Shown piece after piece: positions 1-64,000 of a stretch of DNA of 64,000 nucleotides. How positions within the stretch are numbered: the first letter of the stretch is position 1; each line of letters opens with the position of its first letter. Source of the stretch: a virus (Duplodnaviria > Caudoviricetes). The stretch is from the IMG/VR virus record IMGVR_UViG_2765235998_000001, positions 1-64,000 of that record, one strand, 5' to 3'. A program made the position numbers and the translations under genes. The notes under the pieces are model-generated. The model worked only from the letters and a program-made list of their open reading frames with translations. It searched no databases and was not told where the DNA came from.

Positions 1-98
1 CGGACGTGGACACCGGATCAGTTCCGGGCCGCCTACGGAGCGGCCATCGAACTCAAGATCGCACCGCTATGAGGCGAGGGACCGACGCGGCGTGCACG

Positions 99-359
99 TC
101 AGACAGGAAGCACGGCCTCCACGGCGGTGCTTCCCTCGAGCCGCTCGACCGCGGTCTTCAGGGCGTGCCCGTCGGGACGGTTCCACCAATCCCCGTGACG
201 GACGATCGTGGCACCGGCCAGGCCGCGCAGGACATGCGGACCGGACGCGTACAGGAGAGTGCGGTCGCGGGGGCTTCGGCCCTGTGCGCGGCACCAGGCG
301 TGGAAGTCCTGGAGGGTTCGCGCCAGGACGAGGGTGCGGGCGGAGATCCTCGGCGGCAT
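99..359 (-). CDS. Hypothetical phage protein
   Basis: 86-aa ORF, normal composition, divergent from the endolysin. Confidence 0.55.
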   Translation of the reverse strand: MPPRISARTLVLARTLQDFHAWCRAQGRSPRDRTLLYASGPHVLRGLAGATIVRHGDWWNRPDGHALKTAVERLEGSTAVEAVLPV

Positions 360-498
360 ATCCCGAGCGTAGGCACGTTCGAGAAGAGTGTTCCCCCTGC
401 CCCGATTCGGGTGGGGGGAACACCCGGCTTAAAAGTCCCTAGCCTTTGGATCAGAGATTTGCGCCCCCTCATTTCTTCGATGTAAAGGACGGCACCCG

Positions 499-1425
499 AT
501 GGCCACACCGATGACCGCGGACCAGCGGCTCGCCGCGTACAAGGCCGAGGGCCTCACCGTCCACGAATATCCGGGCTGGCGCACCCACAACCGCGACACC
601 GCCACCGGCAAGACCTTCGGCCCGGTCGTCGGAGTCCTCATCCACCACACAGCCGGCCACAACGACAAGGACATCTGCTACAAGGGCAGATCCGACCTGC
701 CGGGCCCGCTGTGCCACAACTGGCTGGGCCAGACCGCCGGCCTGTGGATGATCGGCCAGGGCCGCGCCAACCACGCCGGCCTCGTCGACGGAGACGTCGT
801 CCGCGCGCTGATGGCGGAGAAGAGCCCGCTGCCCACGGACGACCGCGCAGACACCGACGGCAACGACGTCCTGTACGGCCTGGAGATAGAGAACCTCGGC
901 AACGGCAAAGACCCCTACCCGGCCGCCCAGTACCGGCAGGCCGTGCTGTGGGCGGCCGCGCACTGCCGCCACCACGGCTGGACCGAGAAGTCCGTCGCCG
1001 GGCACAAGGAAGTCCAGCCCGGAAAGATCGACCCGTCGTTCGACATGGACGACTTCCGCGCGGACGTGAAGAAGCAGCTCGCCATCAAGCCCGGCGGGAC
1101 CACGGCCGTCCCGAAGCCCACCCCGAGCACACCGCGCGTGGACCTGTCCCGCCTCACCGCCGCCGCGAAGACCGACCCCGGGGCCAGGCAGGGCCACGTC
1201 ACCTACATGGCGGGCACCAACCTCACCGAGGCGGCCCTGGTCAAGCTCGGCTACCTCTCCAAGACGTACGCAGGCGACGGCTCCTTCGGTTCGACCACCG
1301 TCACCGCGTACGGAAAGTGGCAGCAGCACCTCGGCTACCGGGGCGCCGACGCCAACGGCATCCCCGGCAAGGCATCCCTGACCGAACTCGGCAAGAAGAC
1401 CGGCCTGTTCACGGTGACCCCGTGA
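499..1425 (+). CDS. Endolysin: N-acetylmuramoyl-L-alanine amidase (Amidase_2) with C-terminal peptidoglycan-binding domain
   Basis: Motifs IHHTAG, ANHAG, GLEIEN, GHKE, KIDP; C-terminal DGSFGSTT..A..WQ...G..ANGIPG; RBS AAGGA. Confidence 0.92.
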   Translation: MATPMTADQRLAAYKAEGLTVHEYPGWRTHNRDTATGKTFGPVVGVLIHHTAGHNDKDICYKGRSDLPGPLCHNWLGQTAGLWMIGQGRANHAGLVDGDVVRALMAEKSPLPTDDRADTDGNDVLYGLEIENLGNGKDPYPAAQYRQAVLWAAAHCRHHGWTEKSVAGHKEVQPGKIDPSFDMDDFRADVKKQLAIKPGGTTAVPKPTPSTPRVDLSRLTAAAKTDPGARQGHVTYMAGTNLTEAALVKLGYLSKTYAGDGSFGSTTVTAYGKWQQHLGYRGADANGIPGKASLTELGKKTGLFTVTP

Positions 1426-1772
1426 TCGTCAACAACACAGGGCGCACCGTACGCATCTACGCCGAAACCCGGCCGGACGGCGTCGACGACATCGACTTCG
1501 GCCTCCTGCACACCTTCGACCCCGACCCGCCCGCCGTGCAGCTCACCCCGATGCCGCTGGTCACCCTCTACGAGGACGACATCCCCGTGGAACTCGTCGA
1601 GTTCGGGCACGCCCAGCAGCTGCCCGCCCCACGGGACGGCACCAAGCGCATCGTGCCCCTCGAGGTCGCTCTCGCCCAGCCGCGCCGCGATGACCTCCTG
1701 GTCACCTACCGGCCCGTCACCACAGCCGACGGCACCGTCATCGGCTTCCGCGAACTCGCCCAACCCGTCTGA
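1422..1772 (+). CDS. Small conserved-looking protein (NxTxx...LPAP..G..IV...DDLL...IGFR family)
   Basis: GTG overlaps the endolysin TGA (GTGA); C-terminal part of ORF 711..1772. Confidence 0.7.
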   Translation: MIVNNTGRTVRIYAETRPDGVDDIDFGLLHTFDPDPPAVQLTPMPLVTLYEDDIPVELVEFGHAQQLPAPRDGTKRIVPLEVALAQPRRDDLLVTYRPVTTADGTVIGFRELAQPV

Positions 1773-1783
1773 AGGAGAAACAC

Positions 1784-2146
1784 GTGAAACCGATCCTCCT
1801 GCTCGGCCGCGAACCGGCAGCCCTGCTGGCCCTGTTCGCCGTCGCGGTGAAGATGTTCTCCGCGTTCGTCATCGACGTGGACGTGGACACGCAGGCCTGG
1901 GTGAACGCGGCCGCGGCCGCCGCCATGGGCGTCATCATCGCCGTCATCACCAAGGACGGTGTCGTCGCCGCGGTCCTCGGCCTGACGCAGGCCGTCATCG
2001 CCCTGGCGGTCGGTCTGGGCCTGGACTGGGACGTCAATACGCAGGCCGTGGTGCTGTCGTTCGTGTCTCTCGCGCTCGGCGCCTACGACCGTACGCAGGT
2101 GACCGCGCCGGTGCCGGCGCAGCCCGCCACGGTTCGGGCTGTCTGA
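1784..2146 (+). CDS. Holin-like multi-pass membrane protein
   Basis: About four hydrophobic segments, N-terminal REPA and C-terminal RTQVT motifs, next to endolysin, RBS AAGGAG. Confidence 0.75.
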   Translation: MKPILLLGREPAALLALFAVAVKMFSAFVIDVDVDTQAWVNAAAAAAMGVIIAVITKDGVVAAVLGLTQAVIALAVGLGLDWDVNTQAVVLSFVSLALGAYDRTQVTAPVPAQPATVRAV

Positions 2147-2159
2147 CCGGAGCCTCACC

Positions 2160-2450
2160 ATGACCGACGAGCCGACCCCCGGAGAAATGGTCCGGCGCCT
2201 CGAAGATCGGCTCGCCGACGTCCGCGACGACATCCAACAGCTCGGTCGGCGCCTCGACGAAAAGGTCGACCAACGCATCTACGACCTTCGCCATGAGGCG
2301 CTGACCGGGCGGGTGTCCACGCTGGAAACCCTGCGAGAGAAGGACGCCGAAAAGCTTGTAGCCACCCGACGGTGGCTGATCGGAGCCGTTGTCGTGCCCC
2401 TGGTCGGGATCCTCCTACCTGTCATCCTCCTGCTCGGCCGGGGGACGTGA
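2160..2450 (+). CDS. Lysis-cassette membrane protein (coiled coil plus C-terminal TM)
   Basis: Coiled-coil N-terminus, single C-terminal TM, located in the lysis cassette. Confidence 0.7.
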   Translation: MTDEPTPGEMVRRLEDRLADVRDDIQQLGRRLDEKVDQRIYDLRHEALTGRVSTLETLREKDAEKLVATRRWLIGAVVVPLVGILLPVILLLGRGT

Positions 2451-3178
2451 TGGGCAGGGCACAGATACGCGCCCAGGAACGCCGGTGGCGCCGCGGCGAC
2501 GGAATCGCACTGATCGCAGCCCTCGCACTGGGGTGCGCGGTCGCGTGGATCCTGCTGTCCGTACAGGGACTCCAGCACGACCTGCGCACCTCCAACGACG
2601 CCCGGGACGCACTGGCTCAGCAGGTGGAATCGCTGGGGCATACGCCGGTAGGCGGTCCGCCCGGATCGCGGGGAGAGCCGGGCCAGACGGTCATCGGTGC
2701 CCGCGGGCCGTCGGGTCCTCCCGGGCCTTCCGGACCGTCAGGGAAGCCGGCGCCCACCCTCACCCCAAGTCCGGGTCCGCCCGGGCCGTCTGGCGCACCG
2801 GGCGCTTCCGGGCAGCCGGGCGCCGACTCCACCATCCCCGGCCCGACCGGGCCCGCTGGCGCGAACGGAGCCGATGGCGCGAACGGCCAGGACGGCAAGG
2901 ACGGAACCGACGGTAAAAACGGGGCCCCGCCATCGGAGTGGACGTACACCGACCAGGACGGCGCCGAGTACCAGTGCGTGCCGGTCGACGACTTCGACCC
3001 CAACAACCCCCGCTACCAGTGCACCCGCACGTCCGGGCCGACGTCCAGCTCAGACCCGTCACCCACCCCCACACCGGGCGACCAGCCCTCCCCGAGCGAC
3101 ACCCAGTCGACGGGACTGCTGCCGATCAACCTGCTCAGCCGACGCACCTCGTCAGGAAGGCCCGCGCGGCAGACCTGA
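2450..3178 (+). CDS. Membrane-anchored collagen-like protein
   Basis: N-terminal TM, short coiled coil, Gly-X-Y runs, C-terminal Cys pair; ATG overlaps the upstream TGA. Confidence 0.8.
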   Translation: MGRAQIRAQERRWRRGDGIALIAALALGCAVAWILLSVQGLQHDLRTSNDARDALAQQVESLGHTPVGGPPGSRGEPGQTVIGARGPSGPPGPSGPSGKPAPTLTPSPGPPGPSGAPGASGQPGADSTIPGPTGPAGANGADGANGQDGKDGTDGKNGAPPSEWTYTDQDGAEYQCVPVDDFDPNNPRYQCTRTSGPTSSSDPSPTPTPGDQPSPSDTQSTGLLPINLLSRRTSSGRPARQT

Positions 3179-3199
3179 CGACCCACATAGGAGATCGAA

Positions 3200-3637
3200 A
3201 TGGCGAACTTCACCTTCAACGTCGCCCTCGGCCGGGCGGCCGCGCTCGCTGCGCTGCCTGCCGCGAGCGATGCCCTCATCCTGATCCCGCTGGAGTCCAG
3301 CGGCCTGGAGACCGACGCTGTCCTCAAGGACAAGGACACCTTCGCCGACGTCGTGTCGGGCACCACCAACGAGCAGACCACCGTCGGCCGGAAGACCCTC
3401 ACCGGCATCACGGTGACGGTCAACGACACTCTCGACCGTGTGGAAATCGACGCCGCCGACGTGTCATGGACGTCGCCGACCGGCAACGCCGTGGGCGCGC
3501 TGGTGGTCTGCTACGACCCGGACAACACCACTGGCACCGACGCCGACTTGATCCCCGTCACCAAGGCTGACGCGACCTGGTCGCCGGACGGCACCACCTT
3601 CACCTTGAACATTGCCGATTTCTTCCGAGCCAGCTAG
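3200..3637 (+). CDS. Minor tail / tail-fibre base protein
   Basis: Beta-rich 145 aa with DAADVSWT motif typical of actinophage minor tail proteins; RBS AGGAG. Confidence 0.65.
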   Translation: MANFTFNVALGRAAALAALPAASDALILIPLESSGLETDAVLKDKDTFADVVSGTTNEQTTVGRKTLTGITVTVNDTLDRVEIDAADVSWTSPTGNAVGALVVCYDPDNTTGTDADLIPVTKADATWSPDGTTFTLNIADFFRAS

Positions 3638-3674
3638 GCCGCGTAACGGCGGGTAGTCCTGGCGGGAGGATGCC

Positions 3675-5165
3675 GTGACGACGATCACCGACGACTTCAA
3701 CAGGGTGGATTCCACCAGCCTCGGCGCAACCTGGGTGGAAGTGAGCGGCGACTGGTCGATCATCTCCAACCAGCTCAGCAGCGGGTCTGCGGGCGGCACG
3801 ATCATTCTGCGCGCCGCCACAGCGATGGCAACATCCGATCACTCGGCGCAGGTGAAAATCTCCGCCACCGCGGCCGTCTCCCATGGCGTGTGGGCCAGGG
3901 GCAACACCAACATCACGTCCGGCTATTTGTGGAGGAATGACGGCTCCTCCTGGAATCTGTTCAGCGTCGTGGGAGGTTCATTTACCTCCATCGGCTCCTT
4001 CGCAGGGGCAGCCGTCGCAGGCGACGTGGCGAAGATCCAGGCCGTCGGCTCGACGATCAAGGGCTTCGTCAACGGAATCGAGAGGGTGTCGGTGGTCAAC
4101 ACCGCCGTCACGACAGGAACGTCCGTCGGCCTCCGAGCCGAATCCGTCAGCTCGCTCCGCTTCGACGACTTCGCCGCGGCAGACGTCACCACCGGCACGA
4201 CTCTCACCCTCACACCTGCGACCGAAGCGGAGACGGCGCAGCCACTCACGGGCGCCAAGACGGCCACGATCGGCACCGCCGGCGCCACCGACACAGCGCA
4301 ACCCCTCACGGGATCGAAAACCGGGGCCCTGCCCGTCGCTTCCGAAACGGAGTCAGTCCAGGCGCTCACCGGCAGCAAGGCCAGCGCTCTCAGCCCTGCC
4401 AGCAGCACGGAGACGGCGCAGCCGCTGACCGGCGCGAAGACGAGTGCTCTCGGACCGTCCGCTGCCGCCGAATCGGCACAGCCCCTGACTGGCACGAAGG
4501 CCGCTCCCCTGGCCCCCGCTACCGAGGCGGAGGATGCGCAGCCCCTGCCCGGCAGCAAGACCGCCACTCTCGGCACGGCCACGGACACGTCCACCGCTCA
4601 GCCACTTACCGGCACCAAGACCGCGGGGCTCACCTCGGCCGCCGAAGCTGACACGGCGGAGAGTCTCGCCGGATCCAAGACCGCCCCCCTCACGCCAGCC
4701 GACACGCACGACAGTGTGCAGCCCCTCGCCGGGGAGAAGGCGGCCACGCTCGGCGTCGCGGCCGCCGTGGAGGAAGCGCAGCCGCTCACCGGGGGCGCCC
4801 CGGGAGTACTCGGTACGGCAAACGCCCTCGAGGAGGCACTGCCTCTCACCGGCAGCAAGACAGCCGCCCTCGCGCCGGCCACCGAGCAGGACACCACCCA
4901 GACCCTCACCGGCACGAAGGCGGGCACGCTCACTGCTGCCGGAGCCGTCGAAACGGCGCAACCGCTCGCCGGCGCCAAGACCGCAACCCTGACGCCCGCG
5001 CTGGAGACTGACGCGGCCCATCCGCTCACCACGCCCTCCACCAGCCTGCCCAGCCTGAAACGCACGTACAGGATTCCCGTCCAGCCTCGGCGGCTCGTCG
5101 TGCCCGCCCGGCAACGGCACTACAGCATCCCGGTCGAGCCTCGCACCCACACCATTCGGAGGTAG
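3675..5165 (+). CDS. Tail fibre / receptor-binding protein: lectin-like N-terminal domain plus 20-aa repeat stalk
   Basis: TDDFNR...FDDF beta-sandwich signature, then 14 tandem 20-aa repeats. Confidence 0.7.
   Translation: MTTITDDFNRVDSTSLGATWVEVSGDWSIISNQLSSGSAGGTIILRAATAMATSDHSAQVKISATAAVSHGVWARGNTNITSGYLWRNDGSSWNLFSVVGGSFTSIGSFAGAAVAGDVAKIQAVGSTIKGFVNGIERVSVVNTAVTTGTSVGLRAESVSSLRFDDFAAADVTTGTTLTLTPATEAETAQPLTGAKTATIGTAGATDTAQPLTGSKTGALPVASETESVQALTGSKASALSPASSTETAQPLTGAKTSALGPSAAAESAQPLTGTKAAPLAPATEAEDAQPLPGSKTATLGTATDTSTAQPLTGTKTAGLTSAAEADTAESLAGSKTAPLTPADTHDSVQPLAGEKAATLGVAAAVEEAQPLTGGAPGVLGTANALEEALPLTGSKTAALAPATEQDTTQTLTGTKAGTLTAAGAVETAQPLAGAKTATLTPALETDAAHPLTTPSTSLPSLKRTYRIPVQPRRLVVPARQRHYSIPVEPRTHTIRR
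4200..5040 (+). repeat. 14 degenerate 60-bp (20-aa) tandem repeats, consensus TAxLxxAxExxTAQPLTGxK
   Basis: Repeat phase matches the 60-nt sequence lines (..CAGCCxCTxACCGGCxxxAAG..). Confidence 0.9.
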
Positions 5166-5169
5166 GCCG

Positions 5170-5448
5170 ATGGCCGCCAGCTATACCAAGGTCCCTGTGG
5201 CCCGCCTGGACTACACCTGGGAATGGGGGCCATGGCTCGCTGACGTCTCCGACACCATCGACTCTGTGACGGTCACGGTGCCTGAGGGGTTGACGGCTGT
5301 CGGGGCGCCCGTCGTCGATGGCGGCGATGTCACGCAGCGGGTGGAGGGCGGGGTTCTGGACGACGTCTACAAGATGGTCTGTCGGATCCAGACTGTTGGG
5401 GGGCTGATCGACGAAGAGCCGATCTATCTCGTGATCAGGGACAAGTGA
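5170..5448 (+). CDS. Phage fibre-tail adaptor-like protein
   Basis: K.P...LDY.W.W..WL...DTI.S motif and GG....Y...C.I.T..G motif. Confidence 0.7.
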   Translation: MAASYTKVPVARLDYTWEWGPWLADVSDTIDSVTVTVPEGLTAVGAPVVDGGDVTQRVEGGVLDDVYKMVCRIQTVGGLIDEEPIYLVIRDK

Positions 5449-5473
5449 GGGCTTGGACCCGGGCGTACGTACG

Positions 5474-5641
5474 ATGGCGGGCATGCTGACCGACAGGCCG
5501 AAGCCTCCTTCCCCGACGTGTCCGCCCGCGCAGGTCGGCCCGTGTACCGGGTGCGGGCATCCCACGCACCGGTACGGGTCCGGGGGCTGCCCACTGTGCG
5601 TCGTGTGCCTGGCCGCCGTGGAGGCCGGGCGCGGCAAGTAG
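5474..5641 (+). CDS. Small Cys-rich (Zn-finger) protein
   Basis: CxxC ... CxxC. Confidence 0.5.
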   Translation: MAGMLTDRPKPPSPTCPPAQVGPCTGCGHPTHRYGSGGCPLCVVCLAAVEAGRGK

Positions 5642-5649
5642 GGGACGCG

Positions 5650-5682
5650 CCGAAGCCCCGCGCATGGCGGGGCTTCGGTTTC
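5650..5682 (+). terminator. Intrinsic terminator ending the late operon
   Basis: CCGAAGCCCCGC-GCATG-GCGGGGCTTCGG followed by TTT. Confidence 0.75.
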
Positions 5683-5827
5683 CTGCGGGCGGGGCGGCAG
5701 GGTCCGCGTTCAGGCCGTATTGCGGCAGCCTCGCCGGTGGCGCCCCGTAGGGTCGGACCGGCATCCCATCCCTGGACGCCCCTGCTATTTATGTGGGAGT
5801 CCTGCGGCGCGAACGCCTACACAGAGT

Positions 5828-6022
5828 CTAGCGGGCGCGATCAGTCTGCGCTCCGGTCTCAAGTTCCCCGATGCGGGCGGTCGCCGACATCGCTTCTTGG
5901 TGCCAGTAATCCCGATGTTCGATCACCTGAGCCAACTCCGCTCGGAGGCGCTCGATCTCTATCTCGGCTTCAAGGGCGCGGTCGCGCCACCGGTTGCCGA
6001 ACTCCTCGACTGATTCGATCAC
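5828..6022 (-). CDS. Hypothetical coiled-coil protein
   Basis: GTG start overlaps the upstream stop. Confidence 0.55.
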   Translation of the reverse strand: MIESVEEFGNRWRDRALEAEIEIERLRAELAQVIEHRDYWHQEAMSATARIGELETGAQTDRAR

Positions 6023-6237
6023 TGCCGCTTCTCGCTTTCTCCAGCCTCGGTTGCCAGGCCGTCGAGGTACTGGGCGCCTCTCTCTACGGCGAAGTCGCCG
6101 CTCCTCTCGCAATAGCAGATACCGGGGTCGGGGTAACTCTGCGAGGCGCACCCCGGCTCGTGATCGTCGTCGTGCTGCTCCTGGTCAATGAGTGCCTGAA
6201 TGCGGGCCTCGTAGGCGCGATCCTGGTTGGCCGTCAT
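6019..6237 (-). CDS. Hypothetical protein
   Basis: ATG with AAGGA RBS; shares the VER.A.YLD.LATEA motif with 6330..6785. Confidence 0.6.
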   Translation of the reverse strand: MTANQDRAYEARIQALIDQEQHDDDHEPGCASQSYPDPGICYCERSGDFAVERGAQYLDGLATEAGESEKRQ

Positions 6238-6329
6238 GCGTGGTGGTCCTTTCGGTGCTGTGGTGAGATCTCGCTCGGTGGCTGGGGTGGCGTCCGGCTG
6301 GCGCGGGGCGAGGTCGCCGCTCATCGCTC

Positions 6330-6785
6330 TCATCGCTCGTCCTCCGTCTCGTGCTGGCCGGGGCACTGGAAGAGGACTTCCAGGCGCATGAACGTGTGCG
6401 AGGGGTGCCGCTTCGTGTAGCCGCAGCTCCGCTGTTCTCCCTCCTGCCGGACAGAGACGGCCTCGTCGTGCTGGACCCAAAGCGCCTCGGTCGCAAGGTC
6501 GTCCAGGTACTCGGCGGCCCGCTCCACGTCAGCGTCACCGCCCATGGAGTGGATCTGCTGCGCGCACCAGCGGATGATGGCGGCCCGGTCCGTCACGGGG
6601 GAGGAGTCGACCTGCGCCCGGGTGGACAGGCCGTGCAGGTGGTCCGCCGCATCCTGGGCCGTCTCGCTGTCGTCCACGGATCGCACTCGGTCGGCGCACC
6701 AGAGAATGACCGCCGCGTGGTCGGTGCACTCGCGGGCCAGAGTTGCGGCGGCTTCCTGTTCCGAGGGGTGCGGCTTCATCGTCAT
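6330..6785 (-). CDS. Hypothetical protein with internal duplication
   Basis: Two TD.AA.I.WCA...AA..L..L units; RBS GGAGG. Confidence 0.65.
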   Translation of the reverse strand: MTMKPHPSEQEAAATLARECTDHAAVILWCADRVRSVDDSETAQDAADHLHGLSTRAQVDSSPVTDRAAIIRWCAQQIHSMGGDADVERAAEYLDDLATEALWVQHDEAVSVRQEGEQRSCGYTKRHPSHTFMRLEVLFQCPGQHETEDER

Positions 6786-6862
6786 GGTCGCCTCCTACTT
6801 CGATACGGTACGGGCGGCGCCCCGGCTGCTTTCCTCAGCCGGGGCGTCACAGTATCGAGTGG

Positions 6863-7120
6863 TCACTTGCTCGCGAGGGCCAGGAAGGCGAGCGGGTTGA
6901 GGGTGTCGCCGTTCTCGTCGCCCGCCAGCCACTCGTCGAACAGGTCGTCACCGAGGCGGGTGTGGAGCTCGTCCATCATCCAGCCGCGCACGATGGCGAG
7001 TTCCTGAGTCACGGGCTTGTTCTCGGTGCCCATCCAGGCGAGGCAGAGAGCCTCGTCGCTGAGCTTGGCCGCCATCTCCGCAACCTTGGTCGTGCCCTGC
7101 TCGCGAGTCGTGACGCTCAT
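6863..7120 (-). CDS. Hypothetical protein
   Basis: 85-aa ORF, RBS GGGAG. Confidence 0.65.
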   Translation of the reverse strand: MSVTTREQGTTKVAEMAAKLSDEALCLAWMGTENKPVTQELAIVRGWMMDELHTRLGDDLFDEWLAGDENGDTLNPLAFLALASK

Positions 7121-7139
7121 CGTGGTCTCCCTGCTCTTT

Positions 7140-7197
7140 GGTGGCTTGCCACCACTATGGCAGACGGCTTGACCGGTGGCAAGCCACCCCGCATGAT
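7140..7197. promoter_or_regulatory. Overlapping divergent promoters with two 14-bp operator palindromes
   Basis: GGTGGCTTGCCACC (7140-7153) and GGTGGCAAGCCACC (7175-7188); plus strand TTGACC-N17-CATGAT; minus strand TTGCCA-N17-CATAGT. Confidence 0.7.
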
Positions 7198-7203
7198 TGG
7201 CCC

Positions 7204-7434
7204 ATGGCCACCGACGAAGAACGACGCAAGCAGCACCGCCACCGCCACAAGCAGCGCGTCGTGCGTGGCATCCCCGACGAACTGGTGGCCGACTTCGACG
7301 CGGCCACCCACGCCGTCGGAAGCGACCGCAGCAACATCACCCGCCAACTCTGGGAGTGGTTCGCGGGACGGCCCGGCGCGGAACTGCCCACGCGCCCCGA
7401 ACCCGCGTCGATGCGGCAGGATGGAGCGCTATGA
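7204..7434 (+). CDS. Ribbon-helix-helix-like repressor, probably leaderless
   Basis: RVVRGIPDEL..F......RS..RQL.EW pattern; ATG 7 nt after the -10 element. Confidence 0.65.
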   Translation: MATDEERRKQHRHRHKQRVVRGIPDELVADFDAATHAVGSDRSNITRQLWEWFAGRPGAELPTRPEPASMRQDGAL

Positions 7435-7655
7435 CCGTGACGTGGACGGGGCTGGGTGAGCGCCCCATCGGAACCATCAAATGCGACCGCTGCGGCACCA
7501 CTTGGAGCGACGGCAAGGCGGAGACCGATGGGGAGGGACTGATCCACCGTCGGGCGCATGAGAAGGCTGGGTGGAAGTCCTACCGGCCGAACGAGTACCG
7601 GCAGGAAGACCGGTGCCCGGACTGCAAGGTCGCCACGATCCCAGGCACGTACTGA
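7431..7655 (+). CDS. Small Zn-finger protein
   Basis: CDRC...GW...CPDC; ATGA overlap. Confidence 0.6.
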   Translation: MTVTWTGLGERPIGTIKCDRCGTTWSDGKAETDGEGLIHRRAHEKAGWKSYRPNEYRQEDRCPDCKVATIPGTY

Positions 7656-7795
7656 TGCCCGAGCAGAACCAGCCGACCGTGTGCAGCGGATGCCGTCAGG
7701 AATTGTGCCCCGTATGCGGGGCTTGCCCCTGCCTTCCGGAGGCGGACTGGTTGTGTCGTCGCGCGGAGCACTGGCGACCGGAGAATCGCTCCTGA
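7655..7795 (+). CDS. Small Cys-rich protein
   Basis: TGATG coupling; CxxC repeats. Confidence 0.4.
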   Translation: MPEQNQPTVCSGCRQELCPVCGACPCLPEADWLCRRAEHWRPENRS

Positions 7796-7883
7796 CGAAG
7801 AATCTGACGGTCTGTGAGGCGCGACAAGATCACCGGTCGTGCAGCGGGGGAACGGTTGACGGCAGCGAGGCCAGACTGTCGGC

Positions 7884-8066
7884 ATGGACTCTATGCAGGA
7901 TGCCGAGTTGATCCTCGTCGCCCACCAGCGTCGCGACATCAGCAGCTGCCTGTGCGGCTGGGCCGAACTGGGCAAGTCCCACGCTAGGCACCAAGTCGCC
8001 ATGCTCCGTGAGGCCGGGCTGCTGCGCGACGAGCCGGAGGCGGCATGGGGGCAACGTGCCACATAG
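7884..8066 (+). CDS. Hypothetical protein
   Basis: 60-aa ORF with H...CLCGW...H motif. Confidence 0.5.
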   Translation: MDSMQDAELILVAHQRRDISSCLCGWAELGKSHARHQVAMLREAGLLRDEPEAAWGQRAT

Positions 8067-8120
8067 CTCCGGTTAATGTTCCTTCTGAAGAGGGATCATT
8101 CTGAGGCAGGAGAGACGCAC

Positions 8121-8294
8121 GTGGACCCGATGAAGCGCATGTTCGTTGTCGGCCTGACAGTTCCCGCTGCCGTGACCGGCATCGTGGTACTGGCCGTGTG
8201 GCCCAACTCGCTCATGCAGTGGCTGATCGTGGCTGCGACTCCCTTCGTGACATCGTCTGCTGTTGCCATGGCGTACGCCTACCGGTCTCGGTGA
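8121..8294 (+). CDS. Small two-TM membrane protein
   Basis: RBS AGGAG; two hydrophobic segments. Confidence 0.45.
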   Translation: MDPMKRMFVVGLTVPAAVTGIVVLAVWPNSLMQWLIVAATPFVTSSAVAMAYAYRSR

Positions 8295-8302
8295 AGCAGG
8301 CC

Positions 8303-9448
8303 ATGAACGAGCACGACGAGGTAGTGGACGCGGAGCTGGTCGACAACCTGCCCGCAATCCCCGAAGACCGCGCGCCCGCCGTCCCCCTGACGGAAGAGGA
8401 CCCGGACGCCTGGCTGTCCCCCGAAGCACAGGAAGACGTCCAGGCAGGCATCCCAGAACAGACCACCAAGGCCTACCAGGGCGACATGGACCGCTTCGCC
8501 GAATGGTGCGCCACGGTCCGCCGTCGGCCCCTGCCCGCCGCCCCCCAGACCGTGACCGAATACCTCTCCTACCTGAAGCGCACCCCGCGGCCGCGCACCG
8601 GCCGCCCGTACGGGCCCAAGACGATGGACCGCATCATCGCCTCCATCCGCTCCTCCCACCGCGCCGCCGGATACCAGCCCCCCGACACCATGGGCGCCCG
8701 CAAAGTCGTCGCCGGCTACCGCGAGCAGCTCGCCCTCGCCAAAGACCCCGCCTCCCAACCCCGCAAGGCCAGCCCCGCCGACCGCACCGTCCTCCGCGCC
8801 GCGCTCGCCGAACTGGACCGCACCACCCTGGCCGGGAAGCGGGACGCCGCCCTCATGCTCCTCGGGCACGCCCTCGCCTCCCGCGGCAGCGAACTCGTCC
8901 CCCTTGACTGGCCGGGCAGCTTCACCGAGCTCCCCGGCGGCGGCTTCCAGGTGCGGGTGTACCGCAAGAAGCGCAAGCTCTGGCAGACCCCCGACGTCCC
9001 CCTGGACCCCGACCCCGAACTCTGCGCCGTCCGCGCCGTCCGTGCCCTGGTTGCCGCCCTCGCCGAGAACGATCACCACACCGGGGCCCTCTTCCTCCGC
9101 ATGGACCGCTGGGGTTACCTCGCACCCCCCATGCACCGCAAGGGGAAGCCCATCGGCGACCCCGACGGCCGCATGACCATCGAAGCCGCCTCCGACATCG
9201 TCCAGCGCTCCATCGAACGCACCGGCCTCCCCGGACGGTGGCGCTCCCACTCCTCCCGCCGCGGCTTCGTCAAGTCCGCCCGGGCCGCGGGCGTCGACAT
9301 CGTGCAGATCGGTCGGCACGGCGGCTGGGACGACAAGTCGAAGGCCCTCATCGGCTACGTCGACGAGGAGGATGCCGCGGGCGAGAACAACCCCCTGGCG
9401 CAGATCGGGCGCAAGGCCACCGAAGAGCCTGAAGGGACCGACCTGTGA
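8303..9448 (+). CDS. Tyrosine recombinase, Cre/Xer-like, with SAM-like N-terminal domain
   Basis: T..AY..D..F..W; RDAAL..LG....R.SEL; HSSRRG; GGW and C-terminal Tyr (IGYV). Confidence 0.88.
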   Translation: MNEHDEVVDAELVDNLPAIPEDRAPAVPLTEEDPDAWLSPEAQEDVQAGIPEQTTKAYQGDMDRFAEWCATVRRRPLPAAPQTVTEYLSYLKRTPRPRTGRPYGPKTMDRIIASIRSSHRAAGYQPPDTMGARKVVAGYREQLALAKDPASQPRKASPADRTVLRAALAELDRTTLAGKRDAALMLLGHALASRGSELVPLDWPGSFTELPGGGFQVRVYRKKRKLWQTPDVPLDPDPELCAVRAVRALVAALAENDHHTGALFLRMDRWGYLAPPMHRKGKPIGDPDGRMTIEAASDIVQRSIERTGLPGRWRSHSSRRGFVKSARAAGVDIVQIGRHGGWDDKSKALIGYVDEEDAAGENNPLAQIGRKATEEPEGTDL

Positions 9449-10068
9449 CCATCAGCCACGAACGCGGCGCCCACGCCGTCCTGGATCGCATCCTCACACT
9501 GGAACCCACGGCGGCCGCGCTCGTCCGCACACGCAACCGCCTCGCCAGCGGCACCCACTTCACGCCCGGGTTCGTAGCTGCGGTCGGGCAGATACACCGC
9601 CTGAAGCCCGGGCGCTGGCCCGTGCACCAGGTCGCCGCCTTCCTCGACATCCATGCTGAAGTCGGAGCGGGCCGGTACGCCATGGTGCAGATTGAAGTCG
9701 GCGCGGTGCCGCGCCCGGACGCCGCACGGGCCGCCAACGCCGCAGCCCTGGCTGACCTACCAGACCCCTTCACTACACAACTGGATAGCAACCAGAACGC
9801 AGCCGACGAGGACGGCACGGTGGCGTGGACTGAGGACATCGTCGTCACGCGCTCCACGGGCGTGCCCTACACGGCAGGGTGCGCGGCGCCGGAGTCTCTG
9901 ACCATCCCCACCGTCCTGCGGGCCTTCTGCGTCCCGCTGGAGGTCGGAACCACCATGCCCAGCCGCACTCTGCTGCACCTGGAAGAGGACGGCGGAGTGG
10001 CCCGATGGGCGTACGACAGCACGGACCTCTACATCCTGCTGAACCTGCGACACCCGTTGGTGGCCTGA
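9445..10068 (+). CDS. Hypothetical protein coupled to the recombinase
   Basis: GTGA overlap, 207 aa. Confidence 0.65.
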   Translation: MTISHERGAHAVLDRILTLEPTAAALVRTRNRLASGTHFTPGFVAAVGQIHRLKPGRWPVHQVAAFLDIHAEVGAGRYAMVQIEVGAVPRPDAARAANAAALADLPDPFTTQLDSNQNAADEDGTVAWTEDIVVTRSTGVPYTAGCAAPESLTIPTVLRAFCVPLEVGTTMPSRTLLHLEEDGGVARWAYDSTDLYILLNLRHPLVA

Positions 10069-10148
10069 CGTAGCCGAGGCCGCCTGGACAACAGCCCCGG
10101 CTACCGCATTGCCGCCCGCATCGCCGAACGCCTGCCCAGCAACGACGA

Positions 10149-11009
10149 CTAGCCGGCTTGAGTCGTGTTCCAGGTGCCGGTGTGGGCAAGGGCGTCGGCG
10201 GTCACCGGTGGTTCGCGGCCGGCGAGGACGGATGTGGCGGCAATGGACTGGACGATCTTGTTGGGGTAGTCGGAGGTCAGGCCCTGTCCGCCTTCGCCGA
10301 TGATGAGGGCGTGGACGCCATCGGCGGGCTTGCGACGCTTCGGCAGATACGCGCGCACCGCCGCGGAGGCCAACAGGCCCAGCACGTACGGCTTGCCGAC
10401 GTTCTCGTGGTCGTCGGGGGCGCGTACCTCGTAGTAGGGGATGCCGGTGCCTGAGGTCATCTCGTACAGGTGGCGGATGTCCAGGAGGACGATGCGGCCC
10501 GGGCGGATCCCCTCGAGGAGGAGGTGGGCGATGAGGCGGTCGCGGTGGTGGTTGCGGGAGTTGTCCGGCCCCCAGGATCCGATCGCGGTCAGGAACGCGT
10601 CCCGCTCCTCGGGCAGGAGGCGTTGGGGGGCTTGTCCGTCGCGGTCGAGGCCGGAGCGCAGTTCGGTCAGGTCGGGGGGGATGCGGATGCAGCCTTGGTC
10701 GCGGGCGGCTTCGTAGTAGCCGGTGAGGGAGCTGATGCGGCGGTCGTGTGACTTGGCGACGGCCGGGTGGTGCTCGGCGATCCAGGCGAGGTCAGCGGGG
10801 TCGTTGAAGGGCCGGCTGCCCAGGACCTCTTTGAGGTAGCGGTCGTAGGCCCAGCGGGCGACGTGCTCGATACCGAAGGCGTAGGGGTCGACTCGGTTGC
10901 CGGCGCACCAGTCGAGCCAGGAGGTGACGTCGCGGCGGTAGGCGAGCTGGGTGGAGGGCCGCAGGACGCTGGTGGCGATCCAGTCCTCGAGGAGCAGGCG
11001 GGGGTCCAT
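10149..11009 (-). CDS. Degenerate tyrosine-recombinase-like protein (catalytic HxxR and Tyr absent)
   Basis: ST..AYRRD...W SAM domain and RDRLI..LLL.G.R box I, but box II reads TADALAHT and the protein ends shortly after. Confidence 0.75.
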   Translation of the reverse strand: MDPRLLLEDWIATSVLRPSTQLAYRRDVTSWLDWCAGNRVDPYAFGIEHVARWAYDRYLKEVLGSRPFNDPADLAWIAEHHPAVAKSHDRRISSLTGYYEAARDQGCIRIPPDLTELRSGLDRDGQAPQRLLPEERDAFLTAIGSWGPDNSRNHHRDRLIAHLLLEGIRPGRIVLLDIRHLYEMTSGTGIPYYEVRAPDDHENVGKPYVLGLLASAAVRAYLPKRRKPADGVHALIIGEGGQGLTSDYPNKIVQSIAATSVLAGREPPVTADALAHTGTWNTTQAG

Positions 11010-11046
11010 GGGCGTTAAGTATCCCGGTCCCACACGATGGATCAAG

Positions 11047-11168
11047 TTTCTGCGTAACCTCAGGGACCTCCACCCACTAGGGGAGGTCGCGTGCGCCGTG
11101 CCGTGCACCGTCCCGAGTCGGGCACCATGGCGGGCTGGTGGTGGGGGCTCCCTGAGGTTTCACGGAAA
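11047..11168. repeat. 20-bp inverted repeat pair (17/20 identical)
   Basis: TTTCTGCGTAACCTCAGGGA (11047-11066) and TCCCTGAGGTTTCACGGAAA (11149-11168). Confidence 0.65.
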
Positions 11169-11520
11169 GATCAGGAAGGTGGATGGAACGGGTGCCATGC
11201 GGGGCCTTCTTCAGCCTGTGCGCTCACGCTATGCCGAGAACGCGGGTTTGTCTGAGGTGCCTTCCCCCGTGCCGCCGTCCGGTCAAGGCTGGCCGGTGCC
11301 GGGGGCGAGGAACAGGTCACCGGCCGCGCTGCGGCAGAACGCCTCCCGGTGGTCCGCCTCCCGCACACACGGCGGGTACACGGCCCCGGACAGCGCCTCC
11401 GTACGACCGCACAGACGCTGCTCAGACGGTTCCTGCACCACGATGCTCCTCCTCGCGTTCCCTGCACCGGACGCTATGCCCGATCACACACCCCCGCTTG
11501 GGTCCCTTCCCCCTGCCAGG

Positions 11521-11838
11521 TCAGCGGTGAGCGAGCAGGTACGGATAGCGCGAGTTCACACCGCGCCGATCCACCTGCGTCCACCCCGCCTCCGCCAAGG
11601 TCCGCGCATAGGCGTTCACCATCCGATGCCGCGCCTGCGCCAGCTCGTCGTCACTGGGCCGCTCAGGGTCGGTGAGGTCGGGCTGCGGAGTGGTGTGCGT
11701 GACGCGTGCCGTACCGCCGAGGCCCGCGGTGACCGAGAAGCCGGCGACGATCGGGCTGCCGTAGTCGTTGCGGATCACCGGACGCTGATGCGGGGTCAGG
11801 GCACGCACCGCCGCTTCAACGATGCTGCTGGTCGTCAT
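11521..11838 (-). CDS. Hypothetical protein
   Basis: 105 aa, RBS AGGAGG. Confidence 0.6.
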   Translation of the reverse strand: MTTSSIVEAAVRALTPHQRPVIRNDYGSPIVAGFSVTAGLGGTARVTHTTPQPDLTDPERPSDDELAQARHRMVNAYARTLAEAGWTQVDRRGVNSRYPYLLAHR

Positions 11839-11988
11839 CTCTTGGGGTCCTCCTGAGCTGGGATTCTGAACGGGTCTTGATCGGTGAAGAGGTCCGGGCT
11901 TAGACTGGCGTCCTTCTATTCGGGCATGTGCCCGGGGGGATCGGCCGTCAACTCCTGTTCGGAGTGGCGGCTTTCGTCGTTCCTGGGG

Positions 11989-12327
11989 TCAGGCGGCGAG
12001 GGCGAGGCGGGCGGCGGCGTCCTTGTAGGCCGCCTTGCGGGGACGGTAGACCACGGCGGCGCGGGCGACTTCCAGGGCGGTGTAGCGGCGGCTGTCGCGC
12101 ATGCGGCCGGCGGCGTGGGTGCGGGCAGGGGTTCCGGTGATGCCGAGCTTGGTGGCGGCTTTACGGAGGCTGCTGGCGACGGTGCGGGCTTCCTTGGGGG
12201 TGAGGCCGGCGGCGATGCAGTGGGTGGTGAGGGAGCCGTTGCCGCGGCGGTTGATGCGGGAGGCGGCGCGCTGGGTGCGGGTGCGGGTGCGGAGCGTGTG
12301 GCGGGCCTCGCGGCTGCTGGCGTTCAT
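11989..12327 (-). CDS. Small basic hypothetical protein
   Basis: ATG with AAGGGGG RBS; Arg/Ala-rich; C-terminal part of ORF 11989..13530. Confidence 0.7.
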   Translation of the reverse strand: MNASSREARHTLRTRTRTQRAASRINRRGNGSLTTHCIAAGLTPKEARTVASSLRKAATKLGITGTPARTHAAGRMRDSRRYTALEVARAAVVYRPRKAAYKDAAARLALAA

Positions 12328-12364
12328 CGTGGTGTCCCCCTTGTTGCCCTGCGGTGATAGGTCA

Positions 12365-12393
12365 AACGTAGTCCATACGACATGGACAAGCAA
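12365..12393 (-). promoter_or_regulatory. Promoter/operator copy 1 (TTGCTT-N17-TACGTT with CCATG-N3-TATGG in the spacer)
   Basis: Same architecture as copies at 26006, 30757 and 45228. Confidence 0.7.
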
Positions 12394-12434
12394 GGGGTTT
12401 GTGCGTACAGTCGTCACCAGGGCCGCAACCGCAG

Positions 12435-12450
12435 CCCATACGCCATGGCA
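12435..12450. promoter_or_regulatory. Additional operator CCCATACGCCATGGCA upstream of the RHH regulator
   Basis: Reverse complement TGCCATGGCGTATGGG matches the operator consensus. Confidence 0.6.
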
Positions 12451-12543
12451 CCTACACGAGATATGGAGGATGATGCCGTGCAAGATGCCCCCACGCGCCT
12501 GCCGGACCATTCCGATCGGCGCGCACTGCCGAGAGGACCCCAC

Positions 12544-13476
12544 GTGGCCCGCAAGTCCGAGGTTGACCGCTACCGCCAGCACCTGACGATGGGAGCGGAG
12601 GCGTTGCAGGCGACTCTTCCGGAGGTTGCCGCCACGCTGGAGGCTTTGGCCAGGCCGTTCGGGCATCGGATGCTGACCGTGGACCGGGAGGCTTCCCGGG
12701 TGCCGGCCAACTTCACGAACGTGTCGATCTCGGTTCCCGTGCATCTGCGTACGGCGATCCAGGATGCTGCCGTGCGTCGGGCGGAGCCGGATGAGAAGAA
12801 GCGCGCGGCGGTGAAGGTGCAGCCGCTGCTTGCGGAGGCTGCGTCGGTACGGCTTCGGCAGCTGCTGGACGGCGAGGTGGAAGCGGAGGAGATTCCGCGG
12901 GATCCGCGCGGTTCGGCGGTGGAGAAGGTCAACCTGAACGTGCCGGTGGACTCCGCGGTCCTGGCCGAGGTGCGGGAGAAGCTGCCGGAGTTGGGTGAGC
13001 GTCTGGGGTTCCGGGCGAATGCCACGGTGGCGAAGCTCGCCCTTCGGCTGTTGCTGGACGAGTACGGGCTGGACTACGAGCCGGTCCCGAACGAGTTCGA
13101 GGGCAGGACCCTGCTGAACCTGCTGGTTCCCCCGCGGCTGGCTGACGCGATCCGTAAGCATCCGGCGGTGGTGGACACGGGCCTGCGGGAGATCGTGGCG
13201 GAGGGCTTCGAGAAGGTCCTGGCCGGGGCGTGGACGCCGTATGTGATCCCGAAGGCGCCGCAGGGCTCGGAGTATGAGCGGGCCACGCTGAGCGTGTACG
13301 TGGACAGTGATCTGGTGGCCCGGGTGCGGGAGAAGGCTCTCGCGTTGAAGCGGGAGCTGAAGTACCGGGTGACGGCGCAGACCATCGCGATCGACTACCT
13401 GATCAGCGAGCTGAGTCTGGAAGAGCTGGCGGATGCCGAGTACGGCGCTGCTGGTGGAAGTTCTACTGACGATTGA
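12544..13476 (+). CDS. Putative repressor with four RHH-like units
   Basis: Four beta-strand/helix starts (NVSISVP.HLR, KVNLNVPVDS, LLNLLVP.RL, TLSVYVDSDL); GTG start with GAGAGGA RBS (start uncertain). Confidence 0.65.
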   Translation: MARKSEVDRYRQHLTMGAEALQATLPEVAATLEALARPFGHRMLTVDREASRVPANFTNVSISVPVHLRTAIQDAAVRRAEPDEKKRAAVKVQPLLAEAASVRLRQLLDGEVEAEEIPRDPRGSAVEKVNLNVPVDSAVLAEVREKLPELGERLGFRANATVAKLALRLLLDEYGLDYEPVPNEFEGRTLLNLLVPPRLADAIRKHPAVVDTGLREIVAEGFEKVLAGAWTPYVIPKAPQGSEYERATLSVYVDSDLVARVREKALALKRELKYRVTAQTIAIDYLISELSLEELADAEYGAAGGSSTDD

Positions 13477-13546
13477 CCGGGGCGGGATGCCGGCCCCGGT
13501 TTGGGGCCGCCCCGCAGCCCGTGTGACCACCTAGGAGATACCCCTC

Positions 13547-14515
13547 ATGGCGAATTCGCCTGAGGCCCCCGCTGGCAGCATGGCGGAGGGCCCGACCTCG
13601 CACACCCAAAACCAGGGCATCGGCCGCCGTATCGGCGCTCTCTCCGACCTTCAGATCGCCCAGCTGCTGCGCCCCGTGGACCCGGACCGCGTCGGTTCGG
13701 ACGGCAAGGGCTTCGCGCATATGGAGGCCTGGGACATCCGTCGTTACCTGATCCGTATCTTCGGGTTCGGCGGGCACGACACGGACTTGCTGGAGTCCTC
13801 GCTGATCGCTGAGACCAGCATTCCGAACCACCAGAAGATCGGGAAGAACGGGCAGCCGTACGGGAATCCGTATGAGGCGTGGACCGTCATCTACCGGGTC
13901 GCCGTCCGTCTGTCGGTCAAGGTCGACGGCGTTGAGCTGGGGCACTGGCACGGCATCGCCACTGGGGATGCCACGAACCAGCCGTCCCGGGCGGACGCGC
14001 ACGACCTGGCGCTGAAGACGGCCGACTCGCAGGCCTTGAAGCGGGCGGCGACGAACCTGGGTGACCAGTTCGGTCTGTCGCTGTACAACAAGGGCCGTCT
14101 GGCTCCGGTGGTTCAGGCGGCGTTGCCGTACTGGAAGGCGCCGAAGGAGGCGGAGTTCAAGGACGAGAAGGTGGAGGCGGAGCCGGATGTGGCTGCTGCC
14201 CGCCAGGAGGCCGCTGAGGCGGCGCCCGCGGGCCAGGAGCCGGAGGCGCAGACCCAGGCCGCCCCTGCTGCTCCGAAGCCTCCGAGTGAGTACCTGGCCA
14301 AGCTATTGCGGCAGGTGTCCGACTGCTGGAAGAGCAACAACGTCCTGATCTTCAACCAGATCAGGGAGGACGGCGACAGGCACGGCGCCCTGGACGAGGA
14401 GTTCACGGACAAGCGCGGCGCGGTGACGACGTTGCGGAAGATCCTGGACGACCGTATCGCCGAGATCCAGCAGCAGGCCGCTCAGGGCGACGCCACGGAA
14501 GGGCAGGCCGCCTGA
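13547..14515 (+). CDS. Rad52/Rad22-family single-strand annealing protein (Sak-like)
   Basis: F.HMEAW.I...L.RIFGFGG and ALK.A.S.ALKRAA..LG.QFGLSLY. Confidence 0.88.
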   Translation: MANSPEAPAGSMAEGPTSHTQNQGIGRRIGALSDLQIAQLLRPVDPDRVGSDGKGFAHMEAWDIRRYLIRIFGFGGHDTDLLESSLIAETSIPNHQKIGKNGQPYGNPYEAWTVIYRVAVRLSVKVDGVELGHWHGIATGDATNQPSRADAHDLALKTADSQALKRAATNLGDQFGLSLYNKGRLAPVVQAALPYWKAPKEAEFKDEKVEAEPDVAAARQEAAEAAPAGQEPEAQTQAAPAAPKPPSEYLAKLLRQVSDCWKSNNVLIFNQIREDGDRHGALDEEFTDKRGAVTTLRKILDDRIAEIQQQAAQGDATEGQAA

Positions 14516-14817
14516 TGGCCGGCTCGGTACAACGCAACGTCCCGGCAGAGCCGCCGGTGCGACTGCGAGAAGGCCTGGACGTGTCCTTCGAGGACGTGCC
14601 GTATCCGGTGGTGCCCGCCTTCACCAGCCGGCCCATCGTCCACCTCGCAGTGGAGTGCGAGGGCGTGTGCTGGAACTGGGGCATGAGCGTCCGTGTTCTG
14701 GTCCGTACGCGCTGTGGGAGGACCGCGATGCCGGTGGACCGGCGCTGCATGTCCTGGGTCGCTGAGTGCAAGCGTTGCTTCCCGAGCGATCCGGCCGGCG
14801 CGCAGCCGGAGTCCTGA
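14515..14817 (+). CDS. Cys-rich hypothetical protein
   Basis: TGATG coupling; H...TRCG...CKRC. Confidence 0.55.
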   Translation: MAGSVQRNVPAEPPVRLREGLDVSFEDVPYPVVPAFTSRPIVHLAVECEGVCWNWGMSVRVLVRTRCGRTAMPVDRRCMSWVAECKRCFPSDPAGAQPES

Positions 14818-14910
14818 ACTACGGGCCGCCGTGCGCGGCCCGCCAAGTCCCCTCCCTGGGGCGTCGCATCACCCATCCATCATCCGGCTGTAGCCGATCG
14901 GAGCTTCGTC

Positions 14911-15195
14911 ATGCTCGAACTCGCGTTGATCTTCATCGTCGTCCTGGTCGCCGCCGCTGTGGGCGGGGTGTGGGCGGTGCGTATGGAGCGGAAGTATCCG
15001 ACGTCGTTCACGCGGCGGGTTCCGGAGGGTGAGTTGGCGTGGTGGGCGCAGTTGCCGACGGAGACGCAGGAGGAGATGGACGCTGCGGCTCTGGATGTGG
15101 GTGAGCAGGCGGATCTGGATGCCCGGGCGGATGCGGCGGAGGCTGCGGAGTTCCTTGCTCACCGGGTGCAGACGAACGCCCTGTTCCACCCCTGA
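14911..15195 (+). CDS. Membrane protein
   Basis: N-terminal TM. Confidence 0.6.
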   Translation: MLELALIFIVVLVAAAVGGVWAVRMERKYPTSFTRRVPEGELAWWAQLPTETQEEMDAAALDVGEQADLDARADAAEAAEFLAHRVQTNALFHP

Positions 15196-15231
15196 CCCTG
15201 TCCCGTTCGTCTGGCACACCACCGATGGGAG

Positions 15232-15510
15232 GTGAGCGAAGTGCCAGAACCGCCTGTTGTTGTTGCTGCGCTCGCCGCCCTGGCTGTGGGGATAGCGGGT
15301 GTGGCGGTGTATCGGCTGCACCGGTTGCGGCGCGCTCTGATCGCGGAGCGCGCCGCTTCGCGTATCGCGGGCGCCATGCAGGCCCGGGACTACGACGCGT
15401 TCCGTGCGCGCGTGAATGAGCTCCTGCTGGAGCGGGCCGTCCTGACGGAGGCCGAACGGATTCTCGATGACGAACTCGCTACGTACGACCTGGAAGGGGG
15501 GCAACAGTGA
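15232..15510 (+). CDS. Membrane protein
   Basis: N-terminal TM, RBS GGGAGG. Confidence 0.6.
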   Translation: MSEVPEPPVVVAALAALAVGIAGVAVYRLHRLRRALIAERAASRIAGAMQARDYDAFRARVNELLLERAVLTEAERILDDELATYDLEGGQQ

Positions 15511-16451
15511 GCCCTCGTATGTCGCCGACTGACGTCGCTTACATGGCGTGGACTGAGCATCGTTTCTTCAAGTACAGGGGGTGTGCCCCGGACCCGGACG
15601 AACCGCGCCTGGCCGCGGGCAGCGTGGAGCGGGACGGGAAGACCGTGCGGGTTGCGTTGGATGCGTGGAGTGGTCCGGATGTGGATGGGGGTGAGGAGCA
15701 GCGGGTGCGGTCGGCGCGGGTGGCGGCGGCGAAGGAGGTGTGTGGGGGGTGTCCGGTGTTGGCGGAGTGTGATGCGTACGCGATGGTGGCTCCGGGGTTG
15801 GCGGATGGGATTCGTGCGGGTCGGACGGTGCGGGAGCGTGGCCGGCTGGTCGCCGCGCAGGAGGCCGAGTCGGGCGCCCGGGCGGGCTCGGGGTCGCGGA
15901 AGCGGAAGCCGGTGCCGGCGGACCGGCTGCGCACGCCGCAGAAGCTCGCGGTGCTGCGGGCCTTGGCCGCGTTCACGGACCAATACGACGTGGCCATCGA
16001 GTCGGGCCTGGACGTCAGGAAGGCGAATTGGCAGCGCTCCCACCTGACGACGGATCTCGGGTTGGAGGAGTCTGCGTCCCGCAACGACCTGCTGGCGGCC
16101 GCGGTGAAGGCCGGGCTGGTGGACGGGTCGTTGGTGGTGCCTGATGACGGCTCGGTGCCGGCGATCCCTCCGAAGACGCGGAAGCTGCTCATCGAGGTGG
16201 AGGGTCAGTTCTTGTTGTGGCCGTCGGATCCTGCGGAGGTGAAGCACGTGGAGTCGGTGCGGCGTGCGCCTGGCCGGGTTCGGGTGGCGGTGCCGGTGCG
16301 GTCTGGTCGGTCGGTGTGTTCGGAGGCGTTGCGGGCGAAGTTCCGTCGGGTCCGGGGGCAGGAGGCGTTGGAGGTTGCGGTGACGGTTCCTGCCGGGTGG
16401 GCGGACGTGGCGCTGTTCCCTCAGGCGCCGGTGTTGGGGGTGGCGGCGTGA
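15507..16451 (+). CDS. WhiB-like Fe-S transcription factor with C-terminal HTH-like extension
   Basis: AKEVCGGCPVLAEC..YA......GIRAG.T..ER. Confidence 0.75.
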   Translation: MSPRMSPTDVAYMAWTEHRFFKYRGCAPDPDEPRLAAGSVERDGKTVRVALDAWSGPDVDGGEEQRVRSARVAAAKEVCGGCPVLAECDAYAMVAPGLADGIRAGRTVRERGRLVAAQEAESGARAGSGSRKRKPVPADRLRTPQKLAVLRALAAFTDQYDVAIESGLDVRKANWQRSHLTTDLGLEESASRNDLLAAAVKAGLVDGSLVVPDDGSVPAIPPKTRKLLIEVEGQFLLWPSDPAEVKHVESVRRAPGRVRVAVPVRSGRSVCSEALRAKFRRVRGQEALEVAVTVPAGWADVALFPQAPVLGVAA

Positions 16452-16843
16452 GCACGGAGAGCGTGGAGGGCGTGGACGTGGCCCACGTGGATGCGGTCCT
16501 GGATGCCCGGAACGCGGCGGCGGCGGTGCGTCTGGCGGGGATCATCGCGGACGCTCAGTTGGATACGGCGGGCTCGCCGCGGAAGTTGCCGATGGATCTG
16601 TTCCCGGAGTTTCCGCCGGAGATGGTTCAGGCGGTGTGGGAGCGGGCGCTCGTCGTGGGGGTGCGGGCTGGCCAGTTGATGCAGTCGCCGCGGTTCTATC
16701 GGGACAAGCTGGCGCGGTTGCGGGAGGAGTTGGCGGATGCGGCGTATGCGTCGATGGCCAGGTCGTCGGATGCGGTGTTGTCGGGCCCGGCCGCGTTCCC
16801 GGAGTTGCATGCGATCGATGACGAGGAGGCGCGCGGGCACTGA
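16448..16843 (+). CDS. Hypothetical protein
   Basis: GTGA overlap with the WhiB-like gene. Confidence 0.6.
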   Translation: MSTESVEGVDVAHVDAVLDARNAAAAVRLAGIIADAQLDTAGSPRKLPMDLFPEFPPEMVQAVWERALVVGVRAGQLMQSPRFYRDKLARLREELADAAYASMARSSDAVLSGPAAFPELHAIDDEEARGH

Positions 16844-17204
16844 CGGTGCCTCACCTGTGGTGTGACCAGTAGTACGAACGACACGGATGGGAAGGACCTG
16901 GGACAGTGCGCACGTCAACGGGTAAGCTGAGCGCAGCGTCAGACATCCAGTCAGTTGCGAGGCTGGGCGGAGGACGCGGGCCAACAAAGTTGGAAGCCCC
17001 CGCTGCCACTTCAGTGGCGGTCCCGGTTTGCGAAGCCGGAACGCGAGGGCTGCCGACACCACACCGTTCTCACACGAATGAAGGCGTCGACATGACGAAG
17101 AGTACCCGGGGCGTCCCCCGATCAGACAGTCGAACCCCAGACACCGCCGTGAAGATCACACCGGCGATGCAGACGGGTCCTGTCACCACTACCCCCACAG
17201 TCGC

Positions 17205-17987
17205 GTGACCACCCGGGGCGCAGTGCGCGCCCTACACACCGTCCCGCCCCCGCGCACCAAGGGAAAGGGAGGCGGCGGCAGCGACGGCTACGACGCGACC
17301 GTCGAGCGCATCTACCGGGACCCCCGGATGGGCAGGCCGACCCGCGAGATCGCGCTGTTGCTGGCCTGGCTGATCTGCCGCGACCCGAACAGGTTCAGCG
17401 CGGGCGCCTGGCACCGTGCAGAAGCGATCCTCGGCACCAAGAAGTACGGCCGCCACACCCAGTCCGTGGCGAGCCTCCTCCTGGCGGACGACTTGCCCCG
17501 CTATGAAGTCGACCGGACCACACCGGAATGGCTTGACCAGACCTGCGCCGCTCCGATGATCCGGCGCTCCGGTGTCTGCGGACAGCCCGCCCGGGACAAC
17601 TCCTTCACCGTGGATCTGGTCACCGGATGGCGCACGCCCCTCTGGTTCTGCCGTCGCCACGAAGACTTCGGGCGCGCTGCTGATCGCGCTTTGGAGCAAG
17701 CTCCTGAGCCCATCCCGAACCGGGGCGGTCTGCTGCCCGGGTACTTCCGGCTGAAGGGCGGGCTGGCGAGCTGGGAGCAGAACTACCGGTGGGCGGCCCA
17801 CCAGGCGGACCCCTTCCGGCATGAGGCCTGGCAGCCTCCGTCGCATGGCATGGCCGCCGCCTTGTGGCCTACGCCGGGTCGGGAATCAGAGGCGGCTGAG
17901 GCCGCACCGAAACTTCAACTGGTCGTTCTTCACGGCGAGCCGGTTGATGCACAGACCTCACCCAGTAAGGGAGATCAGGTGACGTAG
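17205..17987 (+). CDS. Hypothetical protein with Cys/His metal-binding motif
   Basis: C.APMIRR...CG....W...WFCRRH. Confidence 0.65.
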   Translation: MTTRGAVRALHTVPPPRTKGKGGGGSDGYDATVERIYRDPRMGRPTREIALLLAWLICRDPNRFSAGAWHRAEAILGTKKYGRHTQSVASLLLADDLPRYEVDRTTPEWLDQTCAAPMIRRSGVCGQPARDNSFTVDLVTGWRTPLWFCRRHEDFGRAADRALEQAPEPIPNRGGLLPGYFRLKGGLASWEQNYRWAAHQADPFRHEAWQPPSHGMAAALWPTPGRESEAAEAAPKLQLVVLHGEPVDAQTSPSKGDQVT

Positions 17988-18010
17988 CGAGTGTGAGCGG
18001 GAGGTCCGTG

Positions 18011-18106
18011 AGCCCCTTGGCGGGGGCTTCATCCTCTACCGCTTGGCCGCTTGGTGTTGGCGCACCGTCTGCGGCCTTCGTGCAACGGCCCGAAGTTGGC
18101 GCTTCG
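18011..18106 (+). promoter_or_regulatory. Three hairpins with UUGGCG loops in the rep leader
   Basis: AGCCCC-TTGGCG-GGGGCT, GGTG-TTGGCG-CACC, CGAAG-TTGGCG-CTTCG. Confidence 0.7.
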
Positions 18107-18172
18107 AGCTAAGGCCCTCGAAAGGGCGTCCATCAGGTTCACCCCGAACCACTTTCACCACCGAGACGGCCT

Positions 18173-19552
18173 TTGCGTTCCCGCAAGCCCGTCAACGAAG
18201 GCAGGTCCATAGTGCAGCACGCGGCACCCTCTTGTCAGCTTGGCGCTTCTCACGCGCCCGAAAAGCGAGCAATCTCCCCCCAATCAGGCGGCACCCAGTG
18301 CCTCACCACCCCCCTCGTACACGGCACCGCGCGCCAGTCCATCGACCACACGGCATCCCGCAAGACGGGCCCGCGACGTTGGCTGCGGGCGGTCCGGTGG
18401 CTCATCGAGGCCGGCCTCCACCCCAAGGCGAACGCCACCACTTTGAAGGCCGCCGAGGACCTCGCCCAGCGGATGGACTACGACACCGGGCACGTCCTCT
18501 ACCGCGAGGCCGACATGGTCGCCCGCACCGGGATCTCCCGCGCCAACCTCTACCGGCACGTGAGCTACCTCCGGGAGCTCGGCGCGCTCGCCTGGGTCCA
18601 GCACGGCTCCCGCATGAACCGTCTGGCTGCAATGGGTCTCAAGGGCTACGCGGGCACCGCGACCGTGTACGCGGGCGTGATCCCGCCCGTCTTCGACCAC
18701 GCCATGGGCCACACGATCGTCGGCACCGGATACAGCGCGCGGGTCATCGTGGACCTCCGGAAGCGCCCTACCCGCCCTGTGGATACTGCCGGTAACGCGC
18801 CTGTGGATAACTCTGGCTCTGAGGGCCTTGAGACCCCTTCCCTAGCGGTAGTTAAGGAAGTGGGTCAGGTTGATCTAGTGGGTGGTTTTACTACTACCGC
18901 AACGCGGACGCGAAACGACTCCGCCCCCACCCAGACCCCAAAGCGCAGCAAGAAGCGGGCCACGATCCTCGGCAACACCGTCACCGCCGCCGGAATCCAC
19001 CTCGGCGACAAACTCGCCCGGGCCATCCGCAGCCGCGTCCCCTGGACCCGCAAAGCCACCCACGACCAGCTGCGGTGGGTGTGCGCCGACATGGCCGAGC
19101 AGCAGTGGACCGAGGACCAGGCCGTCCGCTTCGTCGTCGACGCCGGCCACACCCACAAGGCCGGATACACGTGGGAACCCGCCCGACCCCACCGGTTGAT
19201 TGCCGCCGAGCTGTACGCCGCCGCCGAACGCCAGGAGCAGGACCAGCAGACCCGCGAGGCCCTTGCCGCGGCGATTCCGTGGGAGGAGTCCACGGCCTAC
19301 CGCAAGCAGCAGGCCGCCCGCGCCGCCCTGGCCGCTCTCCTCGGTGCCCCCGAACCCGAGCCGGAGGTGAAGCAGGCGTACACCGCGGAGGACCGGGAGT
19401 ACGCCCGCCTCTACGGCTGGGAGCAGTGGGAGGAAGTCGCCGACCACCTCGCCGAGGACCAGGACGACGCCATCGACCTGTACGGCGAGGACATCTGCAA
19501 GTTCGCCATCAGCAAGCAGGCCCTTCTCGAGCGCCGGGGAGCATGGGTATGA
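18173..19552 (+). CDS. Plasmid-type replication initiator with winged HTH (start uncertain)
   Basis: DY.TGHV.Y...M..RTG.SR..LYRHV..LRELG.L.WV..G wHTH; internal DnaA boxes; followed by dciA and parA. Confidence 0.65.
   Translation: MRSRKPVNEGRSIVQHAAPSCQLGASHAPEKRAISPQSGGTQCLTTPLVHGTARQSIDHTASRKTGPRRWLRAVRWLIEAGLHPKANATTLKAAEDLAQRMDYDTGHVLYREADMVARTGISRANLYRHVSYLRELGALAWVQHGSRMNRLAAMGLKGYAGTATVYAGVIPPVFDHAMGHTIVGTGYSARVIVDLRKRPTRPVDTAGNAPVDNSGSEGLETPSLAVVKEVGQVDLVGGFTTTATRTRNDSAPTQTPKRSKKRATILGNTVTAAGIHLGDKLARAIRSRVPWTRKATHDQLRWVCADMAEQQWTEDQAVRFVVDAGHTHKAGYTWEPARPHRLIAAELYAAAERQEQDQQTREALAAAIPWEESTAYRKQQAARAALAALLGAPEPEPEVKQAYTAEDREYARLYGWEQWEEVADHLAEDQDDAIDLYGEDICKFAISKQALLERRGAWV
18778..18900. 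promoter_or_regulatory. Putative replication origin: two DnaA boxes plus a lower-GC segment
   Basis: TGTGGATAC (18778-18786), perfect TGTGGATAA (18802-18810), then relatively AT-rich 18840-18900. Confidence 0.65.
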
Positions 19553-20232
19553 CCGAGCCCGCCCTCAACACCGAACTGGTCGCCGCATGGGCGTCCCTGC
19601 TTCGACAGCCGCACGGCTCGTACGGGTGGACGCCGGCCTGGTTCGACGAGACTCGCGGTCTCCTGGTCGTGGAGTGCATCAACACGGCCTGGCTGACGCA
19701 GCTACGCCTTGCCGCGCCGAAGATGGCGGAGAAACTGAACACCGCGCTCCCCGCGCCGATCATCAAGAAGGTCGTCGGCTGCATCCAGGAAGTCCACGTG
19801 CTGGTCACCGGATCACGTACGTGGGACGACCACCAGGCCGTAGCCAACGCCCTCCTGGACGCCTGGCACGACGCCGTGCAGACCGTCTCCCCCGAAGTCC
19901 ACTTCACCGTCGTTCACGGCGACTGCCCAAGTGGCGCCGACGCCATCGCTAAGCAGTGGGCCATCGACAACCGGGTGTTCCACCACGCGGTCCCCGCCGA
20001 CTGGGCAGGGCCCTGCACGCCCGACTGCCCGCCCACACCGCACCGGAAGACGTCTCGGCGCGGCGAGTACTGCCCCCTGGCCGGCCATCACCGTAATCAG
20101 CTGATGGTCGACATGGGCATCGATCTGGTCTTGGCCTTCCGGCGCAACAACTCCCGCGGCACCACCGACTGCATCAACCGCGCCAAGAGCGCTGGAATCC
20201 CCGTCCGAATCCTGGAGGACCAGCATGGCTGA
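19549..20232 (+). CDS. DciA(DUF721)-like domain fused to a SLOG (DUF2493/YspA-like) domain
   Basis: G.L.V.C..TAW.TQLRL....M.EKLN, then VLVTGSR.W.D, VVHG.C..GAD, RNQ.MVD, S.GT..C. Confidence 0.75.
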   Translation: MTEPALNTELVAAWASLLRQPHGSYGWTPAWFDETRGLLVVECINTAWLTQLRLAAPKMAEKLNTALPAPIIKKVVGCIQEVHVLVTGSRTWDDHQAVANALLDAWHDAVQTVSPEVHFTVVHGDCPSGADAIAKQWAIDNRVFHHAVPADWAGPCTPDCPPTPHRKTSRRGEYCPLAGHHRNQLMVDMGIDLVLAFRRNNSRGTTDCINRAKSAGIPVRILEDQHG

Positions 20233-21019
20233 CACCCCGCAGGCGTCCGGGGCCGACCTCGCCCGCCAGGCGCTGGCCGCCGCCCGCGCCAACGCCCAGA
20301 ACACCCCCACCCCGCAGGCGAAGAAGACCCGCCCCACCATCCGCGCCCACCGCGGCGAACGATCCGACCCGACCGGACTCGCCGGCATCCTCGCCAAGCT
20401 CACCGCCGAACAAGGCTGGAACAACAACCTCGACGGCGGCAGCATCCTCGCCCAGTGGCCCACCCTCTGCCCCCAGTACGTCGGCCTCGTCCAGGCCGTC
20501 GCCTACGACGACGAACGCGGCCGCCTCGACCTCCGCCCCGGCAGCCACGCCTACGCCGCCCAACTCCGCCTCCTCGGCGGCCAGCTCGCCAAACAGATCA
20601 ACGACAAGCTCGGCCGGCCCGTCGTCCGCACCATCCGCGTCCTGCCCGTCGGGAACATCACCACCACCCAGACCGCGGCCGCCGAACCCGGCTGGGCCGA
20701 TGCGGAGGCGCCGGTGCGGACCCGGGAAGACGGCTGCCCCGGCTACCAGAACAACCGCGCCATCGCCCTCGAGCACAAACCCGAACCGCCCCCGGTCAAC
20801 CCGTACGTCCAGGAGGCCATGGCCCGCCAGGAGAACGCCCTCCGCGCCGGACGCCAACCCGAGACCGAGCACCGTGACGCCGTGTGGGCGCAGGACGACG
20901 CCGCACGGAAAGCCGGCCCGGCGCCGGGCAGTGTGGAGGAGTCCCTGGCCCGCGCACGCGCCTACGCCCGCCAGCAGCGTGCCGGACGCGCACCCCGCCA
21001 AGCCTTCGACGTCGCCTGA
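20225..21019 (+). CDS. dciA: DciA-family helicase loader (DUF721)
   Basis: SG.DLAR.AL.AAR, DP..L..IL..L....GW, W..., AYA.QLRLL..QL...IN..LG..VV..I.V. Confidence 0.8.
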   Translation: MADTPQASGADLARQALAAARANAQNTPTPQAKKTRPTIRAHRGERSDPTGLAGILAKLTAEQGWNNNLDGGSILAQWPTLCPQYVGLVQAVAYDDERGRLDLRPGSHAYAAQLRLLGGQLAKQINDKLGRPVVRTIRVLPVGNITTTQTAAAEPGWADAEAPVRTREDGCPGYQNNRAIALEHKPEPPPVNPYVQEAMARQENALRAGRQPETEHRDAVWAQDDAARKAGPAPGSVEESLARARAYARQQRAGRAPRQAFDVA

Positions 21020-21089
21020 GCGGGGGCAACACCAGGCGGAATCTGGTGCACCGTGTACGTGATCACACTGCACGAACGGAGCCGCACTC

Positions 21090-21263
21090 ATGCTCGCACT
21101 GGCTGACCCGCCACCCCCGCAGACCGAACCCGAGACCGCCCTCATCCCCGGCCTCGCCTACAGCCCCGAGTGGCATCGCGAGCAGGAGGACATGGAGAGG
21201 GTCTGGCTGGACGCGTACGTCCGCTGGAGCCTGCGCATCAAGCAGCAGTCCGAGCGCGGCTAG
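21090..21263 (+). CDS. Small hypothetical protein
   Basis: 57 codons, RBS GGAG. Confidence 0.45.
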   Translation: MLALADPPPPQTEPETALIPGLAYSPEWHREQEDMERVWLDAYVRWSLRIKQQSERG

Positions 21264-21275
21264 GAGAGGAACACC

Positions 21276-21440
21276 ATGCAGACCACCACCCCTACCGTCG
21301 CGGCCCCGCGCGTGCGCCCGCTCTGGGAACGGTCCGAGCTGTTCCGCGAGCCCACCTACGACCCCACCATCACCCTCGACGACCAGGACGACAACGGGAG
21401 CGACAGCGAGGACGACGAGCCGCGCACTAGCGCGCGCTGA
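21276..21440 (+). CDS. Small acidic hypothetical protein
   Basis: 54 codons, RBS GGAGAGGA. Confidence 0.45.
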   Translation: MQTTTPTVAAPRVRPLWERSELFREPTYDPTITLDDQDDNGSDSEDDEPRTSAR

Positions 21441-21562
21441 CGTCCACTCAACCCCTAGCTAGGTAAAGGGCTAGCAATCACGCTAGGGGTCGCCCTAGCG
21501 GTCGTCCTATATAGCGCGCTAGTGGTCACGCCATAAGACGCGCTATGCCCCTCGCCCTCTAG
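21427..21562. repeat. Putative parS centromere: CTAG/CTAT boxes at 12-bp period
   Basis: Boxes start at 21459, 21471, 21483, 21495, 21507, 21519 and 21543, directly upstream of parA. Confidence 0.7.
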
Positions 21563-21665
21563 CAGCTCTTCGCCCGCCACTGCCGGGGTGTCCCGAGCCT
21601 CGCCATGATCACCGTGTAGGTTCGTGCGCCGAGACCTCACCCACACCCGGCAGGAAGGCGCCCCC

Positions 21666-22646
21666 ATGGCCACTATCGAAGTCCCGCTCACCCTGATGAA
21701 CCTGGACGGGGTGAAACGCGCCATCGATCGCCGCTACACCCTCATCGACTCCGGCCAGCACGACCCCAAGGTCATCGCCGTCGTCAACGGCAAGGGCGGC
21801 GTCGGCAAATCATCCCTGTCCTCCGCCTTCGGAGTCGCCCTGGCCAAACTCGGTCACAAGGTTCTGCTGATCGAGCTGGACGAGCAGGGCAACAACTGCG
21901 AAGACCTCGGCATCTCCAACACCGCCCTGAACGACGGGGGTACCGCGCAGGCCTCCGCCATCATCGAGGGCAAGCCGCTTGCCCCGACCGGCGAGGCGCG
22001 CCCCAACCTGCACGTCGTTCCGGGCGGCGAAGAGCTCGAAGAGATCATCGAAGAGCTGTACTGCCAGCGCCGCGCCGGCAAGCGACACAGCGATCCCGAC
22101 GACCGAGACGCCTGGATGGGCATCTACGCTGCCGCTCTCGATGCCGTGCGCGACGACTACGACCTCATCATCCTCGACGTTGCCCCCGGCTCCGACGTCC
22201 TCCAGCTCGCCGCCCTGGTCGCCGCCGACTATGTCCTCATCCCCTCCAAGTCCGACCCCTCGAGCAGAAAGGGCCTACGCGCCGTCGCCAAGCGCTTCGC
22301 CCGCGCCAAAGAGATCAATGACATTCTCCAGCTGCTCGGCGTCGTCCTGTTCGCCACGAACTCCTCCGCGACCAAGGTCCAGGAGAAGATCCGCGAACAC
22401 CTCGAAGACGACCTGAAGGGCACCGCACCGCTCTTCGAGCAGACCATCCGCCACGTCGAAGCTGCCGCCGTGGAGGCGCGCCTGCACGGCAAGGTTCCGC
22501 AGGAACTACGCACTTCAAAGGAGCTGTCACCTCCGTTGCTGAAGAGCATGAAGGCTCTGGCCGGCGACTACCAGTCGCTCACGATGGAGGTCTTGCAGGA
22601 GATGACGGCCCGCCGCGAGAAGGCAGAAGCGGGTGAGGGTGCGTGA
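21666..22646 (+). CDS. parA: ParA partition ATPase
   Basis: Deviant Walker A KGGVGKS, ELDEQGN, YDLIILDVAP, AADYVLIP. Confidence 0.93.
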   Translation: MATIEVPLTLMNLDGVKRAIDRRYTLIDSGQHDPKVIAVVNGKGGVGKSSLSSAFGVALAKLGHKVLLIELDEQGNNCEDLGISNTALNDGGTAQASAIIEGKPLAPTGEARPNLHVVPGGEELEEIIEELYCQRRAGKRHSDPDDRDAWMGIYAAALDAVRDDYDLIILDVAPGSDVLQLAALVAADYVLIPSKSDPSSRKGLRAVAKRFARAKEINDILQLLGVVLFATNSSATKVQEKIREHLEDDLKGTAPLFEQTIRHVEAAAVEARLHGKVPQELRTSKELSPPLLKSMKALAGDYQSLTMEVLQEMTARREKAEAGEGA

Positions 22647-23572
22647 GCGACACCAAGAAGCACGTCAACAGCGAGCTCCCGGACCAGGACGCGCTTGCCG
22701 CGTTCGCTACCTCTGCCCTCGGCCCGGGACGCCGGCGCCGCCGCGCCCAGGCCGCCGACAGCGCCGCTCCCGCGTCCGGCGCTCCAGCCGTGGATGACGC
22801 GGCCCAGGATCCGGAGAAGGAGGCGGAGCAGGCTGCCCCGGACGCCGCCACCGAGGCGCCCACCACTCCGGTGGCCGCGGCCAAGGAGCCTGAGCCGGAT
22901 CCAGAACCGGCGGCCCGCCCCGAGCCGTCCGCGCCGGCACCAGCAGCCACGGTGCCCACGCCGACCCGGGCGCCCGACACCGAGCCGACAGCCTCACCTC
23001 GAGTCGAAGAGGCGGCGCCCGCCGCGCCCGGGCGTGAGGTCGACGTCCGGGCGGTATCGGTGCCCAGCACCCGCACCCCCGTACCCCCCGGCCTCCAGGG
23101 CGGACCCGTCGAAGTCCGGGTCCCCGCCCTCGGCCCGGCCGGCGTCCGCGCCACCCAGTGCACCGTCATGGTCAGCAACAGCGTCCGCGACCGGTTCGCC
23201 CACTACCAGCTGGCCAAGAAGATGGCGGGGGAGAAGGAGCCCTCCAACGCCCTGGTCGTGCGCCGCGCCTTCCTGTACTGCAAGCGCAAGGACCTGTTCG
23301 TCGCCCTCCTCACCGACGTGTACCAACAGAACAACGCCGTCGACGAAGAGGACTACGACGAAGACGGCATGCTCGGCGAGGTCGTCGACCGGCGTGTGGT
23401 GCGCGGCCGGCTCAAGGACTCCGGGCAGCAGTCGTTCAGGCCCTCGGAGCAGGAGCTGGTGACGTACGACGCCTACAGCCAGGCGTACGGCTTCCCGTCC
23501 CGCTCCGACTTCCTGGGAGCGGTCCTGGACGCCTTCCTGCCCCAACTGCCCGCAGCGGGCCGCCGGAAGTAG
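22643..23572 (+). CDS. Putative centromere-binding partition adaptor (type Ib)
   Basis: GTGA-coupled to parA; disordered Pro/Ala N-terminus, RHH-like C-terminus (SRSDFL.AVLD.FL). Confidence 0.6.
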   Translation: MSDTKKHVNSELPDQDALAAFATSALGPGRRRRRAQAADSAAPASGAPAVDDAAQDPEKEAEQAAPDAATEAPTTPVAAAKEPEPDPEPAARPEPSAPAPAATVPTPTRAPDTEPTASPRVEEAAPAAPGREVDVRAVSVPSTRTPVPPGLQGGPVEVRVPALGPAGVRATQCTVMVSNSVRDRFAHYQLAKKMAGEKEPSNALVVRRAFLYCKRKDLFVALLTDVYQQNNAVDEEDYDEDGMLGEVVDRRVVRGRLKDSGQQSFRPSEQELVTYDAYSQAYGFPSRSDFLGAVLDAFLPQLPAAGRRK

Positions 23573-23584
23573 CGAACGGGACGC

Positions 23585-23627
23585 ACGGTCCCGCATTCCG
23601 TTTCACACGGGGTGCGGGACCGTTTTT
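23585..23627 (+). terminator. Intrinsic terminator after the par operon
   Basis: ACGGTCCCGCATTCCG...CGGGGTGCGGGACCGT followed by TTTT. Confidence 0.8.
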
Positions 23628-24346
23628 GCAGGTCACCCAACCTGTTTGACTGATATTCAAATGTCCCGGTTGCCGGGGTTTTGCCGTCACCCACACGAGT
23701 GATCTTCCCCCGGCCCCCTTCCCCTCGCATATATCCGGGCGTTGGGTGGAAATCGCTGCCAGCCCTGGGGACTGGTAGTCGCACGGCCGGGAGGCCGCGT
23801 GTGGTTCGCAGCCCACCGCGGCGCATCCCGGCCCACGCGCAACAGCCACCCCCCACACCCGGCCCCGCACCGCGACGCCAGTCCCCCCACCTGCCCGTAC
23901 AACCCGGCGGGAAAGAACCCTTCCCGCGTAAAGAGATCGGGGATTAGACTCCTGGTCTATCGACCGGGCGTGTGCCCGCGAGGTCTCAAAGGCCCTTCCC
24001 TCATCGGGGGGAGGGCTTTCCTCATGCCCCGGGCCCACACCCCACGGCCCGGCAACAAACACGACGACAGGCCGGACCATCACCCGGCCTCCACACCCCA
24101 AACACGGACCCGTCACTTCATGGTGTCCTGATGTCAACACACCGTCAGCCTCAGGCCAAACTGTCCAGAATAGGCCGCCAAAACCCAGCCATGCCTTACC
24201 CACGGACACACGGAGGTGCAACAGTGGCAGTCCCGCACGCCGGACTGGCAGCTGGCGACAGCGGGATACGGGGCCCGGCCAGCACGCCGACATTGTCCGG
24301 GCTGACGAGGACCCTTCCCATCTGCCGGAGGAGCGGAGACGCCTCC

Positions 24347-24715
24347 ATGTCCGCAGCAGAGCCGACCCATTCGGGCCCTGACCATGCCCTGATGGCCACA
24401 GTGACCCCGATCGTCCGTACGGCGGCCCGCCCCCCGCGCCGGGAGAAGCGCAGGGAGGCGCTACGCGTGCCGCAGCAGCCCACATCCGATCTCACCCCGC
24501 ACGAGAAACTCGCCGCGACCGTCGAGGACCTTTTCGCCAAACACGGCCGGTCACTCACGGACCAGGAGACCGCGGAGGACTTCCTGATCACCTTGCAGGC
24601 GGTGCGCATCATGCTGAGGGGTGCGCGCGAGCAGGGACTGGTGGGCGAGGAGGCGTACAAGGACCTGGACGTGATGCTGGAGGGCATGATGACCGCGCCC
24701 GGTCTGCTGGTGTGA
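24347..24715 (+). CDS. Hypothetical protein
   Basis: C-terminal part of ORF 23972..24715 has protein-like composition; RBS GGAG. Confidence 0.6.
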   Translation: MSAAEPTHSGPDHALMATVTPIVRTAARPPRREKRREALRVPQQPTSDLTPHEKLAATVEDLFAKHGRSLTDQETAEDFLITLQAVRIMLRGAREQGLVGEEAYKDLDVMLEGMMTAPGLLV

Positions 24716-24964
24716 CCAGCGGCGCGACCTGATTGTCCGAATACGCCTGGGGTTATCTGTTCTTCACAAACATGACGAAACCGTAACAGTGTTCACGTTG
24801 CGTTGATCATTTAACACAGCCCGTTCAACTCCCGTCACACCCATGCCAGGATGGGGCGTCCGGACACCCGGAATACGCAGTTTCCGGCCAACCCGGCGCG
24901 CGCCCCCACCCGCCACGGTGCCCCCACGCGCCCCCGGGCAGGCCATGGGGAAGGGGACACCCGC

Positions 24965-25504
24965 ATGGGCCGAAACACCGCAGGCGACGCAGCAAGCGCC
25001 CTCCGTCTACTCAACAGCGAAGACCTGCGGGAGAACCCCGAACACGGCCCCCGAGAACGCCGCAGCACCAGCAGCACGCCCGGCACCCCCCTGAACGTCG
25101 GCATGGTCGACTACCTGGCCCGCACCGTCAGCGAGATCGTCGACCACGCCACCGCCGTCACCCCCGAACCGGCCCCGCTGCCCCGCCAGATCGGCGACCT
25201 GTACACCTGGTTTCTGGACCAGACCGCCGAAGCCGACGACGTGCAACGCCGCCGCCGCGACACCCTCATCGAAACCCACGCCCTGGAACACGCCATACGC
25301 CTCGGCGAAACCGAAGAGGTCTGCAAGCACCCCTGCCCCCGCTGCGGTTGCTGGGGCTTGGAATGGGACCACGGGGGTAACCGGGCGCTGTGCCTGAACC
25401 GCCGCTGCCGCACCCCAGACGGCAACGCCTCCACCTGGTCCCCGGCCCGGCTCGCCGGGCAGAAGGTCCGGCGTACGGAAATCTGGCGGCGCAACGCAAC
25501 CTGA
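24965..25504 (+). CDS. Zn-ribbon regulator-like protein (OvmZ-like)
   Basis: PLN....DY; C-terminal CPRCG..GL.......C....C.....W. Confidence 0.55.
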   Translation: MGRNTAGDAASALRLLNSEDLRENPEHGPRERRSTSSTPGTPLNVGMVDYLARTVSEIVDHATAVTPEPAPLPRQIGDLYTWFLDQTAEADDVQRRRRDTLIETHALEHAIRLGETEEVCKHPCPRCGCWGLEWDHGGNRALCLNRRCRTPDGNASTWSPARLAGQKVRRTEIWRRNAT

Positions 25505-25635
25505 CCCCCGTCTCGGCGGTCTACCTGACACGACCTACTGCACACACAACGTTCACATCCGGATCCCTTCGGGGGTCCACCCGTTACGGCCGCCGGAGCT
25601 GCGAACTGTGGTCGCCGTCCAGGGGAGGCCGCACG

Positions 25636-25902
25636 ATGGCCGCAACGCACTACAGCCCGCTCCCGTACACGCCGGGGATTGAGGACCCGGTCAGCTACAA
25701 AGAGGCCTCCGCCCTGCTCGCCCGCACCGGTCACCCGGCGTCGAAGGAGACCGTGGCCCGCTGGGTCCGCGAGGCCAACGCGGGTGAGGAGACCGTCCCG
25801 GTGGTGAAGGCCGGCCGCACCGACTACGTGTCCTGGACGGCGGTCCTCGAGCTGCACCGTGACCGGACCGCGGTGAAGCTGAGAGCCTCCTCCAACTGGT
25901 AG
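25636..25902 (+). CDS. Small MerR/excisionase-like HTH protein
   Basis: VSYKEAS.LL...G..S.ETV.RW; RBS GGAGG. Confidence 0.65.
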   Translation: MAATHYSPLPYTPGIEDPVSYKEASALLARTGHPASKETVARWVREANAGEETVPVVKAGRTDYVSWTAVLELHRDRTAVKLRASSNW

Positions 25903-25938
25903 GCCGGTCGCCCGGCCCCGCCCGGACTCCTCTGCCCT

Positions 25939-25986
25939 GAAGCCCCACCCCCGTTGCCGTTAGGAATCAGCGGCCCGGGGGTTTTC
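25939..25986 (+). terminator. Putative terminator
   Basis: GAAGCCCC...GGGGTTTTC stem just before an early promoter. Confidence 0.5.
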
Positions 25987-26005
25987 TCATGCCCACCCAC
26001 GCACA

Positions 26006-26037
26006 CCATTGCTATGCCATGGGCTATGGGTTACGGT
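26006..26037 (+). promoter_or_regulatory. Promoter/operator copy 2
   Basis: CCATTGCTATGCCATGGGCTATGGGTTACGGT (TTGCTA-N17-TACGGT). Confidence 0.8.
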
Positions 26038-26106
26038 AGTCGTATCGCAAGGCCAGCAACCCCATCGGGGCGCTGACCTCGACTTCTCACCTCACCGGAG
26101 CCACCC

Positions 26107-26466
26107 ATGGCCGTGATGACGCACGCCCGCACCCAGGCCACCACCGCCGACTACACCCAGCTCAGCCCCACCGCGCAGGCCGTCATCGACAAGGCCATGA
26201 CCGACGCCGACAACGCCACCGACACCCGCACATACACGGCCTCCATGGAGTTCGTGGCCATCGCCGCCGGCATTCCGCTCCCCGCCTCCCGCGACCTCGC
26301 CGTCTGCTCCTGCCTCACCGACGCAGGCGGCTGCGGATGCGGTGCCATCTTCGACACCGCCCTCCCCGGCCTGGTCGTCACCGCCCCCAACGACCCGGAC
26401 TGCAACCTCAGCCGCCTCCAGTGCTCGGGATGCGGCCACGACCATCCCCGCCGCATCGCCGACTGA
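26107..26466 (+). CDS. Zn-binding hypothetical protein
   Basis: CSC..GCGC..QCSGC; first gene after the promoter. Confidence 0.65.
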   Translation: MAVMTHARTQATTADYTQLSPTAQAVIDKAMTDADNATDTRTYTASMEFVAIAAGIPLPASRDLAVCSCLTDAGGCGCGAIFDTALPGLVVTAPNDPDCNLSRLQCSGCGHDHPRRIAD

Positions 26467-26542
26467 CGCACCCACAGACCTCCCGGCGGCGCGTGAAGCC
26501 CACACCGCGCCGCCGGGTGAACAACCACCAGGGGAGACCCGC

Positions 26543-26947
26543 ATGCCGAACACCGCCGCGATCCTGCGCAGAGCAGCCCGCCTCATCACCAACCAAGGAC
26601 TCCACACCGGGGAACAGTTCGCCGGCATCTACACCGGCCTCGACATCTGCGCCGCCGTCTACATCGCCGCCGAGAGCGAGTTCCCCACCGAGTTCTTCAA
26701 CGACGAGGCCACCTCCATCGCAACGATCGAGGCCAGCCCCACCGCCATGGCCGCCATCAAGGCCATCTCGGACGCCCTCGACTCCCCGGTGTGCGAGACC
26801 GCCGACCATCCCGACTACATCGAGCACGTCTCGAACTGGGCCAGCACCCGCGGACCGGGCGAGGAGAACCCGCCGACCGCGAACGAAGTCGTCGGACGCG
26901 TCCTGCGCACCGCCGACAAGGCCGACGCCCACCCCAACGCCGCCTGA
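26543..26947 (+). CDS. DUF6197-like protein
   Basis: IL.RAA.LI...G...G....DI..A ... W......T..EV...L..A. Confidence 0.6.
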   Translation: MPNTAAILRRAARLITNQGLHTGEQFAGIYTGLDICAAVYIAAESEFPTEFFNDEATSIATIEASPTAMAAIKAISDALDSPVCETADHPDYIEHVSNWASTRGPGEENPPTANEVVGRVLRTADKADAHPNAA

Positions 26948-26973
26948 CACCCCCACCCCGGAGACCACCCGCC

Positions 26974-27231
26974 ATGAGCATCACCAGCCCCGAGACGACG
27001 ACCACCAGCCCCGACGACAACCCGTCCTACCGGGACGGCCGCATCGACGGCGAACTCGCCGCCATCACCCGCCTGTCCTCCCGCCGCGCCCACGCCCGCG
27101 CCTCCATGGCCGCCCAGTACGACCAGGCCTACGCCGACGGCTACATGGACGGCTTCCTCGACCAGACCGCCGCCAACGCCGCCCACCGCCTCAAGGCGCT
27201 CCTCGCAACCAGCCGGAAGGACCCCCAGTGA
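26974..27231 (+). CDS. Hypothetical protein
   Basis: Y.DG motifs; RBS GGAG. Confidence 0.6.
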   Translation: MSITSPETTTTSPDDNPSYRDGRIDGELAAITRLSSRRAHARASMAAQYDQAYADGYMDGFLDQTAANAAHRLKALLATSRKDPQ

Positions 27232-27890
27232 AAACCCGCATAGCCCAGGCCGCCTTCGCCCTGACCCTCACCGCGGCCGCCGTCATCGCCGCCCCCCACC
27301 AGGCCCACGCCGCCACCGGCCCGGTCGTCTCCGGCACCGGCTGGAAGCTCCAGGCACCCCGCATCACCCACATCGACACGCAACCCCTGACGATCGCGTT
27401 CCACGACACAACCAGCCGCACCCGGCTCACCCCCTACGTGAAGAACGTCGCCGCGGAACTCACCTCGTACGGCATCCCGGTCACCGTCTCCAACCGCATC
27501 GTGCCCACCGCCGTCGGCAAGTGCCCGCCCAGACACACCATCAGCTACCGGTGGATCAGCAAGCCCAACCCCGACAGGCCCAACCAGTCCTTCACCGGCA
27601 CCTGCTCCCTCAAGGCCGCCACCTACAGCGCCTACGTCTACATCAACAGCGACTACTGGGCGCCCGGCCGCCGCTTCCACGAGTGGCAGCGCATGAACGT
27701 GATCTGGCACGAAAGCGGCCACGCCGTCGGACTCGCCCACCCGACCACGTGCCCCCGCGACAAGGCCGGCCTCCAGCCCCTCATGTGCGGCAACCCCTAC
27801 AAGGACCTCCGCGACCGCCGCTTCTCGTCGCAGGACGTGACCGGTCTGCGCCGCCTGGTCCTCAACCGCGCCTACTACCCGCCGGCATGA
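27228..27890 (+). CDS. Secreted metzincin zinc metalloprotease (matrixin-like)
   Basis: Signal peptide ending AHA; HESGHAVGLAH (HExxHxxGxxH); Met-turn PLM; D..GL..L. Confidence 0.85.
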   Translation: MKTRIAQAAFALTLTAAAVIAAPHQAHAATGPVVSGTGWKLQAPRITHIDTQPLTIAFHDTTSRTRLTPYVKNVAAELTSYGIPVTVSNRIVPTAVGKCPPRHTISYRWISKPNPDRPNQSFTGTCSLKAATYSAYVYINSDYWAPGRRFHEWQRMNVIWHESGHAVGLAHPTTCPRDKAGLQPLMCGNPYKDLRDRRFSSQDVTGLRRLVLNRAYYPPA

Positions 27891-28018
27891 CCTGGCCCGA
27901 CGCCATCGCCCTCGCCATCGGCGTCACCACCCTCTACCTCCTCACCCGACACCAGCACCGGAGCACCACCCACCAGCACGACACAACACCGCAGCAGCAG
28001 GACGGAGAACGACCATGA
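27887..28018 (+). CDS. Small membrane peptide
   Basis: ATGA overlaps at both ends. Confidence 0.45.
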   Translation: MTWPDAIALAIGVTTLYLLTRHQHRSTTHQHDTTPQQQDGERP

Positions 28019-28779
28019 GCAGGACACGCACCGCCGCCAAAACCGCCGACACCACCCCCAGCACCCCGGCGAAGAAGACGGCCGCCGCGCGCAAGACCAC
28101 CACGTCCGCCTCCCGTCCCGCCGCCCGCAAGCGCACCACCCGCAAGCCCGCCAACAACCGTCCCAAGCTGTCCCTGGTCAAGCCCCGCCCCGAACTCCCC
28201 ACCCGCGACCTGCCCTTCATGACCGACACCCAGGGCTACGCCACCCTCGCCGCCCTCATGGTCGGCATCACCACCGTCCACATCCGCGACTGGCGCGACC
28301 ACCGTGACGGCACCTGCACCCGGAAGCTTCGCGACGGCAGCACCCTCCACTACAACTTCGACACCCGCACTCTCACCTGGCAGGCCGTCTGCCGCATGGG
28401 CGCCGTCCACCAGTACCGGCTCGCCACCCGCTCCGGAGCCTGCGCCGCCCGCCTCCACGCCGACGCCTGCACCGAGCTCCACGCAGACCTCGCCACCATC
28501 CCTGCCCTCACCGCGGACGAACTCGCCGACCTCGGCCTCCTCCACACCCCCACCTGGGCGCAGAACGTCCCCGGCGACGACCCGATCACCGAGACCATCC
28601 CCGTCCCCATCCCAACCCCGGACCCGGAACCGCGCGTCCTGGCCGACACCCTCGCCCACTCCGACACCGGCACCGCCGAAACCCAGCCCATGTCCAAGGA
28701 CGCCATCGCCGAAGGCCTCGCCGCCCGCGCCGCAGCCGCCGACACCGAGACCGCGATGGAGCACCCCGACCATGCCTGA
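28015..28779 (+). CDS. Hypothetical protein with histone-like basic N-terminus
   Basis: AKKTAAARKTT.. Lys/Arg/Thr tail. Confidence 0.65.
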   Translation: MSRTRTAAKTADTTPSTPAKKTAAARKTTTSASRPAARKRTTRKPANNRPKLSLVKPRPELPTRDLPFMTDTQGYATLAALMVGITTVHIRDWRDHRDGTCTRKLRDGSTLHYNFDTRTLTWQAVCRMGAVHQYRLATRSGACAARLHADACTELHADLATIPALTADELADLGLLHTPTWAQNVPGDDPITETIPVPIPTPDPEPRVLADTLAHSDTGTAETQPMSKDAIAEGLAARAAAADTETAMEHPDHA

Positions 28780-28996
28780 GCACACGCCCGGGTACGTCGC
28801 CGCCCTCGCCGCCCAACTCCGCGGCGCCGAGGACGAACTCCAGGAACTCCGCGGCTTCAAGACCGCCGTCACCAACTTCCTCCGCAACCCCGCCATCGCC
28901 CTCGACATCCGCCAGAACCTCGCCCGAGACCTCAACCTCCAGAACCTCGCCCAAGCCCTCAACCTCCCCCAACCCGCCCCGGAGAAGACACCGTGA
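28772..28996 (+). CDS. Hypothetical protein
   Basis: Overlapping start; coiled coil. Confidence 0.55.
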   Translation: MPEHTPGYVAALAAQLRGAEDELQELRGFKTAVTNFLRNPAIALDIRQNLARDLNLQNLAQALNLPQPAPEKTP

Positions 28997-29364
28997 ACCG
29001 ATCCAAGGCCAAAGGCACCAGCGCCGAAACAGCCGTCGTCCGCTTCCTCCGCACCATCGGCTTCATACAAGCCGAACGCCGCACCCTCAACGGCATCCTC
29101 GACCGCGGCGACATCACCGGCATCCCCGGCGTCGTCATCGAGGTCAAGAACTGCGCCCGGCAGGAACTCGCCGCCTGGGTCGCCGAAGCCGAACGCGAAC
29201 GGGACAACGACCGAGCCAGCCTCGGCGTCGTCTGGCACAAGCGACGCGGCAAGACCGACCCCGCCGACTGGTTCGTCACCATGAGCGGCGCCCAGTTCGC
29301 CAGCCTCCTCCGCGAACAGCAGGGCCTGCCCGCACTGCCGGACACCGACGACGAAGCCGCGTGA
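28993..29364 (+). CDS. Holliday junction resolvase (PD-(D/E)xK, Hjc-like)
   Basis: SKAKGT.AE..V..FL, DRGDI.G, IEVKN. Confidence 0.82.
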   Translation: MNRSKAKGTSAETAVVRFLRTIGFIQAERRTLNGILDRGDITGIPGVVIEVKNCARQELAAWVAEAERERDNDRASLGVVWHKRRGKTDPADWFVTMSGAQFASLLREQQGLPALPDTDDEAA

Positions 29365-29413
29365 CAGACCACACCACCACCCCGCCCAAGCCGACCCTCC
29401 CCGGAGCCCCCGA

Positions 29414-29881
29414 ATGACCACCGCCACCCGCCACGCCATAACGGCTGCCGCGCCCGTAGACGACTGGGCCCGGTACGGATCCTGCCGCCAAACCGACCCC
29501 GAGATCTTCTTCCCGGTCGGCACATCCGGCCCCGCCCTGAAGCAGACCGAACAGGCCAAGGAGATCTGCACCCGGTGCCCGGTCCGCCAGGAATGTTTGT
29601 CGTGGGCGTTGGAGAGCGGCCAGGAGATCGGCGTGTGGGGCGGGTTGTCGGAGTGGGAGCGCGGCGAGTTGTCGGGGCGGGAGCGGCAGTACCGGACGTC
29701 GTCGGATGACCGGCCGGCCTGGCAGGTGATCGTGGATACGCGGCTTGACGAGTATCGGGAGTTGGAGGCGGCTGGGTTGTCGGCGTGGGAGATCGGTCAG
29801 CGGATGCGGACGAACGCGCACACCATCAACCGGGTCCGTGAGGCACTGGCGACGGAGAAGAAGCAGGCGGTGTCGGCATGA
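29414..29881 (+). CDS. whiB: WhiB-family transcription factor
   Basis: W...C...DPEIFFP, AK.IC..CPV...CL.WAL, GVWGGLSE.ER. Confidence 0.92.
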   Translation: MTTATRHAITAAAPVDDWARYGSCRQTDPEIFFPVGTSGPALKQTEQAKEICTRCPVRQECLSWALESGQEIGVWGGLSEWERGELSGRERQYRTSSDDRPAWQVIVDTRLDEYRELEAAGLSAWEIGQRMRTNAHTINRVREALATEKKQAVSA

Positions 29882-30690
29882 GCGCCCTGAGTGTGGAGCA
29901 GCGTGGCGACCTCATCGAGCGGATGCTTCCCGAAGCCGCGAACCTGGCCGTCCTGGTCCACGGCGACGGCGGCCCCGAGGACATCGCTGCGGTCCTGGAA
30001 CGGCTGGACGACACGGAGAAGAACGCCCTCATCGTCGTCCTGGCCGGGATGGTCGACCCGGACCAGTCCGTGGGCAAGGGCCTGTCCTGGACCGCGGTGA
30101 CGAAGAACGGTGCTCTGCCGATGCCGGCGTGGCTGGAGCAGAAGCCGCTGCGCGAGCACGCTCCGGAGGCTGCGGAGGAGCTGGAGGAGGACTTCGTGGA
30201 CTGGGCTGCCGTGGCCAAGTTCGTGAAGGGCTTCCGGGTGGAGATGACGGATGCGGACTTCCTGGCCGCTGTGCAGCGGTGCGTTGCTGCTGGGATGGCT
30301 TTGAGCGATGTGGATGAGCTGCGTCGTTGGCCGGCGAAGACCGCGGAGAACTGGGTGAACCGGCTGCGGAAGCGGTACCAGCGTGCGGGCCGGGAGTTCC
30401 CGAGTCTGGCTCCGCCGGTGACGGCTCGGGAGTTCACGGAGGAGGAGGTCATCGAGATCCGTACGCGGTCTGCGGGCGGTGCGACGGACCTGGAGATTGC
30501 GATGTCGTTCGACTGCAAGCGGGATCTGGTGGCGGCGATCTGCCGTGGGCGCCGGTATCCGCACTTTGGTGGGCCGGTGCGTGAGGGGCGGGGTGCGAGG
30601 GGGTTGCAGGCGTCGCGGGACTTCATGTGTGGGCATGGGTCTGGTTCGCAGTTGGGGGTGAAGCGGCATCGGTTGAGTACGGCGGCGTGA
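29878..30690 (+). CDS. Hypothetical protein with HTH motifs
   Basis: T.EEV.EIR....G....IA..F.....V..I..G..Y. Confidence 0.65.
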   Translation: MSALSVEQRGDLIERMLPEAANLAVLVHGDGGPEDIAAVLERLDDTEKNALIVVLAGMVDPDQSVGKGLSWTAVTKNGALPMPAWLEQKPLREHAPEAAEELEEDFVDWAAVAKFVKGFRVEMTDADFLAAVQRCVAAGMALSDVDELRRWPAKTAENWVNRLRKRYQRAGREFPSLAPPVTAREFTEEEVIEIRTRSAGGATDLEIAMSFDCKRDLVAAICRGRRYPHFGGPVREGRGARGLQASRDFMCGHGSGSQLGVKRHRLSTAA

Positions 30691-30705
30691 CGTCGCGCGC
30701 GCATC

Positions 30706-30737
30706 AAGGGGTCTGGCCTTCGGGTTGGGCCCCTTTT
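30706..30737 (+). terminator. Intrinsic terminator
   Basis: AAGGGGTCTGGCC-TTCG-GGTTGGGCCCCTTTT. Confidence 0.75.
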
Positions 30738-30756
30738 CGTATGCCGTGCCGCCGCA

Positions 30757-30788
30757 CCATTGCTATGCCATGGGATATGGGTTATGTT
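30757..30788 (+). promoter_or_regulatory. Promoter/operator copy 3
   Basis: CCATTGCTATGCCATGGGATATGGGTTATGTT. Confidence 0.8.
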
Positions 30789-30823
30789 GGCAGTACCGCA
30801 CCACACCACCCCCGGGGGAACCC

Positions 30824-31012
30824 ATGACCGAGCTGCGCCTACTCGACGCCGACGGCTACACCGTCCCGGGCAGCATCCGCACCACCACCCCGGACACCGA
30901 CGCCGCGGTCCGCGCCGACCTCAAGCAGCTCGCCGCCGAACACGCCGCCCAGTGGGCCGACTTCGGCTACCGGGCCGCCGACTACCGCGTTCTCAACGAC
31001 CCGCCCGCCTGA
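30824..31012 (+). CDS. Small hypothetical protein
   Basis: First gene after the promoter, RBS GGGGGA. Confidence 0.6.
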   Translation: MTELRLLDADGYTVPGSIRTTTPDTDAAVRADLKQLAAEHAAQWADFGYRAADYRVLNDPPA

Positions 31013-31027
31013 GTACTGGAGAACTGC

Positions 31028-31492
31028 ATGACCGACCAGCCGGCCGCCAAGAAGGCCACCATCACCCTCGACAACGCCAGTAGGGACCGCCAGTTCCCGG
31101 CCTACCAGCTCAGCATCAACGCCATGGACGGCGAGGACAGCGGCCACGGATACCGGCTGATGGGCCCCAAGTACCTGGGCCGCAGCAAGAACCTCCGCAC
31201 CGTCGAGCTGTCTCAGCGGGACGCCGACGAGATCCGGGCCATCCTCGACGAGGTCTTCCCCACCGAGGTCGTCGTGAGCTGCGCGGACGTGGAGTTGGAC
31301 AGCGGCGAGAACCTGCACGACCTCGGCGTCGGCAACTACCTGGAGCTGGACCGCCTGACGGCGGGCATGCAGCCGGGTACGTGGCGACTCATCGCATACG
31401 GGGACGACGAAACCGCGCGCTTGCGCCGCTTGTCGGACAAGGAGATCCGGGCTGCGCGGAACGCTGAGGCGTCTGCCCGCATGTACGAGTGA
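31028..31492 (+). CDS. Hypothetical protein
   Basis: 154 aa, GYRL.GPKY motif. Confidence 0.65.
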   Translation: MTDQPAAKKATITLDNASRDRQFPAYQLSINAMDGEDSGHGYRLMGPKYLGRSKNLRTVELSQRDADEIRAILDEVFPTEVVVSCADVELDSGENLHDLGVGNYLELDRLTAGMQPGTWRLIAYGDDETARLRRLSDKEIRAARNAEASARMYE

Positions 31493-31641
31493 CCACTCCC
31501 TGACCCCGGTCCCCTCGCCCCCCTTCGGGGACCGTCCGGCCGCGCACCCCCCTTGCGCGGCACCGCCGCCCGCCCCACACCCCCCTCGGGGCGGGCGGCG
31601 GACCACCCCACACCCGCACCAGCCGAAAGGCCAACCTCACC

Positions 31642-32502
31642 GTGACCGTGTACGCCCTCAAGCACCCCGACGGCCGCTGGCTCTACCACCTGCCCAAGCC
31701 CAAGGACTTCCCGTTCAACGTGACCGGCGTGTTCGCGGACGGGCAGCCCATGGGCAAGCTGCCGGGCGACTGGTGGGCAGTCTCCTTCGAGGCGAGCCGG
31801 CTGACCGTGACCGGGCAGCCGCGCCCCAAGACCCTCAGCTACACGCTGAAGGCCGCGGACGCCGAGTCGGTCCGCTACCCGGCCACCCTGACCGTCGACG
31901 CGTACAACGAGCGTCGCGAGGACGAAGAGAACCTGTGGGAGTTCTACAGCGCGGTCTGTGAGGACCAGCCGGCCGTGGAGCACGTCTACGACGGCCCCGT
32001 CATGGTCCTGGAGGGCCGGGAGCCCCCGACTCCCGAAGAACTGCCCTGGCAGGCCGACCTCCCGCACATGCTCGGGTCCCGCCCTGAGTACCTGCACCTG
32101 TTCCCCGGCCGCATCAACGGCTTCCGCGACCACGTCCAGCAGGCCATCAAGAAGATGCCGGGCGTGCAGTACTGCTTCGACAACTACCAGAACTACACGG
32201 GCCTCCACGTCACGGTAAGGGTGCCGTTTGAGAAGCCCCAAACGCGGTGGCAGGCAGACCTCAGCCGCCGCACCAGCAAGCCGCTGAAGACCGGCCGGAA
32301 CGTTGCCGTCCTCGTCACCAGGGAACTTCGCCTGCCTGTCCCGGCATCGATCTCCGCCCCGAACTACGAGATGGCCGTGGACGACTGGCACGAGCAGGCC
32401 GAGTTCTGGGTGTCCGTGGTCCGGAACGCCTCTGTGGCGGCCTGCAACGCCTGCGGGGGCACCGGGCACGTCCCGGACGGCGCCGAGCAGTACAGCCGCT
32501 GA
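31642..32502 (+). CDS. Hypothetical protein with C-terminal CxxCxGxG
   Basis: 286 aa; CNACGGTG. Confidence 0.7.
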   Translation: MTVYALKHPDGRWLYHLPKPKDFPFNVTGVFADGQPMGKLPGDWWAVSFEASRLTVTGQPRPKTLSYTLKAADAESVRYPATLTVDAYNERREDEENLWEFYSAVCEDQPAVEHVYDGPVMVLEGREPPTPEELPWQADLPHMLGSRPEYLHLFPGRINGFRDHVQQAIKKMPGVQYCFDNYQNYTGLHVTVRVPFEKPQTRWQADLSRRTSKPLKTGRNVAVLVTRELRLPVPASISAPNYEMAVDDWHEQAEFWVSVVRNASVAACNACGGTGHVPDGAEQYSR

Positions 32503-32596
32503 TGGCCGCCCTCCTGTTGTGGCCGTTGGCCGTTCTCGAGCTCGCCCCGCGCATCCTCGCCCGCCTGCACACCGCCCTCACCCCGAAGGACCGCCC

Positions 32597-33112
32597 ATGA
32601 CCGACACGACCCTGACCGCCCTGCATGCGGCGCGTCTGCACGCCGATGAGTCCTGGGCGCTGTTCGCCCTCCAGAAGGCAATACCCGCCGACACCAAGCC
32701 GGAGTGGCAGGAGACGGCTACGGACGGGGGTGTGGTGCTGTCCGGTCGGGTGACGGGCCGGCGGGCGGTGTGGGCGTTGGACCGGTTCGCCCGCGACTTC
32801 TACCTGAACCTGAAGAACCTAGGGGACGTACGCCCGCAGTTCGACATCACCCAGCCCGGGCGCACGGTGTTGGTGTGGCGGTATGGCGGGGTGTGGGTGG
32901 AGCTGTGGCACCCGGAGACGGCCGTGGACGCCCCGAAGGCCGCTGAGCCCGTACACGACGCTCCTGCGCCGCCTGTGACCGTCCAGGCCACCCCCGAACC
33001 CACGCCTGAGCCTGCGGCGCCTGTCCGCTCGCCTGTCCGCTCGCTCATCAGCCGCGCATCCGGCCGGCTCCCCTACACCCACACCCGACGCAAGGAGACC
33101 CCAGCAGCATGA
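32597..33112 (+). CDS. Hypothetical protein
   Basis: RBS AAGGA. Confidence 0.6.
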   Translation: MTDTTLTALHAARLHADESWALFALQKAIPADTKPEWQETATDGGVVLSGRVTGRRAVWALDRFARDFYLNLKNLGDVRPQFDITQPGRTVLVWRYGGVWVELWHPETAVDAPKAAEPVHDAPAPPVTVQATPEPTPEPAAPVRSPVRSLISRASGRLPYTHTRRKETPAA

Positions 33113-33513
33113 CCACCACACCCGAAACCGAGACCGACACCCGGATCGCTGAGACCCCGGAGCAGCTGCTCCACGACCTCGGCGAGCTCCACACCCGCAC
33201 CCTCGTATCCCCGCTCCCGAAGCACCCCGCCGCGATGGGCTGGCAAGCCACCACCGCATCGATGGCGGCCGGCTTCGCCCGCGCCCTCCACGCCCTGAAC
33301 GAGACCAGCCCGGCCAAGGCGCAGGAGATCACCACCTGGTTCCAGGGGCCGTTCGAGGAAGGCCCGGATCCGGAGGAGCACACCGACTGGCTCGAGCGGT
33401 ACGTGGCCCAGGGCCCGGAGCTGCTGGAGCAGTGGGTTGAGGACGGCCGCCGCATGGCCGCCGAATCCGCGAAGAACACCGACGCCTGGGAGAAGGAGCA
33501 CAAGACCGCATGA
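33109..33513 (+). CDS. Hypothetical protein
   Basis: ATGA coupling, RBS AAGGAG. Confidence 0.65.
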   Translation: MTTTPETETDTRIAETPEQLLHDLGELHTRTLVSPLPKHPAAMGWQATTASMAAGFARALHALNETSPAKAQEITTWFQGPFEEGPDPEEHTDWLERYVAQGPELLEQWVEDGRRMAAESAKNTDAWEKEHKTA

Positions 33514-34067
33514 GCATCTACCACCCGCCCGTCGCCGAACACGAGACCGTCGTGGCGGCCGCCCTGCACGTCGTCCAGGCCACGCACTACAGCCGGGCCG
33601 ACGACCCGCACGAGGACGCCTCCTACGAGTACGCCGTCGAGCAGCTCGCCCTCGCCGCCCGCGCACTCGCCGAGGCGGTGGAGCGCAAGCCGGCCGACGA
33701 ACAGCCCATCGGCTGGACCAAGGGACGCGAGGCCGAGCCGACGGTCGTGGCCATCTGCGGGTCCACCAAGTTCATGGCGGAGATGACCGAGGCCGACCTT
33801 CACGAGACTGCGGCCGGGAACATCGTCGTCAAGCCGGGCTGCAACATGAAGGAGGAGCACCCTCTGTGGGCGGATCCGCTCGAGGCGGAGCGTCTGAAGG
33901 GCCGCCTGGACCAGCTGCATCGGGCCAAGATTCGGCTCGCTGACGAGGTCCTGGTGGTGGGGGACTACATCGGGACGTCCACTACGTCGGAGATCCGGTA
34001 CGCGCGGTCTCTGGGGAAGCCGGTGCGGTTCACGCACCCGCAGGTAGACCCGGACGGTGGCCAGTGA
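33510..34067 (+). CDS. Protein with C-terminal nucleoside-deoxyribosyltransferase-like (Rossmannoid) domain
   Basis: VAICGS.KF ... H..KI..AD.VLVV..YIG.ST..EI.YA...GKPV. Confidence 0.7.
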   Translation: MSIYHPPVAEHETVVAAALHVVQATHYSRADDPHEDASYEYAVEQLALAARALAEAVERKPADEQPIGWTKGREAEPTVVAICGSTKFMAEMTEADLHETAAGNIVVKPGCNMKEEHPLWADPLEAERLKGRLDQLHRAKIRLADEVLVVGDYIGTSTTSEIRYARSLGKPVRFTHPQVDPDGGQ

Positions 34068-34633
34068 GCGTGATGGCCTTGATGCCGACCGACGCCGAGC
34101 TGGACGTGCGTGTGGAGCAGGAGGAGGACCTGGCGGGCGGGCTCGCGGCCGCGGTCCTGTCGGAGGACGGCGAGTACCGGTACCTGCTGACCCGGGTGTG
34201 GGACCGGAAGCGCAAGCCGATGGTCGTCGTGATGCTCAACCCGTCCACGGCGGACGCCTTCGTGGACGATCCGACGATACGGCGCCTGGCCGGCCCGAAC
34301 GGGTTCGCGCGGCGGCACCGTGCGGGCGGAATCGTCGTGGTCAATCTGTTCGCCGTCCGCTCTACGGACCCGCGCGCCCTGCTCCACCACGAGGATCCGG
34401 TCGGCCGGTACAACGACGCGTTCATCCGCCAGGCCACCGACATGGCCGGCACGGTGGTGTGCGCGTGGGGCGCCGCCGGAGTCCAAGACGGGCGCGGCCC
34501 GCAGGTCGTGAAGGCGCTCAAGGCCCGCAGGGTGCCGCTGGCGTGCCTGGGGATGACGTCCACCGGGCAGCCCCGGCATCCGCTGTATCTGCCGGGTGCT
34601 GCGGCCCTCGAGCCGTACGGGCTGGCGTCGTGA
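34064..34633 (+). CDS. DUF1643 domain protein
   Basis: YRYLLTR.W, MLNPSTAD...DDPTIRR, VNLFA.R.T.P, AWG, PRHPLY. Confidence 0.88.
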   Translation: MSVMALMPTDAELDVRVEQEEDLAGGLAAAVLSEDGEYRYLLTRVWDRKRKPMVVVMLNPSTADAFVDDPTIRRLAGPNGFARRHRAGGIVVVNLFAVRSTDPRALLHHEDPVGRYNDAFIRQATDMAGTVVCAWGAAGVQDGRGPQVVKALKARRVPLACLGMTSTGQPRHPLYLPGAAALEPYGLAS

Positions 34634-34965
34634 CCGCCCCGGTTCAGGTGGGCCCGTCGCCGCAGGGTGGCGGGCCCGATCCGTCTCCGGCTCTGAACCT
34701 CTTCCCGCAGCACCTCGAGCTGCTACGTCTCTCTGCCAATGGCCGCAGCACCCCAGAGATTGCTGAGGCGTTGTTCCTGTCCCGGCACACGGTCAACGAC
34801 TACTGGCGGGAGATCTACCGCCGGTTGGGGGCGAAGAACCGGGAGAACGCGGTGGCCATCGCTCTGGTGCGGGGTCTAGTGAGGCCGGATGAGGTGGAGT
34901 TGCGGGCGCCGCGCCGCCGTTACGAGTCGCCGAAGGCTGGGCTGACGCCTCGCCGAACGCCCTGA
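34630..34965 (+). CDS. Stand-alone LuxR/GerE HTH regulator
   Basis: L.L.ANG.S..EIA..LFLS..TV......IY.RLGA.NR..AV..A. Confidence 0.85.
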   Translation: MTAPVQVGPSPQGGGPDPSPALNLFPQHLELLRLSANGRSTPEIAEALFLSRHTVNDYWREIYRRLGAKNRENAVAIALVRGLVRPDEVELRAPRRRYESPKAGLTPRRTP

Positions 34966-35037
34966 GGTGCCACGTTTTCGCAGGTCGCACCCGTACGAGC
35001 CGGTAACCCCAGTCATGTCACGCCCCGGGAGGGCGCC

Positions 35038-35295
35038 ATGCCTCGCATTCCACCCCTGGTCGCCGACGCCCTCCTGGCCGGCGCCATAGCCCTGACCATC
35101 GCCGTCGTGTGGATCTACACGGTCGGCCCGATCAGTCCGGCCGCGGTCGTTATCTGCGCGGGCGCGGCCGTCATCGCCTCCCTCGCCGTGGAAGCCGCCG
35201 TCCGGGAGATACGCCGCCGCAGGAGGGCCCCGATCATCCGCCGCTGGACCACCACCCGCCACCGCAAACCCCGACTCCCTGGAGGAGCACCGTGA
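35038..35295 (+). CDS. Two-TM membrane protein
   Basis: Hydrophobic segments, RBS GGAGG. Confidence 0.6.
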   Translation: MPRIPPLVADALLAGAIALTIAVVWIYTVGPISPAAVVICAGAAVIASLAVEAAVREIRRRRRAPIIRRWTTTRHRKPRLPGGAP

Positions 35296-36017
35296 AGCAC
35301 CGAACCGAAACGACACCGCCACGCCTGACCGCGGACCAGCTCCGCCAGTTGATCGCCGCCGAAAAGGCGGGCGTCAGGCCGCCGTGCTTTCTGTGCGGGG
35401 AGCCCGTCCTGGACCAGAAGTTCCTGCTCGGCACCGAGGACGAGAACGACCGGCTGCTCGTCAACTCGCCGTGCTTGCACGCCATGGCCTACGGGGCGGA
35501 GCTCGCCGTGCAGGTCGAGGCCCAGATGCGGATGGAGGCAGCAACCGAAGCGACCGAGCCCGTGGATACGTGCCGGCCGGTCGTGGTCGACGGGGAGACG
35601 ATCCGCGTCCGCGGTACCGGCGAACTGTCCCCCGAGGGGCAGGAGGCGTTGGCTGCGCTGGTGCGCGTCGCGAAGACCACGTTCGAGGCGGAGGCCCCGG
35701 AGATGGTCGGGGAGTTGCAGAACCGACTGCGCCTGGCGCACCAGGCCCGCCGGGCGAAGGCGCACCAGCTGGACGAGATCCGCCGGGCTCTGTGTGATGC
35801 GGGGTTCATGGAGGACGACGACCCGTACAGCCACGCCGATTTGGCGGATGTGGTCCGGCAGGCGGGCGAGTTGGTGGGGCCGTTGCTGGCGGAGGTGAAG
35901 GCGGCCCGCAAGTTCGCGGCGGAGATGCGGGACTTCTGTTCCCCGCACGGCGTGTCCGTCGACTATGCGGACCAGCTCGAGGCCGCCATGGACCGGGCGA
36001 AGAGGAGGGCGGCGTGA
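35292..36017 (+). CDS. Hypothetical protein
   Basis: GTGA coupling, RBS GGAGGAG. Confidence 0.65.
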   Translation: MKHRTETTPPRLTADQLRQLIAAEKAGVRPPCFLCGEPVLDQKFLLGTEDENDRLLVNSPCLHAMAYGAELAVQVEAQMRMEAATEATEPVDTCRPVVVDGETIRVRGTGELSPEGQEALAALVRVAKTTFEAEAPEMVGELQNRLRLAHQARRAKAHQLDEIRRALCDAGFMEDDDPYSHADLADVVRQAGELVGPLLAEVKAARKFAAEMRDFCSPHGVSVDYADQLEAAMDRAKRRAA

Positions 36018-36442
36018 GCGAGACGGGCGAGCTGGACAAGACGCGCCGCTACCTGCGCCCCGTACGCGCCACGATCATCTCCGATGACCCGGCTGGCGTG
36101 CATCTGGCCGTGTACTCGTGGCTGGAGATGTTCGACGCATGGGTGACCGGCCCGGGGATCTGCGGGGAGTCGATGCAGCAGGGCCCCCTCCCCGAAGGTA
36201 CGGCGGTGACGTGCGCGTCGTGTCTGGCGTATCAGCCGAAGTACGAGCGGTATCTGGCGCCCGGCTACCGGCCCGGGGACGACGACCCCGAGGTGCTGCG
36301 GGCCAAGCTCGAGCGGATCCGTGCCGAGGTGCGCATGCTGTGCGACTGCTGCGGGGACAACCGGGAGCGCATGGGCCGCATCCGGGCCGAGCTGGGCCTG
36401 AGTACGGAGGGCTACGTCCGTGAGGCCGGTGAGGGCGAGTGA
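36014..36442 (+). CDS. Cys-rich hypothetical protein
   Basis: GTGA coupling. Confidence 0.65.
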   Translation: MSETGELDKTRRYLRPVRATIISDDPAGVHLAVYSWLEMFDAWVTGPGICGESMQQGPLPEGTAVTCASCLAYQPKYERYLAPGYRPGDDDPEVLRAKLERIRAEVRMLCDCCGDNRERMGRIRAELGLSTEGYVREAGEGE

Positions 36443-36837
36443 GCGTGTGGGGCACGATCTTCGACCTCGAGGACAATCCGCCGTACCGGTACGAGGGCTC
36501 GCACGTTCTGCCGTCCGTGGACGGACCGCGAGATCCCGGCTGCCCCGTGCAGCTGGCGGAAGTCCCGTCACACATCACCCGGGACGGGCGTGACGACCAG
36601 CCTGAGGATGGGGCGCCGTGGCCGTGGCTGCGGGCCTCTCTGGGCCGGGAGGACGCCGTGCTGGACCGGTCGCAGGTTCAGGGCCTGTGGGAGGCCATGG
36701 GCGCCTGGCTCGAGCAGACCAAGCCCCCACCACCCCCGGCCCGGCATGTCGGTGGCGGGGCGAACGCGGAGGACTGCCCGGGCTGCAAGGGCACCAACCC
36801 GCCGTACCCGTTCATCTGCCCCGGGGAGGACCGGTGA
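36439..36837 (+). CDS. Hypothetical protein with C-terminal Zn-finger
   Basis: Y.GSHVLP; NAEDCP.C...PYPFICPG. Confidence 0.65.
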   Translation: MSVWGTIFDLEDNPPYRYEGSHVLPSVDGPRDPGCPVQLAEVPSHITRDGRDDQPEDGAPWPWLRASLGREDAVLDRSQVQGLWEAMGAWLEQTKPPPPPARHVGGGANAEDCPGCKGTNPPYPFICPGEDR

Positions 36838-37481
36838 GCGGGCCGGGGCGGGCGCCGGTGGAGTGGGCGGACAGGGAGCGCCGCAACGCCAGGAAGGGGG
36901 TACGGCGGAAGGTCCTGGCCTGGGCCGGCCTGAACCCTGCGGCGAAGCGCGCGGACGACCTGATGGTCCGGGCGCGGCATGGTGCGGTGGGCGAGGAGTG
37001 GACTGCCGCGCTGCTCGCGCAACTCCCGGCGGGCTGGACGGTGTTCCACGGACGGAAGCTGTCCGGCTTCAGCAACGACTACGACCACGTCCTCATCTCC
37101 CCCTGCGGGACCGCGGTGGTGACGCTGGATTCGAAGCGCTGGCATGCCGGCCTCGAGACGGTACTGGTGCGGGGCCGGGTGTGTTGCGGTCGGGAGGACC
37201 GGCATAAGCAGGTCACGGCGGTGGCCCGGTATGCGGGCCGGTTGGAGCGGGCGTTGAATCTGCCGGGGGTTCAGGTGTTGCCGCTGCTGGTGGTTCACGG
37301 GTCGCGGGTGCGGGGCGGTTTCCTGTCGGCGCGTGTGCCCGGCTGGGAGGGTGTGGTGCATGTGCTGGGCCCGGAGTATCTGGTGCCGACGCTGGTCGCG
37401 GCTCCGCGGGGGGTGCATGTGGGGCGTGCTGCTGCGCTGGTCGCGCATGTGGACCGGGTTCTTCCGGCCGGGCCGGGGTGA
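36834..37481 (+). CDS. NERD nuclease-related domain protein
   Basis: GA.GE..TA.LL, W.VFH, DHVLI.P, LDSK.W. Confidence 0.82.
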   Translation: MSGPGRAPVEWADRERRNARKGVRRKVLAWAGLNPAAKRADDLMVRARHGAVGEEWTAALLAQLPAGWTVFHGRKLSGFSNDYDHVLISPCGTAVVTLDSKRWHAGLETVLVRGRVCCGREDRHKQVTAVARYAGRLERALNLPGVQVLPLLVVHGSRVRGGFLSARVPGWEGVVHVLGPEYLVPTLVAAPRGVHVGRAAALVAHVDRVLPAGPG

Positions 37482-37818
37482 GGCGTACGGTGGGCGGGCG
37501 TTACCGCCTGGGGGGCACCCGTTGTGCGGGCCGTCAGTCTTCGGACTGGCGGCCCGCTTTCGTGCGTTCCGGGCCCGGGCGCAGTGATGCCCCGGTCTCG
37601 ACGGGGGTTTGCGAGGCCGGGGCGTACGGCAAGTGTGGCATGCGGGACTGACAGTGGGCTGTGATGCGGGGCCGACCGGTCCTCCGCCGACAGAGGACCG
37701 GCCACCATGCCCGGCACGCCTACCCCGTCTTGCCGTTCTGGCACGCGGAGTTGGGCGTGGGGTCTGGGGTGCGCCGCTTCCCCTCGGGCACACTCCAGGC
37801 CCCACGCATTTACCGTGG

Positions 37819-38106
37819 CTATCCCCAGGTGGTGTCGAGGGGTGTGAGCAGGTTGCCGACGGTGTCGGTGACGGGCTGCACGATGGGGGTGGTGTCGATG
37901 GGCGGGGTTCCCCAGGTGGTGTCGTTCGCGGTGTCGGGGGCACCCCACGTGGTGTCCGGGGGTCCGGTGATCAGGTCGGCGGCCAGGGCCGTTCCGGTGG
38001 CGGCTGCGGCGGCGAGGCTGAGGCCAGCGGCGATACGGCGCAGGCGGCTCAGGCGGCGTAGTGGGGCGGTGGCGGGTCGGGTGGCTCGGTGTCGTCCTTG
38101 GCTCAC
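37819..38106 (-). CDS. Secreted pro-peptide with three DTTWG repeats, the last at the C-terminus
   Basis: Arg-rich n-region, Ala-rich h-region, ALA cleavage site; PDTTWG, NDTTWG, LDTTWG-stop; RBS GGAGG. Confidence 0.8.
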   Translation of the reverse strand: MSQGRHRATRPATAPLRRLSRLRRIAAGLSLAAAAATGTALAADLITGPPDTTWGAPDTANDTTWGTPPIDTTPIVQPVTDTVGNLLTPLDTTWG

Positions 38107-38384
38107 GGGTGTCCTCCGGTGGTTGGTTGTCGTGAAAAAGATAGTGGGGCGTCTGGCCCGGTTCTCGTGCTCCCGTCCGCCTGCTGCGATCCCTCAACTG
38201 CGGTCCCGTTTCCTGGCAGTGGACGGGTGCAGTGCGAGAGAAGGAGGGGGGAGTACGAGCGTCGGGGGACGCCCCATGAGGATGCTGCCGTAGGCTGATT
38301 TCACTCTCAACGGTTATCGGATGCTTGTTTGTGCATTGCTTCTTCGTGCAGTGCGCCGCCTTGTTTTGACGGGGGATCATAGCG

Positions 38385-39476
38385 TTGGCCATGGATTGCA
38401 CAGGCGGTGACAGACCTGTTCTGTCGCAGGGCGCGGTGGACGCATTCGCGCTGATCGCAGCGGGTTTGCCGGTCCCGGAGGGGGATCAGGATTGCGTCAA
38501 CGAATTGATCACCTGGGGATACGTGGTGATCGATTCCGAGCACGGAAACAGACCAGTGGCACTCGACCCGGACGACGTCTCCCGCCGGCTCCTCGAACAG
38601 GAACTGCGTGAAGCGAACCGGCGCGTCCAGAAGATGACGGTTCTTCCGTCGATCACGCAGCAATTGGCGGGCCCTTTCCAGCGGGCCAAGTTGCGTGCGG
38701 GCGGGGGATCCGAGTACATCGCGGACGCGGCCGTGGTCAATGCCCGCCTGGACGATGTGGTGGGCTCGGCGGAGTGGGAGATCCTCGCCGCGCAACCGGG
38801 CGGGCCGCGTACGGAGGTTCAGCTGAACCGTTCCGTCGAACGCGACACCGCCGCCTTGGAGCGGGGGGTCGCGAAGCGGACGCTGTACCGGGCGACGGTC
38901 CGCGACAATGCGATCACCTGCCAGTACGCGCGCACCATGACCACCCGCCCGACGGGCAAGTCGGCTGAGTTCCGTACGCTGGTCGGCCCGTTCGAGCGGG
39001 CCATCATCGTCGACCGGCGGGTGGCGTTCATCTCCAACCACCTGGTGGCCGGCGCCCCCGAGCATGCGGCCTGGCAGGTCACCGACCCCGGTGTGATCGC
39101 CTACATGGTCGCGGAGTTCGACGCGAAGTGGCGGCGCGCGGACCCGTGGCACGGGGAACTCGCCCGCCGCGGCCGGGAGGAAGTCGACACGGTGTCCGGG
39201 CCGGCCGCGGTCCGCACCACGCCACGCCAGCGGGAGATCCTGCGGGACATTGTGGTGGGGCGTGCTCAGCAGGCGACGGCGCAGCGGTTGGGGATTTCGT
39301 TGCGGACGCTGGGTGTGGAGATCGCGGAGTTGAAGTCGTTGTTCGACGCGGAGAGTCTGCCGGAGCTGGCATTCCGGTGGGCGTTGTCTCCGGACCGGCT
39401 GGTCGACGACACCGACCACACCACCGACGTGGGCGGGGCGGGGGCAGAGGGCGAGGGCGAGGAAGCGGCGGCCTGA
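38385..39476 (+). CDS. LuxR-family regulator with central TrmB/PLD-like putative sensor domain
   Basis: A..EIL..QPGG.R, RGV..RTLY, IIVDRRVAFI, F...W.RA.PW, then T.RQREIL..IV.G......A.RLGIS.RT. Confidence 0.85.
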   Translation: MAMDCTGGDRPVLSQGAVDAFALIAAGLPVPEGDQDCVNELITWGYVVIDSEHGNRPVALDPDDVSRRLLEQELREANRRVQKMTVLPSITQQLAGPFQRAKLRAGGGSEYIADAAVVNARLDDVVGSAEWEILAAQPGGPRTEVQLNRSVERDTAALERGVAKRTLYRATVRDNAITCQYARTMTTRPTGKSAEFRTLVGPFERAIIVDRRVAFISNHLVAGAPEHAAWQVTDPGVIAYMVAEFDAKWRRADPWHGELARRGREEVDTVSGPAAVRTTPRQREILRDIVVGRAQQATAQRLGISLRTLGVEIAELKSLFDAESLPELAFRWALSPDRLVDDTDHTTDVGGAGAEGEGEEAAA

Positions 39477-39514
39477 GAGGCCTGGTGGCCGCCAGGCGGG
39501 CGTGTAGGCAGGTT

Positions 39515-39982
39515 CTACTGCCCGTTGCCGAACGTGCCGCCCGGCCCGCTGGTGCCGTGGGCCTGCTGGGCGCGAGCCGACTCCACCGCCGCATCCAGCA
39601 GCACCCCCAGCGTGTCCTCCAGCAAGCCCGTGAACCCTGCCTTCAGCGGCTGGTGGAACAGCGCCTCGAGTTGGTCCCGGTCGCGGGTGGCCTGCGCGCC
39701 GAGGAAGCGCATGGCGAGGCTGATGTGCGGGGGCAGGTCGTCCAGGTCGGTGCCCGCGTACGGGTCGAAGATGGCGAGGCCGTAGCGGGGGCCGCCGGGC
39801 GGCTGGTAGCGGATGGGCCAGATCGCGGTTTCGGCGAGGGACTGCCACAGCCGGTAGGTGCGGTCGGGTCCTTTGCGGGTGATGGCGGTGAGCTCGGCGG
39901 CCGCGGCCTGCGGGCGGTCGTGCAGGGCGTGGTGTATCGCTGCCCGCAGGTGGCGGTCGTCGTCAACGAAGTGCTGTGCCAT
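39515..39982 (-). CDS. Hypothetical protein
   Basis: 155-aa ORF at the end of a minus-strand operon. Confidence 0.6.
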   Translation of the reverse strand: MAQHFVDDDRHLRAAIHHALHDRPQAAAAELTAITRKGPDRTYRLWQSLAETAIWPIRYQPPGGPRYGLAIFDPYAGTDLDDLPPHISLAMRFLGAQATRDRDQLEALFHQPLKAGFTGLLEDTLGVLLDAAVESARAQQAHGTSGPGGTFGNGQ

Positions 39983-40448
39983 GCGGGTCAGTCTGCCGGG
40001 CGTAGGGGCGGCGGCGCAGGCCTCCGCGGGGTCCGAAGTCGATGATCTCGCACGGCTGGTCGGCGTCCGGGTTGTCGTAGAGCAGGATGCATGAGCCGTC
40101 CTTGCTGCCGTAGAACTGGGCGTCCGGTCGGTCGGGCTGGTAGATGTGCCGGGCCAGGCACTGGTTGCCGGTGGTGAAGTCGACCTTGTCGGGGCAGAGG
40201 CGTTGCCGCATGGAGCGGAAGGCGTCGGCTTGGGAGGGCCACCATTCCATCCAGCGGCGTTCGTTCCACTCGTCTTCGTTCTTCACCGCGTTCCAGATCC
40301 CGTACAGGATCTTTCCGCGGCCGGGCTGGAAGCTCTCCATGATGCTCAACGTGTTCTCCGTGGGGATGGGGATGGTCTGCTGCCCGGCGAGCGGCTCCGG
40401 GGCGGGCTGTGAGAGACGCTGCTCCACGGCCTTGAGGCTCAGCGTCAC
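39963..40448 (-). CDS. Hypothetical protein
   Basis: Coupled ORF with GPRGG motif. Confidence 0.6.
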   Translation of the reverse strand: MTLSLKAVEQRLSQPAPEPLAGQQTIPIPTENTLSIMESFQPGRGKILYGIWNAVKNEDEWNERRWMEWWPSQADAFRSMRQRLCPDKVDFTTGNQCLARHIYQPDRPDAQFYGSKDGSCILLYDNPDADQPCEIIDFGPRGGLRRRPYARQTDPHGTALR

Positions 40449-41245
40449 ATGCCCTCCAGGGGCAGTTCCGCCTGGACGTCAGTGTTCCCGGCCGCCTGCC
40501 ACTTTTCCCGGTAGCGGCGCGCATCGTAGGAGCACTCCTGGCGGGCGTGGAATATCGCCGAGTCGTCGCCGAGGTCGGGCCGCCACAGGTTCGGGCCCGG
40601 GAAGCGGGCGGCCTGCATGCGGGCGGTTATGGCCTCTCCGCAGGACAGGCAGTGCCCGGCCGGAATCGCCATCAGTTCCTCGGTCAGGACCATCTGGGCG
40701 CGGACCTTGTCCTCGGTCAGTTCGTGGGAGCAGGGCGGGAGTTCGCCGCAGGCCTTGCAGACGGCGTAGTGCTCGGGCAGCACGTCCCATCGGAAGGAAG
40801 CGCGGCCGCGCAGGTGTACGGGCTTGGCCTGGGGCTTGCCGTCGGGGCGCAGGACGACGCTGACGGGCCGGTCTCGCCATGTCTCTTGGGTGGGCCGGTC
40901 GTCGCGGCGGCGGGGGTCCAGGGGGTGGGCGTCCAGGTGGAGGCTTTGCCAGCGGTCCAGTTCGTCGGCGAAGGCCTGGTGCCACTTCTCGCCCCACAGG
41001 TCCGGGGGAATCTCGCGGACCTCTACCACCCGGTATGGAGAGCGCTGGAAGACGACCAGGGTGTCCGGCTCGAGGGTGACGATCTGTTCGTCCCGCGTGC
41101 GGTCGGCGATGCGGTCGTCGCGGCGCCGCTGCGCGCTGGAGGATTGCCCGTACCGGGAGGGTCCGAGGCGGGGGAAGGTGACCGCGAAGCCGGTCTTGGT
41201 CGGGGTGCGCGGGCTCCAGTACTCCCGCCCGTTGATGGTGACCAT
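40445..41245 (-). CDS. Hypothetical protein with Zn-binding motifs
   Basis: C..CGELPPC; C..CGE; FH.R..C. Confidence 0.7.
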   Translation of the reverse strand: MVTINGREYWSPRTPTKTGFAVTFPRLGPSRYGQSSSAQRRRDDRIADRTRDEQIVTLEPDTLVVFQRSPYRVVEVREIPPDLWGEKWHQAFADELDRWQSLHLDAHPLDPRRRDDRPTQETWRDRPVSVVLRPDGKPQAKPVHLRGRASFRWDVLPEHYAVCKACGELPPCSHELTEDKVRAQMVLTEELMAIPAGHCLSCGEAITARMQAARFPGPNLWRPDLGDDSAIFHARQECSYDARRYREKWQAAGNTDVQAELPLEGM

Positions 41246-41247
41246 GG

Positions 41248-41685
41248 TCAGTCTTCCTTCGTGGCGGGGATGACGGTGAACTGGCCAGCGTCTTCGCGGA
41301 TGGTGTCGCCGAACAGGGCCGGGATCCGCTTATCGCCGACGATGACGGTCAGGCCGATCGTCTCGAGGCGGCCGTTGACGGTGCCGGTGCGCATCTTGGA
41401 CGGCTCGCACCACTCGAAGATGCTGGTCAGGTTCTCCGGGGTGAGGACGCGCTCGTCGGGCGCGTAGTCGATGTGGGGCATGCCGGCCATGACCATGGCA
41501 CCGCAGTACGAGCAGTGGAACTGGCCGATCGGGGCGCCGACCAGCTGCTGCGGCTCCCACGGCCAGGGACAGCGCTCGCCCATCTCGTTGAGGGGGGCGC
41601 TGATGTGGAGGTCGCGGGTGAGGTCGATCTCCTTGGCGTCCTTCGGGTCGATGTCGGTCCAGGCCTGAACGAGCTTCGCGGTCAC
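41248..41685 (-). CDS. Hypothetical protein
   Basis: CPWPWEPQQL...HC.YCG; GTG overlap. Confidence 0.65.
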   Translation of the reverse strand: MTAKLVQAWTDIDPKDAKEIDLTRDLHISAPLNEMGERCPWPWEPQQLVGAPIGQFHCSYCGAMVMAGMPHIDYAPDERVLTPENLTSIFEWCEPSKMRTGTVNGRLETIGLTVIVGDKRIPALFGDTIREDAGQFTVIPATKED

Positions 41686-42362
41686 GTGGTGGGCTCCTTG
41701 TTCTCGAGGGCGTTGCGTACGGTCTCCATGGCGGCATCCCAGCCGTTCTCCCACTCCCCGGGAATAGCCGTGTCGCTGGGGGGTCCGGCCTCGGCGGCGT
41801 CCAGGACGCGCTTCTTGGCTTCGGTGAAGGTGCCGGAGGCGATCTCGATGGCGTGCACGGCGAGGTTCCGGACACCGCGCAGGATCTTGATGTGCTCGGC
41901 GACCTCCTCCATCGTGAGGGGGCGTTCGAGGGCGTCCCAGATCCGCATCTCCGCAACGTCTGCCATGTCGGCGGGGACCGCGGTGTCCTTGCGGGCGCGT
42001 TCGGCTTCCTTCTGCCAGGCGGCGGCGAGCTTCTGCATTGCGGCCAGGCGCGGTTCGGCCTCGGCGAGTTTAGCGGCGCGGGCCTGCTCAAGCTCGCGGG
42101 TCAGTCGCTTGACTTCGGCCTCGGCCGCCTCGGTCTGTTGCTCCAGGTGGGCCAGGCGGGCACGTCCGGACTTGGTGCAGGCCTTGAGCGCGAAGTGTTC
42201 GGCTTCTTCGGCCCAATCGATCAGGTTGGGCCAGGTCAGGGTGGGGCTGGCTTTGAGGACGCGGGCGAGTTCGTCGTGCCAGTGCGCCAGGTGCTCCTCC
42301 GGCATCCGAGCGGGCTGGTCGGTCACGAGGTGCTGGGAGCAGGTCGGCGGCTGGTCGGTCAC
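41682..42362 (-). CDS. Coiled-coil hypothetical protein
   Basis: GTG start after GGAGG. Confidence 0.65.
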   Translation of the reverse strand: MTDQPPTCSQHLVTDQPARMPEEHLAHWHDELARVLKASPTLTWPNLIDWAEEAEHFALKACTKSGRARLAHLEQQTEAAEAEVKRLTRELEQARAAKLAEAEPRLAAMQKLAAAWQKEAERARKDTAVPADMADVAEMRIWDALERPLTMEEVAEHIKILRGVRNLAVHAIEIASGTFTEAKKRVLDAAEAGPPSDTAIPGEWENGWDAAMETVRNALENKEPTT

Positions 42363-42364
42363 TG

Positions 42365-42799
42365 CTACCTCCCGAAGATCGAGTCGTATATGGATTCGAC
42401 GCGTTCGCGTATCCGCCGGTCTTCGACATGGTCCGGGGCGACGCATTCGTCTCGGCCGCAGCCGGCTCTCACGCGCCCTTCGGGGTCTCTGCCGTGCCGG
42501 ATGAGGAAAGCGATGCGGTAGGCGGACCAGGCTCGCTTTTGGTAGCGGAAGACGGGGCAGCCATTGCTGTTGCGGTGTCCCTTCCAGAGGGCATGGCCGT
42601 CGGGGGCGAGGGTGACGCGCTGCCAGAACATGTCTTCGGGGCTTGCTGCGGGTTTCCTGCCGCCGACTCCCGTGTTTGGGATGTGGAGGGCTTTTCGGGC
42701 GGCGGCGACGTGGCGGCGGTGGATGTCGAGTTGTTGGGCTATGTGGGTGTTCGAGTGTCCGTTGTGGAGGAGGTGGGCGATGTCGGAGCGGACTTTCAC
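42365..42799 (-). CDS. HTH plus degenerate HNH (His-Me finger) domain protein
   Basis: IAQQL.I.R..V HTH; FW.RV..., W.G, AYRIAF, CG...CV.PDH. Confidence 0.65.
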   Translation of the reverse strand: MKVRSDIAHLLHNGHSNTHIAQQLDIHRRHVAAARKALHIPNTGVGGRKPAASPEDMFWQRVTLAPDGHALWKGHRNSNGCPVFRYQKRAWSAYRIAFLIRHGRDPEGRVRAGCGRDECVAPDHVEDRRIRERVESIYDSIFGR

Positions 42800-42818
42800 G
42801 GGATTGGGTCTCCTTTCG

Positions 42819-43061
42819 TTAGAGGCTTTCCAGGGTCGGGGCGAAGTAGAAGAGCTCGAGGGCGGTTTGGCCGGGGATGGTGTCGGGGGCGGGTGGCACG
42901 GGTGCGGGCTTGAGCCGGGGCATGGCGCGGGCGCGGCGGCGCTGCTTCGGCGGGATCAGGCCGCGGTCCCGACCGCACTTCTCGCCGAACCCCCGCAGCT
43001 GGGACTCCTCGCTGGTCAGGCGCCGGGGGCAGAACCGGCAGCTGGTGCGCCGCTCCGTCAC
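42819..43061 (-). CDS. DUF6011-like Zn-finger protein
   Basis: C..C.R.LT...S..RG.G..C. Confidence 0.7.
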   Translation of the reverse strand: MTERRTSCRFCPRRLTSEESQLRGFGEKCGRDRGLIPPKQRRRARAMPRLKPAPVPPAPDTIPGQTALELFYFAPTLESL

Positions 43062-43339
43062 GTTGGCCTCCTCCTGCGGAGGTTGCGGACGGGCATGACG
43101 TCCGCCGTCCCGTCGGCGCGCTGAATACAGACGTTGCGGGGGCCCAACTTGCCCGTGGTGACGTGGGGGAGGTCGAGTGTGCGGTGGCCAGCGACGGGCC
43201 CGTAGCGGACGACGACGTGCACGGGCTGCCAGTCGCGGGGGCCGCGGTTCTCCCAGTACAGGGCCGGCGGCTCCGGGGTGGTGGCCTGTGTGGGGATGTC
43301 CAGGGCGAGCTGCTGCGTGCCGGTCCGGCCGCTAGCCAT
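43058..43339 (-). CDS. Hypothetical protein
   Basis: PRNV.I.RADG...V.P.R.LRR. Confidence 0.55.
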   Translation of the reverse strand: MASGRTGTQQLALDIPTQATTPEPPALYWENRGPRDWQPVHVVVRYGPVAGHRTLDLPHVTTGKLGPRNVCIQRADGTADVMPVRNLRRRRPT

Positions 43340-43875
43340 CAGGCATCCTGGCCGGTAGCGGCCGGGAAGACGTCCGGGTGCGCGGTCTTCCAGTCCAGCC
43401 AGCGCTTCGGGTAGATGCCGTGGTCGAGGTCCATTACCTGCTCCAGGGACAGCGGCCCGGGGTGCTTGGCGTACTCGTGCTCGCCGCCGCGCACCTTGGG
43501 CCCGGTGGGCACGAACAGAGGCCCGTACTGCCAGGTGACGACTCGGTAGCCCCAGTCGTCGGGCCCGTACTTCACGAACACGCGGGTGACGACGCGCCCT
43601 TCGACGTCGAGGGGGCGCTTCAGCATGCGCTGGCGTTCCCGGTCGCCGAGGAAGTAGTGGATGTACTCGTCGATGTACGAGGCGAGCATGGCGGCTTCGG
43701 TGTCGGTGGGTCGCTCCTGGCTGCCCCAGCTGTAGGGGCCGGTGTCGACGTCGATCCATGCGGCGATGTACTTCCACTCCGGGTTGAAGCTGGAGACGAC
43801 GGGGATGCGCAGTGCGGTGAGCGGGTCGTCCTGGTTGGCGTCGGTGCCGAACGGCCATGCGGTGGTCTTGGGCAC
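43339..43875 (-). CDS. Hypothetical protein
   Basis: Trp/Tyr-rich, RBS AAGGAGG. Confidence 0.65.
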   Translation of the reverse strand: MPKTTAWPFGTDANQDDPLTALRIPVVSSFNPEWKYIAAWIDVDTGPYSWGSQERPTDTEAAMLASYIDEYIHYFLGDRERQRMLKRPLDVEGRVVTRVFVKYGPDDWGYRVVTWQYGPLFVPTGPKVRGGEHEYAKHPGPLSLEQVMDLDHGIYPKRWLDWKTAHPDVFPAATGQDA

Positions 43876-43877
43876 GG

Positions 43878-44666
43878 TCAGGCCTCCTTGGCGGGCGAGA
43901 TGCCGCAGTCCGGCGCGCATAGTTCGTGGTCGCCTTCTGCGTGGGCCATCAGCCGCTCGTGCGTGGTGCACGGCTCACCGCCCGGCTCGCAGCCCCCGAC
44001 GCTGCACGGGGTGGCCACGTACTCGGCCTCGTTCGCCTTCCGCTGGAAGCGCTCCATGAGCCGGAAGGCCGCGTCGGCGTGCCCGTTGAGGTTCTTGGCG
44101 GTGTAGACGGCGCCGGCTTCGTCGCAGATGTCGGCGACCTCGCGCAGGATGTCGGGCCGGTCGATGGGCGGCGGCAGCACGGCCAGCACCGCGTCCACGT
44201 CTTCCGTGGCATCGAAGTCGTTGCGCAGGTGCAGTTCGTGGAGCACCCGGGCGAGCTCTAGGCGTACCTCGGCGGGCTGTCCGGTGGGCGACGCGGCAGC
44301 AGCCGGCAGTTCGGCGAGGATTCCCGCGACGGCGCGGCACACGCGGTCGTGTTGCCCCGGGAATGTCGGGGTGTGGGGGCCGGGGATGGCTACGGCGTCC
44401 CAGAGGGCGTCGGCCTGCTGGACGGTGAGGCCGTGCGTCTGTCCGGTGGGCGGCGCGGCGGTCGGGGTCTCCTCGTCGTCGCCGTCCTCGATCCGCTGGA
44501 TCACGGCCCGCATCTCGTCCGCCCACTCGGCGGGCACGTGGATGGGCACGTTGTCGCTGCGGCACGGTTCGGTGGCGAGGTGGCCGTGGTTGTCGCCGCG
44601 CCAGCACCACCAGCCGACCTGCGACAGCTGCTCGTCGGCGGCCTGCGGAGTCTGGTTGTGGGTCAT
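43878..44666 (-). CDS. Mosaic hypothetical protein
   Basis: 262-aa ORF. Confidence 0.65.
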   Translation of the reverse strand: MTHNQTPQAADEQLSQVGWWCWRGDNHGHLATEPCRSDNVPIHVPAEWADEMRAVIQRIEDGDDEETPTAAPPTGQTHGLTVQQADALWDAVAIPGPHTPTFPGQHDRVCRAVAGILAELPAAAASPTGQPAEVRLELARVLHELHLRNDFDATEDVDAVLAVLPPPIDRPDILREVADICDEAGAVYTAKNLNGHADAAFRLMERFQRKANEAEYVATPCSVGGCEPGGEPCTTHERLMAHAEGDHELCAPDCGISPAKEA

Positions 44667-44857
44667 GGTCGCAGTTCCCCTCGGTGCTGGAGCTCGGTGC
44701 GGAAGAGGTGGGCGACGGCGGGCAGTTCGTCACCGGGCTGCGCCGGACGGAAGCGGGCGGCCTGAGCGGCGTGGGTGTTGGCGAGGCTGAGGGCGGTCTG
44801 GAGAACCTCGGTGGGCTCCTCGCGGAACGGCCGGCCTGTGGGCTGCGGGTTGGTCAC
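44663..44857 (-). CDS. Small hypothetical protein
   Basis: GTG with GGAGG RBS. Confidence 0.55.
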   Translation of the reverse strand: MTNPQPTGRPFREEPTEVLQTALSLANTHAAQAARFRPAQPGDELPAVAHLFRTELQHRGELRP

Positions 44858-44952
44858 GGGCGTCGCCTCCAGGGGCGGTTGAGGGCGTGGTTCAGGCTCT
44901 CGCAGGTGCGGGCATGACGTTGCCCCCGCCCAGTCGGGGCGGGGGCGGGGGG

Positions 44953-45189
44953 TTAGGCGGGGAGGATTTCGGTGTGCTGGGTCCATCCCTTCATGTAGCG
45001 AGTGACGGCGTGGTCGGTGGTGACGTAGGCGCGGAGGCCAGGGTGGGGGGAGGTGAGGTTTTCGGTGAATTCGATGTAGTCGGGGTGGATGGTGGTGCCG
45101 ACGGTGCCGGTCTTGATGAACTTGGTGGTGCCCTGGGGGGTGGTGCGGGTGATGCGGATGGTGGTGCCGGGGGTGAGGTTGGTGGTCAT
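44953..45189 (-). CDS. Small hypothetical protein
   Basis: First gene after promoter copy 4. Confidence 0.6.
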   Translation of the reverse strand: MTTNLTPGTTIRITRTTPQGTTKFIKTGTVGTTIHPDYIEFTENLTSPHPGLRAYVTTDHAVTRYMKGWTQHTEILPA

Positions 45190-45227
45190 GGGTGCCCCCA
45201 GGGGTTGTGGTGCGGTGTGGTGGTTCC

Positions 45228-45259
45228 ACCGTAACCCATAGTTCATGGCATAGCAATGG
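45228..45259 (-). promoter_or_regulatory. Promoter/operator copy 4
   Basis: Reverse complement CCATTGCTATGCCATGAACTATGGGTTACGGT. Confidence 0.8.
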
Positions 45260-45322
45260 CGTGACGGCATTCCCGCACCCCGTAACCCCCACCTACGCCC
45301 ACGCGTTGACCCAGACGTGACG

Positions 45323-45359
45323 AAGGGCCCGGCCGGAATCCACTCCCGACCGGGCCCTT
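45323..45359. terminator. Hairpin, putative terminator
   Basis: AAGGGCCCGG.CGG...CCG.CCGGGCCCTT. Confidence 0.55.
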
Positions 45360-45554
45360 GCCACACCCCGCCCCCTACCAACCGGCCCCACACCGGTGCA
45401 CCCTGGACGGCAGTCGACAACCAGGGCGGTGGATGCCGGTGAACTGTCCCAACTGTGGCGGCCAGGCTCAGCAGGGCCCGGATGGGTCGTGGTCGTGTCC
45501 TCAGTGCGGTCCGATCTCGGGTTCGACACCCGGTCCGCGGGTAGGGTCGCCGTC

Positions 45555-45800
45555 GTGACCCGCCCCGTGAAGCCCGCCGCGTCCAGACTGCCGGATCAGA
45601 GCCCGGTGCAGACTGCTGCTGCCGCAGCCGCGTTCCTCGCCGGCCAGGAGATCACCACGACGGACTGCCGGGAGTGCGGCACGCAGACTTCCGGGGTGAA
45701 CGGCCGGTATTCCTGCGGCGTTTGCGGGTGGTCTAACCACTGGTCAGAGGGCCACACGGTGTTGCCGCCCGCGAGCGAGGATCCCGACTTCAAGCCGTGA
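45555..45800 (+). CDS. Zn-ribbon protein
   Basis: CRECG...Y.C.VCGW.NHWSEG. Confidence 0.6.
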   Translation: MTRPVKPAASRLPDQSPVQTAAAAAAFLAGQEITTTDCRECGTQTSGVNGRYSCGVCGWSNHWSEGHTVLPPASEDPDFKP

Positions 45801-45814
45801 GGAACTGGTGCGGA

Positions 45815-46087
45815 CTACTCGGCCCGCGCATACCGGCCCTCCGGATAGTCGCCGAACAAGTGGATGCCCTTTTCTGTCTCCGAGCGTTCCGGTGATGTAG
45901 AAGTGGCCGGCCAGTGGCTGATGACGTGCTCGGCGTCGACCAGGACGTAGTCGTGGTAGCCGTCGAAGTCGCCAGGGGAGTCGGCGATGCCGATGTGGAT
46001 GGGTGCGTCTTCGGGGAGGTGGGCGATGGCTTCCCGAAGCTTGCGCGCGGTCCAGACGGTCGGCTTGTGGTCAAGGTTGTCGGGCAT
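45815..46087 (-). CDS. DUF6225-like protein
   Basis: WTA..LR.A.AHLP.D.PI.I..AD.PG. Confidence 0.6.
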   Translation of the reverse strand: MPDNLDHKPTVWTARKLREAIAHLPEDAPIHIGIADSPGDFDGYHDYVLVDAEHVISHWPATSTSPERSETEKGIHLFGDYPEGRYARAE

Positions 46088-46192
46088 GCTGGGAGGCTAT
46101 CCACTCGTGCCGTGGTGCGGGTGCATCTGTGACGCCTGACGCGAAGCAACCCCCGGTCGGATAGCGACCGGGGGTCCTCCAGCAGGGCGGCG

Positions 46193-46426
46193 CTACGGGC
46201 TTGCTGGTGGCCGCAGCCTGTAGTGGGGGCAGCGGTCCGGGTCGCCCCAGGACGTCTTGTGGGCCACGGTCGATCCGCACCAGGGGCACGGGAGAACGGG
46301 ATACTGCGCGCTGCCTTCGACGCCGCAGTGGCCGACGTCCCCGAACTCGGTGCTGGAGTACACGGCGATGGCGGGCCGGCCGCAGGTGCACAACTCGCCG
46401 GTCTCCGCCAGACGCTGCTCGCTCAT
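46193..46426 (-). CDS. Cys-rich small protein
   Basis: CTCG, CPWCG; RBS GGAGG; hairpin at 46148-46174 downstream. Confidence 0.6.
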   Translation of the reverse strand: MSEQRLAETGELCTCGRPAIAVYSSTEFGDVGHCGVEGSAQYPVLPCPWCGSTVAHKTSWGDPDRCPHYRLRPPASP

Positions 46427-46442
46427 CAGCCCCTCCGGGACG

Positions 46443-47030
46443 TCAGTGGATGTCGGGAACGTACAGGCCGGCGGCCGCCCCGATCTGCACGACATCCATC
46501 GTGGGCTGCAACGCGGACGGCTTCCACCCGGTGGCCTCCTGGATAAAGCCGCCACTGTTCGCCACCGTGGCATTCCACCCACGGTCCACCACGGGTAGCC
46601 GCAGCCAGTTCAGCCGCTCCCCAGTCTCCTCGTTCACCGGGTGCGTGAAGTGCGTCAGGAAGTTCTCCGGCGGCACGTCCCCGAACAGCTTCACCAGCTG
46701 GGGGTCTGGTGGGGTGGTCAGCGTGTGAGGAGCCCACTCGTAGATGCCGGTGATCTCGGGCAAGGTGACGGTCCAGTAGATCTGAACTTCGCCCGGCCGA
46801 AAAAGGTCCGGCCACTTCCGGTGGTCGCTGTTCGCGTTCCCGTCAGCCCACAGCCGCCACAGATCAGCGGCGCTGATCTCGTCTGGCGAGTAGTCGTCCG
46901 CGATGCCGGCACCGCTCGGCTCGGCGAGCAGAACGAGTTCGACGGTCTGGGTGTATCGGCTCTCACGATTGGAGAACGTCCACTTGGTGCCGGGCGGGTA
47001 GGGCTGCACGGTGTTCTTGGCGCGGGGCAT
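46443..47030 (-). CDS. Hypothetical protein
   Basis: ENFLTHFT.P....TGE.LNW.RLPV.D..W. Confidence 0.65.
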   Translation of the reverse strand: MPRAKNTVQPYPPGTKWTFSNRESRYTQTVELVLLAEPSGAGIADDYSPDEISAADLWRLWADGNANSDHRKWPDLFRPGEVQIYWTVTLPEITGIYEWAPHTLTTPPDPQLVKLFGDVPPENFLTHFTHPVNEETGERLNWLRLPVVDRGWNATVANSGGFIQEATGWKPSALQPTMDVVQIGAAAGLYVPDIH

Positions 47031-47126
47031 GAAGGCAGTCTTCCAGCCGGCACCGACAACCGGGCCGTCTTCCGGTGGGCCCGCGCGCGGGGCACAGTAG
47101 CGGTGGGCTTCGGAGGGGGATGCCGG

Positions 47127-47291
47127 GTGAACTTCGTCTTCTCGTGCGGCTGGTGCGGCGAGGACTGCGTGGTCTGGGGCCAGCCCATCATGTCCTGGTG
47201 GTCGCAGAAGTACTGGGTGGATGACTTCGACTGCTGGAACTGCGGGACGACCTGCACCCCACACGACCCGCCCTGGACTGAAGCCGACTGA
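47127..47291 (+). CDS. Small Zn-ribbon protein
   Basis: CGWCG...CWNCG; RBS GGAGG. Confidence 0.45.
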   Translation: MNFVFSCGWCGEDCVVWGQPIMSWWSQKYWVDDFDCWNCGTTCTPHDPPWTEAD

Positions 47292-47331
47292 CGCCGGCGC
47301 CCCCAGACCGGATCCGGGGGCGCCGCGCGCG

Positions 47332-48261
47332 TCAGGGATACTGCGCCATGTCGACAAACCGTCCGTAGTGTCCCTGGTACGCCACGACGATGTTGGCGGC
47401 AGGACCGTGGCGATGCTTGGCCACGAACAGGTCGGCCTCGCCGACGCGCGGGGTGTCCCTCTCGTACGCGTCGTCACGGTGCAGCAGGATCAGCGTGTCG
47501 GAAGCGAAGGTGATGGCCCCGGATTCCCGCAGATCGTCCAGGCGTGGCCGCTTGTCCGCTCGCTGCTCGGGGCTCCGGTTCAGATGGGATGTGGCGACGA
47601 CGGGAATGTTCAGCTCACGCGCCATCGTCTTCAGATCACGCACCACGTCTCCCACCTCACGCTCTCGCAGGTCGCTGCGCTTCTCGGGGCGAACGTCCTG
47701 AATGCCGTCGATGGCCACCAGGCGGACGTCCCGTTTCTCCACCATCTCGGCCGTCTCCAGTTGGATACGCCGCATGTCGGCGCGGGGGATGTCCCTGATG
47801 GACAGAGGCGCCGCCACGACCGTGGGCAGTCGCCGGACGAGGCGTGCCCAGTCCTCCTCGGTCATGGTCCCGGCGCGCATGTGGTGAATGGCGATGCGAG
47901 ACTCTGCGGCCACCACCCGGCGGGTGAAGGACTGGCGGTTCTCCTCCAGCGTGAAGACCAGGGTGGGGATGCCGTTCTTGATGGCGTTGTGGCGGCAGAT
48001 GTCCGACAGGAAGGTGGTCCGGCCCACGGCCGGCCTGGAGGCCACCACGGTCAGAGAGCCGGGCTCCAGGCCCCGCGTCAGGTAGTCGAGTTCCTCGAAA
48101 CCTGTACCGAGCCCGGTCAACGTGTCGCCGCCCCCCTGCGCCACGGTCTCCAAGGTGTCCACCAGGCCTTCGCAGATGTCACCGATGAGGTCTGAGGCTT
48201 CCGCACCGGCTTCCTCGGTGGCGCCCGCCTGTTCCGTGATCGCTTCTTTTGCTTCAGCCAC
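47332..48261 (-). CDS. dnaB: DnaB-like helicase, C-terminal domain only, atypical Walker A
   Basis: TGF.ELD.LT.GL, ASRPAVGRT, LK.MA.EL.IPVV, SHLNR, P.L.DLRESG.I, KHRHG. Confidence 0.85.
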   Translation of the reverse strand: MAEAKEAITEQAGATEEAGAEASDLIGDICEGLVDTLETVAQGGGDTLTGLGTGFEELDYLTRGLEPGSLTVVASRPAVGRTTFLSDICRHNAIKNGIPTLVFTLEENRQSFTRRVVAAESRIAIHHMRAGTMTEEDWARLVRRLPTVVAAPLSIRDIPRADMRRIQLETAEMVEKRDVRLVAIDGIQDVRPEKRSDLREREVGDVVRDLKTMARELNIPVVATSHLNRSPEQRADKRPRLDDLRESGAITFASDTLILLHRDDAYERDTPRVGEADLFVAKHRHGPAANIVVAYQGHYGRFVDMAQYP

Positions 48262-49594
48262 GTCGTCCCCCTGTCTTCACGATGCCCTGGCGCGCGACGG
48301 CAGACACACGCTTGGGCTCCTGGTTGATCACCACTGCTGGTACTGGCCTCTGCTGATCGCGGCACTCTTTGCACAGCCCATCGTCCAGGGCGGGACCGAC
48401 AAGCTTGATCGGGACTCCGCCGCACACGGGGCCCACGCAGGTGCCGCGCTGGATTCCGTCAGCCGGGGCCCTACGCGCCGCTGGAACAGCCGCAGCAGTG
48501 CGCGTGGGCTCCGGTGCCGCCTTCTCCCGCTCGCGGTCCGCACGCCGGTCCACAGCCCGCATCTCGCATGACGTGCACGGCATGCCGCTGTCTACGTTCG
48601 TCCGTTCATCGCAGCGGGGGTCCCGGCACTCGGCGTCGTGCTTCAGCATCGTCACCAGCACGCCGACGGGCTTCTCGAGCGGGCCGGCCTGCTCCTTGCT
48701 GCTGTAGTACCGGTCCCACTTCGGCATCAACCGGTACGTGACCAGCTGCTCCACCGTCCGCCCGTCCGGGCTGTCGGGGTTCGTGGCGGCCAGCACTGCA
48801 TCCACCAGAGACTTCGGGAGGCCCTTCGGCACCAGAGCCTTCAGCGGAGCGGGCAGGGCCGCTACGAAGGCGTCGTACTGGCGGCGTTCCTCTCGGGAGA
48901 ATGGGGGCTTCGTCTTGCCGGACGCGGCGGAGCCGCCAGACCTCGAGGTCCTACTACCTGCAGAAGGCCTGCGGCCGTCAGGAACAGGTTTTTCGTCTTC
49001 TTCAGTCTTCTCTCCCACAGTCTTCTTAAAGAGTGCGGGGTCACCCGACTGTCGGGAATCCCTACACTCGGGGCCCACCTGCTGTTCTGTGTCGTTTCCG
49101 CAGGTCGCGCCCGAGTGCGGGTTTTCCGGCACTCGGGGAACGGCGACGCTGGGCGTCCGCTGGCGGCCCTTCGGCTGCAACTTGGCCCGCCGCTTGGCCG
49201 CGTTCGCCACAGCAGTCTTGGTGGGTTCGATGACCTGCACGACACGTACGCCGGGCTCTTTGGCCGCTTCAGCCAGCAGGGCCTGAATCTCTGCGTCTGT
49301 GGCCGGCGTGTCGTACACGCAGACCTCCGTTGACCACTGGTTGTTCTCGGACGCCATCAGGCGGATCTTCACCACGTACCGGGCCGCCTGGAGCAGCCCC
49401 ATGGCGTTGGCCATGGCGTCGCGGCCGTACCCGTATTTGGCGCCGATCTCGGCCAGGGTGATGTCCCACCCGTCACGGTGACGGAGCAGGATGGTCAGCA
49501 GCGCGAGCGCCATGAAGTCCAGCTGGACTGCGTTGTCGACGGTCTCGTTGGGAACGGCGGCGTATTTCGGCGGCCGCCCGGAGCGCTTCCTCAC
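48254..49594 (-). CDS. Phage replication initiator (N-terminal wHTH, lambda O-like layout)
   Basis: VPN...D...L...AL.LL..LL....W.IT...., GRDA...A...L..A.Y; internal palindromes; upstream of DnaB. Confidence 0.7.
   Translation of the reverse strand: MRKRSGRPPKYAAVPNETVDNAVQLDFMALALLTILLRHRDGWDITLAEIGAKYGYGRDAMANAMGLLQAARYVVKIRLMASENNQWSTEVCVYDTPATDAEIQALLAEAAKEPGVRVVQVIEPTKTAVANAAKRRAKLQPKGRQRTPSVAVPRVPENPHSGATCGNDTEQQVGPECRDSRQSGDPALFKKTVGEKTEEDEKPVPDGRRPSAGSRTSRSGGSAASGKTKPPFSREERRQYDAFVAALPAPLKALVPKGLPKSLVDAVLAATNPDSPDGRTVEQLVTYRLMPKWDRYYSSKEQAGPLEKPVGVLVTMLKHDAECRDPRCDERTNVDSGMPCTSCEMRAVDRRADREREKAAPEPTRTAAAVPAARRAPADGIQRGTCVGPVCGGVPIKLVGPALDDGLCKECRDQQRPVPAVVINQEPKRVSAVARQGIVKTGGRRG
48985..49137. 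promoter_or_regulatory. Putative second origin: palindromic iterons plus AT-rich tract inside rep
   Basis: CCCGACTGT..ACACTCGGG (49044-49072), CCCGAGTGC..GCACTCGGG (49110-49137); T/C-rich tract at 48985-49030. Confidence 0.55.
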
Positions 49595-49830
49595 CGCGCA
49601 CCGCCGTGGGAGTGGTCACGTGGGTGACTACTTGGCACCGTGCGAAGTGCCGCTAGCATGGGCATGAAGCCTCGCTCTTTGACGTGGTGGAGCTTCTGAA
49701 TCCAGCGGCTGCAAATCCGCTGGTGCTGCTTGGACGGCCTGGCACCTGAGTGAGCTGCGAACTCTCTCTGCTGGGCCGTCTTGCGTTTCCGGGTGCCGTG
49801 GCTGCGATCACGGCGGTCGGAGCGCGACCG

Positions 49831-50088
49831 TTAGTGCTTGTTCGGGCCTCGGCCACCACGTGGCGGGCCTGCCTTGAAGTACGCCAGGAAGACACCCCGT
49901 TCCATGGTTCGGGCGTTGCCGACCATGACGTAGGGGTGCCTGTCGGGTTCATCCCCGAACGGCCAGTCTTTGGCCTTGCGGGCGATGTACCGGAGGCCGT
50001 CTGGGGTGATGCTCTCCACCAGGCCCTCATCGATCAGGAGCTGAGCCCCTGTGGTGAAGGTGACGAAGGCGGGTTCTTTCGGGGTCAC
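49831..50088 (-). CDS. Small HTH (Cro/excisionase-like) protein
   Basis: VTF..GA..L...G....IT..GLRYIA....WPFG. Confidence 0.6.
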   Translation of the reverse strand: MTPKEPAFVTFTTGAQLLIDEGLVESITPDGLRYIARKAKDWPFGDEPDRHPYVMVGNARTMERGVFLAYFKAGPPRGGRGPNKH

Positions 50089-50293
50089 TGGCGATCACCA
50101 GCACCCTCGAACTTCGATGTTCTCGAAGTTGTCGCTACGCTCGGCACGTACGGATCCTTCTTCCTCAAGGTGGGGTCTCTGTACAGCCGGTACGCATTCG
50201 CAGTGCGCCGGCGTGGGAACGGTCGACGGTCTTACCCACCGATCGGCCGTTTCTGCTGTTCAGGGCGGTGAACGCATCCCCGTCACTCTCCTC

Positions 50294-51499
50294 TCACGCC
50301 GCGAGGGCGCTGATCGATGCGACGGTCTCCGCCGCAGTCTGGTTACCGGCGTACCGAGGCGCGGAGAGCATCCCCGCCACCCGATCCATCCGCTTCACAA
50401 TCCACGAAATCTGGTCCTCCACAGGCAACGACAAGACCGGCGCCAGGGCATCGGCCGCACCCTCGACGTCGTCAAGCTGCACCCGAGCCGTAGCCAGATA
50501 GATGTGCGCCAGCCGCTCATCATCCAGCGACCGCTCCGCCACCGGACCGGACTGCCACAGCGCGATCGCCTCGAGGGCCTCGCTCTGCGCGCGTTCCGCG
50601 TCGTGCCCGCCCTCCAGCCAGATCAAAGACGATCCGGCGTAGTAGGACTGCTTCGCCCTCGAGAACCCGAACAGACCCTCCAGGGAGTCCGGCCGGCGGA
50701 TCCGCTCCCGAGCAGACTCGGCAGCATCCAGCGCGGCGTTCGCCGCCCTCGAGTCCCCGAGATTGGCCAGACACTGGGCCTCACCACAGCGCAACCGGGC
50801 TTCCCCGGTTCCCTGCCCGTGGCCCACCCACTGGTAGCCGTCCCGCACGTACTCCAACGCCCGCCCGTAATCGCCCTGGAACCGGGCAATCAGCGACTTC
50901 GTGCCGGCCACCCACGCCGCCAGCTCCGCATCCCCGGCGAGTTCCGCGCACCGGCCCGCCGCAGTGGCGTGCTCGATCGCTTCGTCCGCGTCACCCATGT
51001 CGAGCAGCGCGTACGACAGAACCCCGGACAGGCGTCCCGCCGTGAGGTACAGGTCGGAACGGTCCTGCGTGCGGTGGTGCCCCGACCGTAGGCGTTCGAA
51101 GGCTTCACCGCGCAGGGCGTGCGCCCGGTCCATCATCGGCCCCGGGGGAGACGCCAGGTAGTCGACGGCCGTGGCCGACACGCCTTCCTGAAGCTCCGTG
51201 ATGTCCAGATCCGCCAGGGCGGTCAGATCTCGCGACATGGCCAAGGCTGCCGCGCGGGTGCGGTGCACGGCCGCGGCCTCCCGCCGCTCCTGGTCCTCCC
51301 GCTGCCACTGCTCAACCAGCGCACCGTTCGCACCGGTCGCCTCGTCCGCAGCCTCCGCCACGCACAAAGGTGTCGGCCGGCGGCCGGTCTCGAAGTTGTG
51401 CAGCGACGTGCGGTCATAGCGGACACGCTGCGCCAGGTCCGCGAGGGACATGTGGGCAGCCAACCGCCACTCACGGAGGAGTTCCGGGAAGGTCGTCAT
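50294..51499 (-). CDS. XRE-HTH regulator with C-terminal helical (TPR-like) domain
   Basis: LREWR....SL..LA..V.Y....L...E.G.R, then helical repeats. Confidence 0.8.
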   Translation of the reverse strand: MTTFPELLREWRLAAHMSLADLAQRVRYDRTSLHNFETGRRPTPLCVAEAADEATGANGALVEQWQREDQERREAAAVHRTRAAALAMSRDLTALADLDITELQEGVSATAVDYLASPPGPMMDRAHALRGEAFERLRSGHHRTQDRSDLYLTAGRLSGVLSYALLDMGDADEAIEHATAAGRCAELAGDAELAAWVAGTKSLIARFQGDYGRALEYVRDGYQWVGHGQGTGEARLRCGEAQCLANLGDSRAANAALDAAESARERIRRPDSLEGLFGFSRAKQSYYAGSSLIWLEGGHDAERAQSEALEAIALWQSGPVAERSLDDERLAHIYLATARVQLDDVEGAADALAPVLSLPVEDQISWIVKRMDRVAGMLSAPRYAGNQTAAETVASISALAA

Positions 51500-51680
51500 G
51501 CCGTGAGTCTTCCTCCTCTCCGCTCGTACCGGCAGGGCCGGGAGCCCTGTTCGCCGCGTTTGTCTGTTGGCAAATCCGTGTCGGCCTGATTGCCAACAGC
51601 AGCCTCAACTCCAGTGGGTGCGACCGGTGCTGGCATGGAGTCAGCACTGATCCACGTCCCTTGGAGAGACTGCCGTGACG

Positions 51681-51974
51681 TCACGAGTCGTCGCCCCCTT
51701 CCGCCTTGCGCCGTTCGTCGCGCTTGGCGAAGTGGACGCCGTGCTGCGGCTTCCGGGCCTCGAAGTACGCCTCCACCGGCTCCCAAGGGAGCTGGTAGTA
51801 GCGGCCGACCTTCTTCCACTCCCCCTTGGGGACGGGGAAGTCCGGGTCGTTGTGGGCGAGCTGCTGGACTCGCTGCTTGCTGAGATCAACGCGTCTGGCG
51901 ATCTCGGCGAGCGTCACCATCTCTGGCGCCCTCCCTTCCTCGGTCTTCTTCGGCACATCTCCATCTTGCCCCAT
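51681..51974 (-). CDS. AlpA-like HTH repressor
   Basis: MV.LAEIA.R..LSKQRV.QL....DFP.P. Confidence 0.75.
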   Translation of the reverse strand: MGQDGDVPKKTEEGRAPEMVTLAEIARRVDLSKQRVQQLAHNDPDFPVPKGEWKKVGRYYQLPWEPVEAYFEARKPQHGVHFAKRDERRKAEGGDDS

Positions 51975-52127
51975 GATGTTGACCCAAGTCTATATCAGTG
52001 GTCTACTGGACATACAGCACGACCCCGGGCCAGCTTTCGCCGGACCGGGGTCGCGTGTCCGGAGCGGTGTTGGAGCACCGCAAGGGACTTGGAACCGCCC
52101 TACCTGCCACAACAGGAGGTTGATCCC

Positions 52128-52532
52128 GTGAAGAAGGATCGCACAGCAACCCTTTCCAGGGCACCGCACCTCGGCGACTTCGTCCACCAGGACGTCATCC
52201 CGATGCCGGGCCGGCTTGCGGTGGACTACTACGACTGGGACCTGCACCTCGGGTTCAGCGTCCCCCTCAACGAGGTCACCGCCGGCACCCTCGTCACCGC
52301 CACCGGCACGATCGCCGCGGTGGTCCGCCTGTCCGGCGGCCGCGCGATGGCCGTCATCACGACCGCCGACGGCAACAGCGCGCACGTCCTGCTGAACGCG
52401 GACATCGTCCGCATGGTGACCCCGGCCCTGTACCGCGGGAACCGGCTGAACGTTCGCGGCACCGTCACCCGCACCACCGTCTCTCAGCCCGCCGGGATCG
52501 TCGCGGGCGGCGTGAACGTGGAGATCGTCTGA
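52128..52532 (+). CDS. OB-fold nucleic-acid-binding protein
   Basis: V...G.I..V......MA......G...V...L.V.G.V; RBS AGGAGG. Confidence 0.6.
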   Translation: MKKDRTATLSRAPHLGDFVHQDVIPMPGRLAVDYYDWDLHLGFSVPLNEVTAGTLVTATGTIAAVVRLSGGRAMAVITTADGNSAHVLLNADIVRMVTPALYRGNRLNVRGTVTRTTVSQPAGIVAGGVNVEIV

Positions 52533-52861
52533 TGGCTACCACCACCCCGACCCCGGCCCGTACCTCTCGTTACCACTACGCGGCGATGCGTCGCGCTGAG
52601 GACGCGGCCCGCAGCCTGTCCGTTCGGCACTCCATCGTCGGCTTTCTCGGCTCGGAGCCGGCCACCGACATCGCCGACATGGCGGCCGTACGCGACTCCT
52701 ACTACCGACTGGCCGCCGCCCACCGCGTAGCCGCGCGGAAGCGGGAGCGGGCCGAGAACCGGACGCTGGCCTGGGCTGCGTTCCGGGAGGGCCCGGCCGC
52801 ATACATCGGCTGCACCGTCCGCTCCTGGGCGTACCGCATTCGTGGGGCGGTGTCCCGCTGA
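52532..52861 (+). CDS. Hypothetical protein
   Basis: TGATG coupling. Confidence 0.6.
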   Translation: MATTTPTPARTSRYHYAAMRRAEDAARSLSVRHSIVGFLGSEPATDIADMAAVRDSYYRLAAAHRVAARKRERAENRTLAWAAFREGPAAYIGCTVRSWAYRIRGAVSR

Positions 52862-53040
52862 TGGCCGCGGTGATGCCGGACCGTACGGTCCTCGAACGCT
52901 TCCCCGCTGGCGGCCCCCGCGGCTCCTGGCCCGCCGAGGAGTTCGCCGCCGACCGCCGCATGGCCGGCGAGCCCGCCGAGGTCGTCATGGACCTCGCCAC
53001 GGACAGCTTCTTCGTCATCATCCGAGGCGGTGCCCGATGA
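52861..53040 (+). CDS. Small hypothetical protein
   Basis: Coupled ORF; G.PRGSWPAEEFA motif. Confidence 0.55.
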   Translation: MAAVMPDRTVLERFPAGGPRGSWPAEEFAADRRMAGEPAEVVMDLATDSFFVIIRGGAR

Positions 53041-53423
53041 GCGAGCCGACCCCCGAGACCCCGGACACCCCCAACTCGCCGGAGCAGGCCGCGCTGGAGC
53101 TCTACCACCAGCTCGTCAACCTGTCCCCGGACAACGGCGACCGCGCACTTCTCATCAGCGTCCGCCTCCCCAACGCCCAGCTCGTCGGCGACGTGTGGCT
53201 GTCCGCCGAGGATGTCGAGCAGCTCATCGACGGCACGCTGACGATCGCCCAGCACCGCATGGCCTACGGGGACCCCGAGCCCGCCGCGGCCCCGCTTCAG
53301 CGCGACGAGGACGACGTCGACCCCTGGCCGCGCCTGTCGCAGAACGACATCACCGACGACGCCGTGGAAGACCTGGCCGCCGAGTTCCAGGCGTTCCTGA
53401 AGTCCGAAGGCGGCCAGGCATGA
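53037..53423 (+). CDS. Hypothetical protein
   Basis: ATGA coupling. Confidence 0.6.
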   Translation: MSEPTPETPDTPNSPEQAALELYHQLVNLSPDNGDRALLISVRLPNAQLVGDVWLSAEDVEQLIDGTLTIAQHRMAYGDPEPAAAPLQRDEDDVDPWPRLSQNDITDDAVEDLAAEFQAFLKSEGGQA

Positions 53424-53821
53424 CCAGCACCAACCCGGTCCACACCGCCGGCAACGCGGTCCCGCCGCTGGGCGGGGAGCTGGAGGGCCTGTTCGAGGAC
53501 CTGGCCGCCGTCCACGACGTGGGCGTCGACCAGATCCTCTCCGGCCTCCGCCACATCGCCCTCAACCGGCACACCGTCGACCGCACCCAAACCCTCATCG
53601 CCGTCCTCGCCGGCGGCGCCGACAGCCTCAACATCGTCGCCCTCATCGGACAGATCATCGCCCGCCTCGCCGACGCCGACACCAACCCCGCCCTCCACAC
53701 CCTCCCGCTGGACCAGCAGAAGCAGGCCCGCCGCGAAGGCCAGAACACCGCCCACTGGCACACCGACCCCGACCTCGCCCAAACCGCATCCGAAACCAGC
53801 GCCGCCATCACCGGCAACTAA
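53420..53821 (+). CDS. Hypothetical protein
   Basis: ATGA coupling. Confidence 0.6.
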   Translation: MTSTNPVHTAGNAVPPLGGELEGLFEDLAAVHDVGVDQILSGLRHIALNRHTVDRTQTLIAVLAGGADSLNIVALIGQIIARLADADTNPALHTLPLDQQKQARREGQNTAHWHTDPDLAQTASETSAAITGN

Positions 53822-53837
53822 CCCGAGAGGACCCCTC

Positions 53838-54077
53838 ATGACCGCCACCACCGGACTCGCCACCATCACCGGCGCCGAGGCCTACGCCAAGGCCGTGGAA
53901 CACGCCGAGCAGGGCGAAAAGCACATCGGCATCGACTCCCGCATCGCCGAGCAGCACTTCGCCGCCGCTACCGCATACGCCACGATCGCGCGCGCCGAGC
54001 GTTCCGCCAGCAACGGCGCCCGGCCCGGCTGCTACCCCGACGGCGGCTGGAAGCAGCACACCCACCCCAACGACTAA
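53838..54077 (+). CDS. Hypothetical protein
   Basis: RBS GAGAGGA. Confidence 0.55.
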   Translation: MTATTGLATITGAEAYAKAVEHAEQGEKHIGIDSRIAEQHFAAATAYATIARAERSASNGARPGCYPDGGWKQHTHPND

Positions 54078-54183
54078 CCACCCACCCCGGGCCTCTGGCC
54101 CGGCTCGAGTCCGCCCCACCACCCCCCCCAGTGGGGCGGGCCCGAGCCAGCCCAGCACCCACCAACCACCGGAAGGACCCGCC

Positions 54184-54444
54184 GTGCTGTTCCTCATCCT
54201 CATCGCCCTCCTCTCCCCACTCATCGCCTGGTCTCTCTGGATCGCCTACGCACCCCCCAAGACCACCAAGACCCCCACCACCGGCCCGGAATTCGCCACC
54301 GCCCACGGCAACGACTCCAGCACCTGGACCGCCGCCGACTTCGAAGCCGAGTTCGTCTTCGCCGAGATCGACGTCCAGGCCGCCTGGACGATCGCCCACC
54401 CCAAAAAGACCCCCCAGGCCACCGACATCAAGCCCGCCGCCTGA
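54184..54444 (+). CDS. Membrane protein
   Basis: N-terminal TM. Confidence 0.55.
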   Translation: MLFLILIALLSPLIAWSLWIAYAPPKTTKTPTTGPEFATAHGNDSSTWTAADFEAEFVFAEIDVQAAWTIAHPKKTPQATDIKPAA

Positions 54445-54488
54445 CCACCCGCCAGTCACCCCCACCCGATCCCAGGAAGGACCCGCCC

Positions 54489-55691
54489 ATGCTCTCCACA
54501 GTGCAGAACGCGGCCGAGCAGATGCCCTGGCAGGCATGGGCCGCCCTCCTCGCCCTCACCACCCTCGCCATCGGCCAAATCCTTGGCCGCCGCACCCGCC
54601 CCGACACCAACCGCAAGCCCCGCGACAAGGCCAAGCAGCGCACCCTCATCGGCCTCCTCGGCATGGGCCTCGTCGCCCTCCTCGGCTTCGGGCTCTCCGC
54701 CAACACCTCGATCGTCTTCGCCCAGGCTCGACTCCACATGGTCGCCCCCTGGACCCTCACCGTCGGCCTCGCCCTCGAGGGCATCGTCCTCGGCCTCACC
54801 GTGTACTCCTGGGCCTTCGAGGACAAGGGCACCGCGCGCGCCGCATACCTCCTCGTCTTCGCGCAGGCCATCGGCGCCGTCGAGGTCGTCCGCTTCCAGC
54901 ACGAGGACATCGGCACCGCAGCCGTCCGCATCGTCGGCCCCGTGATGCTCGCCTACGGCCTTCACAAGCTCCTCGGTCTCGAGACGAAGCTCAAGAAGAT
55001 CGAGATCAAGTCCGACAGCATCCTGGCCCGCTGGTGGCGCGACCGCCTCAAGCGCCTCGAGAGCAAGCTCGGCATCGGATCCCGCGGCGCCGACGCCCAG
55101 GCCATCAGCCGCCGCAACGCCCAAGACCGCCTCGTCACCCTCGCCACCCTCGGCAAGCCCTGGTGGGCCATCGGCACGTTCGGCACCCGCCGCTACGAGA
55201 AGGCCCTCATGCGCGCCGGCGACGCCTCCTTCCACGGACTCAACGACACCCTCGACGAACTCGGCACGGAGATGCGGATCACCACCCGCATCGACCGCAT
55301 GGGCGCCTTCAAGAACCTCCCGAACCGGACCGAGGACTACACCCTGCGCTCCCTGCGCCCCGCTGTAGGCCCGCAGGGCGCACCGGACGCTGCGCCCGAC
55401 GACATAAGCGGTCTGACCAGCGAGGGCGCACCAGGGCGCACCCCAGGGCCCACCACGGGCGCGCCCGAGGCGACCCCCGGCGAGGCGCAGGCGAGCAAGA
55501 GGCCCGAGGCAGGCGATGGCGACCGTCGCAGGCTCGCCTTCGACCTCTACTTCGACCTCCGCGGCACCGGATCCGCCCCCTCCCAGAACGCCTTCGAGCA
55601 GGCCTGGCGGAAGGCCGGATACGGGCTGAAGACCGACGACATCCGCGCCCTCTACAAGGACATCCACACCAAAGTCACCGGCAACAACTGA
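54489..55691 (+). CDS. Multi-TM plasmid spread/transfer-type protein (Spd/DUF2637-like)
   Basis: About five TM segments, Pro/Gly-rich linker, C-terminal HTH-like domain, in the tra region. Confidence 0.6.
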   Translation: MLSTVQNAAEQMPWQAWAALLALTTLAIGQILGRRTRPDTNRKPRDKAKQRTLIGLLGMGLVALLGFGLSANTSIVFAQARLHMVAPWTLTVGLALEGIVLGLTVYSWAFEDKGTARAAYLLVFAQAIGAVEVVRFQHEDIGTAAVRIVGPVMLAYGLHKLLGLETKLKKIEIKSDSILARWWRDRLKRLESKLGIGSRGADAQAISRRNAQDRLVTLATLGKPWWAIGTFGTRRYEKALMRAGDASFHGLNDTLDELGTEMRITTRIDRMGAFKNLPNRTEDYTLRSLRPAVGPQGAPDAAPDDISGLTSEGAPGRTPGPTTGAPEATPGEAQASKRPEAGDGDRRRLAFDLYFDLRGTGSAPSQNAFEQAWRKAGYGLKTDDIRALYKDIHTKVTGNN

Positions 55692-55728
55692 TCCCCGAAC
55701 CAACCAGACCAGGAGAGAGACAGAACCC

Positions 55729-56283
55729 ATGGACATCAACGCTCTGTTCGAGAAGAACGGGATGCGCGACTTCACCGCCGAGCAGCGCGACACGTTCATG
55801 AACGACGGGCAGCAGATCCGGCAGATGCAGCGCATCGTCCAGGCCCGCCTCACCCAGATCAGCCTCGACGGCGACCGCCCCGGCGCCGCGGGCCGGCGGG
55901 CCCGGAAGATGGCGAAGAAGTTCGGCAAGCTCGCTCACCTGCTGGAACAGGCCGCCGCGCAGTGCGAGGCCATCAACACCGCCTACGTCCACGACATCCT
56001 CGAGCTGCCCGACAGGCGCCTGAAGGCCATCGCGGCCAAGGAGAACCGGCGTCAGCGTCTCGGGATCGCGGCGTCCGGTGTGCAGGAGCAGATCGCGGGC
56101 TCCCTGAACACCAGCGTGAACACCTTCCACGGCATCGGAGCGACGAATCCGCAGGTCACGCCGCTGGCGCAGGCCCCGCAGTACCACACGGCCACCCCGT
56201 CCTACGCCTACCCGGCCCCGCCCGCCCACCAGCCCACGAGCAGCATCGCCGACCTCTTCCCGAACATCGGGGAGACCGGGTGA
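55729..56283 (+). CDS. TraA-like plasmid transfer protein
   Basis: Helical; ARL.....GD......RRAR.....L..A; located in the tra cluster. Confidence 0.5.
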   Translation: MDINALFEKNGMRDFTAEQRDTFMNDGQQIRQMQRIVQARLTQISLDGDRPGAAGRRARKMAKKFGKLAHLLEQAAAQCEAINTAYVHDILELPDRRLKAIAAKENRRQRLGIAASGVQEQIAGSLNTSVNTFHGIGATNPQVTPLAQAPQYHTATPSYAYPAPPAHQPTSSIADLFPNIGETG

Positions 56284-56504
56284 ACGCGCAGCAGAAGGCC
56301 GCCCAGACGCGCCTCGCGAACCAGGCCGCCCACTACAACACCGCCCAAGCCAAGGCGGCCGAACAAGGGCCGATGCACCTCATCACGTTCTGGACCAGCG
56401 TGTGCCGCAAGCTCGCCAAGGACGCGTTGGAGAACGGCGACCCATCGGTCGCGAACCGGCTCGCCTCCGTCCTCAATGACTTCTACCAACGTCACATCCA
56501 GTGA
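56280..56504 (+). CDS. Hypothetical protein
   Basis: GTGA coupling. Confidence 0.6.
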   Translation: MNAQQKAAQTRLANQAAHYNTAQAKAAEQGPMHLITFWTSVCRKLAKDALENGDPSVANRLASVLNDFYQRHIQ

Positions 56505-56625
56505 CCATCGTCATCATCATCACCCCCCGAAAACGAGGTGATGACGGCCCCAACGCGCGTGCGCAACGCGCGTGCGCGAGGGTCCCCGATCCGACTACAG
56601 CCTGTCAACCCCGAAAGGAGGAGGA

Positions 56626-58773
56626 ATGAGCAGCAACGACGACCAGACCACCGGCAGCAACGTCTTCCCGTTCCCCCGGATCGGGTTCACCCTCACCCCC
56701 ACCACCGGCCCGGCCGGCACCCCGGACACGGCCGGCGCGAGCACGACCACGGCCCCCGACTGGGACGCCGTCACCGTCACCAACAGCGGCCGCCGCAGCC
56801 CCCTCGACGCCCTGAACGCGCTCCCCGACCCCGGCCTCACCGCCCCCCTCGTCCCCTACACGGCGCCCCCCGCCCCCGGCACCGTCCCGGACACCTTCCG
56901 CGGCGAACCCGCACCCGACCTCGTCGGCCCCCGCATCGGCGCACTGTCCCTGGCCGCCTGCCTGGCCGTCGCGGTGGCCGCCCTGCGCGGCACCCACACC
57001 GTCCTGTCGACCTGGTGGGAGAACCGTCAGGCCCGGGCCGCGGAGAGTGCCCCGCTGCGGGAGGCCCGCGCCAAGCACCAGGCGGCCATGCAGGCCATCG
57101 GCGACAAGGCGGCCGAGCAGCGCGCCAAGGCAGCCTCCAAGGTGCCCTCGAGTTCGGAGTTCGGGCGGAAGACGCTGGGCGGGGGAGGACGCTCCGGAGG
57201 ATCCGGCAGTTCCGGGCGTTCCGGTGGCTCGGGCAAGAGCGGCGGGAGCGGCAGTGGCGGATCGTCAGGGCGGAAGCCGTCCGGCCGCTCCGGGTCCGGC
57301 AACAGCTCCTCGAGTGGCCGCGGATCGTCCGGGCACGCGTCTGGTGGCCGCGGCAAGACGCCCTCGAAGACGCCGACCACACCCGGCAGCAAGAAGACCC
57401 CCACCAACACCAGCCAGCGCAAAAACACATCGGGCAAGACGGCGCCCGGTCGCGGCAAATCCCCCAGCAGTTCGTCGACCAGCCCGGCGATGGAGCGCGG
57501 CCGCCGACGCCAGGACCGCACCGACAAACGCCAGGCCGCCCGCCTCAAGCGGAAAGCAGACCGGCAGGCCGCACGCCTGAAGGACCAGGCCAAGGACCAC
57601 GCCGCCGACCGCACCCGCAAGGAAGCCGCCAAGGACGCCCGCCGGGAAGCCCGCGCCAAGGCGCGCACCGCACGCACGGAGGACAAGAGGGCCAAGAAGG
57701 AAGAGAAGAAGGCCGCCCCCGGGTCGCTGGGCAACGCGGTCCGGAAGGAAGCCGCGCGCCGCCTGAAGAAGCGCCGCAAGACGCTCACCCCCATCCTCAG
57801 CAAGGCCAAGACGCCGAAAACCCCCAAGGCCGCAGGCAAGGACACCGCGGACAAGGCCAGCTCCCCAAAGGGCACGAAGCCCGGAGCGGGCAAGCCGGGC
57901 ACCGCAGGCACCAAGCCGCCGAAGAAGAGGACCAGCCGGATTCGCTGGGGCAAGCGCGCCAGCAAGCGCAAGGGCCGCCGCACCCCAGGCGCCGGCGGAT
58001 GGCGCTTCCCCGGAAGCACGCCAGGTCCCGGCACCACCAGCACGCCCCCGCCCGGTGGTGGCCGTACGCGGCGCAGCCCCTTCGAGAGCGCCGCCCACAC
58101 CGCGCCCACCACCTACACCGTCACCAGCGACCACGTCCCCGGCAGCCGCGCCAAGCGGTGGGAGCCCGACGGCCTGACCACCGGCGCCCCCGCGCTCCCC
58201 GCGACCGGGCCGGCCGCCCTCGACGCGGCCCCCACCACCGCGTTCCCGCGGCCCGGCACCACCCGCCCCAAGGAGGCCCGCCCCATGCCCCCCACACCCG
58301 CACGCCAAGACCCGCGCCTCGTCAAAGCCCGCCACCAGGCCGCCCGCACCGGCCAGCAAGTCATCGCCCAAGCCCGCCACATGGACGCCCAGCACGAAAC
58401 AGAGATCACCCTCGACGACGCCCTCGACGAATACGGCGACTTCAAGGACGACGGCTTCAAAACCCACGACCAGGCATCCAAGCTCGCCGCCCGCGGACGC
58501 AAACTCCAAGGCGTCCTCGCCCTGTTCGCCGAAGAACTCGCCACCGACCACAACGTCGTCGGCGCCCTGTTCTCCGCCGCGATGGCCCGCATGTCCGAGT
58601 CCATGGACCTCCTGGCCCGCATGTCCGACGAAATGCAGATTTCCTCCCTTGAGGCCGCCGAACTGGCGGAGGCCGCGGACAACGACCTCAACGACGCCTA
58701 CCGGCCCATCACCCAGGCCACCGCCGACGCCGGCCTGGCCACCCCCTCCGCGCCTATCCACAACCAGAGCTGA
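56626..58773 (+). CDS. Large transfer-region protein: TM, Gly/Ser- and Lys/Arg-rich low complexity, helical C-terminus
   Basis: RBS AAGGAGGAGG; 715 aa. Confidence 0.7.
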   Translation: MSSNDDQTTGSNVFPFPRIGFTLTPTTGPAGTPDTAGASTTTAPDWDAVTVTNSGRRSPLDALNALPDPGLTAPLVPYTAPPAPGTVPDTFRGEPAPDLVGPRIGALSLAACLAVAVAALRGTHTVLSTWWENRQARAAESAPLREARAKHQAAMQAIGDKAAEQRAKAASKVPSSSEFGRKTLGGGGRSGGSGSSGRSGGSGKSGGSGSGGSSGRKPSGRSGSGNSSSSGRGSSGHASGGRGKTPSKTPTTPGSKKTPTNTSQRKNTSGKTAPGRGKSPSSSSTSPAMERGRRRQDRTDKRQAARLKRKADRQAARLKDQAKDHAADRTRKEAAKDARREARAKARTARTEDKRAKKEEKKAAPGSLGNAVRKEAARRLKKRRKTLTPILSKAKTPKTPKAAGKDTADKASSPKGTKPGAGKPGTAGTKPPKKRTSRIRWGKRASKRKGRRTPGAGGWRFPGSTPGPGTTSTPPPGGGRTRRSPFESAAHTAPTTYTVTSDHVPGSRAKRWEPDGLTTGAPALPATGPAALDAAPTTAFPRPGTTRPKEARPMPPTPARQDPRLVKARHQAARTGQQVIAQARHMDAQHETEITLDDALDEYGDFKDDGFKTHDQASKLAARGRKLQGVLALFAEELATDHNVVGALFSAAMARMSESMDLLARMSDEMQISSLEAAELAEAADNDLNDAYRPITQATADAGLATPSAPIHNQS

Positions 58774-58784
58774 AGGAGACAGCC

Positions 58785-59273
58785 ATGAGCGACGGAACCG
58801 CCATCGAACCGACCTCCGTACAGACCGCAGCCGAAGCCGGCGGCAGTGCACCCGTCCCCGCGGGTGGGGAGGCGGAGCGGCCCACCTGGTCCGGCGCCAT
58901 CTTCGGCATCCTCAACTTCGTCACCCTCGCCCTAAGGATCATGGCCCTCGCCGCCGCGGCCGCCATCCTCAAAGAGCAACTGCACCTCCTCAAGGCGCGC
59001 ATGCACCAGGACGCGCAGCGCGCCCGGCGCCTCGCCGGGCACCTCGCCCAGGCTGGTGCCGACGCCCACTTCCAGGCGCAGGCCTTCGAGGTTGCTGCCG
59101 CCTTCGACCGCGTCGCCGAGGCCTCCGGTGAAGTGGCGAACGCCGCCGACGGTATGGAAGCCGACGCCAACGGTGTCCGCGACGCCCACCAGGCCGAGTA
59201 CGGCGGCATCTACGAAGCCGTGCAGGCCTCCCCCTACGCCCAGCCCAAGCCCGGCTTCAACCGCGTCCGCTAA
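58785..59273 (+). CDS. Helical-hairpin conjugal transfer accessory protein
   Basis: Ala-rich helices ending H...YGGIYEAV......P..GF; directly upstream of TraB. Confidence 0.65.
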   Translation: MSDGTAIEPTSVQTAAEAGGSAPVPAGGEAERPTWSGAIFGILNFVTLALRIMALAAAAAILKEQLHLLKARMHQDAQRARRLAGHLAQAGADAHFQAQAFEVAAAFDRVAEASGEVANAADGMEADANGVRDAHQAEYGGIYEAVQASPYAQPKPGFNRVR

Positions 59274-59305
59274 CCCACCCCAACCCTGCTGAAGGAGGAA
59301 CCATC

Positions 59306-61603
59306 GTGGCCGTCACCCAGACGACACCCGCCCCCGCCGCCGACGGCCCCCGCCTCGTTCCCGCCCGCTCCATCCGCCGCCGCGCCCGCCTGGAGCGCCT
59401 CACCTACGGTGCTGCCGCCCTCGGTATCACCATCGCCCCCCACAACCCCGACTGGTGGCCCGCCCACCTCGGCGCCGCAGGCCTCGCCGCCGGAACCCTC
59501 TGGCGCCTCTTCGACAAGTGGGGCCAGACCCCCCTCGGCCAGCCCCACGCAGGCTTCCTCAAGACCTGCCAGAAAGCCCTCCCGGTCCTCACCGGCGCCG
59601 GCATCTACCTCACCAACCTCCTCATGCCCGGCACCCCGTGGTGGGAGTACGCCGACGGCGCCGCCTGGGCCGCCCTGATGGGCCTCACCACGCCCCTCAC
59701 CCACGCCGCGAACCTCCTCGCCCTCGTCCCCACCCCCGACCCGGAGACGCCCGAGCTCGAGGCCGCAGCCCCCGCACAACCCGCGAACTTCGCCGAGTAC
59801 CGGGCCATGCAGTGGACGGCCTCCGACGCCGGCCGCGACACCCAACTCACAGGCGTCCGCCAGTACTGCGACAACCAGGGCCGCCCCCTGCCCGACTTCG
59901 ACGCCATCGTCGTCGCCCAGCAGGGCAAGCCCGTCCCCACCCCCAACCCCACCACCCTGGCCGCCGCCTTCGACATGCCCGAAGGCACCGTCACCCTCCA
60001 CCCCATCGACGGCTCCGGACCCGGCCGCAAACTCCTCACCGCACGCCCCACCGAACACGCCACCCAGGCCATCCAGAACAACGACCCCGTCCACCAGATC
60101 TGGAACCAGAAGATCGCCACCCCCGGCGGCGGCGCCCCCGGCATGCTCCTCACCAGCTACCGCGCAGAGCCCAACCGCATCGCCCTGCGCGTCGAAGCCC
60201 CCGAAGACCAGCTCATCCAGCTCAACCAGAAACTCATCGCCCGAGGCTTCGGCTACAAGGACACCAGCCTCGTCATGGTCGAAACCGACAGCCTCGGCGA
60301 CGGCCTCATCTCCCTCTACAAGGAGCACCCCCTGCTGAACGTCCGCGAAGCCACCCGCGAAGACCTCACCATGGCCCCCGACGGCACCATCGCACTCGGT
60401 CAGCAGCCCGACGCCCGCACCGGCCGCGTCCCCCTCTACGACCCGCAGATGGGCGCCATCACCGACCTGTACGTCGGCGCCCCCGGAGCCGGAAAGTCCG
60501 TCACCCTGCTCCACGTCATCGCCGCCGAACGCCTCTCCGGCATCGTCTCCATCGTCGCCGACGCCCAGGACGGCATGTCCCTTCCCGAGGTCGACGGGCG
60601 CGTCTTCCACTTCGGCAAGGGCATCGCCGCCACCGCCGCGACCCTCGCCGCCGCCAACGACCTCGGCAAATACCGGGAGAAGATCAGCGCCGAGAACGGC
60701 TGGGGCTCCTTCGAGATCGGCAACCCCTGGCCGCTCGTCAACGTCACCCTCGACGAACTGAACCGCATCCTGTCCGCCGACGCCGTCGTACCCCGCCCCT
60801 TCCGCAAGTGGGTCACCGGCCTCGTCGGAGACACCCAGTCCACCGGCCGCAAGCTCGGCCTCGGCATCCGCTTCGCCGCCCAGTCCATCCACCTCGCCGA
60901 CCTCGGCGACAAGGACCGCATCCGCGCCAACGCCAAGAACGGCACCGTCTGGCTCGGCCGCACCAACTCCTCCACCACCCAGCACATGGCCCGCGACGGC
61001 GTCCTGCCCCCCGGCGTCGAAATCGCCCCCATCCCCCGCTACTTCGGAACCGGCGGCAACAACGCCATCGACGCCGCGTTCGAAGGCAAGGAAGCCAAGC
61101 ACGGCCCGATCACCGCGGGCATGGCCAACATCATCAACGGCGGCAGCCTCTTCACTAACCGCACCTGGTTCGCCCGCAAGGAGAACAAGACCTACCCGCA
61201 CCTCATCAACCTCATGGAATCCAGCCCCATCCCGTGGCTGACCGAGCAGGAGGTCGTCGTCTTCGGGATCTCCTACCAGCGGTGGCTGGCCTTCGCCGAG
61301 GCACTCCTGGCCGGAGAAGGCGAAGAGGGAATCCAGGAGGCCGTGGACGCGCACCAGGGCGTCGTGGGCAAGCAGGCCGCGTTCCTCGCCGACGACGACG
61401 AAGACGACCAGCCGTCCGCCGGCTCCATCAAGGACCGCATCCTCGACCTCCTCGCCGACGGCCAGCCCTGGCCCCTCAAAGACGTCCGCCACCGCCTCGA
61501 CGACGTCGCCCCCGGCAGCGTCAACAACGCCATGACCGAACTCCGCGAAGCCGGCCACGTCCAGCCTGCCGGATCCCGCGGCACCTACCAGATCACCAAC
61601 TAA
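59306..61603 (+). CDS. traB: TraB-like FtsK/SpoIIIE conjugative DNA translocase
   Basis: N-terminal TMs, Walker A GAPGAGKS, Walker B VTLDE, GRKLG...AAQ, C-terminal wHTH. Confidence 0.8.
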   Translation: MAVTQTTPAPAADGPRLVPARSIRRRARLERLTYGAAALGITIAPHNPDWWPAHLGAAGLAAGTLWRLFDKWGQTPLGQPHAGFLKTCQKALPVLTGAGIYLTNLLMPGTPWWEYADGAAWAALMGLTTPLTHAANLLALVPTPDPETPELEAAAPAQPANFAEYRAMQWTASDAGRDTQLTGVRQYCDNQGRPLPDFDAIVVAQQGKPVPTPNPTTLAAAFDMPEGTVTLHPIDGSGPGRKLLTARPTEHATQAIQNNDPVHQIWNQKIATPGGGAPGMLLTSYRAEPNRIALRVEAPEDQLIQLNQKLIARGFGYKDTSLVMVETDSLGDGLISLYKEHPLLNVREATREDLTMAPDGTIALGQQPDARTGRVPLYDPQMGAITDLYVGAPGAGKSVTLLHVIAAERLSGIVSIVADAQDGMSLPEVDGRVFHFGKGIAATAATLAAANDLGKYREKISAENGWGSFEIGNPWPLVNVTLDELNRILSADAVVPRPFRKWVTGLVGDTQSTGRKLGLGIRFAAQSIHLADLGDKDRIRANAKNGTVWLGRTNSSTTQHMARDGVLPPGVEIAPIPRYFGTGGNNAIDAAFEGKEAKHGPITAGMANIINGGSLFTNRTWFARKENKTYPHLINLMESSPIPWLTEQEVVVFGISYQRWLAFAEALLAGEGEEGIQEAVDAHQGVVGKQAAFLADDDEDDQPSAGSIKDRILDLLADGQPWPLKDVRHRLDDVAPGSVNNAMTELREAGHVQPAGSRGTYQITN

Positions 61604-61628
61604 CCCCGCCCCGAAGGAGCACCCGCCC

Positions 61629-62195
61629 GTGACCACCCAGCCCGGCCACCGCCCCGCCGCCACCCCGGCCGGGCCCCACACCCCCGACACCCTCCACCGC
61701 GCCGCCCAGATCGCCGCAGCCGTCGACGCCGTCTACGAACAGCCCACCGCCATTCGCATCAACGACCCCGACATCCCCTCCTGGCAGGACGGGCCCCGCA
61801 TCGGCACCACACCAGCCATCACCAACCAGCCCGGCGCACGACGACCCGCCATGAGCCAGCGCGCCGTCGACCTCAACACCACGATCCTCTCCAGCAGCGT
61901 CCTCGTCGCATCCCTCGGAGGAGCAACCTGCGCCGTCCTCTGGGCCTCCAGCGTCGCCAACTCCACGGTCATCCAGTGGATCTGCGGCTGCGCCGTAGCC
62001 GTCCCCGCCGCCCTCGCCGTCGCCGCTCTCGCCTTCAAGAGCTTCATGAAAAGCGCCAAGGACGTCGTCCAGGCCGCCCCGCCCCAGATCAACCAGTACT
62101 ACACCGGCTACGTCGACCAGCGCTCCACCCACCAGAACACCCAGACCCGCGGCGTCATCGCCGTCACCAAGAACACCCCCGAACTTCCCCGCTAA
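61629..62195 (+). CDS. Two-TM spread protein (SpdD-like)
   Basis: P.IG..P...QPG.RP.MS.RA.D, TMs, YTG.V.Q. Confidence 0.6.
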   Translation: MTTQPGHRPAATPAGPHTPDTLHRAAQIAAAVDAVYEQPTAIRINDPDIPSWQDGPRIGTTPAITNQPGARRPAMSQRAVDLNTTILSSSVLVASLGGATCAVLWASSVANSTVIQWICGCAVAVPAALAVAALAFKSFMKSAKDVVQAAPPQINQYYTGYVDQRSTHQNTQTRGVIAVTKNTPELPR

Positions 62196-62210
62196 CCCCA
62201 GGAGCCCGCC

Positions 62211-62888
62211 ATGGCCGCCACCCACACCCCGACCCGCCGCACCCGCAACACCCGCACACGCCGCCGCACCCGGCGCTTACCCCGCCTCGGCGGCTGGTGG
62301 ATCGCCGTCATCCTCTCCGTCATCGCCGTCGCCAGGACCTGGCCCCTTTACACCGGCGCCGTCACCGCCCTCATAGCTGTAGCCGCCGTCATCGCCGTCG
62401 TACGCCCCCGACGACTCGCCCGCCCCCTCGGCTGGGCCACCACCCTCATCCACATCATCAACACCTACCGCACCCGCATGCCCGCCCCCGGACACCGCAC
62501 CCTCGACGCCTTCCTCGCCATGAACCCCACCCAGTTCGAACACGCCATCACCGCCCTCGCCCGCGAAGACCGCAACGTCACCTACGCCCAGCAAGTCGGC
62601 CAAGCCAACGACCGCGGCGCCGACGTACTCATCCAAGTCCGCGGCCGCCGCATCCTCATCCAGTGCAAACACCACCAACCCGGCCACAACGTCAGCTCCG
62701 AAACCATCCAGATCACCAACGGCGTCTACCGCGACATCCACCACTGCGACGCCGCCATCATCGTCACCACCGCCGGCTTCACCGCATCCGCCATCGCCAC
62801 CAACACGATGCTTCCCGCACCCATCCGGCTCGTCGACGGCCACGCCCTCACCACCTGGGCCAACAACGGCACCCCACCCTGGACATGA
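62211..62888 (+). CDS. Membrane-anchored Mrr-like restriction endonuclease
   Basis: P.QFE..I..L, DRGADV, IQCK, VTT..FT..A, LVDG..L; in-frame TTA at 62277. Confidence 0.85.
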   Translation: MAATHTPTRRTRNTRTRRRTRRLPRLGGWWIAVILSVIAVARTWPLYTGAVTALIAVAAVIAVVRPRRLARPLGWATTLIHIINTYRTRMPAPGHRTLDAFLAMNPTQFEHAITALAREDRNVTYAQQVGQANDRGADVLIQVRGRRILIQCKHHQPGHNVSSETIQITNGVYRDIHHCDAAIIVTTAGFTASAIATNTMLPAPIRLVDGHALTTWANNGTPPWT

Positions 62889-63066
62889 CCCCCACGCGGG
62901 GGAAGAGGAAGCCACCTCAGACAAACCGCCGAATCTACGGCAGCATCAACACCACAGCCCGGGAACAAGGCAGTCCCCCCGCCCCAACGCCCAGGCCCAC
63001 GGCCCCACCACCCGGCAACCCCCCGTCCGGGCAGGTGGGGCCGACCCCTATCCCGGGAGGCCAGCC

Positions 63067-63525
63067 GTGAACCGCCCTCACCGCAAGCTGAAACTCAACA
63101 ACCGCACGACAACACCCCAACCAGTCACGATCGCCGAATGGGACGTGACACCCGGCCTCCACGAATGGATCGAAAGCGAGATCAAGCAGCGAGAAGACAC
63201 GGCCGCCCCACTGGTAGGTCTCGGGACGTGCCCCGACTGGGGCCACTGCCAACCCGACTGCACACACCCGGTCGCCACCAACAACGCCACCGACATCCTG
63301 CGCCGCTGCACCGCCGACCGGAAGATCCTCGCCGCACACCCCTACACAACGCGCGTCATCAACCCGGCCTACGGCCCCCACTCCGCCGGATTCGGCTGCG
63401 AGACCTGCCACGACTGGGACGGCGTCCCCGAAGGACGCGGCAACTGCGCCACCATCCTCGCCCTCGCCGAAGCCTACGGACTCGAACCACCAGGCGAACA
63501 AGACGTCGAGATCATCCCCGGCTGA
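63067..63525 (+). CDS. DUF6221-like protein
   Basis: L..WI..., LRRC.ADRKIL..H, C..C, C..ILALAE.YG. Confidence 0.7.
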   Translation: MNRPHRKLKLNNRTTTPQPVTIAEWDVTPGLHEWIESEIKQREDTAAPLVGLGTCPDWGHCQPDCTHPVATNNATDILRRCTADRKILAAHPYTTRVINPAYGPHSAGFGCETCHDWDGVPEGRGNCATILALAEAYGLEPPGEQDVEIIPG

Positions 63526-63594
63526 CCAGCAGATCGAAGCCCGGACCGGTCCACGCCGGATTCGCGCGCGTGAGGCGCAGAGAGGGAGCAGGGC

Positions 63595-64000
63595 ATGCCT
63601 GACCTGTACGGATGGATCGTGGAGCAGATCACGGCTCAGGAGGTGGTTGCCCGGGCGGCAACGGACGGCCCGTGGAGTCTGCATCCCTGCCGGACCGATG
63701 AGCCGGGCGTTCTTGAGGTTCGCCATGGGGAGCAGCGCGGGACTGACATTGTCACGGATGCCTACACGGCGGACGCCTGGCATATCGCCGTGAACGGGCC
63801 GAACGTCGCACTGCGCCGGTGCGCTGCCGACCGGAAGCTCCTCGCCCTGCACAAGCCGCGCGGCGTGGACTGGGATGCCGAAGGCCGCGACTGGGCCGGG
63901 AACCCGTACGTGTGTGAGGGGTGCGGGCAGGAGGGCATCTGCCAGGACTGGGTGACCGAGCACGCCAACGACTGCCCCGTCCTCCTGGCGATAGCTGAGG
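63595..64000 (+). CDS. DUF6221-like protein (runs off the window)
   Basis: DL..WI..QI, AT.GPW, HIA...P...LRRC.ADRKLL..H. Confidence 0.7.
   Translation, partial: MPDLYGWIVEQITAQEVVARAATDGPWSLHPCRTDEPGVLEVRHGEQRGTDIVTDAYTADAWHIAVNGPNVALRRCAADRKLLALHKPRGVDWDAEGRDWAGNPYVCEGCGQEGICQDWVTEHANDCPVLLAIAE

Follow-up and report, generated by a model that had tools for sequence, protein, structure and literature searches.

In the 64,000-nucleotide stretch of phage DNA analyzed here (the window), a gene for a small, apparently exported peptide carrying three copies of the pentapeptide DTTWG lies head to head with the gene for a DNA-binding regulator that has a ligand-type domain. Since the same pairing is found again and again in phages, plasmids, and chromosomes of actinobacteria, we regard it as a strong candidate for gene-encoded peptide signaling. 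In the reading that we favor, to which we assign a probability of about 40%, the two genes would form a cassette that signals like arbitrium or Rap-Phr, built on an unrelated receptor and from unrelated parts.

The peptide gene (positions 37819 to 38106, minus strand), as taken from the open reading frame (ORF) list, encodes 95 amino acids from a GTG start, ends in a stop codon at 37819 to 37821, and has a ribosome-binding site of the GGAGGA type upstream (38112 to 38117). Export signals of peptide ORFs were called by a heuristic of our own, according to which residues 1 to 42 (37981 to 38106, minus strand) are a predicted N-terminal signal with a basic n-region followed by an Ala-rich h-region and ALA-AD at the putative cleavage site; its hydrophobic core is kept in an alignment of 22 relatives. 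Beyond the signal, the sequence and the alignment place DTTWG, always on the minus strand, at residues 51 to 55 (37942 to 37956), where it is followed by Ala-Pro, at residues 62 to 66 (37909 to 37923), a variable middle copy found in part of the family only, and at residues 91 to 95 (37822 to 37836), where it forms the C terminus and abuts the stop codon. The second and third copies are the same at the DNA level, and the first differs from them at two synonymous positions. D51, T52, W54, A56, and P57 around the first copy and D91, T92, and W94 in the last are invariant among the 22 aligned sequences, the DTTWGAP unit and the C-terminal DTxW being invariant or nearly so, and conservation is confined to the unit and the signal, with spacers that vary in both length and sequence. 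The gene has G+C fractions of 0.68, 0.68, and 0.83 at the three codon positions, and no Pfam or NCBIfam family matches the peptide above threshold. Because all 22 relatives found keep the frame intact and the neighborhood controls described below hold, a chance or artifactual ORF is ruled out. The original prediction, made from the sequence of the window, had posited a 95-amino-acid gene with a signal peptide and three exact DTTWG copies, the last at the stop codon; each of these elements was confirmed, the signal by the heuristic, and with its conserved frame and near-invariant units the small ORF is a real gene.

The regulator gene (38385 to 39476, plus strand) encodes 363 amino acids from a TTG start that is kept in 16 aligned relatives; an ATG two codons downstream is not kept. 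An AlphaFold2 model (mean pLDDT, 83.3; pTM, 0.47) places a winged helix-turn-helix (HTH) at about residues 15 to 60, a long helix at 62 to 105, a PLD-like domain at about 109 to 255, and, after a linker, a LuxR-type HTH at about 280 to 339. Foldseek searches with this model matched TrmBL2 (5bpd_C; E = 6e-12), TrmB (3qph_A; 8.5e-9), 2f5t_X (2.2e-5), and the PLD-family nuclease Nuc (1byr; 1.4e-7). As modeled, the regulator thus joins a winged helix, a coiled coil, a PLD-like domain resembling that of TrmB/TrmBL2, and a LuxR-type HTH, bearing out the TrmB/PLD-like and LuxR architecture that had been proposed. The domain is classed as noncatalytic, and the HxK(x)4D motif of PLD-superfamily enzymes is absent from the regulator. 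The GerE/LuxR HTH family (PF00196) scores 18.7 bits (E = 0.0013) against a Pfam cutoff of 23.5, and a precomputed PF00196 match is present on many homologues. The Pfam TrmB models PF01978 and PF11495 gave no match to the window's regulator, and PF11495 reaches 16.8 bits against a cutoff of 22.2 in one relative (L027). PF01978 is also present on some look-alike clusters of the Atlas. The regulator sequence has no strongly hydrophobic segment and is predicted to be cytoplasmic, with a domain of the kind that binds ligands. Neither Pfam nor NCBIfam detects a TPR family in it, and the Foldseek matches to TrmBL2, TrmB, and PLD-fold proteins agree with the original view that this receptor candidate is structurally unrelated to the TPR receptors of the RRNPP group. 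Nor does Pfam detect an autoinducer-binding domain, the only related NCBIfam match being weak and restricted to the HTH. Across 70 paired regulators, nearly all family-wide conserved residues fall between positions 129 and 249, in the PLD-like domain; they include eight arginines (R142, R153, R160, R165, R173, R197, and R205, with R307 in the HTH), Y168, D210, and W249. TrmBL2, the best structural match, is not known to respond to a ligand, a point against signaling.

The two genes are separated by 278 bp (38107 to 38384), a relatively AT-rich region in that its G+C content is 60.8%, compared with 69.2% for the window, matching the gap of about 280 bp between head-to-head genes that had been described; it is conserved block-wise in 16 phage-plasmid loci. 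Within it lies a 9-nt inverted repeat (I4), 100% complementary, with arms 114 nt apart. The left arm, GGGGCGTC (38146 to 38153), may be an operator half-site close to the promoter of the peptide gene and appears as GGGGCGYC in 12 loci of the phage-plasmid clade, and the right arm, GACGCCCC (38268 to 38275), is part of the near-invariant block GTACGAGCGTCGGGGGACGCCCC (38253 to 38275). TAGGCT (38291 to 38296, plus strand), kept as TAG/TAC-N-N-T in the alignment, is a candidate -10 hexamer of the regulator promoter, an assignment that assumes the Streptomyces TAnnnT consensus; a sigma-70 promoter scan returned no site. The regulator leader carries two tandem 14-bp boxes, TGCTT-N4-GTGCA, with a 15-bp period (38322 to 38350), and at this place 18 loci of relatives in the phage-plasmid clade (L001, L005-L007, L009-L020, L076) each carry one or two palindromes of the form TGCG-N6-CGCA. 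Perfect TGCG-N6-CGCA has no match elsewhere in the window, and GGGGACGCCCC with at most one mismatch has 6 matches where 10 are expected; the regulon search with these two patterns thus yielded no further target sites. Because Rfam has no match in the 278-bp spacer and the pairs called there by RNAalifold are almost all invariant on both strands, with no clear covariation, we read the conserved blocks as candidate DNA operators and promoters in preference to a structured leader RNA.

The contig that carries the pair (C18) is 88.9 kb long and comes from Streptomyces. Its PHROG matches include a portal protein (1e-100), a large terminase (8.4e-45), a major head protein (1.6e-73), and a tape measure protein (3.4e-189), and its relative CP108843.1 is a circular plasmid of 91,572 bp with annotated capsid, terminase, ParA, and DnaB; virion and packaging genes together with a circular plasmid relative indicate a phage-plasmid. 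ORFs up to 37481 are on the plus strand and those from 39515 on the minus strand, and the divergent pair is therefore flanked by two convergent gene blocks, in keeping with the original description, which took them for early operons. Only 19 of the 101 ORFs are common to the contig and CP108843.1. Identity to the counterpart there is 62% for the regulator and 57% in the median of 15 shared ORFs, which rules out a hypervariable cassette. An ORF at 27228 to 27890 was considered as a peptide-maturation protease and found unsupported, with metalloprotease matches below threshold and no PHROG. Among the sequencing runs listed as containing the sequence, none is of RNA, and each contains a small share of it.

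Of 68 reference-genome loci of the regulator, 63 have an exported D-x-x-W ORF no more than 1.5 kb away from it, and two more (L031 and L032) add an E-H-Q-W-T form recognized by eye; such an ORF is also adjacent to the regulator in all 18 IMG/VR contigs that carry it. In a further sample of regulators, 16 of 29 loci have a peptide neighbor, with two more by eye, and 11 of the 29 are paralogues with no adjacent peptide, as are four of the seven paralogues in the host. The original prediction had held that it would fall if homologous regulators lacked such neighbors, and these counts speak against that outcome. Among 72 tabulated gene orders, the peptide gene is divergent and upstream in 31 and convergent and downstream in 37. 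As a control at the same loci, 55 strict candidates were found in 200 kb near the regulator and 2 in 312 kb farther away, and both of the latter are true members about 1.6 kb from the regulator. Similarly, only 13 ORFs of the 11-Mb host genome fit the pattern of an export signal plus a C-terminal D..W; three are within 1.5 kb of one of the seven regulator paralogues, and the other ten look like noncoding frames, and this peptide type is not seen there except near a regulator. Such pairing is far beyond what chance would give, and the two genes are linked across deep divergence. In the Streptomyces phage Chymera, gp30 consists of a signal ending in AQA, directly followed by DPGWG, and a second DPGWG that abuts the stop codon; it is divergent from gp29, which is 29% identical to our regulator, and lies two genes away from the integrase and three away from the immunity repressor, in a 34.7-kb phage that has only this pair. 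The NCBIfam model NF041742 ("WGxxGxxG") scores Chymera gp30 at 15.9 bits, far under its cutoff of 35. Relatives on chromosomes adjoin housekeeping genes, in Nocardioides PEPCK and in Kitasatospora dnaJ, and 370 of the 400 genomes sampled from the host's genus contain the regulator family. The module is common to actinobacterial phages, plasmids, and chromosomes and is not phage specific. At the handful of annotated loci, the neighbors of the pair vary (NERD, PEPCK, DnaJ, M20 peptidase, or integrase), and they include no constant modifying enzyme, dedicated transporter, or kinase.

The 91 unique precursors, 42 to 105 amino acids long, carry one to four units each, and 68 of them end at most one residue past the last W. 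Sixty are multicopy, and in 52 of these the 4-mers are identical; between lineages, 25 motif variants occur (DTTW, DTAW, DTGW, DTWW, DSVW, DTIW, DTSW, DPGW, and others). Repeat copies within each precursor thus co-vary. The mature parts are short (about 15 to 55 amino acids), of low complexity, and without an anchor. Members of the Nocardioides type have an internal unit with a Cys pair (CxxC or CxxxC) after it, so the precursors cannot all obey one processing rule. On the regulator tree, motif type needs 18 changes, compared with 39.8 after shuffling, and thus follows the tree, as is expected of linked genes anyway. Regulator columns 146, 149, 150, and 152 are among those with the highest mutual information with motif type and share a helix with the conserved R153 and D154. 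This signal, which bears on the peptide-receptor covariation that the original prediction had proposed to look for, matches one split between clades, and no clean convergence emerged from wider sampling; receptor-ligand covariation was therefore dropped as stand-alone evidence.

We propose that the 95-residue precursor would be exported by way of the signal at its N terminus, with cleavage following ALA(42), that host or element proteases would trim the 53-residue Pro/Thr-rich remainder to short oligopeptides bearing DTTWG, the C-terminal copy being already exposed by the stop codon, and that a host oligopeptide permease would reimport them. Inside the cell, they may bind the noncatalytic PLD-like domain of the TrmB-like/LuxR regulator and alter its grip on the intergenic operators, giving autoregulation, and on further targets of the phage-plasmid, possibly with links to lysis, lysogeny, or transfer, such that gene expression would track the density of cells with the same peptide type. 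In support of signaling we count the deep linkage and the controls, the signal-like anatomy, the temperate-phage context of Chymera, the conserved residues of a ligand-type domain, and peptide invariants that amount to the Asp, the Trp, and a free carboxyl end. The variable company that the pair keeps, with no enzyme, transporter, or kinase constantly beside it at annotated loci, also speaks for signaling, as do the 14 SBP_bac_5 (OppA/DppA-type) binding proteins of the host, a precondition of uptake. A wider version, in which Sec-exported D-x-x-W precursors, reimport, and PLD-like binding would make up a non-RRNPP peptide quorum sensing common to the Actinomycetota and phage "pherotypes" would count carrier hyphae and bias the choice among lysis, plasmid-state lysogeny, and spread, seems to us unlikely. 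The carriers of phage pherotypes in that version are Chymera-like temperate phages and phage-plasmids of about 90 kb, the latter with DTTWG in the present case.

The main rival to signaling is that the peptide is a secreted output of the regulator, which would respond to a different cue, such as a nucleotide or small anionic metabolite in its arginine-rich PLD-like pocket, and switch on the neighboring gene; the exported peptide would act outside, on another cell, a receptor, or the envelope, without ever coming back to the regulator. A peptide that was no more than a target of the regulator would be expected to be linked and co-inherited just as well, and the divergent regulator-target layout with a conserved shared control region fits this explanation. 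The strongly conserved, arginine-rich pocket could equally well accommodate a small anionic ligand and persists in 14 "orphan" regulators that have no peptide, and the PLD-fold relatives retrieved by Foldseek have phosphate-bearing ligands or sugars, as is known of nucleases, PLD3/4, and TrmB. That many regulator paralogues are orphans likewise favors a secreted effector and counts against signaling; the internal unit of the Nocardioides type also counts against signaling. However, copies that are identical within a precursor (52 of 60) and differ between lineages (25 variants) are left unexplained by a secreted effector unless there is another specific receptor, and none is linked; short, low-complexity mature parts with no anchor, and a peptide type confined in the host to the vicinity of regulators, also argue against it. 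We consider this explanation somewhat unlikely. Alternatively, the same signal-like anatomy would suit a true pheromone sensed by a membrane receptor or kinase encoded elsewhere, as in the well-known Agr and ComCDE systems of Firmicutes, with the adjacent regulator only driving or tuning production; yet no kinase or membrane receptor is linked in annotated loci, and since Chymera has only the pair within its 34.7 kb, a private pherotype without a receptor would be useless to the phage, making this quite improbable. Multicore RiPP precursors with conserved short cores exist, and the repeated units might be cores modified at Trp, Asp, or Thr by enzymes encoded elsewhere or, in the Nocardioides type with its CxxC or CxxxC, closed by a disulfide; the Sec-type signals in place of RiPP leaders, the lack of a precursor family match in Pfam or NCBIfam, and the lack of a conserved modifying enzyme next to the pair at the handful of annotated loci make this very improbable. 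That the gene encodes a small structural or envelope-associated protein, or is a conserved ORF with no part in signaling, is hardly credible: the Pro/Thr-rich spacers do resemble linkers of secreted actinobacterial proteins, but there is no anchor, domain, or repeat beyond the 5-residue unit, only the unit and the signal are conserved, and the gene is strictly tied to one regulator family.

Peptide signaling with cytoplasmic receptors is regarded as a Firmicutes trait. According to passages of an RRNPP-detection paper, actinobacteria typically signal with small molecules of enzymatic origin (PMC10075063), and a term search of a June 2026 review of phage communication found mention of neither Streptomyces nor Actinobacteria (PMC13389391). 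In the literature covered, mainly abstracts of openly accessible papers, we found no paper on the motif, on the pairing, or on peptide signaling in actinophages. If the signaling interpretation is true, the PLD-like regulators would make up a second class of peptide quorum-sensing receptors, of independent evolutionary origin, and the cassette would be an arbitrium-like decision device for actinophages and phage-plasmids and a source of orthogonal peptide/regulator pairs for use in Streptomyces. The peptides imported by oligopeptide permeases during Streptomyces development have long been sought, and the DTTWG-type units would then be candidates for them. Because the candidate ligands are unmodified, purchasable pentapeptides, signaling is cheap to test, and phage Chymera on S. 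venezuelae offers a tractable model.

One of the closest known systems is arbitrium (AimP-AimR-AimX) of the Bacillus SPbeta-like phages, with which the present pair shares a temperate element, a small exported precursor encoded beside a cytoplasmic DNA-binding regulator, a short conserved unit at the C-terminal end of the precursor, units that differ between lineages, and, in Chymera, a position next to an integrase and repressor module. In contrast to arbitrium, the receptor would be a TrmB-like/PLD-like protein with a LuxR HTH in place of TPRs, the precursor holds one to four unit copies, the two genes occupy opposite strands, the hosts belong to the Actinomycetota, the pair has no identified aimX-like target, and the system is a prediction from sequence. 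The Rap-Phr and other RRNPP systems of Firmicutes (Rap, Rgg, NprR, PlcR, and PrgX) likewise have an adjacent gene for an exported pro-peptide, present here as judged by the heuristic for the Sec-type signal; the active part would again be a C-terminal penta- to heptapeptide, reimport through an Opp-type permease is part of our proposal too, and both kinds of system occur on chromosomes, plasmids, and phages and include orphan receptors. Repeated units have been described in some Phr precursors, and SHP pheromones also begin with Asp or Glu. Unlike RRNPP receptors, the regulator has no TPR domain, and it has no sequence similarity to them. With archaeal TrmB and TrmBL2 it shares the winged helix, the long dimerization-type helix, and the PLD-like alpha/beta domain, whereas a LuxR-type HTH takes the place of the C-terminal sugar-binding barrel of TrmB, and the family is bacterial, paired with a peptide gene, and under threshold for the Pfam TrmB models. 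Finally, Silpe and Bassler reportedly described, in 2019, phage-encoded LuxR-type receptors for host acyl-homoserine lactones, which resemble our regulator as phage LuxR-HTH proteins with a sensor domain thought to read a diffusible signal; those receptors combine an autoinducer-binding domain with a small molecule made by the host, whereas our regulator has no such domain and its candidate signal is encoded by the element itself.

A regulator gene and a gene for a secreted peptide form a cassette that is real, widespread, and undescribed. In the window, the peptide gene (37819-38106, minus strand, GTG start) encodes a 95-aa protein, and inspection of the sequence confirmed the predicted export-type signal and the three exact DTTWG units, the last at the stop codon, that the original prediction had described. 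A long basic N terminus is followed by an Ala-rich hydrophobic stretch up to ALA-AD (residue 42), past which lie 53 Pro/Thr-rich residues holding all three units (residues 51-55, 62-66, and 91-95, the third abutting the stop codon). Copies 2 and 3 have the same DNA sequence, and copy 1 is off by two synonymous positions. Similarity searching found 22 relatives. When these are aligned, little or nothing changes in the hydrophobic core, D-T-T-W-G-A-P, or the C-terminal D-T-x-W; the spacers and the middle copy are variable. No Pfam or NCBIfam family covers the precursor, and searches of the openly accessible literature found nothing on the peptide. The pair lies, as had been noted, between converging gene blocks, the ORFs on the left running rightwards and those on the right leftwards. 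The gene converging on the peptide gene (36618-37481, plus strand) encodes a NERD-domain protein (PF08378, E 5.9e-9), and the circular plasmid CP108843.1 also has a NERD gene near its cassette. A hairpin-forming stretch just 3' of the peptide gene stop (37748-37816), where Rfam gave only weak, chance-level hits to models of microRNA precursors, may act as a terminator in both directions between the two genes.

The expectation that small ORFs with repeated DxxW motifs would recur beside regulators of this family was largely borne out. Using a heuristic for peptide neighbors (an ORF of 30 to 170 aa with an export-type N terminus and D-x-x-W, at most 1.5 kb from the regulator), we found a peptide ORF at 63 of 68 regulator loci in reference genomes and at all 18 IMG/VR contigs carrying the regulator. 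Two extracted loci (L031 and L032) have an E-H-Q-W-T form outside the pattern; at a third (L008:3857-4915, numbered within the locus, as for the loci below) the regulator is truncated at its N terminus, with loss of the winged helix, and there is no peptide gene. At the 29 best loci from 400 congeneric genomes, a peptide was recognized by pattern in 16 and by eye in two more, and 11 had none. As a control, strict candidates were counted across the same loci: the 200 kb of sequence close to the regulator contained 55, and the 312 kb at greater distance contained 2, both of them real peptide members 1.6 kb from a regulator. A six-frame scan of the entire 11-Mb host genome yielded just 13 ORFs with the combination "export signal plus C-terminal D..W." Three of these adjoin a regulator paralogue, of which the genome has seven: the pair in the window, one with DTVWD on contig 7, and one with DPIWG on contig 19. 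Contig 7 of the host chromosome also carries tandem regulator paralogues (228940-234231; five search matches, four large called ORFs), of which only the last is paired with a divergent gene for an exported peptide whose C terminus is DTVWD; about 1 kb away is an 865-aa ORF that we take, from its N-terminal sequence, to be ClpB.

Peptide gene and regulator lie on opposite strands in both gene orders, divergent upstream in Streptomyces plasmids, phages, and some chromosomes, and convergent downstream in Kitasatospora, Nocardioides, and uncultured Actinomycetota. Among 91 unique precursors (42 to 105 aa), 68 end at most one residue past the last Trp and 60 have two to four units, the same four residues recurring in all units in 52 of these 60. 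The unit itself differs by lineage (25 variants). Phage-plasmids carry, for example, DTTWG, DTAWG, DTGWG, DTWWG, DTHWG, and DSTWG, Streptomyces chromosomes DSVW, Kitasatospora DTIWN, and other members DIGWG, DVGWG, or DPGWD. In many members the first unit directly follows the predicted signal-peptidase site (AQA-DPGWG in phage Chymera, AQA-DTSWG in Nocardioides, SAD-DTIWN in Kitasatospora), so that one unit would be exposed N-terminally by export and another C-terminally by the stop codon. Nocardioides-type peptides (loci L043-L067, e.g., L046:4887-5015 and L060:4831-4962) have 42 to 69 aa. Their signal is directly followed by one D-T-[SGN]-W unit, then by CxxC or CxxxC and a basic tail, and they may represent a family variant closed by a disulfide. 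The precursor at L009:3446-3682 (the same as L084) has lost its C-terminal unit, and that at L007:3558-3704 is a single-unit DTCWC form; together with the truncated L008 regulator, these look like decayed versions of the cassette.

The divergent regulator (38385-39476, plus strand, TTG start) has 363 aa, and Pfam gave only a sub-threshold GerE/LuxR HTH match (residues 279-329). In an AlphaFold2 model built from 38 homologues (mean pLDDT 83.3, pTM 0.47), a winged helix (residues about 15-60) leads through a 44-residue helix (62-105) to an alpha/beta, PLD-like domain (about 109-255), a disordered linker, and a four-helix C-terminal HTH. Foldseek matched the first three elements together to TrmBL2 (5bpd_C, E 6e-12) and TrmB (3qph_A, 8.5e-9), and the alpha/beta domain to PLD-fold proteins such as Nuc, Zucchini, and PLD3/4; model and matches agree with the TrmB/PLD-like center originally assigned, and the C-terminal helices of the model would fit its LuxR-type HTH. 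These matches, together with the absence from the regulator of an HxK(x)4D motif and of any membrane-type segment, show it to be a cytoplasmic one-component regulator with a noncatalytic PLD-like domain. A word-indexed search placed 275 proteins in the family; clustering at 50% identity gives 215 clusters at an E cutoff of 1e-30 and 1,039 at 1e-10, and 370 of 400 sampled congeneric genomes had one or more matches at E of 1e-20 or below. Residues conserved among 70 paired regulators fall almost all in the PLD-like domain and include seven arginines, Y168, D210, and W249, a set that would suit a ligand with an invariant Asp, Trp, and carboxyl end. Orphan regulators, which lack an adjacent peptide gene, retain the same pocket.

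The spacer between the genes had been described as about 280 bp and AT-rich; it measures 278 bp, with 60.8% G+C versus 69.2% for the window. Among 16 phage-plasmid loci, whose regulators are about 46 to 62% identical, it is conserved in blocks: GGGGCGTC (38146-38153); GACGCCCC (38268-38275), the matching arm of the inverted repeat, within a stretch of 23 nt that hardly varies; TAGGCT (38291-38296); and two tandem 14-bp boxes (38322-38350) that are TGCG-N6-CGCA palindromes in relatives. Since the pairs predicted by RNAalifold on either strand are almost all invariant and Rfam gave no match there, we take the blocks to be candidate promoters and operators through which the divergent unit would regulate itself, rather than structured RNA. 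The window has no perfect TGCG-N6-CGCA box elsewhere, so no further targets were found.

The contig from which the window comes has 88,864 bp. The window covers its first 64 kb, and the remaining 25 kb matches PHROGs for portal (E 1e-100), large terminase (8.4e-45), major head (1.6e-73), a 1,936-aa tape measure (3.4e-189), and minor tail protein (1.7e-173). Regulator relatives occur on many 85- to 95-kb contigs, of a kind that IMG/VR also classes as viral, and on complete circular plasmids, including pSAM1 of S. ambofaciens and CP108843.1 (91,572 bp; annotated capsid, terminase, ParA, DnaB, and DciA). The element is therefore a Streptomyces phage-plasmid. Only 19 of the contig's 101 called ORFs have counterparts in CP108843.1, mainly replication or regulation genes plus a few others; at E 1e-5 the head and packaging module has none there and the minor tail protein only a partial match. 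Phage-plasmids of this type are mosaic. The regulator is part of the small backbone common to both, and its 62% identity to its counterpart is a little above the median for shared ORFs (57%, n = 15). A 416-aa ORF (8198-9448, plus strand) has weak integrase-family PHROG matches (E about 1e-6), and CP108843.1 has an annotated tyrosine recombinase. The ORF at 27228-27890 (plus strand) has no PHROG match and sub-threshold Pfam matches round a zinc-site region (Peptidase_M10, 16.9 bits versus 24). A 765-aa ORF (59306-61603, plus strand) matches no Pfam family at E up to 0.01 and has only a weak C-terminal PHROG regulator match; neither resource confirmed an FtsK/TraB ATPase label for it. Of 50,697 phage entries, only that of the 34.7-kb temperate Streptomyces phage Chymera has a relative of the regulator (29% identity). 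Chymera gp30 (two DPGWG) is divergent from gp29, two genes from an integrase and three from an immunity repressor. Chromosomal cassettes follow DnaJ in Kitasatospora purpeofusca (L037:40-3274) and GTP-dependent PEPCK in two Nocardioides-type loci (L046:1684-3675 and L062:1924-3753); the module is therefore not a phage invention.

The best-fitting reading, to which we give a probability of roughly 0.4, is a Phr/AimP-like pairing of pro-peptide and receptor, in which the precursor would be exported and trimmed and the peptide reimported to bind the regulator; the host has 14 OppA/DppA-type binding proteins. It is favored by an exported, domainless precursor whose only conserved mature part is a 4- to 5-residue unit, by identical copies within a precursor, units that differ between lineages, and the C-terminal preference, by strict linkage to one cytoplasmic regulator family with a ligand-type domain, by presence on a temperate phage beside lysogeny genes, and by the lack of any linked enzyme, kinase, or transporter among the loci annotated. 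The figure is held down because all steps beyond the gene map are inferred. The motif type follows the regulator tree (18 changes versus 39.8 when shuffled), but such a match, like the linkage, is expected for any linked gene pair, and the candidate specificity columns (146, 149, 150, and 152) follow one clade split. Orphan regulators keeping the same pocket also count against it, and a PLD-fold pocket rich in arginine would be just as able to bind a small anionic metabolite. The main rival, in which the regulator drives the peptide as a secreted output whose target lies elsewhere, is equally compatible with the linkage and seems to us somewhat less likely. A bolder form of the signaling reading, in which temperate phages and phage-plasmids would use private D-x-x-W peptides to sense nearby carriers and so bias lysis, lysogeny, or spread, we regard as less probable still. 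The pro-peptide and receptor reading is open to test by synthetic pentapeptides.

The original interpretation, an actinobacterial signaling system with a receptor unrelated to those of arbitrium, is partly supported, namely in the recurring cassette and the TPR-less receptor, the signaling role being the best but unproven reading. According to an RRNPP survey, actinobacterial signals are typically enzyme-made small molecules (PMC10075063), and a term search of a 2026 review of phage communication met neither Streptomyces nor Actinobacteria (PMC13389391). The regulator is related in fold to TrmB and TrmBL2 but lacks the sugar-binding barrel of TrmB and does not reach the thresholds of the TrmB Pfam models. 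The cassette would work like arbitrium and Rap-Phr, but it is a member of neither, because the TPR receptor that defines both is, by the Foldseek comparison, absent from its regulator.
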